Source: a virus
Taxonomy: Duplodnaviria; Caudoviricetes
Virus record (IMG/VR): IMGVR_UViG_3300022916_000588
Span: 1 to 39,697 of that record
DNA length: 39,697 nucleotides
Reading direction: 5' to 3' (one strand)
Made by a program: the position numbers and the translations under genes. This document shows, piece by piece, positions 1 through 39,697 of this stretch. Position 1 is the stretch's first letter, and each line of letters opens with the position of its first letter. The notes beneath the pieces were generated by a model that saw nothing but the letters and a program-made list of their open reading frames with translations, was not told where the DNA came from and did no database searches.

Positions 1-1
1 T

Positions 2-235
2 GTAAATACAGGAGCTGATAGAATAGAACCCACAAACACTTGTTGTGGAGTTGATGTACCTAATCCCTGTACTTTTAATACTCATCATTTTAAGAAATTA
101 AAACAAAAAGGAATACCAGATGACATGATAGTAAAGACATGTTATGATCATTCTGGAGATTATCAACAGGGCATTGATATAATAACTGGAAAACAATCAA
201 ATTTTTACACCCTTAAAGATGCTGGATTATTATGA
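2..235 (+). CDS. C-terminal fragment of a gene truncated by the window edge, possibly a radical SAM (SPL-like) protein
   Basis: Frame 2 is open from the edge (VNTGADRIEPTNTCCGVDVPNPCTFN...KDAGLL*). Its TGA overlaps the next ATG (ATGA at 232-235). The TCCGV motif resembles the late ICCEV motif of the radical SAM at 2586; that assignment is inference. Confidence 0.6.
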   Translation, partial: VNTGADRIEPTNTCCGVDVPNPCTFNTHHFKKLKQKGIPDDMIVKTCYDHSGDYQQGIDIITGKQSNFYTLKDAGLL

Positions 236-1167
236 AATTTATTGAAGACAAAGGATTCATGGGGCTTTCTAAAGAAGAAAAAACCATAACAGGAAAAGCC
301 ACTGCTGAGGTGGTTGTTATAGGAGCTGGAATAATAGGAGCTACCATAGCAACTGCTTTTCGGAATAAAGGGCTGAGTGTTTTAATTATAGATAATGATG
401 ACCCAGAGTCTGGAACAAAGCCCTGTGGCGGTCTTATAAAACCAAGCCCTTTAATGGGATTGGCTAATGAACAAATCAATGCTAGTTTAGATATGCTTGA
501 TTCCACTTTTGGATTAAAGAAGGAAACAATGATCATCAAACCTAGTGGTAATTTAATTAAAGCATCCGTACGGGGTGTTAACATGGACTTAATCTTTTCA
601 ACTGTAAAATCCTATGGACATGTTTGGAAAATCGAAACATCACCCAATAAAGTGTACTACATACCCAAAGACACCCAACATACTGTTGTGGTAGATACTA
701 AGATTATTGTAATCGCGGCTGGTATGGGTTGTCAAGTTCTTCTTCCTCAGCTATTTAGAAAGGATGGATTGGTTGCTAAAAGAGGATTCTCATTTCACTT
801 CAAAGGACAAGTCCAAGAGCAATTTGTTAAATTCTGGGCACCCTATAAACAAATAACTATCCATAACACCACCTATGCTGGGGAAAAGATAATTTGGGCA
901 GGAGATGGATCAGCATTGACTCTTCCTAGTTGGTATGATGGTAGGATTGATGAGGCATTTACTAGAGTGGTTAATGAACTCCCAAGAAAATTTAAGCTAT
1001 TAAGAACTGTTAGAGGGCTTCGGAGCTTTCATAGAAATAAGAAATACAAACCCTGTTATCTAAATAAGATTGATGAGGGGTGTTGGATAGCTACGGGCAG
1101 TGGAAAATTTGGTTTAATTTCAGCTGGGTACTCAGCTGTAGAAATTTTGAAAGATGAACTTGGATAG
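232..1167 (+). CDS. FAD-dependent oxidoreductase (DAO/glycine oxidase-like family)
   Basis: Rossmann motif VVVIGAGIIG...VLIID, IVIAAG, and C-terminal IATGSGKFGLISA typical of DAO-family flavoproteins. Confidence 0.85.
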   Translation: MKFIEDKGFMGLSKEEKTITGKATAEVVVIGAGIIGATIATAFRNKGLSVLIIDNDDPESGTKPCGGLIKPSPLMGLANEQINASLDMLDSTFGLKKETMIIKPSGNLIKASVRGVNMDLIFSTVKSYGHVWKIETSPNKVYYIPKDTQHTVVVDTKIIVIAAGMGCQVLLPQLFRKDGLVAKRGFSFHFKGQVQEQFVKFWAPYKQITIHNTTYAGEKIIWAGDGSALTLPSWYDGRIDEAFTRVVNELPRKFKLLRTVRGLRSFHRNKKYKPCYLNKIDEGCWIATGSGKFGLISAGYSAVEILKDELG

Positions 1168-2131
1168 AATAGAAAAAGTAATAATGGACTGTTATTGGTA
1201 CAGACCTATTGAAGAGGAGTATCATGATGTTTTTGATTTCATACAAGGTGTTTTATGGGCAGAACTATGGAGAGGAACAATTTTTGAATATATAGATGAA
1301 CATGGGCGGGAAGCTCTTTATCGACTTTGTAAAGAATACCCAAGATTTGTTAACCGTGATTCTGTAATAGATATCATACAACACAATCCCTTCTCTGCTA
1401 TTAAAATAGGAGTGGGTACATATAAGTGGAAAGGTGATGAAGCCCCAATCCTTAAAGCTTTAGAATGTGGTGTTAAATTTATAGATACAGCTCCAACTTA
1501 TGGATTTGGGAAGGTTGAAAAAGCTTTATCTACCATTGATTTAAAAGAAGTCATATTGGGTTCAAAAATTCCTAAAAATTATATGACCAGAAAAAACATC
1601 CACTCCTCCTTAAAAAGAACAAAAGACCTATTCCCAAAAAAAGACATACACTACCAACTACATTGGCCAAACAATAAGTATGGATTGTATGATTCTTGTA
1701 ATACACTGGCTTTCTTAAAAAGACAAAATAGCATCCCTTCAGTGGGGCTGTGTAATTGTTCAGTACAGCATATAAAATATGCTTTGGGATTTGTAATGAT
1801 TGATACTCTTCAAATCCCATTCAATCCTTTTAGAAAGGAGTTTTTAAATTATCTTATTCCATTTGCGAAAGAGTCAAATATAAGAGTCATAGCGCATAGT
1901 CCATTTGGGCAGGATTTCAAAAAGTTTATGGCTCAGGATAAGAAGAAAGAAATGTTCAGAGTTGCTAAGAAATTGAATTGCACAATACCCCAATTGATAC
2001 TGGCTTGGATTATACACCATGATATTATACCTATTCCCAAGACAAACAGTTCCAAGCATATGGAAGAAAATTTGGATTCAGTTAATTTAAAACTACCAAA
2101 TTGGGCTGTGGAAATAATGAACAATCTTTAG
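1154..2131 (+). CDS. Aldo/keto reductase with ~80-aa N-terminal extension
   Basis: IGVGT, FIDTAPTYG (catalytic D,Y), GSK (K), YQLHWP (H), SVGLCN, AHSPFG, QLILAW, IPIPKT...HMEENL. Confidence 0.9.
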   Translation: MNLDRIEKVIMDCYWYRPIEEEYHDVFDFIQGVLWAELWRGTIFEYIDEHGREALYRLCKEYPRFVNRDSVIDIIQHNPFSAIKIGVGTYKWKGDEAPILKALECGVKFIDTAPTYGFGKVEKALSTIDLKEVILGSKIPKNYMTRKNIHSSLKRTKDLFPKKDIHYQLHWPNNKYGLYDSCNTLAFLKRQNSIPSVGLCNCSVQHIKYALGFVMIDTLQIPFNPFRKEFLNYLIPFAKESNIRVIAHSPFGQDFKKFMAQDKKKEMFRVAKKLNCTIPQLILAWIIHHDIIPIPKTNSSKHMEENLDSVNLKLPNWAVEIMNNL

Positions 2132-2134
2132 GTC

Positions 2135-2165
2135 TAAATGAAAAGAATCTTAATTGTATAATATA
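2135..2165 (+). promoter_or_regulatory. Putative phage promoter, copy 1 (TAAATGAAAA-N7-AATTGTATAATATA)
   Basis: Intergenic, contains TATAAT; 24 positions and the spacing are identical to the copy at 10055-10085. Confidence 0.7.
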
Positions 2166-2178
2166 TTAAAAATTAGAT

Positions 2179-2589
2179 ATGTCAGGAAGCAAAAAAAATT
2201 GTCGAATTGAAGACCTTCAAAAAATCTTTAATCAGAAATGGCCTGATTACATAGTTGTGGGCAGTCGCCCCAATGTTAAGGGCTGTGAAGTATATAGGAA
2301 AGCCAAAGGTGATGACCAACCTATATTGTGCCAAAACTTCTCTAAAAACTATGATCTATTTGAAGCGGTACTTGATCCAAGATATGACCCAAGCAAACCT
2401 TGGCCCATTATGGTCGCAGGTTTGTTTGAAGACAATACCTGTCTAATTAGTACAGGTCGACAACGATTAACACTAGAGAAGACACTGGACACAGCTTTAA
2501 AGCTCCAAGAAGTATTAGTGTTATATGACTTACAACTGAATCCTTCTATTATTGACAAACTTAGGAAAATTTATAAAAAAATTAAATGA
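2179..2589 (+). CDS. Hypothetical protein
   Basis: 136-aa ORF downstream of the putative promoter, ATGA-coupled to the radical SAM gene. Confidence 0.7.
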   Translation: MSGSKKNCRIEDLQKIFNQKWPDYIVVGSRPNVKGCEVYRKAKGDDQPILCQNFSKNYDLFEAVLDPRYDPSKPWPIMVAGLFEDNTCLISTGRQRLTLEKTLDTALKLQEVLVLYDLQLNPSIIDKLRKIYKKIK

Positions 2590-3995
2590 ATTATTGGGAA
2601 TTGAGAACCATTGTTAGCAAAATCATACCCCGTATGACCCAGCTAAGCAGTAGCAAGCGCAAAGCTTCTGCTGTAAAGGAAAAAGGAAGAAAAAAGAATT
2701 ACAGCCAATTTAACATTCGACATAATGAGTGGAGGAAGCAAGAAAGGTTATTGAATACAGAAGAGATTAACAGCTTTTTGGAAATCTCTTTGAGGGCTTC
2801 AGCCTGCCCAATGCCTTTCAATATGGACATCTGGGATGGATTGATTTGTCCATTCGCATGTAAATATTGTTTTGCCAATGCCTTTCGGGCTTCCTTATAT
2901 ACTGCTTTTTTTGATAATAGTAAAACCATGGGATTCAGACATTGTAATCCAGATAAATATAAACTGGAAATGGATGGTATGGATAAATTCAGAGGAAGGA
3001 GTTTTGAGGACAAGAAGAAGTTGTCAGGAATCAATAAAGCTTTTGCCTTGGAAATCCCAGTACGTATGGGGATAAGGTTTGAAGATTTCTTAAAGAATGA
3101 AGGCCAAGAGGGTGTTAGTTTAAAGATGTTGGAATACTTAGCTGATATTGAATACCCTGTAATGATAAATACCAAATCTGGATTAGTGGGACAAGAAGCC
3201 TATGTCAAAGCCCTATCTGAGAATGCAGCTGGAGCCGCTGTACATGTTACTGTTATAACCAGTAATGATGTTATCAATAAAAAACTGGAACCGGGTGCAC
3301 CTCCTTTTAAAGAAAGGATGAAAGCTATCAAAGTAATGGTTGCTTCAGGAATAAGAGTGGTTGCCCGTATTGAGCCATATTTATTCCTTCTTAATGATAG
3401 GAAGGAGGATGTTGATTATTATATGGAACAAATGTGGGATGCTGGTGTTAGGCATATAACCTTTGACACTTATTCTTATACAGCCCTGAACCAAGGAATC
3501 AGGCAGAGCTTCATGAATGTTGGTTATGATTTTGATCGAATCTACTTAGCTGGATGTGATAGCCAACCTTTAGGAAGTTTATTGCTGGGTAAATTTATGG
3601 ACTTATTTAAGGAAAGAGGATTTTATTGCTCAACCTTTGATATGGGAAATGTGCCTGATAATCATGATTCTATTTGTTGTGAAGTTGGGGATTGGTTTGG
3701 TGACAATACAAGTTGGAATTATGGAAGTACAGTAATGGCGGCAAGATTTATCCAAGAAAAGAAAGGCACCAATGTTAGTTGGAATATGTATGAAGCCTAT
3801 GTAGATAAACATGGTGGCTTCTTAACTGAACAATTAAGAGAAGAAGTAAAGCTGTTATGGAATCTGGAAGGCAATAATGCTTATAGTCATAAGTGGGCCA
3901 GAGGGCTTACAGCTAATGGAAGAGATGAAGATGGATTGTTATGGAGATGGGATGACACTGATTACAGAACAGATTTATTAAACACAATTATATGA
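2586..3995 (+). CDS. Radical SAM protein, spore photoproduct lyase-like family
   Basis: CxxxCxxC (CPFACKYC), INTKS, LEPGAPPFKERMKAIK...GIRVVARIEP segment typical of SPL-like radical SAM proteins; extra Cys pair (ICCE). Confidence 0.88.
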   Translation: MNYWELRTIVSKIIPRMTQLSSSKRKASAVKEKGRKKNYSQFNIRHNEWRKQERLLNTEEINSFLEISLRASACPMPFNMDIWDGLICPFACKYCFANAFRASLYTAFFDNSKTMGFRHCNPDKYKLEMDGMDKFRGRSFEDKKKLSGINKAFALEIPVRMGIRFEDFLKNEGQEGVSLKMLEYLADIEYPVMINTKSGLVGQEAYVKALSENAAGAAVHVTVITSNDVINKKLEPGAPPFKERMKAIKVMVASGIRVVARIEPYLFLLNDRKEDVDYYMEQMWDAGVRHITFDTYSYTALNQGIRQSFMNVGYDFDRIYLAGCDSQPLGSLLLGKFMDLFKERGFYCSTFDMGNVPDNHDSICCEVGDWFGDNTSWNYGSTVMAARFIQEKKGTNVSWNMYEAYVDKHGGFLTEQLREEVKLLWNLEGNNAYSHKWARGLTANGRDEDGLLWRWDDTDYRTDLLNTII

Positions 3996-4189
3996 AAGCA
4001 ATAATAACAATTGAAAAGATTGATGGTGTGAATAATATTAATGTTAAAAATGATGATTATTCTCCATTTGAATTAGTGGGAATAATGGAATATTTAAAAA
4101 GCACCATATTGAATCATATTGCTTCTCACATAACAAATAGTGACAACTCTAAATTTGAAGATGATGCACAACCTATTAAAAGAAATTGA
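3992..4189 (+). CDS. Hypothetical protein
   Basis: 65-aa ORF, ATGA overlap with upstream gene. Confidence 0.6.
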   Translation: MKAIITIEKIDGVNNINVKNDDYSPFELVGIMEYLKSTILNHIASHITNSDNSKFEDDAQPIKRN

Positions 4190-4367
4190 AAAGTGGAGTG
4201 AGCATTATGATTTCAGTTTTCAGTTTTGGGGCAAAGGACAGAATAATGTCTACATAGAAAGAGATGGTGTGGAATTACAATCCTTTGGAGGAGAAGAAAC
4301 AATTGAGGACATACTCAAGATAGCATTAGACTGGATTAAAAAAGTTAACAAACAAACAAACAAATGA
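4161..4367 (+). CDS. Hypothetical protein
   Basis: ORF track starts at GTG 4140; ATG 4161 preferred; ATGA overlap with next gene. Confidence 0.6.
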   Translation: MMHNLLKEIEKWSEHYDFSFQFWGKGQNNVYIERDGVELQSFGGEETIEDILKIALDWIKKVNKQTNK

Positions 4368-5137
4368 AAATATCAAATTTAATAGAACAGATTTTTGCCC
4401 AAGCTGTCGCACTGGATCAGCAAGGAGGATTGCGCAACACCATTTACGCAATAAAGAATGAAATTTATATTATGAGTTACGATCATACAGTCTTATTAAG
4501 ATTCAGATTGCGTGACTCAGAAATATCCTTTTCACAACCTATTAGTTTCAAGGCTAATGATTATGACAGTAACATCTTTGAAGAGGTGGGTGGTAGAATT
4601 ATATTCCATACTGAGAATGAGGAATACTCAAGAAAGAAGGTATGCGGTACAACGGATCAGACACCCGAAGAGATACGTTCATTGTTTAAACAATATCTAA
4701 CTAAGGAAGCAGACAAAGTCAACTTACAGTTGTCCAAGGATGTGTTAGAGTTGCTTGATCCAGCCCTGAGTCATATAGAGTTTAGTGGTGTGGCTGGTGA
4801 ACCTATGAAAATGGTACAAAGGAATATCTATTCAGGTGGTATTATAGAAATACAACCAAAAGCAAAAGGATTCTTCAAAGCCAGTTTAGAAAAAGACTTT
4901 GGACCAATAGCTTTAAAAACAAATGATTTTAAAGCTTTATTTGCTTTTCAGAACATTCTACAATTTAGCTTTACCACAAGTGAGGAAGAGGATTATGTTT
5001 TGGTGAAGAGTATTGACAAGAACAAACGAGACATGAAAGGTTTGATTGCCTGTTGTGTCTATGATGAATTGATAAACTTAAAAAAGGAGGAAACAACTGA
5101 TGGGAGGAAAAAGCAGAAAAGCGGGCGGGGTGTCTAG
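4364..5137 (+). CDS. Hypothetical protein, possible two-domain sliding-clamp (PCNA/gp45-like) fold
   Basis: 257 aa. The N-terminal helix followed by IYIMSYDHTVLLRFRL resembles the PCNA 'amD.shv.l..l.l' strand pair. Fold call is inference. Confidence 0.45.
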   Translation: MKISNLIEQIFAQAVALDQQGGLRNTIYAIKNEIYIMSYDHTVLLRFRLRDSEISFSQPISFKANDYDSNIFEEVGGRIIFHTENEEYSRKKVCGTTDQTPEEIRSLFKQYLTKEADKVNLQLSKDVLELLDPALSHIEFSGVAGEPMKMVQRNIYSGGIIEIQPKAKGFFKASLEKDFGPIALKTNDFKALFAFQNILQFSFTTSEEEDYVLVKSIDKNKRDMKGLIACCVYDELINLKKEETTDGRKKQKSGRGV

Positions 5138-5276
5138 GAAATTGATTGCCCATATTAAATCAGGTGGTTCAATGACCACTAAGAAAAAGAAGTGTGTATC
5201 CAATAAATATACTACTGATGAAGAGCAAACAAAAAACAAGACTAAACCATTATTTGGAAGTAGCGAAGATGTATAA
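5100..5276 (+). CDS. Small basic hypothetical protein (58 aa, not in ORF track)
   Basis: AGGAGG at 5085-5090, 9 nt before ATG; MGGKSRKAGGVSRKLIAHIKSGG...SSEDV*. Confidence 0.5.
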   Translation: MGGKSRKAGGVSRKLIAHIKSGGSMTTKKKKCVSNKYTTDEEQTKNKTKPLFGSSEDV

Positions 5277-6018
5277 TATAATGCCAAATTTCTTTATGAG
5301 TTTGGCTTATTTGCAAGCATCTAATGCCCAAGCATATACTGAAAATAATTGGATATGGATTGAGGATGAAGATTGGTGTTTATTTCCTCCTCTAAGGACA
5401 GAAACAGAAGTTGGTAAATATCCAGCTATTGAAAAGGTCTGGGCAAGCTTTCTAAACGGAATTATCAATTTAGACGGTTCCTATGCTCCGTATGTGTTAG
5501 ATTGTAATTATATATTCGATCCAGTCCGTTTCCAAGACCTTAGTGGGAAAGAGTGGGCGACATTTAGAAAGAACATCAGGAAGTGGCCCCGTAGAAATCC
5601 AAACTCAGTATATATTTTTGGCAATAATCCAAAGCAAATGCGTACATTATTAGGCATTTGGTTAGAGAAAAAAATGGAAGTTGTAGAGGATGCTGATGTG
5701 ATTTGTAAGCTTATTTTAGAGGATAATTCAAATGTTTTTAAGAAGTGTTTGTATAATTCTGACAACAAATTAGTAGCTATCAACTGTTGGGATTCCAATT
5801 GGAAATACATAAATTATAGGCTTTGTATTACTCTTCCTGATGAGCCTTTTTTAGAGGAGTTTGCTCGATATTCCTTCTATACTGACCCAGTAATTTTAAG
5901 AGAAAAAAAGCTGATAAATGACGGAGGGGATTTGGGGAATTTAGGACTTGAAAAGTTCAAAAAGAAAATGAATCCTGTGTCCAAATTTCCCATCTATTCT
6001 TTGATTAAAAATGGGTGA
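5218..6018 (+). CDS. DUF2156 / aminoacyl-phosphatidylglycerol synthase C-terminal-like (Fem/GNAT-fold) transferase
   Basis: NYIFDPVRFQDLSGKEWATFRKNIRKW and INDGGDLGNLGLEKFKKKMNP match the DUF2156 patterns 'YiY....L..L.Gk.....RN.i..F' and 'iN...DlG..gLr..K..y.P'. Start uncertain (GTG 5194 or ATG 5218). Confidence 0.75.
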   Translation: MKSKQKTRLNHYLEVAKMYNIMPNFFMSLAYLQASNAQAYTENNWIWIEDEDWCLFPPLRTETEVGKYPAIEKVWASFLNGIINLDGSYAPYVLDCNYIFDPVRFQDLSGKEWATFRKNIRKWPRRNPNSVYIFGNNPKQMRTLLGIWLEKKMEVVEDADVICKLILEDNSNVFKKCLYNSDNKLVAINCWDSNWKYINYRLCITLPDEPFLEEFARYSFYTDPVILREKKLINDGGDLGNLGLEKFKKKMNPVSKFPIYSLIKNG

Positions 6019-6181
6019 TAAACTAAAATGAATCTGAATAATTGATATGGTAATTTTATATGGTTTAAACGAATGCTATTTGATGCAGTAACGAAACGGT
6101 ATATTATTACATCCATATCACCAATCTCACTATTGGGTGAATATGAAACAGTTAGAAATGGATAAATAAATAAGACTAATT

Positions 6182-6424
6182 ATGAATAATACAGAAATTT
6201 ATGATAAAATCACAGAGATTTTAATGAGTAATTATTCCCTAAAAAAAGAAGAAATCACTTTGGAAGCAGACTTCAAAAATGACCTTGAATTAGACTCTTT
6301 AGACATGGTTGAATTAGCTATGAAATTAGAATGTGAATATGACATACTAATACCTGATTCAGACTTCTGGAAAGTGAGAACTGTACAAAATTTAATTGAC
6401 ACAATATTAACAAATCTAAATTAG
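6182..6424 (+). CDS. acpP: Acyl carrier protein
   Basis: 80 aa, acidic; ADFKNDLELDSLDMVELAM with the phosphopantetheine-attachment Ser (DSL); IPD....VRTVQNLID. Confidence 0.92.
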   Translation: MNNTEIYDKITEILMSNYSLKKEEITLEADFKNDLELDSLDMVELAMKLECEYDILIPDSDFWKVRTVQNLIDTILTNLN

Positions 6425-6429
6425 AAAAT

Positions 6430-7440
6430 ATGAAAAAAATAGATGTATTAAATGCCTTGGCTATTGTCAAGCCCGGTTTAGCAAATAGTGAGCTTATTGA
6501 GCAAACTACTTCCTTCGCATTTATTGAAGGAAAGGTAGTGACCTACAATGATGAAATAAGTATCAGTCATCCTGTACCTGAAATCAAAATTGAAGGAGCT
6601 ATTAAGGCTGAAGAATTATACCACCTGTTAAACAAGATAAAAAGAGATGAAATCGAACTCGAAATAGTGGGAGGTGAAGTCCAATTAAAGAGTGGTAAAA
6701 TTAAGGCTGGTATTGTTATGCAAAAAGAGGTTATTTTGCCACTGGACGAAATAGAAGAAAAAAGCAAATGGAAGAAAGTTCCTGATGGCTTTTTAGATTG
6801 TATTAAATTTGCTATGGGAGCTTGTGGAAGGGATGCTGTAAATCAACCTGTACTAACTTGTGTACATATATCTAAAGAAGGAGGATACATTGAAGCAACT
6901 GATCGTTTTAAAATAGCCAGAATTGAAGTGGGTGGTGCTATACCTTATGATTGTTTGATACCAGCTTCTTCTGTATCTCAGTTATTGAAATTAAATATAA
7001 CACACATGGCCAAAGGAAGTGGATGGGCTCACTTTAAAACAGATGAAAAAACTGAAATAAGTTGCAGAGTATTTGAAGATGACTTTCCAGACCTGTCTGA
7101 CTTCCTAGCTTTAGAAGGTGAGCAAATACAACTTCCTAAAAGAATTTCAGAAATCTTAGAAAGAGCTGAAGTGTTTAGCAAAAGGGATATTGTATTGAAT
7201 GAATCTGTTAATATCAAAATAACAAATGGTTCCATAACTATAAGAAGTCAATCTGATTCGGGCTGGTTTGAAGAAAAAGCCAAAATAAAATATGAAGGAG
7301 ATGATCTGGAATTTGATGTAGCTCCTTATCTTTTGAAAAACATTATAGAAGAAACCAAAGAGTGTATCGTTGGAGAAAATGCCCTGAGTTTCCAAGGTGG
7401 TGATTGGGTGTACATTTCTGCTTTACATGCCACTAGCTAG
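6430..7440 (+). CDS. dnaN: DNA polymerase III beta subunit-like sliding clamp
   Basis: 336 aa; TYNDEISI, PVLTCVHI, EATDRFKIA, SCRVFEDDFPDL motifs of the beta clamp. Confidence 0.85.
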   Translation: MKKIDVLNALAIVKPGLANSELIEQTTSFAFIEGKVVTYNDEISISHPVPEIKIEGAIKAEELYHLLNKIKRDEIELEIVGGEVQLKSGKIKAGIVMQKEVILPLDEIEEKSKWKKVPDGFLDCIKFAMGACGRDAVNQPVLTCVHISKEGGYIEATDRFKIARIEVGGAIPYDCLIPASSVSQLLKLNITHMAKGSGWAHFKTDEKTEISCRVFEDDFPDLSDFLALEGEQIQLPKRISEILERAEVFSKRDIVLNESVNIKITNGSITIRSQSDSGWFEEKAKIKYEGDDLEFDVAPYLLKNIIEETKECIVGENALSFQGGDWVYISALHATS

Positions 7441-7441
7441 T

Positions 7442-10057
7442 ATGGAAGGATTTTTATCAAAAAAAGCAGGGCAATCTATAAGTCGACCAGATGGTAAATT
7501 TTATTCCTGTATATCCTGTGGGCTTTATAAACATGTAGTCACACCCAAGATGAAGCCCTTTGGCAATTGTGCAAAGAAGGTTTTAATATTGGGAGAAGCA
7601 CCAAGCATAGCTGATGATACTAAAGGAAAGCCATGGAGTGGAAAAGATGGACGATTTTTAAAAGCCACCTTAGAATCTTTGGGAATAGACTTATTTGAAG
7701 ATTGTATTTGTGTTAATTCTGTTCATTGTCTTCCTACAACTAAAGATGGGGATGAAGCAAGGAAACCTTCTGGAACAGAGGTTAACAGCTGTCGGAATAC
7801 TACTTGGAAAATAATTGAAGAGCATAAGCCCCAAGTGATAATAGCATTAGGCTTGACAGCATTGGAATCCCTTATTGGACACCGATGGAAGAAGGGCTTG
7901 GCAACTATGGATAAGTGGAGAGGTTGGAATATACCTGACCAAGATTTACAAACTTGGATTTGTCCTACTTTCCACCCTTCTGATGTTATTAAAAAGGGAT
8001 GGGAGGAAATGACAACCATTTGGGAATCTGATTTGAAAAAAGCTTTTGCCCTATTGGATGAGCCTTTTCCAAACTTCTCTAATCTGGAAAGAAAGGTTGA
8101 AATAATAGACCAAGAAAAGCCCATCACAAAATTCATAAAATCTTTATTTGATGTGGACCACTTTGCCTTTGATTATGAATCAACAGGTTTGAAACCTCAT
8201 GATACAGATAAACATGCCATTGTAGCCACTTCCTTCTGTTCCTCAGAAGAGAAAGCAGTTGTGATACCTAATATGTACACCCCAAAGCAAAAAACGCTTA
8301 TATCCCGTTTATATTGTTCAGATACAAAAGCTATTGCTCAGAATATGAAATTCGAAGATACTTGGACAAGGAACATATTTGGCTTTGATATAGAGAATTG
8401 GGATTGGGACACTATGCAAGCAAGTCATATCTTAGATAATCGAGCAGGTGTTACTGGACTTAAATTCCAAGCCTATGTACAATTTGGTATTATTGATTAT
8501 TCTAGTGGTGTAGACCAATACTTGAAATCAGATAAGAAGGATGGCAACTCAGTTAACACTATTGTAAAAGCAATGAAGAATCCCAGAATACGGAAACAGA
8601 TTCTTATATACTGCGGGATTGATTCTTTGTTAACTTATAAACTTGCTAAAAAACAAAAAGAAGAAGTAAAGAAAAGAGGATTGGAAAAGCAATATGAGTT
8701 AATGCATAAAGGTGTATTGGCTATGTCCAGAGCTGAACAACAAGGTATGCGCATTGATTTAAAGTATATCAAGAAAAAGAAAAAGGCACTGACGAATAAG
8801 ATAAACCAACTTGAAGAGGAGCTTTTGCAAACTAACTTTATAAGACATTGGAAGAGGGTGTTTGGTACTAAATTCAATATCAATTCAGATCACCAATTGG
8901 AACATATCCTGTATAAAGTTAAAAAGATAAAGCCACCCAAAGAAACAGTATCAGGAGCTGGTAGCACAGATGAAGAAACCTTACTGACTCTGGACATACC
9001 TGAATTAAAAGATTTGATACAAGTTAGGAAGTATCAAAAACTCAGGGATACATATTTGGAAAACTTTGAACGGGAACAGGTTAATGGATATATGCATCCT
9101 TTCTTTAATCTCCATACAGTAACTACATACAGAAGCTCCTCCAGCAATCCTAATTTCCAGAACATTCCCAAAAGGGATAAGGAATCAAGGCAACTAATCC
9201 GAAGAGCTATCTACCCAAGACCGGGCCATCAACTACTTGAAATTGACTTTAAAGGTATTGAAGTTTCAGTGGCTGCTTGTTATCATAAAGACCCAACTAT
9301 GATAGCTTATTTATTGGACAAGACCAGTGACATGCATGGGGATATGGCCCAACAGATTTTTAAGCTAAAAGAATTTAATGTAAAAGAACCAGAGCATGAT
9401 TACATAAGAAGTGCTACAAAGAATGGATTTGTATTTCCTCAGTTCTATGGTGATTATTATAGTAACTGTGCTGAATCCTTACGAAAGTGGGCTGGACTCC
9501 CAAGAGGAAAGTGGAAAATGGATCAAGGTGTATTCCTTCCTGATAATGAACCTATCAGCAATCACTTAATTGGAAAAGGCATAAAAGATTATAAAACATT
9601 TGAGGAGCATTTAAAAGATGTGGAGCATGACTTCTGGAATAATAGATTCAAAGTGTATAAACAATGGAAGGAGAAGTGGTTGAAAGCTTATCAGCGAAGA
9701 GGTTATTTTGATATGCTGACAGGCTTTAGATGTAGTGGTGTTATGGGAAAGAACAAAGTTATCAACTATCCAGTACAGGGATCAGCTTTCCATTGCCTAT
9801 TATGGTCTTTTATTAAAACAGATGAGGTTATGATAGAAGAAGGTTGGGACACTAAGTTGATAGGACAGATACATGATGCTTTATTATTTGATGTAAACCC
9901 AGAAGAGCTTGAACATGTAACCAAAGTTGTTAAAGAAATAACCACCGTCAAATTGGCCAAGCACTGGGATTGGATTATTGTACCAATGGGAGTGGATGCT
10001 GAGCTATGTGGTGTTGACCAATCTTGGGCCACTAAAGAAAAATACAAACTACCTTAA
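7442..10057 (+). CDS. polA: Family A DNA polymerase with N-terminal family-4 uracil-DNA glycosylase-like domain and 3'-5' exonuclease
   Basis: UDG part: CISCGL, LGEAP, NSVHCLP, TFHPS. Exonuclease: FDYESTG, QNMKFE, YCGID. Polymerase motifs: A (IDFKGIE), B (RSATKNGFVFPQFYG), C (QIHDAL). ATG 7442 follows the dnaN stop. Confidence 0.95.
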   Translation: MEGFLSKKAGQSISRPDGKFYSCISCGLYKHVVTPKMKPFGNCAKKVLILGEAPSIADDTKGKPWSGKDGRFLKATLESLGIDLFEDCICVNSVHCLPTTKDGDEARKPSGTEVNSCRNTTWKIIEEHKPQVIIALGLTALESLIGHRWKKGLATMDKWRGWNIPDQDLQTWICPTFHPSDVIKKGWEEMTTIWESDLKKAFALLDEPFPNFSNLERKVEIIDQEKPITKFIKSLFDVDHFAFDYESTGLKPHDTDKHAIVATSFCSSEEKAVVIPNMYTPKQKTLISRLYCSDTKAIAQNMKFEDTWTRNIFGFDIENWDWDTMQASHILDNRAGVTGLKFQAYVQFGIIDYSSGVDQYLKSDKKDGNSVNTIVKAMKNPRIRKQILIYCGIDSLLTYKLAKKQKEEVKKRGLEKQYELMHKGVLAMSRAEQQGMRIDLKYIKKKKKALTNKINQLEEELLQTNFIRHWKRVFGTKFNINSDHQLEHILYKVKKIKPPKETVSGAGSTDEETLLTLDIPELKDLIQVRKYQKLRDTYLENFEREQVNGYMHPFFNLHTVTTYRSSSSNPNFQNIPKRDKESRQLIRRAIYPRPGHQLLEIDFKGIEVSVAACYHKDPTMIAYLLDKTSDMHGDMAQQIFKLKEFNVKEPEHDYIRSATKNGFVFPQFYGDYYSNCAESLRKWAGLPRGKWKMDQGVFLPDNEPISNHLIGKGIKDYKTFEEHLKDVEHDFWNNRFKVYKQWKEKWLKAYQRRGYFDMLTGFRCSGVMGKNKVINYPVQGSAFHCLLWSFIKTDEVMIEEGWDTKLIGQIHDALLFDVNPEELEHVTKVVKEITTVKLAKHWDWIIVPMGVDAELCGVDQSWATKEKYKLP

Positions 10058-10085
10058 ATGAAAACTTAAACAATTGTATAATATA
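10055..10085 (+). promoter_or_regulatory. Putative phage promoter, copy 2
   Basis: TAAATGAAAA-CTTAAAC-AATTGTATAATATA; TATAAT ends 8 nt before the ATG at 10091, implying a (near-)leaderless transcript. Confidence 0.7.
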
Positions 10086-10090
10086 ACAGT

Positions 10091-11005
10091 ATGACAACTT
10101 TATATAAAAAATACAGGCCATCCTCTTTAGAGGAAATGGTTGGAAATGAAGAGGTGCTGAGCACTCTATCTAAAATGTTAGAGGATATTGACAAATGTCC
10201 CCATAGCTTTCTATTAACAGGACCAACAGGTTGTGGAAAAACAACTATTGGTAGAATCATAGCAGAAGAGCTGGGATGTGCTGATTCAGATTATAATGAA
10301 ATAGACACAGCTGACTTTCGTGGAATAGATACTGTTCGAGATATTAGGAGAAAAAGTCAATTCAAAGCTATGGGAGGAGATGTCAGGGTGTTCCTAATAG
10401 ATGAGTGTCACAAGATGACTAACGATGCCCAGAATGCTATTTTAAAGCTATTAGAAGACACGCCAAGCCATGTTTACATAATACTAGCCACTACGGACCC
10501 ACAGAAGCTTTTAGCGACCGTTAAAAACCGTTGTACTCAATTACAAATGAAACCACTCCCTGACCCAACTATGTTTAAGCTTCTCAAAAAAGTAGTTAAG
10601 CAAGAAGGAGAAAAATTGAGTGAGGAAATATATGAACAAATAATACAAGATTCATTAGGGCACCCAAGAAATGCTTTACAAATATTGGACCAGACCTTAC
10701 GAGTGGACAAAGACCAAAGATTGGAAGTTGCTAGGAAAATAGCTGAAGAACAAAGTGAAAGTATTGCTTTGTGTAGAGCTTTAATAGGAAAAGCAACTTG
10801 GAAAGAAGTTTGTACCATTTTAAAAGGATTGAAAGACCAAGAACCAGAAGGCATAAGAAGACATGTGTTGGGTTATGCTCAATCAGTTCTATTAAATGGA
10901 GCTAATGATAAAGCGGCACTTGTGATAGAATCCTTCTTTGAACCCTTTTTCAATATAGGCTTTCCGGGATTAGTGTATGCCTGTTATTCTGTCATTAAAG
11001 GTTAA
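10091..11005 (+). CDS. dnaX: Clamp loader AAA+ ATPase (DNA polymerase III gamma/tau-like)
   Basis: LYKKYRP, Walker A GPTGCGKT, Walker B IDECH, AQNAILKLLE, LATTDPQKL, NRC (SRC-like). Confidence 0.92.
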   Translation: MTTLYKKYRPSSLEEMVGNEEVLSTLSKMLEDIDKCPHSFLLTGPTGCGKTTIGRIIAEELGCADSDYNEIDTADFRGIDTVRDIRRKSQFKAMGGDVRVFLIDECHKMTNDAQNAILKLLEDTPSHVYIILATTDPQKLLATVKNRCTQLQMKPLPDPTMFKLLKKVVKQEGEKLSEEIYEQIIQDSLGHPRNALQILDQTLRVDKDQRLEVARKIAEEQSESIALCRALIGKATWKEVCTILKGLKDQEPEGIRRHVLGYAQSVLLNGANDKAALVIESFFEPFFNIGFPGLVYACYSVIKG

Positions 11006-11015
11006 AAATAAAATC

Positions 11016-11507
11016 ATGAGCTACGAATCAGATATTAAAATTGATGAAACTGCATTAGACATTGAATGGTTAGAACAAGCTGGATTAGCATTTAGGTATG
11101 GAAGAAACTATGCTGAGTGTTTAAAAAGGTTTATGTATGCTGAAGAGAATGTTAAAATAATTCGCTCTGAGTTAACTATAAAAGTGCTTGAGAATCCTGA
11201 TGGTACATTAGGTAAAGACATTAAACCCACTGGCCCAGCAATAGAAGCCTATTACAGAACCCATCCAAAGCATAAAAAAGCTAAAGAAGAATGGATAACA
11301 GCTCAGGAGGAGCTTAACTTGGCTGAGATAGCTAAACAGGAAATAAGTGTTACCCGAAAAAAGGCTTTGGAGAATATGGTTACCTTACATGGGCAACAAT
11401 ACTTTGCTGGGCCAAGTGTGCCTCGAAACTTAACCAGAGAGTGGATGGCTAAAGAAAAGCAAGCCAAAGCAAATAAAACAATTAAGATGAAGAGGAGGGG
11501 TGTATGA
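11016..11507 (+). CDS. UvsY-like recombination mediator (helical protein)
   Basis: DIKIDETALDIEWLEQAGLAFRYG resembles the T4 UvsY N-terminus; located beside SSB and RecA. Confidence 0.55.
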   Translation: MSYESDIKIDETALDIEWLEQAGLAFRYGRNYAECLKRFMYAEENVKIIRSELTIKVLENPDGTLGKDIKPTGPAIEAYYRTHPKHKKAKEEWITAQEELNLAEIAKQEISVTRKKALENMVTLHGQQYFAGPSVPRNLTREWMAKEKQAKANKTIKMKRRGV

Positions 11508-11656
11508 TAAAAGAGTTGCTATTGTTTATTACTATTCTTGTAGCACCTTTCCTACTCTATTTTTTTGCTAGAGTAATGACCCGAGGTGTTTTAAAAGAGT
11601 TTGAAAAATTCCTAATTGATAAAAAAAGAAAGTATGAAGAAAAAAAGAAAAACTAA
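11504..11656 (+). CDS. Small membrane protein (50 aa, not in ORF track)
   Basis: MIKELLLFITILVAPFLLYFFARV...; ATGA coupling, GGAGG upstream, one hydrophobic helix. Confidence 0.5.
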   Translation: MIKELLLFITILVAPFLLYFFARVMTRGVLKEFEKFLIDKKRKYEEKKKN

Positions 11657-12878
11657 TTTCAAAAAAGCTGTTTCCACTAATGTCAAAAGACAGAGGAAAG
11701 ATGAAAGCTCATATGGGTATTTAAACCTACCCAAAGGAGTTGACATGTTTAGAGAAGCAACTGGAGGCAGTACTTTTATGGATATAATCCCATATGAAGT
11801 TTCTGATAAGAAACACCCTGATCGTGATCCAACTAATGGGTTTGCTTTACCGGGTGAGTTGTGGTATAAAAGACCTTTCCGAATTCATCGTAACATTGGT
11901 CCAGAAAAGAATACAGAACTTTGCCCTACAAGTATAGGAAAGAAATGCCCTATATGTGAATACCGAATAAAGCTTATGAAAGAAGGAGCTGACAAGGAAG
12001 ACACAGATGCTTTGAAAAGTTCTTTACGGAATCTTTATATAATCATTCCAAAGAAATCTACAACCCATGAGGCCAAACCTCATATCTGGGATATCAGTCA
12101 ATATTGTTTCCAAGGCTTATTAAATGATGAGCTGGAGGAGAATGAAGAGAATGGTATATTTCCAGACTTGGAAGAGGGCTTGACCTTAAAGGTACGATTT
12201 GATAAAAAATCCCTTGGTACCAATTCCTTCTCTAATGCCTCAAGGATTGACTTTGTGGATAGAAAGAAACAGTACACAGAAGCCTTATTGGATGAAGTGC
12301 CTGATTTGGATAAATTGTTATCTTTCAAAGATTATGATGAACTTGAAAAATTGTTCTTTGAGTTAGATGATGATGATGAGGATGTGGAAGAAGTTGAGGA
12401 TGTAGAGGAAGAGGATGATGAGGAAGAAGCAAAACCCAAAAGGAAAAAGAAGAAAGTGAAAAAGCCTGAACCAGAGGAAGAGGAAGAGGATGAAGAAGAT
12501 GAACCAGAAGAGGAAGAAGAGGAGGATGACGATGACGAATCAGAGGAAGAAGAGGAGGATGAGGATGAGGATGAGGAAATTCCAGAAGGGCATATGGAAT
12601 GTGTAGCTTGTGGTGGAACAGGAAAGAATAGCAAAGGAAGAACCTGTCGGATTTGTGAAGGCACTGGTTATGTGGAAGAGGAAGAAGAGGAAGAAGAGGA
12701 GGAAGAGGAGGAAGAAGCCCCAAAACCTGTTAAGAAGAAATCCAAATCAAGTAGTAAAGAGGTTTGTGAATTTGGTCACAAGTTTGGTATAGATACCGAC
12801 AAGTATGAGGATGATTGTGATGAATGTGAAATCTGGACCAAATGTAATAAAGCCAAGAAAGCAAAGAAAGGAAAATGA
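11634..12878 (+). CDS. Single-stranded DNA-binding protein (gp32-like) with long acidic tail and Cys clusters
   Basis: HRNIG...CPTSIGKKCPICE Zn site, IFPDLEEGLTLKVRF; D/E-rich tail; context UvsY-like/RecA. Confidence 0.75.
   Translation: MKKKRKTNFKKAVSTNVKRQRKDESSYGYLNLPKGVDMFREATGGSTFMDIIPYEVSDKKHPDRDPTNGFALPGELWYKRPFRIHRNIGPEKNTELCPTSIGKKCPICEYRIKLMKEGADKEDTDALKSSLRNLYIIIPKKSTTHEAKPHIWDISQYCFQGLLNDELEENEENGIFPDLEEGLTLKVRFDKKSLGTNSFSNASRIDFVDRKKQYTEALLDEVPDLDKLLSFKDYDELEKLFFELDDDDEDVEEVEDVEEEDDEEEAKPKRKKKKVKKPEPEEEEEDEEDEPEEEEEEDDDDESEEEEEDEDEDEEIPEGHMECVACGGTGKNSKGRTCRICEGTGYVEEEEEEEEEEEEEEAPKPVKKKSKSSSKEVCEFGHKFGIDTDKYEDDCDECEIWTKCNKAKKAKKGK
12360..12720 (+). repeat. Low-complexity GAR/GAT codon tract (poly-Glu/Asp) within SSB gene
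   Basis: Runs of GAG/GAA/GAT; accounts for the spurious Ser/Pro-rich antisense ORFs. Confidence 0.85.
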
Positions 12879-13267
12879 TGAGTGATAATCTTTTTAAAAG
12901 ACCTTTAAAACAAGGTTGTAACATTTCAACAAAATCAAAGTTTCTGGGGGTGCAAATCCCCAGTGACTGCGATTCTTTTTTGAATCTGTACTGTCTGGCT
13001 AATGGATTTTCAAAGTCCAACATTATACGGTCTGTAATAAGGAACTGGAAAGAATCAGTTGGTTACACAGAACAAAGCCTTGTTGATAAAATTTCTATTA
13101 AAACCCAAGATGAATGGACTCGCAAAAAAGTGAACATCAAAACTCCTTCTTCAGAAAACATTGAAAAAGCTTTCTTATTCTTTAAAGCTGATATCCAAGT
13201 ACAATTAAAGAAAAGAGGAATGCCCCAAAGACATATAAATAAAATTGCTAAAAACTTAGTAAAATGA
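12875..13267 (+). CDS. Putative ribbon-helix-helix DNA-binding protein
   Basis: KFLGVQIP (strand), SDCDSFLNLYCLANG (helix), FSKSNIIRSVIRNW (helix) fit the RHH pattern. Confidence 0.55.
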   Translation: MMSDNLFKRPLKQGCNISTKSKFLGVQIPSDCDSFLNLYCLANGFSKSNIIRSVIRNWKESVGYTEQSLVDKISIKTQDEWTRKKVNIKTPSSENIEKAFLFFKADIQVQLKKRGMPQRHINKIAKNLVK

Positions 13268-14358
13268 AAAGAAAAACAAAACCAATCCCTATAAAACGTA
13301 AACCATTAAGAGTGGTGGAGGAAACACCAGAAGTGTTTAAGCTAAGTGATGAAATGAAAGCTAGGAAGAAGCCAAAGAAAAAAACAGATTATGATGGTAA
13401 CACTGAAATGATGGTATCTACAGGGTCAACTCTTCTTGACTTAGCTATTTCAGGAGGAAGGAAGAAAGGCGGTGGAATACCGGGTGGAATCATGGTAGTG
13501 GGTTACGGGCCATCGGGTACAGGCAAGACCGTTTTAGCCTGTGAAGTAGCTGGCGCAATAGCTAGGAAAGGAGGAGCTGTCAAATACCGAGATTCTGAAG
13601 CTCGTCTAAATAAAAAGTTTGCTAAAATATTTGATCTGGATATTGATAAAATTGATTGTACCCGTCCTGATATAATACCAGATGCTTTTAAGGACTTATT
13701 TAAATGGGAACCAGATGAGGAATATATTAACGGATATATAATTGACTCACTGGCGGCTTTATCTACTTCAATGGAAATGGATAATGATGATGGGGATAAG
13801 ATGGGAATGAGGAGAGCAAAAGAATTTAGTGAGCATTTAAGAAAATGCGCCAGAATCATTGCTGACAGAAATCTAATCTTATTTTGTACTAACCAGATAA
13901 GAGAAAAACACGATGCCAATAAATACGAAAGGAAAGACATAAATCCAGGAGGCAAGGCAATTGAGTTCTATTCCAGTTTGATACTTCGATTCACTTCTTT
14001 CAGCAAAATAAAAAAGGAAATCAAAATCAAAGGTAAAAAGGTTTTCAGAGTTGTTGGGATTGAGGGAACATTAGAAGTGGATAAAAGTTCTATATGGAAA
14101 CCCCATAGAACAGCCAACATAACAATCTACTTTGATTATGGGATTGATGATATTAGAGAAAATTTAACATACATAAAAAAATACACAGGTGCTACAATCT
14201 ATTATGTTAATAACACCAAATTAAAACAAAGCTTGGAAGAGTCTATTGAGATGGTGGAGGAGTTGGATTTGGAAAAGGAATTAAAAGAACAAGTCATAAC
14301 CTTGTGGGAAGAAATTGAAGAAAAATTTACAGTGGACCGTAAAAAGAAAAAACGATGA
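13264..14358 (+). CDS. recA: RecA/UvsX-like recombinase
   Basis: VSTGSTLLDLAI, GGIPGG, Walker A GPSGTGKT, IIDSLAAL, TNQIREK, PGGKAIEFYSS. Confidence 0.93.
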   Translation: MKRKTKPIPIKRKPLRVVEETPEVFKLSDEMKARKKPKKKTDYDGNTEMMVSTGSTLLDLAISGGRKKGGGIPGGIMVVGYGPSGTGKTVLACEVAGAIARKGGAVKYRDSEARLNKKFAKIFDLDIDKIDCTRPDIIPDAFKDLFKWEPDEEYINGYIIDSLAALSTSMEMDNDDGDKMGMRRAKEFSEHLRKCARIIADRNLILFCTNQIREKHDANKYERKDINPGGKAIEFYSSLILRFTSFSKIKKEIKIKGKKVFRVVGIEGTLEVDKSSIWKPHRTANITIYFDYGIDDIRENLTYIKKYTGATIYYVNNTKLKQSLEESIEMVEELDLEKELKEQVITLWEEIEEKFTVDRKKKKR

Positions 14359-14555
14359 AAACACTAGGAAAAAGTGGAAACTTTATAAGAGTCAAAGAAC
14401 ACCAAGTGGAGAAGAAGCTTGCTGAAGGTTGGCAATTTGTACCTAAGCATAAATGGAAGCTATCTAAGGAGGAGCAAGAACCTGTTATGAAAAGAAAAGC
14501 AAAACCCAAAAAACAACTAACCAGAAAAAGGAGAAAGAAAGATGAAAACAAATGA
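14355..14555 (+). CDS. Small basic hypothetical protein
   Basis: 66-aa Lys-rich ORF, ATGA-coupled. Confidence 0.55.
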   Translation: MKTLGKSGNFIRVKEHQVEKKLAEGWQFVPKHKWKLSKEEQEPVMKRKAKPKKQLTRKRRKKDENK

Positions 14556-14709
14556 TGACATTAAATTAGATTATCACAAAGAAACAGGAATCAGCGCAAC
14601 TAACTTGGAAGCATCTATTGTTAATGATGTTTATGGGAGGGCTGTGTTAAATTACATTAGTTGGTTGGAGGATAAAATAATAAAAAACCATGAAAAGGAA
14701 TCCATCTAA
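14542..14709 (+). CDS. Small hypothetical protein (55 aa, not in ORF track)
   Basis: MKTNDDIKLDYHKETG...YISWLEDKII...*; fills the gap, overlapping both neighbours. Confidence 0.45.
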   Translation: MKTNDDIKLDYHKETGISATNLEASIVNDVYGRAVLNYISWLEDKIIKNHEKESI

Positions 14710-15253
14710 ACCAATACCAAAATCAACCATATTGACTAATGACCCAAGTATGACAGCTTGGGGCTGGGCAGTAGTGAGTTGGGATGGGAGAGTCATAAAG
14801 ACAGGCTGTATCAAAACAGAAGGGGATGGAAAGAAAAGCAAAATTCGTAAGTCAGATCAATTCATTAGGAGGATTGGAGAAGTAAACAAAGAGCTTCTCA
14901 GAATAATTGAAAAGTACAATGTTGCTTATATCCTTTCAGAACTTCCTCATGGTAGCCAGAGTGCTATTGCTGCCAAGATGTTAGGTGCTGTGTCCACAAT
15001 AGTTAAGACCATTGGTGATTGTAAAGATATTGGAATTGAATGGTATTCTGAGAATGATGTTAAAAAATGTTTATTTGGAAAAGGATCAGTGTCAAAAGAT
15101 GAAATGCTTTACAAAATAGGCAAACTGTATAAAGTACCATGGACAGGTACTAAATGGAGGGATGAAGGAGTGGCTGATGCTATGGGTGTATTCCATACTG
15201 CTTTTGAAGAATCAGGAACAATCAAACTATTAAAGAAACAACTACATGGATGA
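14690..15253 (+). CDS. ruvC: RuvC-like Holliday junction resolvase
   Basis: ILTNDPSMTAWGWAVV, ILSELP, VKK...GKGSVSKDEM, DEGVADAMGV acidic catalytic pattern. Confidence 0.85.
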   Translation: MKRNPSKPIPKSTILTNDPSMTAWGWAVVSWDGRVIKTGCIKTEGDGKKSKIRKSDQFIRRIGEVNKELLRIIEKYNVAYILSELPHGSQSAIAAKMLGAVSTIVKTIGDCKDIGIEWYSENDVKKCLFGKGSVSKDEMLYKIGKLYKVPWTGTKWRDEGVADAMGVFHTAFEESGTIKLLKKQLHG

Positions 15254-15587
15254 TAAAATGCGTTTGGCAATTGCTGAAGTTATTGCTTTAAAAGAAGAAG
15301 AAAAGTTTGAAGGAATAGAGGAAAAGAAAGGACACCAAGTGACTCCTCTTGTAACAATAGAACATTACCAAGGAAAGGTTGTTCATGTTAGAGATGATCT
15401 GGAGTGGAAGAAAATAACAAGACAGCAAATCATAAAGGAAGCTGAGGGCAAAGAAGTTCCTGTCAAAACAGTAGATATGAAAGAAGCTAAAAAGGCGGGA
15501 GTGGTTGTTCCTATTAAAGTGGGAAAAGATAAACCATGCCCTTGTGGTAGTGGAAAGAAGTTTAAAAGATGCTGTATGAAAAAATAA
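15246..15587 (+). CDS. SEC-C (SecA-type metal-binding) motif protein
   Basis: C-terminal KVGKDKPCPCGSGKKFKRCC. Confidence 0.85.
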   Translation: MDDKMRLAIAEVIALKEEEKFEGIEEKKGHQVTPLVTIEHYQGKVVHVRDDLEWKKITRQQIIKEAEGKEVPVKTVDMKEAKKAGVVVPIKVGKDKPCPCGSGKKFKRCCMKK

Positions 15588-15588
15588 T

Positions 15589-16638
15589 ATGACAATCAAA
15601 ACCCTACATATTGAAAACTTCCAAAGCCATAAAGCTTCTACACTGGAATTTGACAAAGGAGTTAATGTGATAGTTGGCAGCAGTGATTCTGGTAAAACAG
15701 CTATTATAAGAGCTATTCGTTGGTTGGTTACCAATAGACCTTCTGGTGATTCTTTTATAAGCCACTGGGCAGAAGAAACAGCTGTGACTCTTTTATTAGA
15801 ATCTGGAACCAGTGTTAGCAAAGTTAAGGGCAAACAAAATAGGTATGAATTAAATGATATTCACTTTACTGCTTTTGGTACAGATGTTCCTCAAGAAATA
15901 AAAGAAGCTCTTAATTTCAATGAAACTAATATCCAACAACAATTGGATCGTCCTTTTCTTTTAGATTCCAGTCCCGGTGAGGTTGCTACCCATTTTAATA
16001 AAATAGCAAATCTGGAACAAATTGATTTGGGAATAAAAACTGTATCAGGAGTTATTAGAAAACTAGAGCAGGATGTTGGTTATAACAAAGAAAGCTTAAC
16101 CAAATACCAAACTGAATTAAAGTCATTCAAATTCCTTGTTAAATTAGAAGCTTCCGTGGAAGTGTTAGAAGGAAAGCAAAAAATGATTAACAGTAAACGA
16201 GCTCAGGTGAAATCCTTACAAGCTCTTATTCTCTCTTTAGAAACTGTTGAAGAAAAAATAAGTCCATTAGTTACTATTATTGAAATCAAACCAAGGGTTG
16301 TTTCTTTACTAAACAAACAAAAAACATTAGAAGAGGAGGAAGCCAAATATGAAATATTAGAAACACAGATTGATGTACTAATAAATGTAAATTCTCAGAT
16401 ACAATTTAAAACAATTGTAATCAAAGCAAAGCCCTCCATTGACTTACTTATAACTAAAACAAAGAAAATCGAAGAGCTTGTGTTTAAAAGAACAGATTTG
16501 AACAACTTAACAGTTGACTTTAGTTTAGTAAGTAAATTACTTAAATCAAAGCTTGAAAAAGTAGAAAACATGAAAGAGGAGTTTGAAGAGCTTATGCCTG
16601 ATATTTGCCCTCTTTGTGAAACTAAAATTAAAAAATAA
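15589..16638 (+). CDS. sbcC: SbcC/Rad50-like ATPase, N-terminal half
   Basis: IENFQSH, Walker A GSSDSGKT, Q-loop QQQLD, coiled coil, ends at CPLC zinc hook; no Walker B. Confidence 0.88.
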   Translation: MTIKTLHIENFQSHKASTLEFDKGVNVIVGSSDSGKTAIIRAIRWLVTNRPSGDSFISHWAEETAVTLLLESGTSVSKVKGKQNRYELNDIHFTAFGTDVPQEIKEALNFNETNIQQQLDRPFLLDSSPGEVATHFNKIANLEQIDLGIKTVSGVIRKLEQDVGYNKESLTKYQTELKSFKFLVKLEASVEVLEGKQKMINSKRAQVKSLQALILSLETVEEKISPLVTIIEIKPRVVSLLNKQKTLEEEEAKYEILETQIDVLINVNSQIQFKTIVIKAKPSIDLLITKTKKIEELVFKRTDLNNLTVDFSLVSKLLKSKLEKVENMKEEFEELMPDICPLCETKIKK

Positions 16639-16643
16639 ATGAT

Positions 16644-16823
16644 ATGAAAAAATGGAAGCGATTTACTTTTTACTATCCGAATAAATGTGGGTGGTTTTTT
16701 GTTATAATACCTGTACCGGGTATTACATATAATCCAAGACCGCCAACAAAATTAGTCATTGGGATAGAATGGTTATGTTTTTGTGTTGAATTCACAATTT
16801 GGAAAAAGAAAATAAAAAAATAA
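16644..16823 (+). CDS. Small hydrophobic hypothetical protein (59 aa)
   Basis: MKKWKRFTFYYPNKCGWFFVIIPVPG...; read by eye. Confidence 0.45.
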   Translation: MKKWKRFTFYYPNKCGWFFVIIPVPGITYNPRPPTKLVIGIEWLCFCVEFTIWKKKIKK

Positions 16824-16827
16824 TTAT

Positions 16828-16968
16828 ATGAGATGGATATTCCTATGGATACATTATTGGAGAATGAAGAAATTTGTAAAATATAGATTACGTCAAAACA
16901 TCAAAATGTTAGAACAACATCCAGAAGTGAATCCTGAATTTATCAAAAAATTAAAATCAAAAATATGA
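16828..16968 (+). CDS. Small hypothetical protein (46 aa)
   Basis: MRWIFLWIHYWRMKKFVKYRL...; ATGA-coupled to next ORF. Confidence 0.45.
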   Translation: MRWIFLWIHYWRMKKFVKYRLRQNIKMLEQHPEVNPEFIKKLKSKI

Positions 16969-17093
16969 AATGGTTTATAAATAAATATGAACTGATTTTA
17001 TTTATACTTACTGCCCTCAGTATAGCTTTTATGATCTTTTGTATGATCAGGCTTGCTAATAGTAATTTTGTACCAATATACTTAACTCAATAA
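16965..17093 (+). CDS. Small membrane protein (42 aa)
   Basis: MKWFINKYELILFILTALSIAFMIFCMIRL...; single TM helix; ends 1 nt before next ATG. Confidence 0.5.
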   Translation: MKWFINKYELILFILTALSIAFMIFCMIRLANSNFVPIYLTQ

Positions 17094-17094
17094 A

Positions 17095-17610
17095 ATGGAT
17101 AGACGATCATTTTTAAAATCCTCTTTTTTAGCTGGTGTGGCCACAGCCCTTCCATTAGGAGCTTTTGCATCCATTAACAAAATTCCAGAAATAAATAAGA
17201 TGCCTGAGGTGGGGGATGGGAAAGAAGCCAGTGTGCCTTTTGTAGATAGTGATAACACCTGTTATCTGTTGGACAAACATGGCGACTTCTTAGCAATAGG
17301 AAGTTCTGTGGCAATAACCTTTGACAGACAAATGATTGATGTATCCTCCCTTGAAGATGGATGGAACGATTCAGTACCGGGTCGTATGGAGTGGAATATT
17401 GAATTGAATGAGGTCAAGATATTAGAGGAAAAGAAATTGATTAAAAACTTTAAAGATTTTGAAAAATTAGAATGCGTGATTCAAAGAAATGATAATGGTT
17501 CAAAAATATTCTATAAAGGAGAAGGATTTGTTATTGATATAAGCTTCGCACCTCTTTCTGATTCATCCATAGTTCTAAAGGGCAGTGGAGCTTTAACATT
17601 TGAAAACTAA
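17095..17610 (+). CDS. Tat-signal protein with phage tail-tube (TP901-1-type major tail protein)-like domain
   Basis: MDRRSFLK + h-region + AFA is a twin-arginine signal. The mature part (SVAITFDRQMIDVSSLEDGWNDSVPGRMEWNIEL...YKGEGFVIDIS...IVLKGSGALTF) follows the tail-tube pattern and parallels the 28717-29163 protein. Confidence 0.75.
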   Translation: MDRRSFLKSSFLAGVATALPLGAFASINKIPEINKMPEVGDGKEASVPFVDSDNTCYLLDKHGDFLAIGSSVAITFDRQMIDVSSLEDGWNDSVPGRMEWNIELNEVKILEEKKLIKNFKDFEKLECVIQRNDNGSKIFYKGEGFVIDISFAPLSDSSIVLKGSGALTFEN

Positions 17611-17614
17611 AACA

Positions 17615-17890
17615 ATGGGAATTAAAATAAACTGGGAAAAGATAATTGGAATAATATTCATAATATTGTTAAGCTTCTTTATAATGTGTGGCTGTATGGA
17701 AAAAATAGAAATTCCAGAAGGAGGAAAAATGATTGGAATAAAGGTGGATGATGAAAGAGAAGAATGCTGGTTGCGAATAAGGTATTATGATTCCACAATA
17801 AATGATTTCGTTTATGAGTGGGAGGAAATGGAATGGCACCCATGTTTAATGGAACATGCCACAACCCATAGTAAAATTAAATGCCCATAA
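17615..17890 (+). CDS. Putative lipoprotein / membrane-anchored protein
   Basis: Hydrophobic IIGIIFIILLSFFIM followed by CGC (lipobox-like); start TTG 17600 or ATG 17615. Confidence 0.55.
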   Translation: MGIKINWEKIIGIIFIILLSFFIMCGCMEKIEIPEGGKMIGIKVDDEREECWLRIRYYDSTINDFVYEWEEMEWHPCLMEHATTHSKIKCP

Positions 17891-18771
17891 TGGAAAGGAA
17901 AAAGAAACCCATATCAAAACATGTAGATGCTATCTTATGCTCAGATATTCATTTAAGAGAAGACACCCCTGTTTGTAGAACAGATGACTTTCCACAAACC
18001 CAATGGAGGAAGATGAAATGGTTGCGTGATCTCCAACAAAAATATAATTGCCCTGTTTGGCATGGTGGAGATTTATTTCATCATTGGAAAACCAGCCCAA
18101 GCCTATTAACAGCAACCATGAATAATTTACCTAATTTATTTTGTACTGTTTATGGAAACCATGATCTGCCTCAACACAATATACAACTAAGTAGAAAAAG
18201 TGGTTTGTACACCTTATGGTTTGCTGAAAAACTTAAAACCTTTTTAGGCACCAACTGGGGTGGAGAGGTGTATGCTGATAGTGGAATAGAAGTAAATGGA
18301 AGGAGGATATTGATTTGGCATGTATTTACCTATCAAGGAAAAGAACCATGGCCGGGTTGCACTTCTCCAACAGGAAGTAAATTGTTAAGGAAATATCCAC
18401 AATTTGATTTAATACTTACTGGAGATAATCACAAGCCCTTTGTGGAAGAGCATAATGGGAGGTTGTTGGTAAATCCGGGATCACTTATGAGACAAAGAGC
18501 TTCCGAATCTCATAAGCCCCGGATTTATTTGTACCACTCTTTAGATAACACTGTCACTCCTGTTTATGTTCCTATTGATGAGGGTGTTATAACAATAGAG
18601 CATTTAGAAAAGAAGAAACAACGAGATGGGAGGATTGATGCTTTCATAAGTAAGTTGAATGATGACTGGGAAAGCTCTCTGAGTTTTGAAGAAAATTTAA
18701 AACGATTTATTGAAAAAAATAAAACAGATAAAAAGGTTGTTGATATTATAATGAACTCAATAAGCATATGA
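17881..18771 (+). CDS. sbcD: SbcD/Mre11-like metallophosphoesterase nuclease
   Basis: SDIH, GGDLFH, GNHD, WH, GDNH, NPGS motifs. Confidence 0.9.
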   Translation: MPIMERKKKPISKHVDAILCSDIHLREDTPVCRTDDFPQTQWRKMKWLRDLQQKYNCPVWHGGDLFHHWKTSPSLLTATMNNLPNLFCTVYGNHDLPQHNIQLSRKSGLYTLWFAEKLKTFLGTNWGGEVYADSGIEVNGRRILIWHVFTYQGKEPWPGCTSPTGSKLLRKYPQFDLILTGDNHKPFVEEHNGRLLVNPGSLMRQRASESHKPRIYLYHSLDNTVTPVYVPIDEGVITIEHLEKKKQRDGRIDAFISKLNDDWESSLSFEENLKRFIEKNKTDKKVVDIIMNSISI

Positions 18772-18932
18772 TGGAAAATTTAATATGGATTATAGTTATA
18801 TCCGCTGGATGTGGAGTTATCATGTATGCTTTCTTTATGTGGATATGTACCAAAAGAAGAAGGCACACAGGTTTTGATTCTAATTTAATAGATTACATTG
18901 AAAAAAGAAGACATGGAAAGAAAACAAAATAA
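18768..18932 (+). CDS. Small membrane protein (54 aa)
   Basis: MMENLIWIIVISAGCGVIMYAFFMWICTKRRR...; TM helix then basic residues; ATGA-coupled. Confidence 0.45.
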   Translation: MMENLIWIIVISAGCGVIMYAFFMWICTKRRRHTGFDSNLIDYIEKRRHGKKTK

Positions 18933-19161
18933 TGCTTCCAAATTACTAGAGTACAAAAAGAAAATTGAAGAAGCCGAAGCCCTTGTTAATGAGCTTAATG
19001 GAAAAGCAAAGCATCTAAAAGAGGAGCTTACAAATGTATGGCAATGTTCTACTGTTAAAGAAGCTAAGAACAAGCTGGAGGAAATAAATGAGTCAATTGA
19101 TACCCTCCAAGAAGAAATTGACAGTGAAATGGAACTGCTTGAAAAAGAATATGACTTATGA
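18913..19161 (+). CDS. Coiled-coil protein, possibly part of split SbcC
   Basis: Heptad-rich E/K/L sequence, ATGA-coupled to the SbcC C-half. Confidence 0.6.
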   Translation: MERKQNNASKLLEYKKKIEEAEALVNELNGKAKHLKEELTNVWQCSTVKEAKNKLEEINESIDTLQEEIDSEMELLEKEYDL

Positions 19162-19769
19162 ACATAACTGAATTAAGGAATAAACTGGAACGATTCAAAG
19201 GGCAAAAAGCTCAGGTGCAGAAATCTTTACAGGAAACCAAAGAAGTGCTTACTGCTAAAGAAGATGAACTGGACTTAACTATACAAGCTCGTGAAATCCT
19301 AAAACAAGTTGGTTTAAAAACTCAGGAGCAATTACAATACCATATTGGCGATATAACTTCTCTGGCTTTGGGTGCTATCTTTGAAGATGATCCTTATGAA
19401 TTAAAAGTGTCCTTTGTCCAAAGAAGAAATAAGACAGAATGTGATCTATTGTTTGTGAGGAATGATAATGAAATACGGCCCATAGACTCCTCTGGAGGAG
19501 GGGCAGTGGATGTTGCCTCATTTGCCCTACGGGTCGCAAGTTGGAGTATGAAACACCCTAAAACAAGAAACACAATAATACTAGATGAACCCATGAGATT
19601 CTTATCTGAGGACCGTCAGGAACAAGCTAGTAAAATCATAAAAGAAATTAGTCAAAAACTAGGAATCCAATTCATAATAATAACACATGAACCTAATCTA
19701 GCAATACATGCTGATAAGATTTTTGAAGTTAAGATAAGGAAAGGAGTCAGTAAATTAAATAACAAATAA
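19158..19769 (+). CDS. sbcC: SbcC/Rad50-like ATPase, C-terminal half
   Basis: Coiled coil, ABC signature SSGGG, Walker B/D-loop IILDEPMRFL, H-loop IITH, ADKIFEV. Confidence 0.88.
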   Translation: MNITELRNKLERFKGQKAQVQKSLQETKEVLTAKEDELDLTIQAREILKQVGLKTQEQLQYHIGDITSLALGAIFEDDPYELKVSFVQRRNKTECDLLFVRNDNEIRPIDSSGGGAVDVASFALRVASWSMKHPKTRNTIILDEPMRFLSEDRQEQASKIIKEISQKLGIQFIIITHEPNLAIHADKIFEVKIRKGVSKLNNK

Positions 19770-19771
19770 TT

Positions 19772-19990
19772 ATGAATAAATTTGAAATCACATCACCAGA
19801 CACCAACGAATTAAGCTGGTCTGAATTACCAGCTGGAACTCTTATTACTAATGAACATGATCAATTACTAATGAAACTCAAAAGTGGTTATGATTATACA
19901 GTCGTTAGTTTAATTTCTGGCATTGTTCAGCAATACCCGCCATCTGTATTCACAGTTCTACCAAAAGGAACAACCATTAAATTATTGTAG
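19772..19990 (+). CDS. Hypothetical protein
   Basis: 72-aa ORF in operon-like spacing. Confidence 0.55.
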   Translation: MNKFEITSPDTNELSWSELPAGTLITNEHDQLLMKLKSGYDYTVVSLISGIVQQYPPSVFTVLPKGTTIKLL

Positions 19991-19993
19991 ATT

Positions 19994-20212
19994 ATGGCAA
20001 GTATGACCGACAGTAAAGATTTCATAACTTGGTTTTTAGATATGTTTAATATTCCTCATAAAGGTTTGCGTATTCGTAAAATAGAAATGAAAGCAGAAGT
20101 GAATGATGTAGTCACTCTAAATATCACCTACTTCCTAACTGACCAAACAGATAAGCTGATAACAAAGAAATATAAAGTGCTTGAATTAGAGGAAGATGAC
20201 AAAGACATTTAA
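19994..20212 (+). CDS. Hypothetical protein
   Basis: 72-aa ORF in operon-like spacing. Confidence 0.55.
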   Translation: MASMTDSKDFITWFLDMFNIPHKGLRIRKIEMKAEVNDVVTLNITYFLTDQTDKLITKKYKVLELEEDDKDI

Positions 20213-20576
20213 AACTTTTGCCCAGCCAGAGGTTGCTTTTTTCAAACTTAGTACAGGAATGTATTATATTGTTTTGGTGGATGTTACTTCCAAAGGATAT
20301 ACAAAGAAAGTGCCCCAGCTAATAAACATGGCTGGGGCAGGATTTTGTAGATTTGCTTATGCTTTTTTTAAAGAACTTCTTGAGCATAATCTTATTCTAA
20401 AAACTCATGTAATGGAAGGTGGAGCAGTATATGTTCCTGCTAAATGCTGTTTGGTAGATTCTGACAATGAATTGATTCTTTTATTTAGCAAAAAGAAGAA
20501 GCCCTTCGATAACAACAAGGCTTGTAGGGATAAAAAACCATGGGCTTGTAATCCCTTTCAAAACCCTCTTCCATAA
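20196..20576 (+). CDS. Hypothetical protein (last gene of + arm)
   Basis: 126 aa with GAGG upstream; 3' end overlaps the convergent gene. Confidence 0.55.
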   Translation: MTKTFKTFAQPEVAFFKLSTGMYYIVLVDVTSKGYTKKVPQLINMAGAGFCRFAYAFFKELLEHNLILKTHVMEGGAVYVPAKCCLVDSDNELILLFSKKKKPFDNNKACRDKKPWACNPFQNPLP

Positions 20577-20876
20577 AGGTGGGTCAACTAACTTCTCTAA
20601 TTCATCTATACAATCTGATAAATCATAACGAAGTTGGGCCATTACAGAATCCTGTAATTGAATGACTCCTTCTAAATGAAGTATGTACATATACCGGGCG
20701 GCCAATAGGCTGTCTTTGTCCTCTAATATATGATGGAGGTGCGAAGAAGTTGCTTCACAACTGTCCAATCTTAAAACATCCTTCATTAAAGCTTTCCAAT
20801 CAATTCCCGTACCTGTCTGACAGATAGCTGTATGCGCTGTCATCACTAATATTATCAACACTATTAATTTTTTCAT
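20481..20876 (-). CDS. Spanin-like lysis accessory protein (signal peptide, coiled coil, C-terminal TM)
   Basis: MKKLIVLIILVMTAHTAIC-Q signal, helical middle, WFFIPTSLVVIEGLLLFAK tail; last gene of lysis cassette, overlaps upstream gene. Confidence 0.55.
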   Translation of the reverse strand: MKKLIVLIILVMTAHTAICQTGTGIDWKALMKDVLRLDSCEATSSHLHHILEDKDSLLAARYMYILHLEGVIQLQDSVMAQLRYDLSDCIDELEKLVDPPLWKRVLKGITSPWFFIPTSLVVIEGLLLFAK

Positions 20877-21135
20877 ACCACCATTTTTGCGCTTGTTCAT
20901 ACTTAACAATCTCATCATTTATTTTCTTCTTTAATCGTATGGTATCCAAGGTGTGTTCAATACGTTCTAAACGATATAATTTTTGAATAGAATCCTGAGC
21001 AGAGGTTGAAAGCTCTAAACGATGTTCTAAGCGTTTCAACTTAGCTTTTGACCCTTTATACCAGTCTATCCCGTAAAAAGTAAAGACAACTACAATAATG
21101 ACCAGAAAACCAATAAAAATTTTACTCTTTTTCAT
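20800..21135 (-). CDS. Inner-membrane spanin-like protein
   Basis: N-terminal TM (IFIGFLVIIVVVFTFYGI) plus coiled coil, directly after the holin. Confidence 0.55.
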   Translation of the reverse strand: MKKSKIFIGFLVIIVVVFTFYGIDWYKGSKAKLKRLEHRLELSTSAQDSIQKLYRLERIEHTLDTIRLKKKINDEIVKYEQAQKWWYEKINSVDNISDDSAYSYLSDRYGN

Positions 21136-21347
21136 TAGTCTGTTCTTTTTTCACCCCAAATCTTTTGAGTGACTTTACCTCCTACAAATACTAACATGAA
21201 GGCACCCATACCATACCAATCAATTGTATCACCTTTGCTGGCTCGTATGATTGCTATTATGAAAACTGCTAATCCAGCAAACACTAACATAATTCTCATG
21301 GTACTTGATTTTGTACCCTCTTTCCAAAAATCCCAAAATTTACTCAT
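21135..21347 (-). CDS. Holin (2 TM)
   Basis: 70 aa, two hydrophobic helices, SSTMR and GGKVTQK charged ends, adjacent to endolysin. Confidence 0.7.
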   Translation of the reverse strand: MSKFWDFWKEGTKSSTMRIMLVFAGLAVFIIAIIRASKGDTIDWYGMGAFMLVFVGGKVTQKIWGEKRTD

Positions 21348-21359
21348 AACATTTATTTT

Positions 21360-21926
21360 TTAAACCATTTCTTCAAATCTGTTAATAATTAAAGCCAGCT
21401 CAGAAGCTAAACATCGTTTCCAATATTCATACTGGATCATGTCTTTTGGATTGTCAATGAATCCGAGTTCTAATAAACACACAGTGCCTTGTTCTCTCAT
21501 GAGTCCTAATTTACCCCTGTGGGAATCAGTTTCTGTCTTTACTCCTCTGTTTGGAATCTTTAAGATATGTGATGTTTTGTTTACTATCTCTTTAGCAAAT
21601 GCCTTATCCAATCGGTCAGCGTCATTTCCTATTAAAACAGTACATCCAGAAGCAATCCCATTAAAAGCATCAAAATGGAATTCAATAACAACTGATCCAT
21701 CTCCTGTTTTAATCCTCCTTAGATAGTCACCCAACCTCTCATCATCCTGATCCATTATTATCTTTTTCGGGATAATGTTTTGTTGGCTCAAACTAACTAA
21801 TGCTTCATACATTAAATTTCTGAATTCAATAGCTTTGTCACACTCCCTGATACCATCTTTATTGACTGCACCTGAGTCAGGTCTGATCCCCTTGGGATTA
21901 TGACCCGCACTTAAAAAGATAGTCAT
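21360..21926 (-). CDS. Endolysin, N-acetylmuramoyl-L-alanine amidase (Amidase_3)
   Basis: IFLSAGH, DSGAV..E, IEFHFDA, LLELGFIDNPKD Zn-amidase motifs. Confidence 0.92.
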   Translation of the reverse strand: MTIFLSAGHNPKGIRPDSGAVNKDGIRECDKAIEFRNLMYEALVSLSQQNIIPKKIIMDQDDERLGDYLRRIKTGDGSVVIEFHFDAFNGIASGCTVLIGNDADRLDKAFAKEIVNKTSHILKIPNRGVKTETDSHRGKLGLMREQGTVCLLELGFIDNPKDMIQYEYWKRCLASELALIINRFEEMV

Positions 21927-22387
21927 TACATAAATGGTTCATAAGTTGTAATAAAAATAATACAGAAACAAGCAAATACAAATAGAAATATTCGCATAGT
22001 GGGTTCATTCATTTCCTTCATAAACTTATTAGCAGGGTGGCTATCTACTCCCATCCAAAATCCTTTATATGAATCAGGCTTCCATTTATTTCTAGTGGTG
22101 TAATAGAATCCGTCATGAATAGGGATATAGAAGAAAAGACAAGCCAGTGCTTCTAATAAAAAATAATACCAAGGGATGTCCAAGAGTCCTTGAATAACTG
22201 AAATAGAAACTAAGAAAAGCAAAAGCAAATTCCTAGCTATATACACAGGGTGCATAAAGTTAACAGCCGCTGTGCTTTTCTTGTTAAGCTTAAAATGATC
22301 CAATGTGCCCTCTGTGGTGGCAAAAAGGAAATAAAGACCACAACTACATGTGATCAAAACTAATGATGTTAAAATTGATAAAATCAT
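21926..22387 (-). CDS. Multi-pass membrane protein
   Basis: About four hydrophobic segments; coupled to endolysin start. Confidence 0.65.
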   Translation of the reverse strand: MILSILTSLVLITCSCGLYFLFATTEGTLDHFKLNKKSTAAVNFMHPVYIARNLLLLFLVSISVIQGLLDIPWYYFLLEALACLFFYIPIHDGFYYTTRNKWKPDSYKGFWMGVDSHPANKFMKEMNEPTMRIFLFVFACFCIIFITTYEPFM

Positions 22388-22417
22388 AACTTTGTTTTTA
22401 TATGATTGATAAAAAAT

Positions 22418-22813
22418 TTAATGATTCAATTGATGGTTCCGAATCTCTCTTAATTGTGTTTGAACTTTAATTTGGTCTTGCTTCCAAAATTCCATAAAGA
22501 TTTCATCTTTTTCATTAGACACATTAACATAATATGTTAAAGAATCCAAAGTGCCTTTCATGATAATAAAATTATATTTATCGGCTTTCTCGATTTCCAA
22601 ATTTGTAATACGCAATGTTTGTAAAGAATCAATAGTGCAATTATTTAATATTGCTTTTCGGTTACTTTCCACAGCTTCTGCTTTCTGTATACTCCATTGG
22701 AATTTAGAAATGGCTGATCCAACTAGGATAGATATCAAAACAACAGCTAATTTAACAGTAGCGGATTCAAATATTTTTGTCCATCTAGTTTCTTTTTGGG
22801 TTTTAGTTTCCAT
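22418..22813 (-). CDS. Membrane-anchored coiled-coil protein
   Basis: Single TM (LAVVLISILVGSAI) plus helical C-terminus. Confidence 0.6.
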   Translation of the reverse strand: METKTQKETRWTKIFESATVKLAVVLISILVGSAISKFQWSIQKAEAVESNRKAILNNCTIDSLQTLRITNLEIEKADKYNFIIMKGTLDSLTYYVNVSNEKDEIFMEFWKQDQIKVQTQLREIRNHQLNH

Positions 22814-22826
22814 ATAGTTTTTTTGA

Positions 22827-24830
22827 TTAGTTAACTCTTTTTAATGTTCCTGAATCATCCCAAATGGCCCCAGCTGGTAATCCTGAAACACTTGTTGGTA
22901 CATCCAACAGCACATTGCCATCTTTGTCTATGTTAATTTTGTTATTCAATAATTGTAAATTTTCCACAGCACTACCTAACCCATCACCCCAATCAAAGCT
23001 CAATTTGTTTTTCCCTTCAGATACTGTTATGTATGTTCTATATTCTGCCACCTCAAACCATTCACCATTCCAAGAATCTGTTTGGGCTGAAAATACTCCT
23101 CCTCCAAACACCCATAACTTACTATTATAATTCAAACTATTCCTAGCCATCATTGTTCCTACAATAGCACCCTGCATCACTGCTCGAGCTTCTCTTTGCC
23201 CTGCCAATATTTCCAACACCAATAACTTAGTCATAGAATAGGCTGTACCAGAAGCAGCATGCTTCCAAGCATTGGCTCTGGACCAAGTTACTAAATCAGA
23301 AGAAACTTGCATTGCTCCACTATATATTAAATCACCATCCCCTATTATAAGCGCACCATGATCTAAAATATAACTGTTTACAGCATTTCCTCCTCCATCC
23401 TTATTGGTGGCAGCAAAGTCAGAATTTTCAAATAACCCATCAGCAGTTTGATATCTTAATTTAAAATCTTGACAAAAATAATCACAGGTGGCTAATCCCT
23501 TTAATGTATATGAATTGCCATCAGGAATATCTATGTAATCATCAAAGTCCAATTCAAAAGTAACTTCTCCCGAATCAGGTAAAACAGGAGCTGTAAAAGC
23601 AAAAGCTATATTATTTTTTTTGGTTGCCCTTCCTAGTTGGTATGAGTAGATTGTAAAACGTGAAGCTGAGTCTGTAGACCATCCAGATACACCAGTTCTA
23701 TTATCTCCCAACAAATAGTAATCCGTACCTAAATCACCATCCAATTTAAGTGTTAATTTATAAACAGCTTGGAACAAATCATCTGGGTCACCAGAATCAT
23801 ATACATAATCAATTCGGATCATCCCTCTGAAACTCAATATTCCAGTATCTAATAATTGACCAACAGAAACTGCGGTTTCATAACTAATGGCGGGAGGCAA
23901 TAAATCAGTTATTGCTTTGTAATTATATTGAGCCAATACTTTTTGTAAAGGAGGATAATGCCTGTTTTGGATAGTAGCTTTTAGAGCTTCAGCGGCTTGT
24001 GTTATGGATACACGGAAGTCAGTGGTGGCATTACCTTGTAGTGTACCCGACTTATCAAACACTCTGGTATAACTAGATGTGTCCGCATAGTTATTGATTT
24101 GTAGCACGTTAAAACACCCATCTGACTGTATAATTCTAGCACCCCAAGCTTTACAAATCTGCCTCAGGGCTTCCATACAAGAAATTGCTTCATACGTTTC
24201 CAATTCCTGATTCTTTTCATTAAATACAGTTGAATAAACTTTACTGTATGCCAATGGGTCTTTTGCTTGAACTCGTGATGGATGAGCACTGTCCCACCAA
24301 TCTACAGAAGTGAATAAGAAATCATCTGTTGCTCCCCAAAAAGCTTGTAATCCAGTTTTAGCTAAAATCCTATTCAGATGAGTTATAAAAGTAACCGAAT
24401 CTGTATAAACAGTTCCTGAATTGTCATATGGTATTTCTTCTAATATAGCCAAATCAGTAGCTGTTATTTTAAACCTTCTTGGACGGGGCTCATTAAGTTC
24501 TTCAACTAAATCAGTTAACACCCAACCTGCCCAAAACAAATTGTTATTCTTATAAATCAAAATAGCAAATCTTTTTTCATCAGCTCCTAATATATCACTA
24601 ATTAAAGAGCTGAAAGCCACCGTTTCATTTAAAGCATGTATAACCACTTCTGATCCAAATAGCTCATTAAAACGTTCACTACCTTCTGATGGGTAGTTTA
24701 TATTGAAGCCCGGTGACTCTGTTTTAAAAGTAGTTGCTGATCCAGTATAGTCAGCATCCCATAAATCAATCCTCCAACGAACTCCTTTTATTTTGCTATA
24801 AACAGTGCTAGTATATCTTACATCACTCAT
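22827..24830 (-). CDS. Tail tip/hub structural protein
   Basis: 667 aa directly after the tape measure gene; beta-rich; LFWAGWV...KITATDL hub-like segment; C-terminal VPTSVSGLPAGAIWDDSGTLK. Confidence 0.7.
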   Translation of the reverse strand: MSDVRYTSTVYSKIKGVRWRIDLWDADYTGSATTFKTESPGFNINYPSEGSERFNELFGSEVVIHALNETVAFSSLISDILGADEKRFAILIYKNNNLFWAGWVLTDLVEELNEPRPRRFKITATDLAILEEIPYDNSGTVYTDSVTFITHLNRILAKTGLQAFWGATDDFLFTSVDWWDSAHPSRVQAKDPLAYSKVYSTVFNEKNQELETYEAISCMEALRQICKAWGARIIQSDGCFNVLQINNYADTSSYTRVFDKSGTLQGNATTDFRVSITQAAEALKATIQNRHYPPLQKVLAQYNYKAITDLLPPAISYETAVSVGQLLDTGILSFRGMIRIDYVYDSGDPDDLFQAVYKLTLKLDGDLGTDYYLLGDNRTGVSGWSTDSASRFTIYSYQLGRATKKNNIAFAFTAPVLPDSGEVTFELDFDDYIDIPDGNSYTLKGLATCDYFCQDFKLRYQTADGLFENSDFAATNKDGGGNAVNSYILDHGALIIGDGDLIYSGAMQVSSDLVTWSRANAWKHAASGTAYSMTKLLVLEILAGQREARAVMQGAIVGTMMARNSLNYNSKLWVFGGGVFSAQTDSWNGEWFEVAEYRTYITVSEGKNKLSFDWGDGLGSAVENLQLLNNKINIDKDGNVLLDVPTSVSGLPAGAIWDDSGTLKRVN

Positions 24831-27800
24831 ATTCTTTTCCTCCGATAATTAGTTCTTTTGGATGCCAAAACAATATCCCTTCCTTCAAGTGCACCTTGTA
24901 CTAAAATAGTCAGTTCTTGCTTTTCTGTATTTCCTTTCAATGCATTAGGAGCAAATATATCACTACCCATAGTAACACCACCCAAGTCTACATTCCTCAA
25001 AGCCATCTTTAAGAAATAACCCATTTTTTCAAAAGGCACTATTGCTTCCTTTCCACTTGGGTTGTCACCCACTGTTGCCAGAGTCCTTCCTTTCACCATT
25101 CCTCCTTCAGCGAAGGAAGAAGAACTGATCGCAGCGACCTGAGCAGCCGTGGTGGCTACTGATGCGGCAATTAGTACAGCGGTCATGACCCCAAAATCTG
25201 CTTTTGGAACAGTTGCTAATATATTCGTAATTGCTAATGCTCCATTTATTAAAGCTTGAGCAATTTTCATCTTCTTATCTTTTTCAAAATACTTTTTATT
25301 GATAGCTTCCTTTTTCTTTTCATCATCACCTGCAGCAGTCAACTCCTTTTGTCGATTGGCTTCTTCCAAAGTAGCTAAAGCATCTAATGCTTGGGATGAT
25401 AATTGAAATACTTTTTGAACTATTTTCCATTTTTTATCAGCATCCTCCTCAGCATCTGCTTGATCCTTTGCCCTTTTATCTTTTAGCCACTTATAAAAAT
25501 CGGTGTACCCACTCTTCTGGTATTCTAACCATAAATCAAATCCATGTGTCTTAATTAGGAAATCATTTTCAGCAATCTTAATGTCTTCTTGGATTTGCTT
25601 ATCTTTTAAAGCTCTTTCTTTTTCGGCTTGAGCTTCTATCAATTTGAACTCATTATCCATCTGTTCGGAATGAAGCTCCATCATATTCTCAATGTGCTCT
25701 TCTCTTAACAGCTTTTTGTACTCTTCATTATCTCCAGCCAATTCAAGCTCTCTTTCATAACGAGCTCTTTCCATAGATTCAGCAAGTTCCAATCCTTCTT
25801 TACCAAGCTTGGCTTTCAACTGATTTATTTTCCTTTGTATTTCAGCTGCGGCTTCAATCTCTTCCTCTGATAAAACAACTTTACCTTCTCCAATTGGTAC
25901 ATCCCCATCTGGTGTAGTTGGTGTAGTTGGTGCTATTATATTCTTTATAAAACCCTTGTAAGCATCCTCTATTTGATTGACTTCTCTATTGGCTAATGCC
26001 GCTGATGCGCTTATATTAGAAAATGCCATTATCAAAGTTTGCATATCTATACCAGACACATCAGCAATTTCTTGCATAGACTTTGTAAAACCACCTATTG
26101 TAAAATCAGTTTTAACAAGTTCCTCATAATCTTTAAAAGCTGATTTCAAAACATTATTAGCAATCCCTGTTATTGATTCTAATTTGGAATATTCATCTAA
26201 CTGAGTTTTGATAGACTTGGAAAGGACATCATTGATTTTGGCAGATTGTGTTTTAAGAGCTATTTCAGAAATCAAACCATCAATAACTAGGTTACGGGCT
26301 TCTTGTATATCATCCAAGGTAGATTTCTCAGTGAGCATATTCTCTAAGTACCCGCCATACTTTTCATTTATCTGCCCCAATATATCTCTATGTAAAGCAC
26401 TACCTTTATTTGTCTGCTCTAATTGATTGAAAAGTTTAGTTGCCTCGGCAGTTCCTTCTCCTATAAGTTCATTAAATTCAGATTGTGAATCACTTACTTC
26501 TTTTTGGACAACAGCTGTTCCTTTCAAAGCTCTTTTGTAAGCTATAAATGCAGCAACCAAAGTAGCTAACACAGCGGCCATAGCCATCATAGGATTTCCA
26601 GCCATTGCTACCTTCTGCAGATTCATAGCTGTGGTCACTTTCTTTATAGAAGGAAGTAACACACCATAAAGATTTATCATCTTCCCAATAGATGAGGCCA
26701 TTGCTCCCATTATTAGTAGTACAGGACCAGCCCCTGCAGCAATCGCTGCCCATTTAACAATATTCTTTTTCTGTTCATCAGATAATGCTCCAAACCATTT
26801 AGCTGTCTTTTCAAGCTTCTTTGTTATGTTTCCTAGTATATCTGATACTGGACCTTTCAAAGCATCCCCAAATTCTACTAAGGTTGTTTGAGCAGCGGCA
26901 ATAGATTGATCTAATTTAAATTGAGCAGTTTCACTAGCTGATTCAAAAGCCCTATCCAATGAACCTGTTGTTTGTGTCAAAGCATCAAAGATGGCTATAT
27001 TATCAGCGGCATTACTGCCCATAAGGTCAAGCACTCCAGATAAAGCTCTAATATTAGGAAATACATTTGCTATGGTTTGTTCACCCCACTCGGCTTGTAG
27101 TTCCTTAACATCAGTCAAGGCGGCAATCAATCCATCTTCTCTCAATGTCTTTCTTAATTCAGAGGAGCTGGTGCCCATCATTTGTAAAGCATCTTCAGCT
27201 TGTTGGGTTGGCTTGAGCATAGCCATCATAATATTCTTCAATTGCATAGAAGCTGTAGTGGCACTTGTTCCTGTTCTGGTCATAGCAGCAACAGCTGCCC
27301 CAACTTGATCAAAACTTACGGACATAGCACTAGCAATAGGAAGGACTTGCCCCAATGCCGCGGCTAGGTCAGGTGCCTCAGCTTTACCCTCTCTAACAGC
27401 GGCAACTAGGATATCAGTGGCAGTGGCGGCATTTAAGTTTTCTTTGCCATAAGCATTCATTGCTGAAGTGACTAAATCAGCCACCACCTTTGTTTCTCCT
27501 AATCCTGAGGCAGAAGCTTTGGCTGACATTTCTAGCACCTCCATTGCCTCTGCTCCTTTTATACCTGCTGATGTTATAAAGAAGAGGGCATCGGCAAGTT
27601 CTTTTGGCCCTCTTCCTACAGCCACAGACATATTCAAAATGTCCTTTTCCCAAGCTTGAACTTGTTCACGGGCCACTCCTACTAATCCAATGACCTTATC
27701 TAAGGAAGCTTCAAAATCCTTCTGCATCTTATAAGCTCCAGCCCCAATTGCTAACAAGGACAGAGTAAAAGCAACAGACATCATTTTACCAGCTTTAGAC

Positions 27801-27967
27801 ATCGTCTTTCCGGCTGTCATCATAGACGCTGATACTTTAGCCATCTGTGTCTGCATCTGCGTTGTAGCTCCTTTAAACTGTGCCTGAGCTTTACCCAAGG
27901 AAGAGGAAAAGGCAGTTGTGTCTAATCCTAATCCAGCTAACAGTTCACCAACAAATTTATTTGACAT
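24827..27967 (-). CDS. Tail tape measure protein (TP901-type core)
   Basis: 1046 aa, Ala/Gly-rich helical; ELADALFFITSAG, ATDILVAAVREG, C-terminal FAEGGMVKGRTLATVGD...EAIVP. Confidence 0.93.
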   Translation of the reverse strand: MSNKFVGELLAGLGLDTTAFSSSLGKAQAQFKGATTQMQTQMAKVSASMMTAGKTMSKAGKMMSVAFTLSLLAIGAGAYKMQKDFEASLDKVIGLVGVAREQVQAWEKDILNMSVAVGRGPKELADALFFITSAGIKGAEAMEVLEMSAKASASGLGETKVVADLVTSAMNAYGKENLNAATATDILVAAVREGKAEAPDLAAALGQVLPIASAMSVSFDQVGAAVAAMTRTGTSATTASMQLKNIMMAMLKPTQQAEDALQMMGTSSSELRKTLREDGLIAALTDVKELQAEWGEQTIANVFPNIRALSGVLDLMGSNAADNIAIFDALTQTTGSLDRAFESASETAQFKLDQSIAAAQTTLVEFGDALKGPVSDILGNITKKLEKTAKWFGALSDEQKKNIVKWAAIAAGAGPVLLIMGAMASSIGKMINLYGVLLPSIKKVTTAMNLQKVAMAGNPMMAMAAVLATLVAAFIAYKRALKGTAVVQKEVSDSQSEFNELIGEGTAEATKLFNQLEQTNKGSALHRDILGQINEKYGGYLENMLTEKSTLDDIQEARNLVIDGLISEIALKTQSAKINDVLSKSIKTQLDEYSKLESITGIANNVLKSAFKDYEELVKTDFTIGGFTKSMQEIADVSGIDMQTLIMAFSNISASAALANREVNQIEDAYKGFIKNIIAPTTPTTPDGDVPIGEGKVVLSEEEIEAAAEIQRKINQLKAKLGKEGLELAESMERARYERELELAGDNEEYKKLLREEHIENMMELHSEQMDNEFKLIEAQAEKERALKDKQIQEDIKIAENDFLIKTHGFDLWLEYQKSGYTDFYKWLKDKRAKDQADAEEDADKKWKIVQKVFQLSSQALDALATLEEANRQKELTAAGDDEKKKEAINKKYFEKDKKMKIAQALINGALAITNILATVPKADFGVMTAVLIAASVATTAAQVAAISSSSFAEGGMVKGRTLATVGDNPSGKEAIVPFEKMGYFLKMALRNVDLGGVTMGSDIFAPNALKGNTEKQELTILVQGALEGRDIVLASKRTNYRRKRI

Positions 27968-28302
27968 TATTTCTTACGTTTAAACTTTTTACCTGCCCAA
28001 GCATACAAAATCTTTTTCTGCTCTTCTAAGGTTTGGGGCTTCTTCTTCTCAACAGCTTTCTTATCCCATGGCAATGGTGCTAACTTTTCGGAAATCTTAG
28101 TGCCTTTTTTAAGAGGACGGCCATTCATTGCTAGCATATTAAGTATGTGCCAACGGAAGCCTTCCATCATATCTTTAAAAGTCAACTGACTCCTTTGGGT
28201 ATGATCCTTCATAGCATAGTGAAATTCTAACGGTGTCAAATCATAGAATCCTGTTATTGGAATCTTCAAACGACTAATAGCTACACCACTAAGGTATTCC
28301 AA
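27967..28302 (-). CDS. Tail assembly chaperone T segment (expressed as frameshifted GT fusion)
   Basis: Lacks an ATG start; FYDLTPLEF motif; in the -1 frame relative to the upstream gene and open back to the slippery site. Confidence 0.75.
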   Translation of the reverse strand: MEYLSGVAISRLKIPITGFYDLTPLEFHYAMKDHTQRSQLTFKDMMEGFRWHILNMLAMNGRPLKKGTKISEKLAPLPWDKKAVEKKKPQTLEEQKKILYAWAGKKFKRKK

Positions 28303-28307
28303 ATCCG

Positions 28308-28673
28308 TTATTTTTTCTTTTCCTCCTGAGCTGTCATACTCGGCATCATTGCCATCAACTTTTTTTCATCAAGTCCGGGAAAGAACTCAGGAATCAAAGC
28401 CAAAAAATCAAAGAACACAAAGTCCATTATGTCTTCCATATCCTCCTTTTCAAAAGGCATGGAAAGCTCAATCATTTTATATCCTCTTTTAAGGGCATAA
28501 TATAACATGAGCTCATATGAACCAAAATCATCAGAAGCCAAATCACCCACTTCTTTTCCAGCTTCTTCTTTTAACATTTTCAAAACATAATAAGATACAC
28601 GGACTGGGTGTTTCTTTTCTCCTGTTTTTTCTCCTTTATTATTGTACTCGGGTATTGTTATAAATCTTAACAT
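28308..28673 (-). CDS. Tail assembly chaperone G
   Basis: Position between tail tube and tape measure; ATG 28673 preferred over 28739, which overlaps the tail tube gene. Confidence 0.75.
   Translation of the reverse strand: MLRFITIPEYNNKGEKTGEKKHPVRVSYYVLKMLKEEAGKEVGDLASDDFGSYELMLYYALKRGYKMIELSMPFEKEDMEDIMDFVFFDFLALIPEFFPGLDEKKLMAMMPSMTAQEEKKK
28359..28365 (-). other. Programmed -1 ribosomal frameshift site A_AAA_AAG
   Basis: In-frame GAA AAA AAG near the end of G. The -1 frame has a TGA immediately before it and is open from there into the T ORF. Confidence 0.8.
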
Positions 28674-28689
28674 TTTTTTTGTTTTTAAA

Positions 28690-28706
28690 AATTCATGATT
28701 AGAATT
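28690..28706 (-). terminator. Short stem-loop (AATTC-TAATCAT-GAATT) followed by T-run after the tail tube gene
   Basis: Same C-TAATCAW-G loop as the hairpin after the major capsid gene; weak stem. Confidence 0.35.
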
Positions 28707-28716
28707 AACTCCCATC

Positions 28717-29163
28717 CTATGCAATGGAAGATAAGCCACCTGATGATAAAGTGATTTGACCGCTTATCTTGATAGATATATCAGTCATAATTTTATCATC
28801 CATAGCTATGTTCATTGGTAACTCAGTGATGAGTCCTTCAAAATCTAATGCCGTAGCATCATCATCTGGTAATAAAATCTGATAATTCTGCAATGTATCA
28901 TCTTCAAAATCATCTTTCATGATCTCATATGTATCCCTTCGGAATATCATAGAAAGCTCAATGCTCCCTCCATCACGAAGACTTCCGATAAATTCACGGT
29001 ACCCTCCTGTTGAATCAAAAGATGTTACGTCTATGGTCTCACGGCTCATACCCGGACCACTGATTGAAATAATTTCTGCAATTGTTGCCCATACTCCTAC
29101 TGACGCTGAATCATCCCAACGTTTGAATATAGTTCCAATTCCGGAAACAGCTTGACTAGTCAT
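28717..29163 (-). CDS. Major tail tube protein
   Basis: IAEIISISGPGMSRETIDVTSFDSTGGYREFIGSLRDGGSIEL...FEGLITE...ISIKISG; AGGAGG RBS. Confidence 0.9.
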   Translation of the reverse strand: MTSQAVSGIGTIFKRWDDSASVGVWATIAEIISISGPGMSRETIDVTSFDSTGGYREFIGSLRDGGSIELSMIFRRDTYEIMKDDFEDDTLQNYQILLPDDDATALDFEGLITELPMNIAMDDKIMTDISIKISGQITLSSGGLSSIA

Positions 29164-29179
29164 AATTCATTTCCTCCTT

Positions 29180-29581
29180 TTAAATTTTAATTTTTTGTAA
29201 TTCGAAATTTGTTACTAAACGTATTCTGTTATTCTCATCCCAGTCCAATTGGAATGGAGAGTTTGAACAACGAATCACGGTAAACTTAACATCATTGATT
29301 TCCTCATTTCCTTTATTGTGAAGGAAGTCAACAATATCATTTATCAATTCCCAAGCACTAGCTTGTGAGTTATCTCTAACACGTATTTGAATATTGCCTC
29401 TATAATACTCATCACCCTTGGTAGGCATTAAATCTACCTGTCCACCGGGGGTGTCAAAAATTGTAACACAATCATCTGGACTGGATGGTTCTTTTGCTAT
29501 AAATAAATTAGTGGCAAAAGATAAGCCCAATGAGCTTTCACCTTCCAACAGGTCTTTAATATCCTCAGAATTGCTATTCAT
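29180..29581 (-). CDS. Tail terminator/completion protein
   Basis: VTIFDTPG, IQIRVR, LDWDENNRIRLVTNF pattern; position before tail tube. Confidence 0.7.
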   Translation of the reverse strand: MNSNSEDIKDLLEGESSLGLSFATNLFIAKEPSSPDDCVTIFDTPGGQVDLMPTKGDEYYRGNIQIRVRDNSQASAWELINDIVDFLHNKGNEEINDVKFTVIRCSNSPFQLDWDENNRIRLVTNFELQKIKI

Positions 29582-30096
29582 CTTTTTGTCATATTATTTT
29601 TTATCAAAATCAATACCTGCTTTTTATTCCTTTCCCAAGCGGCCTCAAAGAACTTAGCACCTGCCCCGGGCCGCCCATGTGTCTTTTTTGTTTTAATATC
29701 TGTATAGTGAAATTTAGCTCCTACATTCTCATGAACATATATAGCATAATTAGCACTGAAACCTAGTATAACACTTGCCCTGCCTGAACCTACTGCTAAT
29801 TGTTTACTATTGCTAACCACCGTAGAATGTCCTGATGCCATTTCTGATGCTTCTTCTCCTTTAAAATTAGGTGACCCACCCACTTTGCTTTCTCCTCTGG
29901 ATGTCACCACAAAAAAGGAAGCTCTTAAATTGCCTAAATCAATTGGTACTTTTGGAGATGTATTTTCCATATCTGTACGAATTAAAATAGCGGCATCAAT
30001 CATACCCTCCATGGCATCACCTTTCATCTTGACCAATTGCTTATTGATATTAGCAACCACCTGATCCATTCCCTTTATTGTAAAGTGACCTTTCAT
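29578..30096 (-). CDS. Neck protein (HK97 gp10-like)
   Basis: VPIDLGNLRAS, ANYAIYVHE, AKFFEAA motifs. Confidence 0.78.
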   Translation of the reverse strand: MKGHFTIKGMDQVVANINKQLVKMKGDAMEGMIDAAILIRTDMENTSPKVPIDLGNLRASFFVVTSRGESKVGGSPNFKGEEASEMASGHSTVVSNSKQLAVGSGRASVILGFSANYAIYVHENVGAKFHYTDIKTKKTHGRPGAGAKFFEAAWERNKKQVLILIKNNMTKR

Positions 30097-30473
30097 AATA
30101 CATATGCCTCCCGTACAAATTCAGTTGTTGATTTAAATAATGGCACCTTTTCCACTTTGATAATCTCTCTGGCTCCATCCACCTCTAAAGGATTGTCGGG
30201 GTCAGAGCTTAAATCATCTAAGCTTCCCAAATATAAATATCCTTCCAAAGCAACATCTTGTGTTAATAGAATCTTTGCGCCAGCCACAATTTCCTTTCCT
30301 TCCTTCCTTATAGATTCATTTTGGACAAGCTCGGTTATTTGCTCCCACCTACAAGCGATTTCAACAGCAGTGTCATAGGTATTTCCACCCCGACCATCGG
30401 GCGACGGATTGCCCCAATATACGGCTGTCTGTACGCAGACCTTTTCAATGAATCTTATTATACCACTTGTCAT
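30093..30473 (-). CDS. Head closure/head-tail joining protein
   Basis: QTAVYW...DGRGG...VEIACRWE beta-rich pattern; synteny. Confidence 0.7.
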   Translation of the reverse strand: MTSGIIRFIEKVCVQTAVYWGNPSPDGRGGNTYDTAVEIACRWEQITELVQNESIRKEGKEIVAGAKILLTQDVALEGYLYLGSLDDLSSDPDNPLEVDGAREIIKVEKVPLFKSTTEFVREAYVL

Positions 30474-30479
30474 AATCTT

Positions 30480-30851
30480 TTATTCAAAACTTGTTACAGC
30501 ATATATGCTTGCTTTCTTTCCTCCTAATGAAGCAAAGTTGCCTGTACTATCTAATGTTAGAACCATCTGTCCATAAGCTGTGGAACTAAGATTCAAGCCT
30601 GTCTTTCCAACATACTTAATTTTAGCACTTCCTGCTTCCTCCTCCTGCCCCATCCGTTCTCTGGTTGAGGCTATCATATGGGCAGTTAGCCACTTCTCAA
30701 TAGACTCCTTTAATGTATCACCCAAAGTGGTATCATCACCTAGTACATTAGTGACTAATGCATTGGCATCTCCTATATAGGCATCCACTATGGTATCTGA
30801 TAAATCAGTATCAATTATTTGCTTAACTTCTGCAGCTGTTGTCCTTGCCAT
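30480..30851 (-). CDS. Head-tail adaptor protein
   Basis: MARTTAAEVKQII...WLTAHMI...LSSTAYGQ; AAGGAG RBS before ATG 30851. Confidence 0.72.
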   Translation of the reverse strand: MARTTAAEVKQIIDTDLSDTIVDAYIGDANALVTNVLGDDTTLGDTLKESIEKWLTAHMIASTRERMGQEEEAGSAKIKYVGKTGLNLSSTAYGQMVLTLDSTGNFASLGGKKASIYAVTSFE

Positions 30852-30855
30852 CTCC

Positions 30856-31557
30856 TTATATTTTTTGTCTGCTTTTCCAAAGCATTGGATCAATAAAACT
30901 TAACACATCACTATTCCATTCAAGTCCTAACCACTTAATGGTGGCCATCAATTCTGAATAATCTCCATACACCATCTTCTCTGGCCATATTTCCTTGAAC
31001 TGTATTTTTTCCTTCATAGCTTCAAACCTACCTAAGTGCTGATTCACCCACCATTCCCAACCTTCGGCTTCACTCATCACACCTACTTCCTTTTGTATAA
31101 AGGAGTGGTGGAAAGCTCTCATGAATCCTGTCTTTAAACAACTATCAACTATGTCATCTGTTTTCCTCCTAACAATCACCCACTTAGCTTCTGGAAAACA
31201 ATCATACCAGATGGGCCATAACAACCCAATCTTTGGGTCTTTGTACATTATACTTCCTTTTCTGAACCCCTCTTCCTTAAACACTTTTAAAAAAGAGCTT
31301 TTCCAATAATGAGGGGTTTGCAAGGAATCTGTTTTGGGAAGAGGATATTGACCCATTGGGTCAACATTAAGTTTCTTTAAAAAGGGCTTGACCATACTGC
31401 TAATTATTTTATGGTTTTCAAACATACCCTTCTTATTGTTTCTGTTTGGGCCATTCATCTTTCCTCCGAATGCTCCACATTTGTTAATGGAGCCAGCTAC
31501 CATACTGGTACCAGACCTTGGACAACCTGTAATTATGATCAAATTTTTCACTTCCAT
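30856..31557 (-). CDS. Sulfotransferase (PAPS-dependent, P-loop type)
   Basis: 5'-PSB loop IIITGCPRSGTSMV, FEN, YKDP, 3'-PB-like VIVRR...IVDS. Confidence 0.82.
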   Translation of the reverse strand: MEVKNLIIITGCPRSGTSMVAGSINKCGAFGGKMNGPNRNNKKGMFENHKIISSMVKPFLKKLNVDPMGQYPLPKTDSLQTPHYWKSSFLKVFKEEGFRKGSIMYKDPKIGLLWPIWYDCFPEAKWVIVRRKTDDIVDSCLKTGFMRAFHHSFIQKEVGVMSEAEGWEWWVNQHLGRFEAMKEKIQFKEIWPEKMVYGDYSELMATIKWLGLEWNSDVLSFIDPMLWKSRQKI

Positions 31558-32894
31558 TTTTCTACTATTAAAGTGTCATTAACTTCGTGTGGTCTTGGCT
31601 GACCATGGAAGCAAATAACCTGTGCCCCATTATGTTTGTAATCATTCATTAAGAAATCCCTTTTGTAACTGATAACAGATAAGCTTTCTTGTATTTTAAT
31701 TGGATTCTTTCTGGTGGCTGATTTATATGTCTTTTCAATAAAGGTCTGATCACCTATCAAATCCCCACCAGCTTTAGAAAACCGAGGAGCTTTTTTGTTC
31801 CTCAACTTCTCATAGATAAAGGACAAATCACAATCCCAAGTCATTATACCAGACATCAAAAAAGTACTGCCTCTAAAATTGTCCAGCATCCTAAAACCAG
31901 AAAAAGGTTTAAACAAAGAATCTATGCTTTTCAATATTACGGTATCCAAATCAAAATAAACAACCTGCCTACTGTCTGGAAATATACCATGCCTAAATAA
32001 CTCAATCTTGCTCCACCAGCCGGGCCAGTTATTCCTTAATGGTATAACTTCTTCTGGTGCCAATTTTAAAGCCGTAGAATCGGTCAAACATCTGAAATGT
32101 ATTTTCCTTTTAGTATTCTTTTTAATCATGCTCCTGAGCTTGTAAACATACTCAGGGGTGTAATCTCCACCTGTCTTTAAAACACAAACAGCATAATCCT
32201 TTTCTTGGGTTGAATAAACATCTGATAAATTAACTCTTTCAAAAGCTGTGATAGCACTATCTGGATTAACATTTAAAATCTCCACACCTAATCTTTTAGC
32301 ATCTCTAGCAATCTTGGGAAAGCCCTCTGAATGCCTGATAAAAGTTTTTTGTATTTGCGACTCTTTCTTGGGCTTCTTTCCATATAGCTTATGCCAATGT
32401 TGGTCTTTATGATCTTTCAACTTCATATCAAATCCCAATAACATAATCCTTTTAGCTCCCAAATGAACTGCTAAGTTAATAGCTGATGAACCACTATTCC
32501 TATTCCAACGAATCTTAGTTGGATCATCTGACAATCCAAAAGGCTTATCACGATCCACTACTTTGATTCCATAATCCAAATGATTCACTTTTCCTGATAA
32601 AGTAACTAATGTATGATCCAGCTTTACTAATTCATGTAAATGAGTTAAGTAAAAAGGAACATCACCAAAGAATGTAAAATCAATAAAATCCCCAAGCCTA
32701 TAAGCTACATTAACACCAATGACATGCTTATCCCTTAATATATGTAAATATGGTTCATATAATTGAGGAGTGGCCCCGTTGTAGACTGCTTGCACAATCT
32801 CTTCCGGGATATTAAATTGGCCCATCATACTGGGGCCACCTCCAATTATGTAGCAATCGCCACCTTCCCATATTTTAGGAATACACCAGCCCAT
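31548..32894 (-). CDS. Two-domain glycosyltransferase: Maf/DUF115/Cst-like domain + GT-A (GT8-like) domain
   Basis: N-half: IIGGGPS, VIGVN, NSGSSAINLAVHLGAKRIMLLGFDM. C-half: VCVLKTGGDYTPEYV, WWSKIELF, YFDLD (DxD), GDQ, FHGQPRP. Confidence 0.82.
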   Translation of the reverse strand: MGWCIPKIWEGGDCYIIGGGPSMMGQFNIPEEIVQAVYNGATPQLYEPYLHILRDKHVIGVNVAYRLGDFIDFTFFGDVPFYLTHLHELVKLDHTLVTLSGKVNHLDYGIKVVDRDKPFGLSDDPTKIRWNRNSGSSAINLAVHLGAKRIMLLGFDMKLKDHKDQHWHKLYGKKPKKESQIQKTFIRHSEGFPKIARDAKRLGVEILNVNPDSAITAFERVNLSDVYSTQEKDYAVCVLKTGGDYTPEYVYKLRSMIKKNTKRKIHFRCLTDSTALKLAPEEVIPLRNNWPGWWSKIELFRHGIFPDSRQVVYFDLDTVILKSIDSLFKPFSGFRMLDNFRGSTFLMSGIMTWDCDLSFIYEKLRNKKAPRFSKAGGDLIGDQTFIEKTYKSATRKNPIKIQESLSVISYKRDFLMNDYKHNGAQVICFHGQPRPHEVNDTLIVEKWK

Positions 32895-32896
32895 GT

Positions 32897-33250
32897 TTAC
32901 TGTTCTAAAGTGTTAATGAGTTCATCAGCTTCTGCCTCTCTTAAAGCACGATCATTCATCTTCTTGCCTTTGGAATCAACAATATCCCACCAACCCTTTG
33001 AACGTTCTTTCTTAGTGTACAAAGCTTTAGCACCCTTCTCTGGTTCAGTGACTGAGGGCTTCTTCTTCCTTACTGGGTCCAACGGCTTTACAGAATCCAT
33101 AAAAGCGGCAGGGATTTCCTCAGGGTGAGCCAAGAAAATTTCCTTTGATTTTATAATTCTACCATCAGCCATTCTAAAAGAACCACCACCAGACTTTTGC
33201 CACCTTATTTTTGGTGGGCTTTTTGATTCACTTTTCTTCTTACGTTGCAT
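32897..33250 (-). CDS. Hypothetical head-region protein
   Basis: 117 aa, basic, with AGGAGG RBS, directly downstream of major capsid gene. Confidence 0.7.
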   Translation of the reverse strand: MQRKKKSESKSPPKIRWQKSGGGSFRMADGRIIKSKEIFLAHPEEIPAAFMDSVKPLDPVRKKKPSVTEPEKGAKALYTKKERSKGWWDIVDSKGKKMNDRALREAEADELINTLEQ

Positions 33251-33286
33251 ATTTTTATCCTCCTAATATTTTTATGATTAAAAATT

Positions 33287-33301
33287 GTACTTGATTAGTA
33301 C
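33287..33301 (-). terminator. Short stem-loop (GTAC-TAATCAA-GTAC) followed by AATTTTT after the major capsid gene
   Basis: Inverted repeat with the loop shared by 28690-28706. Confidence 0.35.
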
Positions 33302-33309
33302 GAATAAGA

Positions 33310-34389
33310 TTAAGCCAAGTGGGTGATACCACAATTGCCATCCTGATCTGCTCTGATCTGAGGCACTTGGATAGTCATCACTTTGTACTTGTTGATAAAT
33401 TTGCCTTCTTCATCCCACTGGATATTCTGAATTGGCATTCCCTTAACCAGACGAACAACATCAGAAGTCATCTGTACCAAAAGAACATTATCAGCAGTCA
33501 AGGTGTCAATAACCTTAATGCCTTTAATACCACCTAACTTCTCAATACGCTCACGGATGGTTTGTGTGGAAGCTCCTGAAGTGGAGTAATCCTCATCCAT
33601 TACTGTTTCATAAGAAGTGGGAATATAAAGCATCCAAGGGCCATAATGATATGCATCAATACTGGCTTGCTTCATAGCAATAACATCAGCCAAAATCTGA
33701 GCCGCAGTTTTTGAAGAATCATCCCATGCTAAACTCAAAGTGACCTCATTACGATTGGTGTAATTTGTGTAACTATAAATAGTACCACCACCAAAGGCAT
33801 AAGAGGTATTTGTAAATAACATTTGCTCCAATTTCAAAGCCACTTTTCTTGTAGCTCTTTCTGCCAAGGTTGTATCCAAAGGATTTCCCATGTTCCTGCT
33901 AGCAGCCAATGTACGAGTGTTTATTTCGTAATCAGCATGGATAATAGGAATTGGCAAATAATTAGTAGAATAAACAGGACGATCATTCTGAGCTCTGGCA
34001 ATCCCATCCATGGTTAACTCAGCTGAAAGAGCATCACTCACGTCATGCCATTCTAGCACAGTTGTTCCCATAGCATTGCCCAGATTATAAACAAGCCCAT
34101 GGGACTCTAAATCAGCAACTCCACCTGTCCGTGATTCCGAAATTTTAACAACAGCTTCATCCAACTGTTTCCACTCATCCCTTCTCAGAGTGCCATGAGC
34201 AACTAAATGGTTCACATAGTTCTTTGTATCCTTGGCATCTCCTCCTTTGAATACAGTAACATATGCTTTTCCATCTTTTCCAATCCATGGACGCAATTGT
34301 CCCGGATCCATCTTGCCATTAGCTAAGATGTTAGAAGCGAGAGCACCTTGTGCTCCTTCTTTTCCAATATAATCAATATTTGGTTCCAT
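33310..34389 (-). CDS. Major capsid protein (HK97 fold, linocin/encapsulin-like family)
   Basis: 359 aa after decoration and protease genes; LRRDEWKQLDEAV, LPIPIIHADY, YGPWMLYIP, VMTIQVPQIR. Confidence 0.88.
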   Translation of the reverse strand: MEPNIDYIGKEGAQGALASNILANGKMDPGQLRPWIGKDGKAYVTVFKGGDAKDTKNYVNHLVAHGTLRRDEWKQLDEAVVKISESRTGGVADLESHGLVYNLGNAMGTTVLEWHDVSDALSAELTMDGIARAQNDRPVYSTNYLPIPIIHADYEINTRTLAASRNMGNPLDTTLAERATRKVALKLEQMLFTNTSYAFGGGTIYSYTNYTNRNEVTLSLAWDDSSKTAAQILADVIAMKQASIDAYHYGPWMLYIPTSYETVMDEDYSTSGASTQTIRERIEKLGGIKGIKVIDTLTADNVLLVQMTSDVVRLVKGMPIQNIQWDEEGKFINKYKVMTIQVPQIRADQDGNCGITHLA

Positions 34390-34416
34390 TTCTTTTTTCT
34401 CCTTAAAAAATTTAAA

Positions 34417-34872
34417 TTAGATTATACGAACCTTTATTCTACCAGCTGGGTCAACTCCAGACGAATCAGACATGTCCACAGCTTCGATAGCTTGTCCCAC
34501 AATCTGATTAGTGTAATTAGCAACGGACTCTGCATCTACGGCATACACCTTTAGATATCCATCACCATTACTTTCTAGATAGTCACCAATTGACGCATTC
34601 TCACCATCAGCAAGCAATGCATAAACAATATCCCCTCTTTGGGGAATCCATACTTGAACTGGATCAGCTACTGCATATGTATCAGTAATTTCTTCGCCTT
34701 GGAGTTCATCCTCAACTGCGAAATATTGAAACATATTTTGACCAGAAGCAGAGTGGGCTTGCACCTTTCCTGCACTTGTCAATTCCAATAACATACCCGG
34801 AGTGATCACACCAATGGCAATAATCTCTTCCTGTACATTCAAATAATTTTTAATTTTAATAGTATTTGACAT
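34417..34872 (-). CDS. Capsid decoration/cement protein
   Basis: ITPGMLLEL...IGDYLESNGDGYLK...VGQAIEA...RIKVRII pattern; AGGAGG RBS; synteny. Confidence 0.75.
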   Translation of the reverse strand: MSNTIKIKNYLNVQEEIIAIGVITPGMLLELTSAGKVQAHSASGQNMFQYFAVEDELQGEEITDTYAVADPVQVWIPQRGDIVYALLADGENASIGDYLESNGDGYLKVYAVDAESVANYTNQIVGQAIEAVDMSDSSGVDPAGRIKVRII

Positions 34873-34912
34873 TTTAAAATCCTCCTTATATATTTAATGT
34901 CGTTAATAAAAA

Positions 34913-36325
34913 TTACGAACCAGTGGGCATCAAAACTTCTTCTGATGGCTCACTTGCTTTCTTTCCTGCAGACAGACCTGAATAATCAGTTTTGGACCCG
35001 GAGGTCTTTGCTAATTTTTCCAACATATCCATCTCCATTGCGGTTAACTCCTCTTCAGTCCAGACACCCTCTCCAGCATTATCCATAATGCCATCAACAA
35101 GTTGTTTCTTTTTCTCAGTATGGAGCGCAAGCCCTGCCTCAACATGAACTTTGATTCCTTCTGGTAAAATGTTTACAAAATCTTCAACTGTGGAAATAGT
35201 TTTTATCAGGACTTCCACTGCCTGATCCTTGGTGATTTCTGCTTCAGAATTCACTTGAGGTGACTCCACAGTTTTAGGCATCAACTTCTCAATTGTTGCT
35301 TCATCCTGAGCCAGTAGCCACTCTCGGTCCTCTTTAGTAAAGTTGGATAGCTCATTTGCTATCAGCTCCTCCACTTTATTTGGACAACAAGGCTTCTTCT
35401 TCTCGGTCATAATGTCCTCTTTTTTATCATTTGTTTTTGAATTAGTTCCAATTGGTACATAGCTAACTTCACGCACAACCTCCACGGCATCCCCTGCTAA
35501 AATTACTTTATTATTTTCAACAGCATAGGAATGTTTAAAGGTTTTGGAAGTGTCAGTGTTTTTGGTCCGTTTCTCATACACCAAATACTCCTTAAAGACT
35601 TCCCGTACATAATAGCTTTCTGTTTCGGTATCCATAGAATTTATGGCCCGCCAAGCAGACTCCAGAATTGCCTCCAAACTCTGCTCATAAACATACACCA
35701 ACTTTAAAGCTGTTATATGCTCTATTTGTTCCTGTTTTTTCATATCTGTTTTTTCATTGTTTCTGATTCCACAACCATCACCCCAACTACAAGCTCCTGT
35801 ACCTCCCGGTAACAAGGCTAAGTGGTCGGGTCGGTGATTTCTAGCAATTGACTGATACTCTTCTCCATTCCAAACTCCTTCGGTCGGGTCGTCCTCCGAA
35901 AACACACCTACACTCACATCCAAAGCTCTTTGTTCATTAAGGTAGATTTCCACATCACTAAAAGCTCTTAATTTATCAACCTCAATCCATGCTTCTGCTT
36001 TAAGCTGGTCACCATCCATATGTGTATTAAAAATAATCCCAATAGCATACTTCCTTAGTACATTAGGACTATTGGCTGAGATATACTTTCCATTATCATC
36101 TTGGGGATGATTAACTGTAACAGGAATCCCATTCCAACTCTCTGGAATTTTACCAAGCTCACTAGCTGTATGTAGCACTGGCCCTCTTGAACCACTATGC
36201 ACACCTTCAACCATCATAACAACAGGCACCACCAGATATTCTTTCTGCTCATGCATCTCTGTTCTTACTGCATATTCCACAGCCTCAGTGGACTGGGTCA
36301 AAAAACTCTTATACTTTCTTTTCAT
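34913..36325 (-). CDS. Prohead protease/scaffold (DUF2213-like)
   Basis: WNGIPVTVNHP, DVSVG, RPDHLALLP...GACS...GCG; acidic helical scaffold-like C-terminus. Confidence 0.82.
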   Translation of the reverse strand: MKRKYKSFLTQSTEAVEYAVRTEMHEQKEYLVVPVVMMVEGVHSGSRGPVLHTASELGKIPESWNGIPVTVNHPQDDNGKYISANSPNVLRKYAIGIIFNTHMDGDQLKAEAWIEVDKLRAFSDVEIYLNEQRALDVSVGVFSEDDPTEGVWNGEEYQSIARNHRPDHLALLPGGTGACSWGDGCGIRNNEKTDMKKQEQIEHITALKLVYVYEQSLEAILESAWRAINSMDTETESYYVREVFKEYLVYEKRTKNTDTSKTFKHSYAVENNKVILAGDAVEVVREVSYVPIGTNSKTNDKKEDIMTEKKKPCCPNKVEELIANELSNFTKEDREWLLAQDEATIEKLMPKTVESPQVNSEAEITKDQAVEVLIKTISTVEDFVNILPEGIKVHVEAGLALHTEKKKQLVDGIMDNAGEGVWTEEELTAMEMDMLEKLAKTSGSKTDYSGLSAGKKASEPSEEVLMPTGS

Positions 36326-36425
36326 TTGTCTTTATTTTTTCAAGTTCTTTAATCTCATCAACCGATAATTTGTTGATACCTTTTACATCTTGTGGTTTGT
36401 ACAAAAATCTGTCAATACGTATCAT
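36309..36425 (-). CDS. Tiny ORF (38 aa) coupled to MuF-ART
   Basis: ATGA overlap with the MuF-ART stop; MIRIDRFLYKPQDVKGINKLSVDEIKELEKIKTNEKKV*. Confidence 0.45.
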   Translation of the reverse strand: MIRIDRFLYKPQDVKGINKLSVDEIKELEKIKTNEKKV

Positions 36426-37978
36426 AATATTTCTAATTCAATTACATAATACATTTCCTCTTGAGTGGCGCCAACTACCTTGAAAGATGTTCCTCTTGGG
36501 AGTAGGATTTCAGCTTCAGTTACTAATTCATCTGGATGTGGTGTGAAATACCTCTTCCCTTTGTTCAAACGTATTTTTAAAACTACATCCAATTGTTGAT
36601 CCATCTGGGCAAAAGACTCAGCTTGGAATTGGGAAAGTGAAGTGGATATGTAACCTTTGTCCGTGTATCCTTCTCCTTTCTTTAAGCTTCTCAAAAATTT
36701 CAAAAAATCATCAGTATCATCATGACTTGCTAATCCCCTGAAAGCATAGCGATCTTGAGCAAATGTATTAGCACCTTTACTTATTGCTGAGTCCATCAAC
36801 TTAATAGCTTCTTGAGCTTCTTTTCCTTCGAATATAGGAACCATGGGTTGATCTAATTGAGTGAGACCTCTCAACATTCTATTCATGTTTTGATCATACC
36901 CTTCTGAAACATAACTATATGATATGTCCTTTTCAGCGGTGGATAATTTCTTAGCTGATTTTGCCCAATTAGCTTCCGCAAATGCTTGGGCTTCTTCATC
37001 CGATTTAAATGACTTTGCATCAAATGATTTTTTTCCACCTACTCTAACAGGAAGACAAATACACCTACAACTAGGATGCTGGGGCACTATTCCTTCAGCC
37101 TGATCTAAAGTAAATCGTTGAAGATGTAAACTCTCACACTGCGCACACACTCTGGAATCCTCAGCTGTTCTAAATTCAGCCTGTACATTAACTCCTTCTG
37201 CACCCCAATTCCTATATTCCTGAATTGTACCCATATGATGGGCACGGATCACTTCTGTTCTAGCCAACATACGGGCTCGCCTTTGGGCTGGAATATACCT
37301 TCCCAGAGTATCTGTCATCCCAAGCCCACTGCTAATAGTAGCATTGATCTTACGGGCTAATAGAGCTGGTCCATCTCCATCAATCATTCCTTGAGCCAAT
37401 ACCCTACTGATTTGTTGGTCCATAGCATCAGTTATTCCTTTTAGCTCATTAAAGGTCCGGGTGTATAACATTCCCACCCTATCTAAATGGAATGGGGTTG
37501 ACATACTAGCTTGGATGCCTCCTGTTTCACTTATTGGTGGAACTTTATATCCAGCATTCTTTAGTTCAGAGCGACCACGCATTACTCCTCTCTTATAACT
37601 GTCAGAAACATACTTGTCTGTCCAAGGGCTGTGTAAAGCTCTTCCACTCTGCTGTATGGTAGTTATCTCTAGCAAACCTTCATTCTGTTGCTGTTTTAAC
37701 CAAGCCATGAAAGCATCCATCTTCTGCCCAGTTGTAGGGAAATCAAAAGCCCTCCTGCCGGGAGCAAAACCCTGCTGAGTGATTAAGTTACTATCTGGAG
37801 AAGAAAGTGCAAATACATCCTGATCCACTATGGCTTCTTTGATAAGCTTCATAAGGTCTTTAAACCTTCTGTTCATATCAGCCACAAATGCATTGCGCAG
37901 TGTTAATGTCCTAGTTGGGTCATAATTCCCAGCCTTGACATAAACATCTACTTCAGTATGTACAGCACATTCACACAT
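36422..37978 (-). CDS. MuF (SPP1 gp7-like) minor head protein with C-terminal ADP-ribosyltransferase domain
   Basis: MuF part: RARMLARTE, DSRVCAQC, PQHPSCRC. ART part: MNRMLRG, AFRG, KGYISTSL, EAEILLPRGTSFKV (R-STS-ExE). Confidence 0.9.
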   Translation of the reverse strand: MCECAVHTEVDVYVKAGNYDPTRTLTLRNAFVADMNRRFKDLMKLIKEAIVDQDVFALSSPDSNLITQQGFAPGRRAFDFPTTGQKMDAFMAWLKQQQNEGLLEITTIQQSGRALHSPWTDKYVSDSYKRGVMRGRSELKNAGYKVPPISETGGIQASMSTPFHLDRVGMLYTRTFNELKGITDAMDQQISRVLAQGMIDGDGPALLARKINATISSGLGMTDTLGRYIPAQRRARMLARTEVIRAHHMGTIQEYRNWGAEGVNVQAEFRTAEDSRVCAQCESLHLQRFTLDQAEGIVPQHPSCRCICLPVRVGGKKSFDAKSFKSDEEAQAFAEANWAKSAKKLSTAEKDISYSYVSEGYDQNMNRMLRGLTQLDQPMVPIFEGKEAQEAIKLMDSAISKGANTFAQDRYAFRGLASHDDTDDFLKFLRSLKKGEGYTDKGYISTSLSQFQAESFAQMDQQLDVVLKIRLNKGKRYFTPHPDELVTEAEILLPRGTSFKVVGATQEEMYYVIELEIL

Positions 37979-39367
37979 TTATTCTTTTTCAATTGTTTCT
38001 TCCTCAATAATTGCTTCATCATCCTCAAATGTATCCTCTTCCTCTAATTTTATTTGATCACCCATCATGGTTTTAACAAGCTCTATTTGGTTACCATCTA
38101 ATCCTAAAAGAAATTCAAAGAAAGCATCTGGCCCCATTATATATTGAGCTAATGGTTCAGCAGCATAAGCTCTTAATGCCTCTGCTCTAGTTTTACCAAT
38201 TTCAGCTTTATCTTTATCACCAAGACTGAATAAATCCTCCCACTGTATATAATAATCTTCCACCTTTGGCAGAATCTTATATTTGATACAGATGTCTATA
38301 AAAGGAATCAGGATTTTTGGCTCAGCAAACTCCTCACGCCTTGCCGATATAAAAGCGGCCCACTGATTCTTATCCTCTCCACTAGACAACTCACCCCTCT
38401 CAGAACCTGTTAAAATCCGTTTAGGAATACCCGTAACCGAACTAATCATTTGTATCTGTATATCTACATGGTTAGCTGGGTCAGCCACCTGAGACTCCAA
38501 TGCCTGCATGTTAACTCCTTCCAGCATTAAAATCCTTCTAAGGTTATGCTCATATTCATCTAACTGATCAATCAATCCTTCTTTAACAGCATCTGTCATA
38601 GTAAACTCTGGGTCAACCTTTCCTTGGTAACCGGGGCGTGCTCCTCTCCAAAACATTTCAGCACTTCCTCCAACCATCTTTTCCAAATCCAGAAGCCTAT
38701 TAAAAACTGACTCCAATCTTGGTGTTCCTTCCACTTCTGAATCAATAGCATCTTCCACCACATGTATAACCCTACTGTAATGAACTCTTAAAGTAGAACT
38801 TGACTCACCATCAGGAGTGGTAGTTGTTAAATCATAAAGTACAGGCAACCCATATCTGGGATTGTCTGTTTTAGTTTCATATTCGGATATAACAGCATTG
38901 GATTCAGAAAGAGCTTTAACATATAAAAGCTTCCTTGCACCTGTGCCAACTGGGTTTGTCCAATCCATTGATTCTTTGACATCATCAAAACCTAATAACA
39001 AAACAGCATAGTGCCCAATACCAGTTAACTTATCCAATTGGATAAACCTAGTTTTTAATTGTAAATTTTTCATCAACTCCTCCCAAGCTCTTTCAAACTG
39101 GGAAGTTTCTTTGTCATTAGCTTCCAAAGCCAACACATCACCCTGCCATGTTTTCTTAACAGGTCTGTCTATGATAGCTTTGGCAATATCTTGACGGACA
39201 TATTGTGCCCAATAATCATCAAAGTCCAATTCAGTAGGATAACCAAGTGCTTGATAAAGGTCTCGGTCTGTTCCATAGCTCTGGCCCAACTTAGCTTGTA
39301 ACCTAGCACGGTTAACTAAGGTGCTAAGAACTTCTATTTGCTTGGCAGGTCTTTTATTCCTTTTCAT
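37979..39367 (-). CDS. Portal protein (DUF1073-like)
   Basis: IAKAIIDRP, NPRYGLP..Y, VHYSRVIH, TGIPKRILTG motifs; position upstream of MuF. Confidence 0.87.
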   Translation of the reverse strand: MKRNKRPAKQIEVLSTLVNRARLQAKLGQSYGTDRDLYQALGYPTELDFDDYWAQYVRQDIAKAIIDRPVKKTWQGDVLALEANDKETSQFERAWEELMKNLQLKTRFIQLDKLTGIGHYAVLLLGFDDVKESMDWTNPVGTGARKLLYVKALSESNAVISEYETKTDNPRYGLPVLYDLTTTTPDGESSSTLRVHYSRVIHVVEDAIDSEVEGTPRLESVFNRLLDLEKMVGGSAEMFWRGARPGYQGKVDPEFTMTDAVKEGLIDQLDEYEHNLRRILMLEGVNMQALESQVADPANHVDIQIQMISSVTGIPKRILTGSERGELSSGEDKNQWAAFISARREEFAEPKILIPFIDICIKYKILPKVEDYYIQWEDLFSLGDKDKAEIGKTRAEALRAYAAEPLAQYIMGPDAFFEFLLGLDGNQIELVKTMMGDQIKLEEEDTFEDDEAIIEEETIEKE

Positions 39368-39443
39368 AATCTTTTATCCAATTTACAATATATCCAAATC
39401 AAAATATTAGGAGCTATGATTTGTCCATAGCTCCTTTCCTTTC

Positions 39444-39695
39444 CTACTTCTTGTTTTCCAGAGCATCAATGACCTTTAAAATCTGCCCTTTTAACAATAA
39501 AGGCATATTGGTATCATCAGCCCCAAAATACTCCTTAAATGCTTCCAACTCTTTGACTGTTAAATCAATTGGTTCATTCTTATAAAGAGTCATAAAAAGT
39601 TCCATTGATCTTAGAGGAGGAAAACCAGCCACTTTCTTTTCTCCTGATAACAGGTTGGCCATTCTCTGTCCCAAAGACAAATCATCAACTCCTTC
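39444..39695 (-). CDS. Hypothetical protein, 5'-truncated by window edge
   Basis: Frame is open to the edge (EGVDDLSLGQRMANLL...ALENKK*). Confidence 0.55.
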   Translation of the reverse strand, partial: EGVDDLSLGQRMANLLSGEKKVAGFPPLRSMELFMTLYKNEPIDLTVKELEAFKEYFGADDTNMPLLLKGQILKVIDALENKK

Positions 39696-39697
39696 AT

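Follow-up and report, generated by a model that had tools for sequence, protein, structure and literature searches.

Among the replication genes of a seawater phage lies a module that on balance probably modifies the phage's thymine. As judged from sequence comparisons, a glycine adduct would be made without the enzymes of 5-hydroxymethyluracil and then converted to a hydroxy acid by an FAD oxidase and an aldo-keto reductase (AKR). Some form of DNA base modification by the module is highly probable. This explanation is based on gene content, folds, all-or-none inheritance, the genomic slot of the module, missing entry enzymes and finishing families held in common with known loci. The window (the whole stretch of DNA analyzed) is 39,697 nucleotides long, and all positions below refer to it. 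An earlier sequence-only reading had proposed a DNA-hypermodification cluster here, with flavin and radical SAM tailoring and a tRNA-type transferase; this part is supported, but a role for the acyl carrier protein (ACP) that it listed, or for an acyl group, is not.

Gene content of the module

All genes named in that reading (FAD oxidoreductase, AKR, SPL-like radical SAM, DUF2156 and ACP) are present where it had placed them, and all are on the plus strand, as is every other gene of the window described below. Its list of cluster members has to be revised: ACP is removed, and a PCNA-fold protein and a 58-aa peptide, both of which it had missed, are added. The conserved core consists of radical SAM 1 (RS1), radical SAM 2 (RS2), a PCNA-fold second sliding-clamp protein, a 58-aa basic GGKSRK peptide and a DUF2156-fold transferase.

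The window begins with the C-terminal 77 aa of RS1 (2..235), which are the end of a second full radical SAM gene (351 aa) that is whole in an overlapping, 99.8 per cent identical contig (L014:8949-10004). The FAD oxidase, a swappable finishing enzyme of the PaMx11 gp47 family (232..1167; Pfam DAO, E = 1.5e-14), and its partner AKR (1154..2131; Pfam, E = 6.6e-31) follow. The next gene encodes a 136-aa accessory protein (2179..2589) that has no family or atlas match and is not module-specific, as its diverged homologs are found in 18 aligned loci and also in four module-negative loci. The 469-aa, SPL-like RS2 (2586..3995; Rv2578c family, E = 3.7e-15, below the cut-off) precedes two small open reading frames of 65 and 75 aa (3992..4189 and 4140..4367), which belong to no family, lie outside the module and were seen only in this phage, with no homologs found in other contig groups. 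The remaining core genes encode the second clamp (4364..5137; 257 aa), the peptide (5100..5276), which has an invariant GGKSRKxGxxS front, and the stand-alone DUF2156/FemX-fold protein (5194..6018, with a start probably near 5218). The replicative beta-clamp (6430..7440) and UDG-exonuclease-PolA (7397..10057) are constant downstream neighbors of the module.

The ACP gene (6182..6424; Pfam, E = 4.9e-13), which has an intact DSL motif, is an accessory insertion, separated from the upstream gene by a gap of 163 bp. ACP was found in none of 47 related records, which argues against a part for ACP, or for an acyl group, in the module. Among phages, 21 records encode a homologous stand-alone ACP.

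The linkage of the genes in this region is not due to chance, because synteny is seen in 86 contig groups and a contig from a public sequencing run (run X6, possibly part of the campaign that produced the source) spans positions 2565-7500.

Inheritance, genomic slot and entry enzymes

All five core genes occur together in 64 of the 86 contig groups. Among 80 loci fetched by their replicative clamp, eight carry RS2, the second clamp, the peptide and the DUF2156 gene together, whereas all five core genes are missing from the other 72. The core is inherited all-or-none among these clamp-anchored loci, rather than assorting independently across relatives, an outcome that the sequence-only reading had named as counting against its proposal. 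Module-bearing phages are scattered over the replicative-clamp tree, and none of the cultured phages in which core genes were looked for carries the core.

The core alternates with 7-deazaguanine genes in one slot. Among module-negative loci whose upstream sequence extends for 1.5 kb or more, a DpdA/TGT-like gene, in many cases flanked by FolE and QueC/D/E/F, occupies the slot in 46 of 66; thymidylate-synthase-like (hmU-type) genes are found there in 2 of 66, and the remaining 18 have other content, including DNA methylases and Mom. After de-duplication (n = 64), 36 slots hold DpdA, 7 hold the module, none holds both and 21 hold neither. Consistently, no DpdA/TGT gene was detected in 30 module records, with all nine controls (chosen for having the gene) positive. 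The 7-deazaguanine systems (DpdA, FolE/QueD/QueE/QueC/QueF) of sister phages resemble the module in their helicase-to-clamp position, but have no genes in common with it and never co-occur with it.

In the literature consulted, the entry to thymidine hypermodification consists of 5-hydroxymethyluracil together with a kinase and an amino acid:DNA transferase (PMC8989533). We searched 30 module-bearing records, 11 of which are at least 90 per cent complete, for these entry enzymes. The amino acid:DNA transferase (PF18724) was detected in none of the 30 records and none of the 11 (PaMx11 control, E = 3e-29), the helical part of the 5-hmdU DNA kinase (PF18723, HMUDK_hel) in none of the 30, and a P-loop kinase query matched none of 31 records (three of four controls positive). 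Thymidylate-synthase family members are present in 3 of 30 module records and in 1 of the 11 near-complete ones; TET/JBP matches numbered 0 of 31 in a search without a positive control. For the phage studied here, the searches cover about three quarters of its genome, about a quarter being unsearchable. The base-activating enzymes that the sequence-only reading had reported missing from the window are indeed missing, and for the amino acid:DNA transferase, the 5-hmdU kinase and DpdA the same holds in the 30 module records.

The 5-NedU pathway of Pseudomonas phage M6 (Yuavirus) comprises the 5-hmdU kinase gp54, the glycine:DNA transferase gp51, the radical SAM isomerase gp53 and the PLP decarboxylase gp52 (PMC8989533). 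The module resembles it in its SPL-like radical SAM enzymes, which are distant relatives of gp53, and in its commonest finishing gene, a member of the gp52 family. It differs in having no kinase or amino acid:DNA transferase, with thymidylate-synthase-like genes as infrequent as given above, and in having a pair of paralogous radical SAM enzymes, neither of them orthologous to gp53, together with a clamp-fold protein, the peptide and a DUF2156 transferase, the last three of which M6 lacks.

Features of the core proteins

RS1 has seven invariant Cys residues (73 sequences), and in RS2 C74, C88, C92, C95, C364 and C365 are invariant (59 sequences), with C88/C92/C95 forming the CxxxCxxC motif. 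The two proteins are paralogs (hhalign, 99.1-99.8 per cent) and have remote homology to M6-type gp53 (hhalign, 96.6 per cent for RS1 and 96.8 per cent for RS2); RS2 and gp53 have in common an invariant Cys preceding CxxxCxxC. For true gp53 homologs, identity is 45-74 per cent. We rejected RS1 and RS2 as gp53 orthologs, since both are remote from and nearly equidistant to gp53 and are closer to each other.

In its AlphaFold2 model (pLDDT 88), the second clamp has a two-domain PCNA-type clamp fold. Its top Foldseek matches are 9-1-1/PCNA proteins (E = 5e-9), and in structural alignments (VIA-align) clamps score Z = 7-14.7 (best match: rmsd 4.0 Å, 213 aligned residues) versus less than 5 for unrelated proteins. 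The protein is missing from all 72 module-negative clamp loci and is therefore not a replisome constant.

The peptide was found in each of the 70 groups in which both of its neighboring genes are present, and its positions 2-7, 9 and 12 are identical in all 65 tabulated sequences. Five sequences have additional residues ahead of GG, and a free N-terminal Gly-Gly is therefore not strictly required. We propose that the peptide is an aminoacyl carrier or scaffold.

The match of the DUF2156-fold protein to PF09924 (E = 0.006; 16.1 bits) is below the curated cut-off of 27.5, but comparison of its AlphaFold2 model (pLDDT 94) bears out the earlier assignment: VIA-align gives Z = 23.4 to 2HQY (rmsd 2.8 Å, 258 aligned residues), 16.6 to L-PGS, 16.4 to MprF and 13.8 to FemX. 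By these models, it represents a separate sequence family having the DUF2156 fold. Its basic helix 119-134, with conserved R125, K126, R129 and K130 (R125 invariant; K126 and K130 in 63 of 67 sequences), matches the tRNA-binding helix described for DUF2156 enzymes, whose substrates are not predictable from sequence (PMC8913301). As in the DUF2156/MprF/ErgS/FemX aminoacyl-tRNA transferases, of which 2HQY is the nearest structure, two GNAT domains are joined by a conserved basic helix; unlike them, the protein has no flippase or synthetase domain and is encoded in a phage replication context. It is predicted to be a putative aminoacyl-tRNA-dependent transferase.

Finishing cassettes

The FAD oxidase and AKR form a swappable finishing cassette outside the core. 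The FAD enzyme is a homolog of gp47 of Pseudomonas phage PaMx11 (27 per cent identity over 85 per cent, tblastn; PDB 8z2o, E = 2e-31), the flavin oxidase (PDB 8Z2O/8Z79) that acts with gp46 and the acetyltransferase gp48 in the 5-AcNmdU pathway. Judged by alignment, it retains most of the DNA- and thymine-binding pocket of gp47: K48, P179, Y180, Q182, R210, R242 and K268 are kept (7 of 12 identical), among them the equivalents of the wedge Tyr180, the thymine-reading Gln182 and the carboxylate-binding Arg242. R181K and Y244F are conservative, and W51P, K202T and N205S are changes, given which the enzyme's substrate could possibly be other than the predicted one.

The window enzyme belongs to a separate five-member subclade without Trp51 (support 100/98), which includes the enzyme of locus L252 (41 per cent identical). 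It differs from gp47 in having an AKR partner in place of an acetyltransferase, and its subclade is found with gp53 or RS1/RS2 rather than directly after the transferase. The AKR carries an N-terminal extension of about 80 aa, and its invariant D111, Y116, K138 and H170 (12 sequences) are presumably the tetrad. It is homologous, extension included, to the AKR of L252 (27 per cent, E = 3e-28; profile, 184 bits), where the gene order is AADT-AKR-FAD-gp53-kinase-TS and no gp52 homolog was found in the record. With L364, a second case of AKR-FAD-gp53, the pair adjoins an M6 gp53-type isomerase in two other phages, substituting for the gp52 decarboxylase; this bridge is based on these two loci.

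The FAD cassette is present in 4 of 74 groups. The commonest alternative, in 40 of 74, is a full-length homolog of the PLP enzyme gp52 of M6 (34 per cent, E = 4e-41), a family also found in 65 of 80 gp53 loci. A methyltransferase cassette has homologs in six gp53 loci (hhalign, 98.6 per cent). FAD, AKR and PLP genes coexist in one group, all four known finishing genes are missing from 19 of 74, and a module-negative locus (L171) carries the PLP gene alone. Because three finishing families (AKR-FAD, gp52-type PLP and methyltransferase) are common to the module and to gp53-type (Cα-GlyT) loci, Cα-glycinylthymidine, reached by new chemistry, is the likely product of the core.

The core may instead make Nα-GlyT, on which the FAD enzyme would work like gp47 to yield 5-aminomethyl-dU and glyoxylate, with the AKR clearing glyoxylate or reducing a later aldehyde. 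The sole characterized relative, gp47, does act on Nα-GlyT (PMC8989533, PMC11472151), and the majority of its pocket residues are retained. We nevertheless consider this unlikely: the FAD subclade adjoins gp53, which converts Nα- to Cα-GlyT, in L252 and L364; Cα-GlyT is the substrate of the swap partner gp52; the 23 Trp51-type gp47 homologs do without an AKR, as neither AKR nor gp53 was found in their fetched flanks; and the four FAD loci of the module yielded no gp48-type acetyltransferase.

Proposed route and remaining alternatives

In the preferred route, through Cα-glycinylthymidine, thymine of the phage's own DNA would be modified after replication. The DUF2156 protein might, though this step is rather doubtful, move glycine from Gly-tRNA onto a Ser or Lys that is invariant in the peptide; a report on Mom (PMC13219725) offers a precedent for tRNA-dependent glycylation of DNA. 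The enzymes would, with reasonable likelihood, be held on duplex DNA by the PCNA-fold ring. It is likely that 5'-deoxyadenosyl radicals of RS1 and RS2 would activate both the methyl group of thymine and the carbon of the glycyl unit, joining the glycine alpha-carbon to the methyl group and giving Cα-glycinylthymidine (315 u) or an equivalent adduct with a free alpha-amino acid. For the last step we see an even chance that the FAD enzyme would flip the base and oxidatively deaminate it to an alpha-keto acid (314 u), which the AKR would reduce to 5-(2-carboxy-2-hydroxyethyl)-2'-deoxyuridine (C12H16N2O8, 316 u; product masses follow by manual calculation from the 315 u given in PMC8989533). In the literature searched, we found no description of this product as a DNA base. 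The scheme does not account for the pairing of AKR and methyltransferase without an oxidase in eight groups.

Alternatively, the DUF2156 protein could aminoacylate the exocyclic amine of A, C or G from aminoacyl-tRNA, with the radical SAM pair rearranging the adduct and the peptide being purely structural. The GNAT-fold Mom of phage Mu carries out such a transfer on adenine (PMC13219725), and G- and A-modifying systems also occupy the slot. Mom resembles the window protein in its GNAT-superfamily fold, proposed aminoacyl-tRNA use and DNA-modification setting, but the latter has the tandem-GNAT DUF2156 fold, no PF25680 match and a five-gene core rather than acting alone. This alternative has a low probability, as an aminoacyl amide would offer a free alpha-carboxyl neither to a gp52-type decarboxylase nor to the Arg242 equivalent, Gln182, the reader of thymine O2/N3 in gp47, is retained, and each of the three finishing families is found again in thymine (gp53) loci.

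A gene for an invariant short peptide next to genes for a FemX-fold transferase and a pair of radical SAM enzymes is an arrangement typical of RiPP loci. The peptide, present wherever both its neighbors are, could hence be what the module ultimately modifies (as in a RiPP, or to give a modified DNA-binding protein), with the DNA unchanged, but this is quite improbable: it leaves unexplained why a core gene has the clamp fold, why finishing enzymes carry residues for flipping DNA bases and why the module and DpdA exclude each other. Modification of tRNA or another RNA by cmnm5U-like chemistry, suggested by the homology of gp47 to MnmC1 and the parallel with tRNA wobble-uridine modification, is very improbable given the clamp fold, the dsDNA minor-groove wedge residues, the replisome location and the absence of tRNA genes from the window. 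Least probable is an ACP-based small-molecule or lipid pathway, a product that the sequence-only reading had kept in play: the ACP is intact and downstream of the transferase, and lipid aminoacylation is the best-known DUF2156 activity, but the relatives lack ACP, the transferase has no membrane domain, and the other module parts, including the clamp-fold protein and an FAD enzyme with the dsDNA wedge and flipped-thymine residues of gp47, indicate DNA.

Significance

The modification likely serves to shield the phage DNA from host nucleases. The module is common in uncultured phages, its transferase family comprising at least 299 clusters (50 per cent identity; E ≤ 1e-10), and it is invisible to kinase-anchored surveys such as PMC8989533. 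If the proposed route is true, an intermediate of known pathways is reached from ordinary thymine through new radical chemistry on DNA, which may provide a means to label normal DNA. We tentatively suggest that the core could be a self-contained machine, in which the peptide is a tRNA-charged carrier, a radical SAM pair with a private clamp forges the glycine-methyl C-C bond on ordinary thymine, and finishing enzymes plug in. Such a machine, if it exists, would act in duplex DNA on the methyl group of ordinary thymine and functionalize it without prior activation, with the hydroxy-acid base as the finished product in this phage.

Gene Content of the Window

The window, a phage contig of 39.7 kb (57 per cent complete), has matches in seawater metagenome runs. 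Its + strand carries the replication genes and its - strand the structural genes. Every gene named in an earlier, sequence-only reading is present, but that reading missed a clamp-fold ORF (4364-5137) and a 58-aa peptide ORF (5100-5276). The 5' fragment at 2-235 is the end of a second radical SAM gene, RS1 (351 aa), which is complete in an overlapping contig (99.8 per cent identical to the window over 5,875 bp). The DUF2156 call (5194-6018) is weak by Pfam (16.1 bits vs. a cut-off of 27.5) but is backed by the predicted structure (pLDDT 94), which matches 2HQY (Z 23.4) and L-PGS, MprF, and FemX (Z 13.8-16.6). The ORF at 4364-5137 belongs to no family, and its model (pLDDT 88) adopts the fold of PCNA/9-1-1 clamps (Z 14.7, rmsd 4.0 Å, 213 aligned); a PDB sequence search gave nothing significant for this second clamp, for the radical SAM RS2 (2586-3995), or for the methyltransferase of related loci. 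The ACP (6182-6424) had also been taken for a pathway member, with a lipid as a conceivable product; given its absence from all 47 related records (controls positive in 11 of 14 genomes), we reject both the ACP and the lipid readings.

A scan of the window for promoters and terminators was near chance (41 vs. 30+/-6 and 6 vs. 4+/-2, respectively), and expression was not seen in RNA run X24, where coverage amounted to three short pieces. The N-terminal domain of PolA (7397-10057) is family-4 UDG-like; in many relatives, the UDG-exonuclease and the polymerase are encoded by separate genes, some with inteins. Within the capsid gene block (30856-32894, - strand), an ORF labelled sulfotransferase-like from reading its sequence, with no family match, accompanies a two-domain glycosyltransferase, and decoration of virion proteins is a possible role for the pair. 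At 17095-17610 and, in an unrelated phage, at L252:4842-5180 are small ORFs whose N-terminus resembles a twin-arginine signal.

A Conserved Core and a Variable Cassette

Scans with RS2, the FAD oxidase, DUF2156, the clamp-like protein, and RS1 (for RS1, the best 80 of 96 matches), with shared records merged, yielded 86 viral contig groups. In these groups, the helicase is followed by an acidic protein, RS1, the variable cassette, RS2, the second clamp, the peptide, DUF2156, the beta-clamp, and finally the polymerase. The neighbourhood is conserved, with all four large core genes present in 64 of the 86 groups; the other 22 seem mostly to be short loci that end within the block. The peptide is found in all 70 groups that have both of its flanking genes (66 by pattern, 4 by eye), and its positions 2-7, 9, and 12 are identical in all 65 tabulated sequences. 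The very acidic, low-complexity protein (L014:8248-8949, in a locus overlapping the 5' side of the window) occurs in most groups and always lies between the helicase and the modification genes, also in phages without the module.

Both radical SAM genes are present in 74 groups. There, the cassette holds a PLP gene in 34, PLP and methyltransferase genes in 5, methyltransferase and AKR in 8, methyltransferase in 4, FAD and AKR in 3, FAD, AKR, and PLP in 1, and none of these in 19. The eight groups with AKR and methyltransferase, which lack the oxidase, the 19 without a known finishing gene, and a 136-aa ORF, for which an atlas search returned nothing usable, fall outside the scheme proposed below. 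In four module groups (L008:6717-8449, L042, L053, and L062), a DUF362 gene adjoins a divergent RS1 and replaces the usual finishing genes. Another SPL-like radical SAM paralog, the third, is ~500 aa long and has a partner of 90-118 aa; it is found at L147:11429-13265, at L222:834-2306, and in L223, where it lies beside a Mom homolog. It occurs both adjoining the module and without it, and with its partner possibly constitutes a separate modification unit. The module also occurs on five contigs within bacterial metagenome-assembled genomes (L277-L281), which are probably binned phage or prophage DNA.

Entry Enzymes of 5-hmdU Pathways

We searched 30 module records, of which 11 are at least 90 per cent complete, for entry enzymes. 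Amino acid:DNA transferase and HMUDK_hel were found in none of the 30, and members of the thymidylate-synthase family in three. With the window added, none of 31 had a P-loop kinase (three of four controls positive) or TET/JBP (a search that had no positive control). For the window phage, ~55 kb were read, comprising the window and 15.7 kb upstream from another contig; the suggested check of this flank for hmU genes found none, and the region encodes early genes, helicases, a primase, a TAGT glycosyltransferase, and a methylase. Upstream of RS1 in this phage, L014:5862-7781 contains an 89-aa ORF, the TAGT-family glycosyltransferase (E 3e-43), and the N6/N4 DNA methylase, which are not conserved alongside the module. 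Downstream, the module would work much as the phage M6 pathway does, but it falls outside the 5-hmdU family: these records yielded neither the transferase nor the kinase.

Finishing Enzymes and the Probable Core Product

The FAD enzyme (232-1167) has homologs in only 20 records of a phage collection, among them gp47 of phage PaMx11, and gp47 structures are its only PDB matches. It keeps the equivalents of gp47 Tyr180, Gln182, Arg242, Lys48, Pro179, Arg210, and Lys268, with Trp51, Lys202, and Asn205 changed. In gp47, Tyr180 is the wedge, Gln182 reads thymine O2/N3, and Arg242 is proposed to bind the carboxylate (PMC11472151). In a tree of 29 viral homolog loci (28 rows, one fragment left out), five homologs lacking Trp51 form a clade (support 100/98) that comprises four module loci and L252. 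The latter is a conventional 5-hmdU locus (transferase, AKR, FAD, gp53 homolog, kinase, HMUDK_hel, synthase); its gp53 homolog is 57 per cent identical to that of phage phi_M6, and the L252 record lacks a gp52 homolog. Of the five loci that a metagenome scan recovered, one belonged to the window phage, one was another locus of the module carrying both FAD and AKR, and one was L364 (AKR-FAD-gp53); the remaining two were short RS1-FAD contigs. At L252:5856-10418 and L364:74-2874, both conventional 5-hmdU loci, an AKR and a Trp51-less gp47 homolog lie beside gp53 and replace the gp52 decarboxylase, and we predict that these phages make the same hydroxy-acid thymine via the known entry route. Neither gp53 nor AKR occurs in the flanks (up to 8 kb) of the 23 Trp51-type homologs. 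FAD and AKR genes are adjacent in all seven loci where both sides are visible, as would be expected because the oxidase product would be the AKR substrate. In the AKR (1154-2131), the residues that we take to form the catalytic tetrad are intact.

Among the best 80 of 88 gp53 loci, 65 have a gp52-type PLP gene (six of these also a methyltransferase), one has FAD and AKR (L252), and 14 have none. The methyltransferase is homologous to that of the module (hhalign 98.6%; class I fold), and the module PLP enzyme is homologous to gp52 over its full length (34 per cent identity). Cα-GlyT is made by gp53 and then decarboxylated by gp52 (PMC8989533). Since three finishing families are common to gp53 loci and the module, gene context points to Cα-GlyT, or an equivalent free α-amino-acid adduct, as the core product.

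A small alignment had suggested that RS1 is the gp53 ortholog, but full profiles do not bear this out: RS1 and RS2 are paralogs equally remote from gp53. All three have an invariant cysteine that precedes the cluster motif.

Proposed Mechanism

We propose that DUF2156 would load glycine from Gly-tRNA onto the 58-aa peptide, that radical chemistry by RS1 and RS2 would activate both the methyl group of thymine and the glycyl carbon, and that the second clamp would provide delivery onto DNA. The FAD amino-acid oxidase would convert the free amine of Cα-GlyT to an α-keto acid, which the AKR would reduce to 5-(2-carboxy-2-hydroxyethyl)-dU (316 u). Precedents are tRNA-dependent glycylation of DNA by Mom (PMC13219725) and a stand-alone DUF2156 glycyl transferase, ErgS (PMC8913301); DUF2156 substrates are not predictable from sequence (PMC8913301). 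A route through Cα-GlyT is probable on the genomic evidence, and the hydroxy-acid base has about an even chance of being the end product in the window phage.

The peptide as glycine carrier is the weakest step, and we regard it as doubtful. A free N-terminal Gly-Gly as glycine donor is weakened by the five of 70 peptides with residues ahead of it, and a complex prediction of peptide, transferase, and second clamp scored 0.02, from which we take no reading either way. A C-terminal clamp-docking motif was also considered; the loose hydrophobic pattern (30 of 66 peptides and 7 of 12 methyltransferases vs. 139 of 1182 unclassified ORFs) is too weak to claim, is not seen in RS1, RS2, DUF2156, FAD, or AKR, and matches PLP enzymes due to their conserved tail.

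A Slot for Interchangeable Systems

Literature searches, with thin coverage of subscription journals, found no published description of the module and no publication combining DUF2156, phage, and radical SAM; we found none in PMC13458397 either, and the text of PMC8989533 reports FAD and radical SAM combinations in kinase-bearing loci. The module is real and widespread, and apparently new to print.

Among the best 80 of 198 loci retrieved with the replicative clamp, the split is clean: in 8, RS2, the second clamp, the peptide, and DUF2156 occur jointly, and 72 carry none of the five core genes, contrary to independent assortment among relatives. RS1 is visible in six of the eight; in the remaining two, the upstream sequence extends for only 2.2 and 4.9 kb. 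Against the reading of the slot given below, the PLP gene occurs alone in one module-negative locus and the 136-aa ORF in four. Of the 72 module-negative loci, 66 extend at least 1.5 kb upstream. In 46 of these, a DpdA/TGT-like gene occupies the helicase-to-clamp slot (many have FolE, QueD, QueE, QueC, or QueF adjoining); two have thymidylate-synthase-like genes there (one beside HMUDK_hel), and 18 have other genes, including DNA methylases and Mom. Besides DpdA, the slots of L212, L203, L180, and L246 hold additional genes (radical SAM, methyltransferase, SDR, NUDIX, and unassigned), and these loci are candidates for making other 7-deazaguanine derivatives.

Collapsing the clamps at 95 per cent identity left 64, of which 36 have DpdA, seven the module, none both, and 21 neither. 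DpdA is likewise absent from all 30 whole module records (positive in nine of nine controls, chosen for having DpdA). On a FastTree clamp phylogeny, module phages are scattered, and one of them is the sister of a DpdA phage (support 0.978). Taken together, the core split, the mutual exclusion of DpdA and module, and the scatter on the tree indicate that the slot is a place of interchangeable DNA-modification systems; the module itself very probably modifies phage DNA.

Follow-up and report, generated by a model that had tools for sequence, protein, structure and literature searches.

A gene outside the virion module of this phage encodes a protein in which a Tat-type leader precedes a predicted tail-tube fold. 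The family to which it belongs is real, and we did not find its architecture described. Arguing by analogy with known tube sensors and their inhibitors, we tentatively regard the tail-tube domain behind its Tat leader as a bait-and-export decoy for tube-sensing immune receptors, a reading that we rate as possible and short of probable. The window, by which we mean the whole stretch of DNA analysed (39,697 nt), comprises an entire virus record (G000; 39.7 kb) that is about 57% complete.

Genomic setting of the gene

Replication and recombination genes occupy the + strand of the window and a siphophage virion module the − strand, an assignment made partly by reading of the sequences. The gene at 17095–17610 sits between the N-terminal half of SbcC and SbcD. 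It thus lies on the + strand within the early-gene side, in agreement with the original prediction, which had placed it among early genes and on the strand opposite the structural genes. The structural tail-tube slot, between the genes for the terminator and the assembly chaperone, is occupied by 28717–29163, and the paralogue lies 11 kb away on the opposite strand. The features considered here are as follows.

15589–16638, + strand: N-terminal half of SbcC (context)
17038–17070, + strand: Bacteroidota-type promoter-like match, 25 nt upstream of the gene; not above chance and not conserved
17095–17610, + strand: gene for the protein with Tat-type leader and tail-tube fold; 171 aa, beginning MDRRSFLK, with the exact protein on eight contigs
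17095–17169, + strand: Tat-type leader, residues 1–25, with RRxFLK motif, weakly hydrophobic h-region, Pro20 and A-F-A at 23–25
17101–17118, + strand: RRxFLK motif (RRSFLK, residues 3–8), read from the sequence
17124–17129, + strand: T6 tract, with a T7 allele that is frameshifted and whose product ends after 27 residues
17170–17241, + strand: Pro/Glu-rich linker modelled at low confidence, residues 26–49; holds the non-conserved M36 (17200), which has an A-rich upstream context
17242–17607, + strand: predicted single-domain tail-tube/Hcp fold, complete, residues 50–171, from AlphaFold and structural matches
17320–17394, + strand: long beta-hairpin, residues 76–100, with conserved stem and variable tip; 25 residues in this copy
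17881–18771, + strand: SbcD-like nuclease (context)
19158–19769, + strand: C-terminal half of SbcC (context); relatives mostly have the tube paralogue gene just upstream of it
28717–29163, − strand: real tail tube gene of the phage (PF16460/PF06199/PF16461, phrog_158)

The division of SbcC/Rad50 into two genes around SbcD is conserved in relatives, and the gap is a hot spot of small variable genes. A promoter upstream of the gene was considered and rejected. The motif used, which we take to be of the Bacteroidota type, was found once against 2.5 matches expected and occurs in 2 of 17 upstream regions. The single RNA run examined gave no coverage of the gene. Among the seawater metagenome runs listed, 13 of 24 contain at least half of the sampled words of the record, and eight of these 13 are possible sources.

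A tail-tube fold visible at the profile level

The resemblance to the tail tube had originally been drawn by eye from three segments. When the family profile was aligned with that of the phage's own tube family, hhalign paired these same three segments (P 96.8%, E 3e-10, 98 columns), and the family profile also matched the monocin tube PDB 8qhs (E 2.5e-12). The family alignment consisted of 106 rows chosen by hand from profile matches and loci, leaving out true tubes, leaderless matches, fragments and near-duplicates. Using this alignment, with no true tubes in it, AlphaFold gave a pLDDT of 83, with 86–98 per 10-residue block from residue 51, compared with a pLDDT of 42 from the single sequence. 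The predicted fold is a beta-sandwich with a long hairpin and one helix. All of the Foldseek matches listed are tail, injection-system or Hcp structures (30 at E ≤ 0.001), and comparison by VIA with the monocin tube 9j1j aligned 121 residues over 50–171 (Z 10.5, rmsd 4.0). Consistent with the original prediction, the mature domain thus has a tube fold, with tail-tube/Hcp matches over residues 50–171, and in the model it is a complete tube domain, not a fragment.

The homology is visible between profiles and is not significant between pairs of sequences, so it is the family profile that settles the likeness to tubes. The paralogue domains are 16–21% identical to the own tube; BLASTP of the paralogue against that tube gave E 3.6, and an HMM built from 49 own-tube homologues missed the paralogue at E < 10. 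PHROGs returned no match for the protein when this copy was searched alone, Pfam and NCBIfam contained no family over the domain, and PF06199 was reached at E ≤ 0.01 by just 3 of the 106 family members. Single-sequence searches recovered the gene itself or leader-only matches and nothing else, and among cultured phages the only matches were weak ones to LmaA-like tubes (E 0.07–0.1). Structure matches in the ESM Atlas point to PF06199, and the feature matches (0.76) serve only as leads.

The hairpin separates the family from true tubes, ranging from 17 to 58 residues in the 106 rows compared with 28 residues in 33 of 33 true tubes. Its stem is kept, with I81 hydrophobic in 92% of rows, an aromatic residue at position 90, E92, Y/F93 and G96. 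This pattern suggests that a binding surface has probably been kept and tube stacking probably has not. Lumen-side positions are polar or acidic and the net charge of the domain has a median of −7, compared with −12 in tubes, properties that would suit a ring as well as a monomer.

The Tat-type leader

The RRxFLK motif and the AxA of the original prediction are both present in the open reading frame at 17095–17610 (RRSFLK at residues 3–8 and A-F-A at 23–25). Tat signals are reported to be marked by a twin-arginine motif, a moderately hydrophobic h-region and a helix breaker 12–17 residues after the RR (PMC7317946). Across the family, R3 is found in 105 of 105 leaders and R4 in 85 of 105, with F6 in 102 and K8 in 83 of the 106 rows. 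Pro20 is present in 89 of 106 rows, 16–17 residues after the RR, a basic residue follows the proline in 42% of rows, and the best 12-residue hydropathy of the h-region is 1.6–2.6. Curated models scored this leader under their cut-offs, both for Pfam TAT_signal (PF10518; E 4.7e-4, 20.4 bits against 22.7) and for TIGR01409 (E 1, 9.8 bits against 16.7), and at E ≤ 0.01 they scored 3 and 8 of the 106 members, respectively. A comparable leader was found in 3 of 1486 candidate ORFs from the record and 11 related records, all of them this gene or its orthologues, where shuffles expect 0.25.

Two features vary. The second arginine is replaced by K, A or S in 17 of 105 leaders (about 15%), and such changes are described as poorly tolerated, though RR is not absolutely required (PMC7317946). 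A candidate cleavage site is present in this copy after residue 25, at the end of the AxA, but not in most relatives: in 17 of 18, small-x-small sites occur inside the h-region only. Since no peptidase site follows the h-region in these relatives, most may stay membrane-anchored. The linker between leader and domain is 21–49 residues long across the family (median 35).

Similar leaders also precede unrelated domains (L002, P0118 and P0121). One of these, L002:10001–10831 in another phage, is an unrelated protein of 276 aa that begins with this type of RR leader. A simple pattern search of the retrieved loci for a TatA-like motif found none.

Distribution and gene neighbourhood

A search for other fusions of a Tat leader and a tube domain revealed a family. 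From 25 related records one orthologue was obtained, a leader scan of 11 of them yielded a second, and profiles then expanded the set to 18 proteins and subsequently to 128 protein clusters at 50% identity. The pattern at the twin-arginine position in these 128 clusters is RR in 88, RK in 11, RA in 2, RS in 2, RG in 1, KR in 1 and none in 23, counts that lean to leader-bearing proteins because the search profile contained the leader. The twin arginine noted in the original prediction is therefore kept by most homologues, but a minority have RK, RA or RS or are leaderless. The 23 clusters with no leader pattern include four weakly matching ordinary tubes, truncated calls and real leaderless members.

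The first six relatives seen in context all have the gene in a RuvC-SbcC(N)-SbcD-SbcC(C) cluster, where it lies upstream of SbcC(C) at a distance of up to about 200 bp. We then scored the best 80 of 109 SbcC(C) loci. Fourteen contain a leader with a tube domain (one of them a sister contig of the record studied here, cut inside the leader), two an intact leaderless tube paralogue and two a leader with a possibly permuted domain. Grouping near-copies left 67 loci with 10, 2 and 2, respectively, and many of the loci are short, so that these gene counts are lower bounds. The gene is absent from five records that are complete or more than 85% complete (G001, G005, G008, G015 and G016), indicating that it is optional. 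Leaderless copies with C-terminal extensions are found at L208:5526–6104, in the usual slot upstream of SbcC(C), at L160:7317–7835, and in P0098, P0110 and P0135.

Several variants were noted in these loci. L198:4389–4847 and L193:4414–4881, which belong to a 15-member cluster, combine an RR leader with a domain ending in a tube-hairpin-like motif. Their reading as circularly permuted tubes is only suggestive, with a permutation score of 3.9 bits that was equalled by 3 of 500 shuffles and an hhalign match to the leader only. The family member at L144:2629–3210 has a hairpin almost identical to the motif found in the real tubes of this phage group, which suggests recent copying from the tube gene. 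In G023 (L127:12372–16061), two long proteins (427 and 801 aa) start with tube-like domains, and a normal tube is present besides them. A tree of 54 rows (every third family row, five syntenic extras, nine tubes and four other tubes) was mostly unresolved, with neither a single origin nor a donor shown, and the paralogue branches are long, partly because 50% clusters were sampled.

Selection on the leader and a segregating frameshift

Leader and domain differ greatly in conservation. Mean pairwise identity in 19 rows is 0.74 for residues 1–20, 0.58 for residues 21–31 and 0.28 for the domain. A comparison of G009 with G013 shows 12 synonymous differences and one non-synonymous difference in codons 1–31, and identity is 97% for the leaders, 93% for the real tubes and 24% for the paralogue domains. 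The synonymous excess together with this contrast in identity indicates that the leader is translated and constrained and that the domain changes, or is swapped, quickly. This bears on the start site. Against the internal M36, which the original prediction had raised as an alternative, stand its lack of conservation and the selection acting on the leader; they settle the matter only in part, as its start context scores better than that of M1 (5.7 vs 3.8). A GTG start at V15 was rejected for its poor context (−10.6).

The T6 tract within the leader is polymorphic. Five of the eight runs examined cover the site. T7 is the consensus in the contigs of three of these, X7 (depth 9.6), X8 (11.3) and X9 (4.8), and T6 in X6 and X11, so the population carries both intact and leader-broken alleles. 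In the protein collection the full form is present on eight contigs, and 157-aa calls on 3 + 2 contigs are probably calls on the frameshifted allele. Judging from the sequence, a start at M36 might give a leaderless product in both alleles. We considered a conserved phase-variation switch and rejected it, as the T tract is absent at that place in 14 relatives; we therefore read T7 as a segregating loss and not as a built-in switch.

A possible bait-and-export decoy and its rivals

Any model has to account for the use of Tat in place of Sec, a retained fold with a loose hairpin tip, rapid change, patchy occurrence and the leaderless copies. In the reading that we tentatively favour, the product would be made early, judging by the position of its gene, and would fold in the cytoplasm. 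There it would capture those host immune receptors that sense free subunits of the tail tube and bring the captured receptors to the Tat channel. The complex would then leave by piggyback export or stay at the membrane, and the real tube, made later, would escape detection. The timing, the engagement of Tat, a Bacteroidota host, the partner and the outcome are the parts of this scheme that we infer. Tube monomers are reported to trigger immunity through Avs16, which binds them via the stacking hairpin (bioRxiv 10.64898/2026.01.04.697583), and the defence NADase DSR2 is described as a sensor of the tube that likewise binds it through the hairpin and is blocked by a phage-made mimic inhibitor, DSAD1 (PMC10973363). 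Tat is likewise described as exporting non-covalent partners along with the subunit that bears the signal (PMC4273604), and such piggyback export would explain the use of Tat instead of Sec. A stem that is kept while the hairpin is free in length counts for the bait-and-export reading, in that the binding surface is kept. Intact leaderless copies in 2 of the 80 loci and several among the 128 clusters suggest that a cytoplasmic version is useful. The fast change of the domain, its optional presence and the segregating frameshift fit a host-dependent conflict gene.

Size is the chief obstacle to this reading. A hexameric tube ring measures about 90 Å. Tat substrates are reported to span 20–70 Å (PMC4273604), and the ring would thus be larger than these. 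One Avs7 monomer complex is given as about 250 kDa (bioRxiv 10.64898/2026.01.04.697583), and since a sensor–target complex may exceed the size range of Tat, what actually happens may be tethering to the membrane. Three further points stand against the bait-and-export reading: a domain that copies the tube fold faithfully might set off the sensor rather than block it, DSAD1 needs no leader, and fast evolution, patchiness and the frameshift are no less compatible with superinfection exclusion. A broader version, which we consider rather unlikely, is that phages turn the folded-protein exporter into a waste chute for host immunity, with an exchangeable bait domain (tube or permuted tube). Such a mechanism, if true, would amount to a new and general class of anti-defence.

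Superinfection exclusion at the envelope, proposed in the original prediction as a periplasmic decoy, is a strong rival even though we judge it somewhat unlikely. Here Tat would put the tube domain in the periplasm, where, by binding a rival phage at its tape measure or tail tip, it would stall DNA entry. The same judgement covers the corollary that the domain would be released in this copy, whereas in most relatives the uncleaved leader and the Pro-rich linker would tether it. The conserved Tat features, the length of the linker and the still polar lumen face are consistent with envelope exclusion, and SieA-type inner-membrane proteins are reported to block injection and to be less than 30% identical between types (PMC10883804). 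However, the leaderless copies, one of them at the usual slot, could not reach the periplasm and point to a cytoplasmic target, the RK, RA and RS leaders (17 of 105) should export poorly, and the use of Tat and not Sec is left unexplained. An integrase, moreover, is present in just two of five complete relatives, which counts against exclusion, although lytic phages also carry out superinfection exclusion.

A poison or mop for competitor tail assembly appears quite unlikely. Where a second phage or a satellite infects the same cell, the protein would co-assemble with this competitor's tube subunits or tail chaperones, which the leader would then clear from the cytoplasm. The fold and the hairpin stem are kept as this would demand, the 16–21% identity to the own tube could spare self, and forms that lack the leader could be dominant negatives. 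With identity to any tube so low, however, co-assembly is doubtful, and an early product would still meet the own tube later.

It is more doubtful still that the leader is the active part, occupying or jamming the host Tat translocase as a form of host takeover, with the tube domain as stable folded cargo. The far better conservation of the leader than of the domain (0.74 vs 0.28) and the similar leaders ahead of unrelated domains (L002, P0118, P0121) argue for this, but more than 100 clusters retain the tube fold, and some copies are intact yet leaderless. The trans-envelope conduit of the original prediction, taken as one for DNA, or a minor virion part, is very improbable: a complete tube fold whose inner face is acidic-polar would suit either, but the gene is optional, lies outside the virion module and is frameshifted in 3 of 5 covering runs, and its stacking hairpin varies from 17 to 58 residues. 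A decaying duplicate without function, as the common frameshift allele and long branches might suggest, is the least credible reading given purifying selection on the leader, the intact fold and a conserved gene slot in many lineages.

Relation to known systems

The siphophage tail tubes of the TP901-1/lambda-like type (PF06199; MttP 8QHS/9J1J; RcGTA 6TBA; own tube) share the core fold, the hairpin stem and the acidic domain with the paralogue, which differs in that a Tat-type leader with its linker replaces the N-arm, in its location in the early cluster, in its optional presence and in its variable hairpin. T6SS Hcp has the same fold (Z 8–10), here in the absence of any T6SS context, and to our knowledge Hcp is made without a signal peptide. 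Envelope superinfection-exclusion proteins such as T5 Llp and T4 Imm, and P22 SieA (PMC10883804), are likewise small, variable accessory phage proteins directed to the envelope; we know of none that is built on a virion fold or employs Tat. In the favoured bait-and-export reading, occupation of a tube-sensing receptor would be shared with DSAD1. The latter is reported to be a monomeric mimic, and the available text mentions no export signal for it (PMC10973363), whereas the protein here is a true tube homologue with a Tat-type leader and a putative inhibitor. It is predicted to work like a tube mimic or an exclusion factor and is a candidate member of either class. With Tat substrates as described (PMC7317946, PMC4273604) it shares the RRxFLK motif, a weak h-region and Pro 16–17 residues after the RR; it differs in being phage-encoded, in the lack of AxA after the h-region in most members and in scores below the Pfam and TIGR cut-offs, and its export is predicted only.

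The original prediction knew of no system of this kind, and a literature search, outside which most subscription journals lie, likewise returned no description of a phage Tat substrate with a tube fold. Tat substrates encoded by phages were also absent in general from the papers searched. In the available part of a 2026 Tat review phages appear only in other contexts (PMC13673990), a 2026 anti-defence editorial makes no mention of Tat or the periplasm (PMC13728456), and a Klebsiella screen, by its accessible text, sought Tat signals among its phages without success (PMC13412088). No curated family covers the domain, yet it forms about 100 clusters at 50% identity. Under either leading reading this would be a new use of the tail-tube fold and of the Tat pathway. 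The RR, RK, leaderless and frameshifted versions found in nature are ready-made controls, and the readings are testable with known tube-sensing receptors.

Host and other observations in the window

A Shine-Dalgarno motif precedes 7 of 44 genes, six of these in the virion module. Few Shine-Dalgarno motifs are the rule in Bacteroidota, and from this scarcity the host is probably a member of that phylum. Bacteroidota are reported to have TatA and TatC (PMC3827258). Comparison by capsid, tube or SbcC identified no close cultured relative, and a scan of a collection of host-genome contigs with the family profile found no copy. A scan for SbcC identified eight MAG contigs, three labelled Bacteroidota/Bacteroidales and five labelled otherwise, of which two carry the gene; with mixed labels and the gene only on 1-kb contigs, the binning is unreliable.

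Three other regions of the window were noted by reading their sequences. Positions 232–7440 hold FAD-oxidoreductase-like, aldo-keto-reductase-like and radical-SAM-like genes, two clamp-like genes and an acyl-carrier-like gene, and this cluster is possibly a DNA modification or host-metabolism module. On the − strand, a head-morphogenesis-like protein (36422–37978) seems by eye to end in an ADP-ribosyltransferase-like domain. Within the virion module, between the capsid and head–tail genes, sulfotransferase-like and glycosyltransferase-like genes were recognised by eye at 30856–32894 (− strand).
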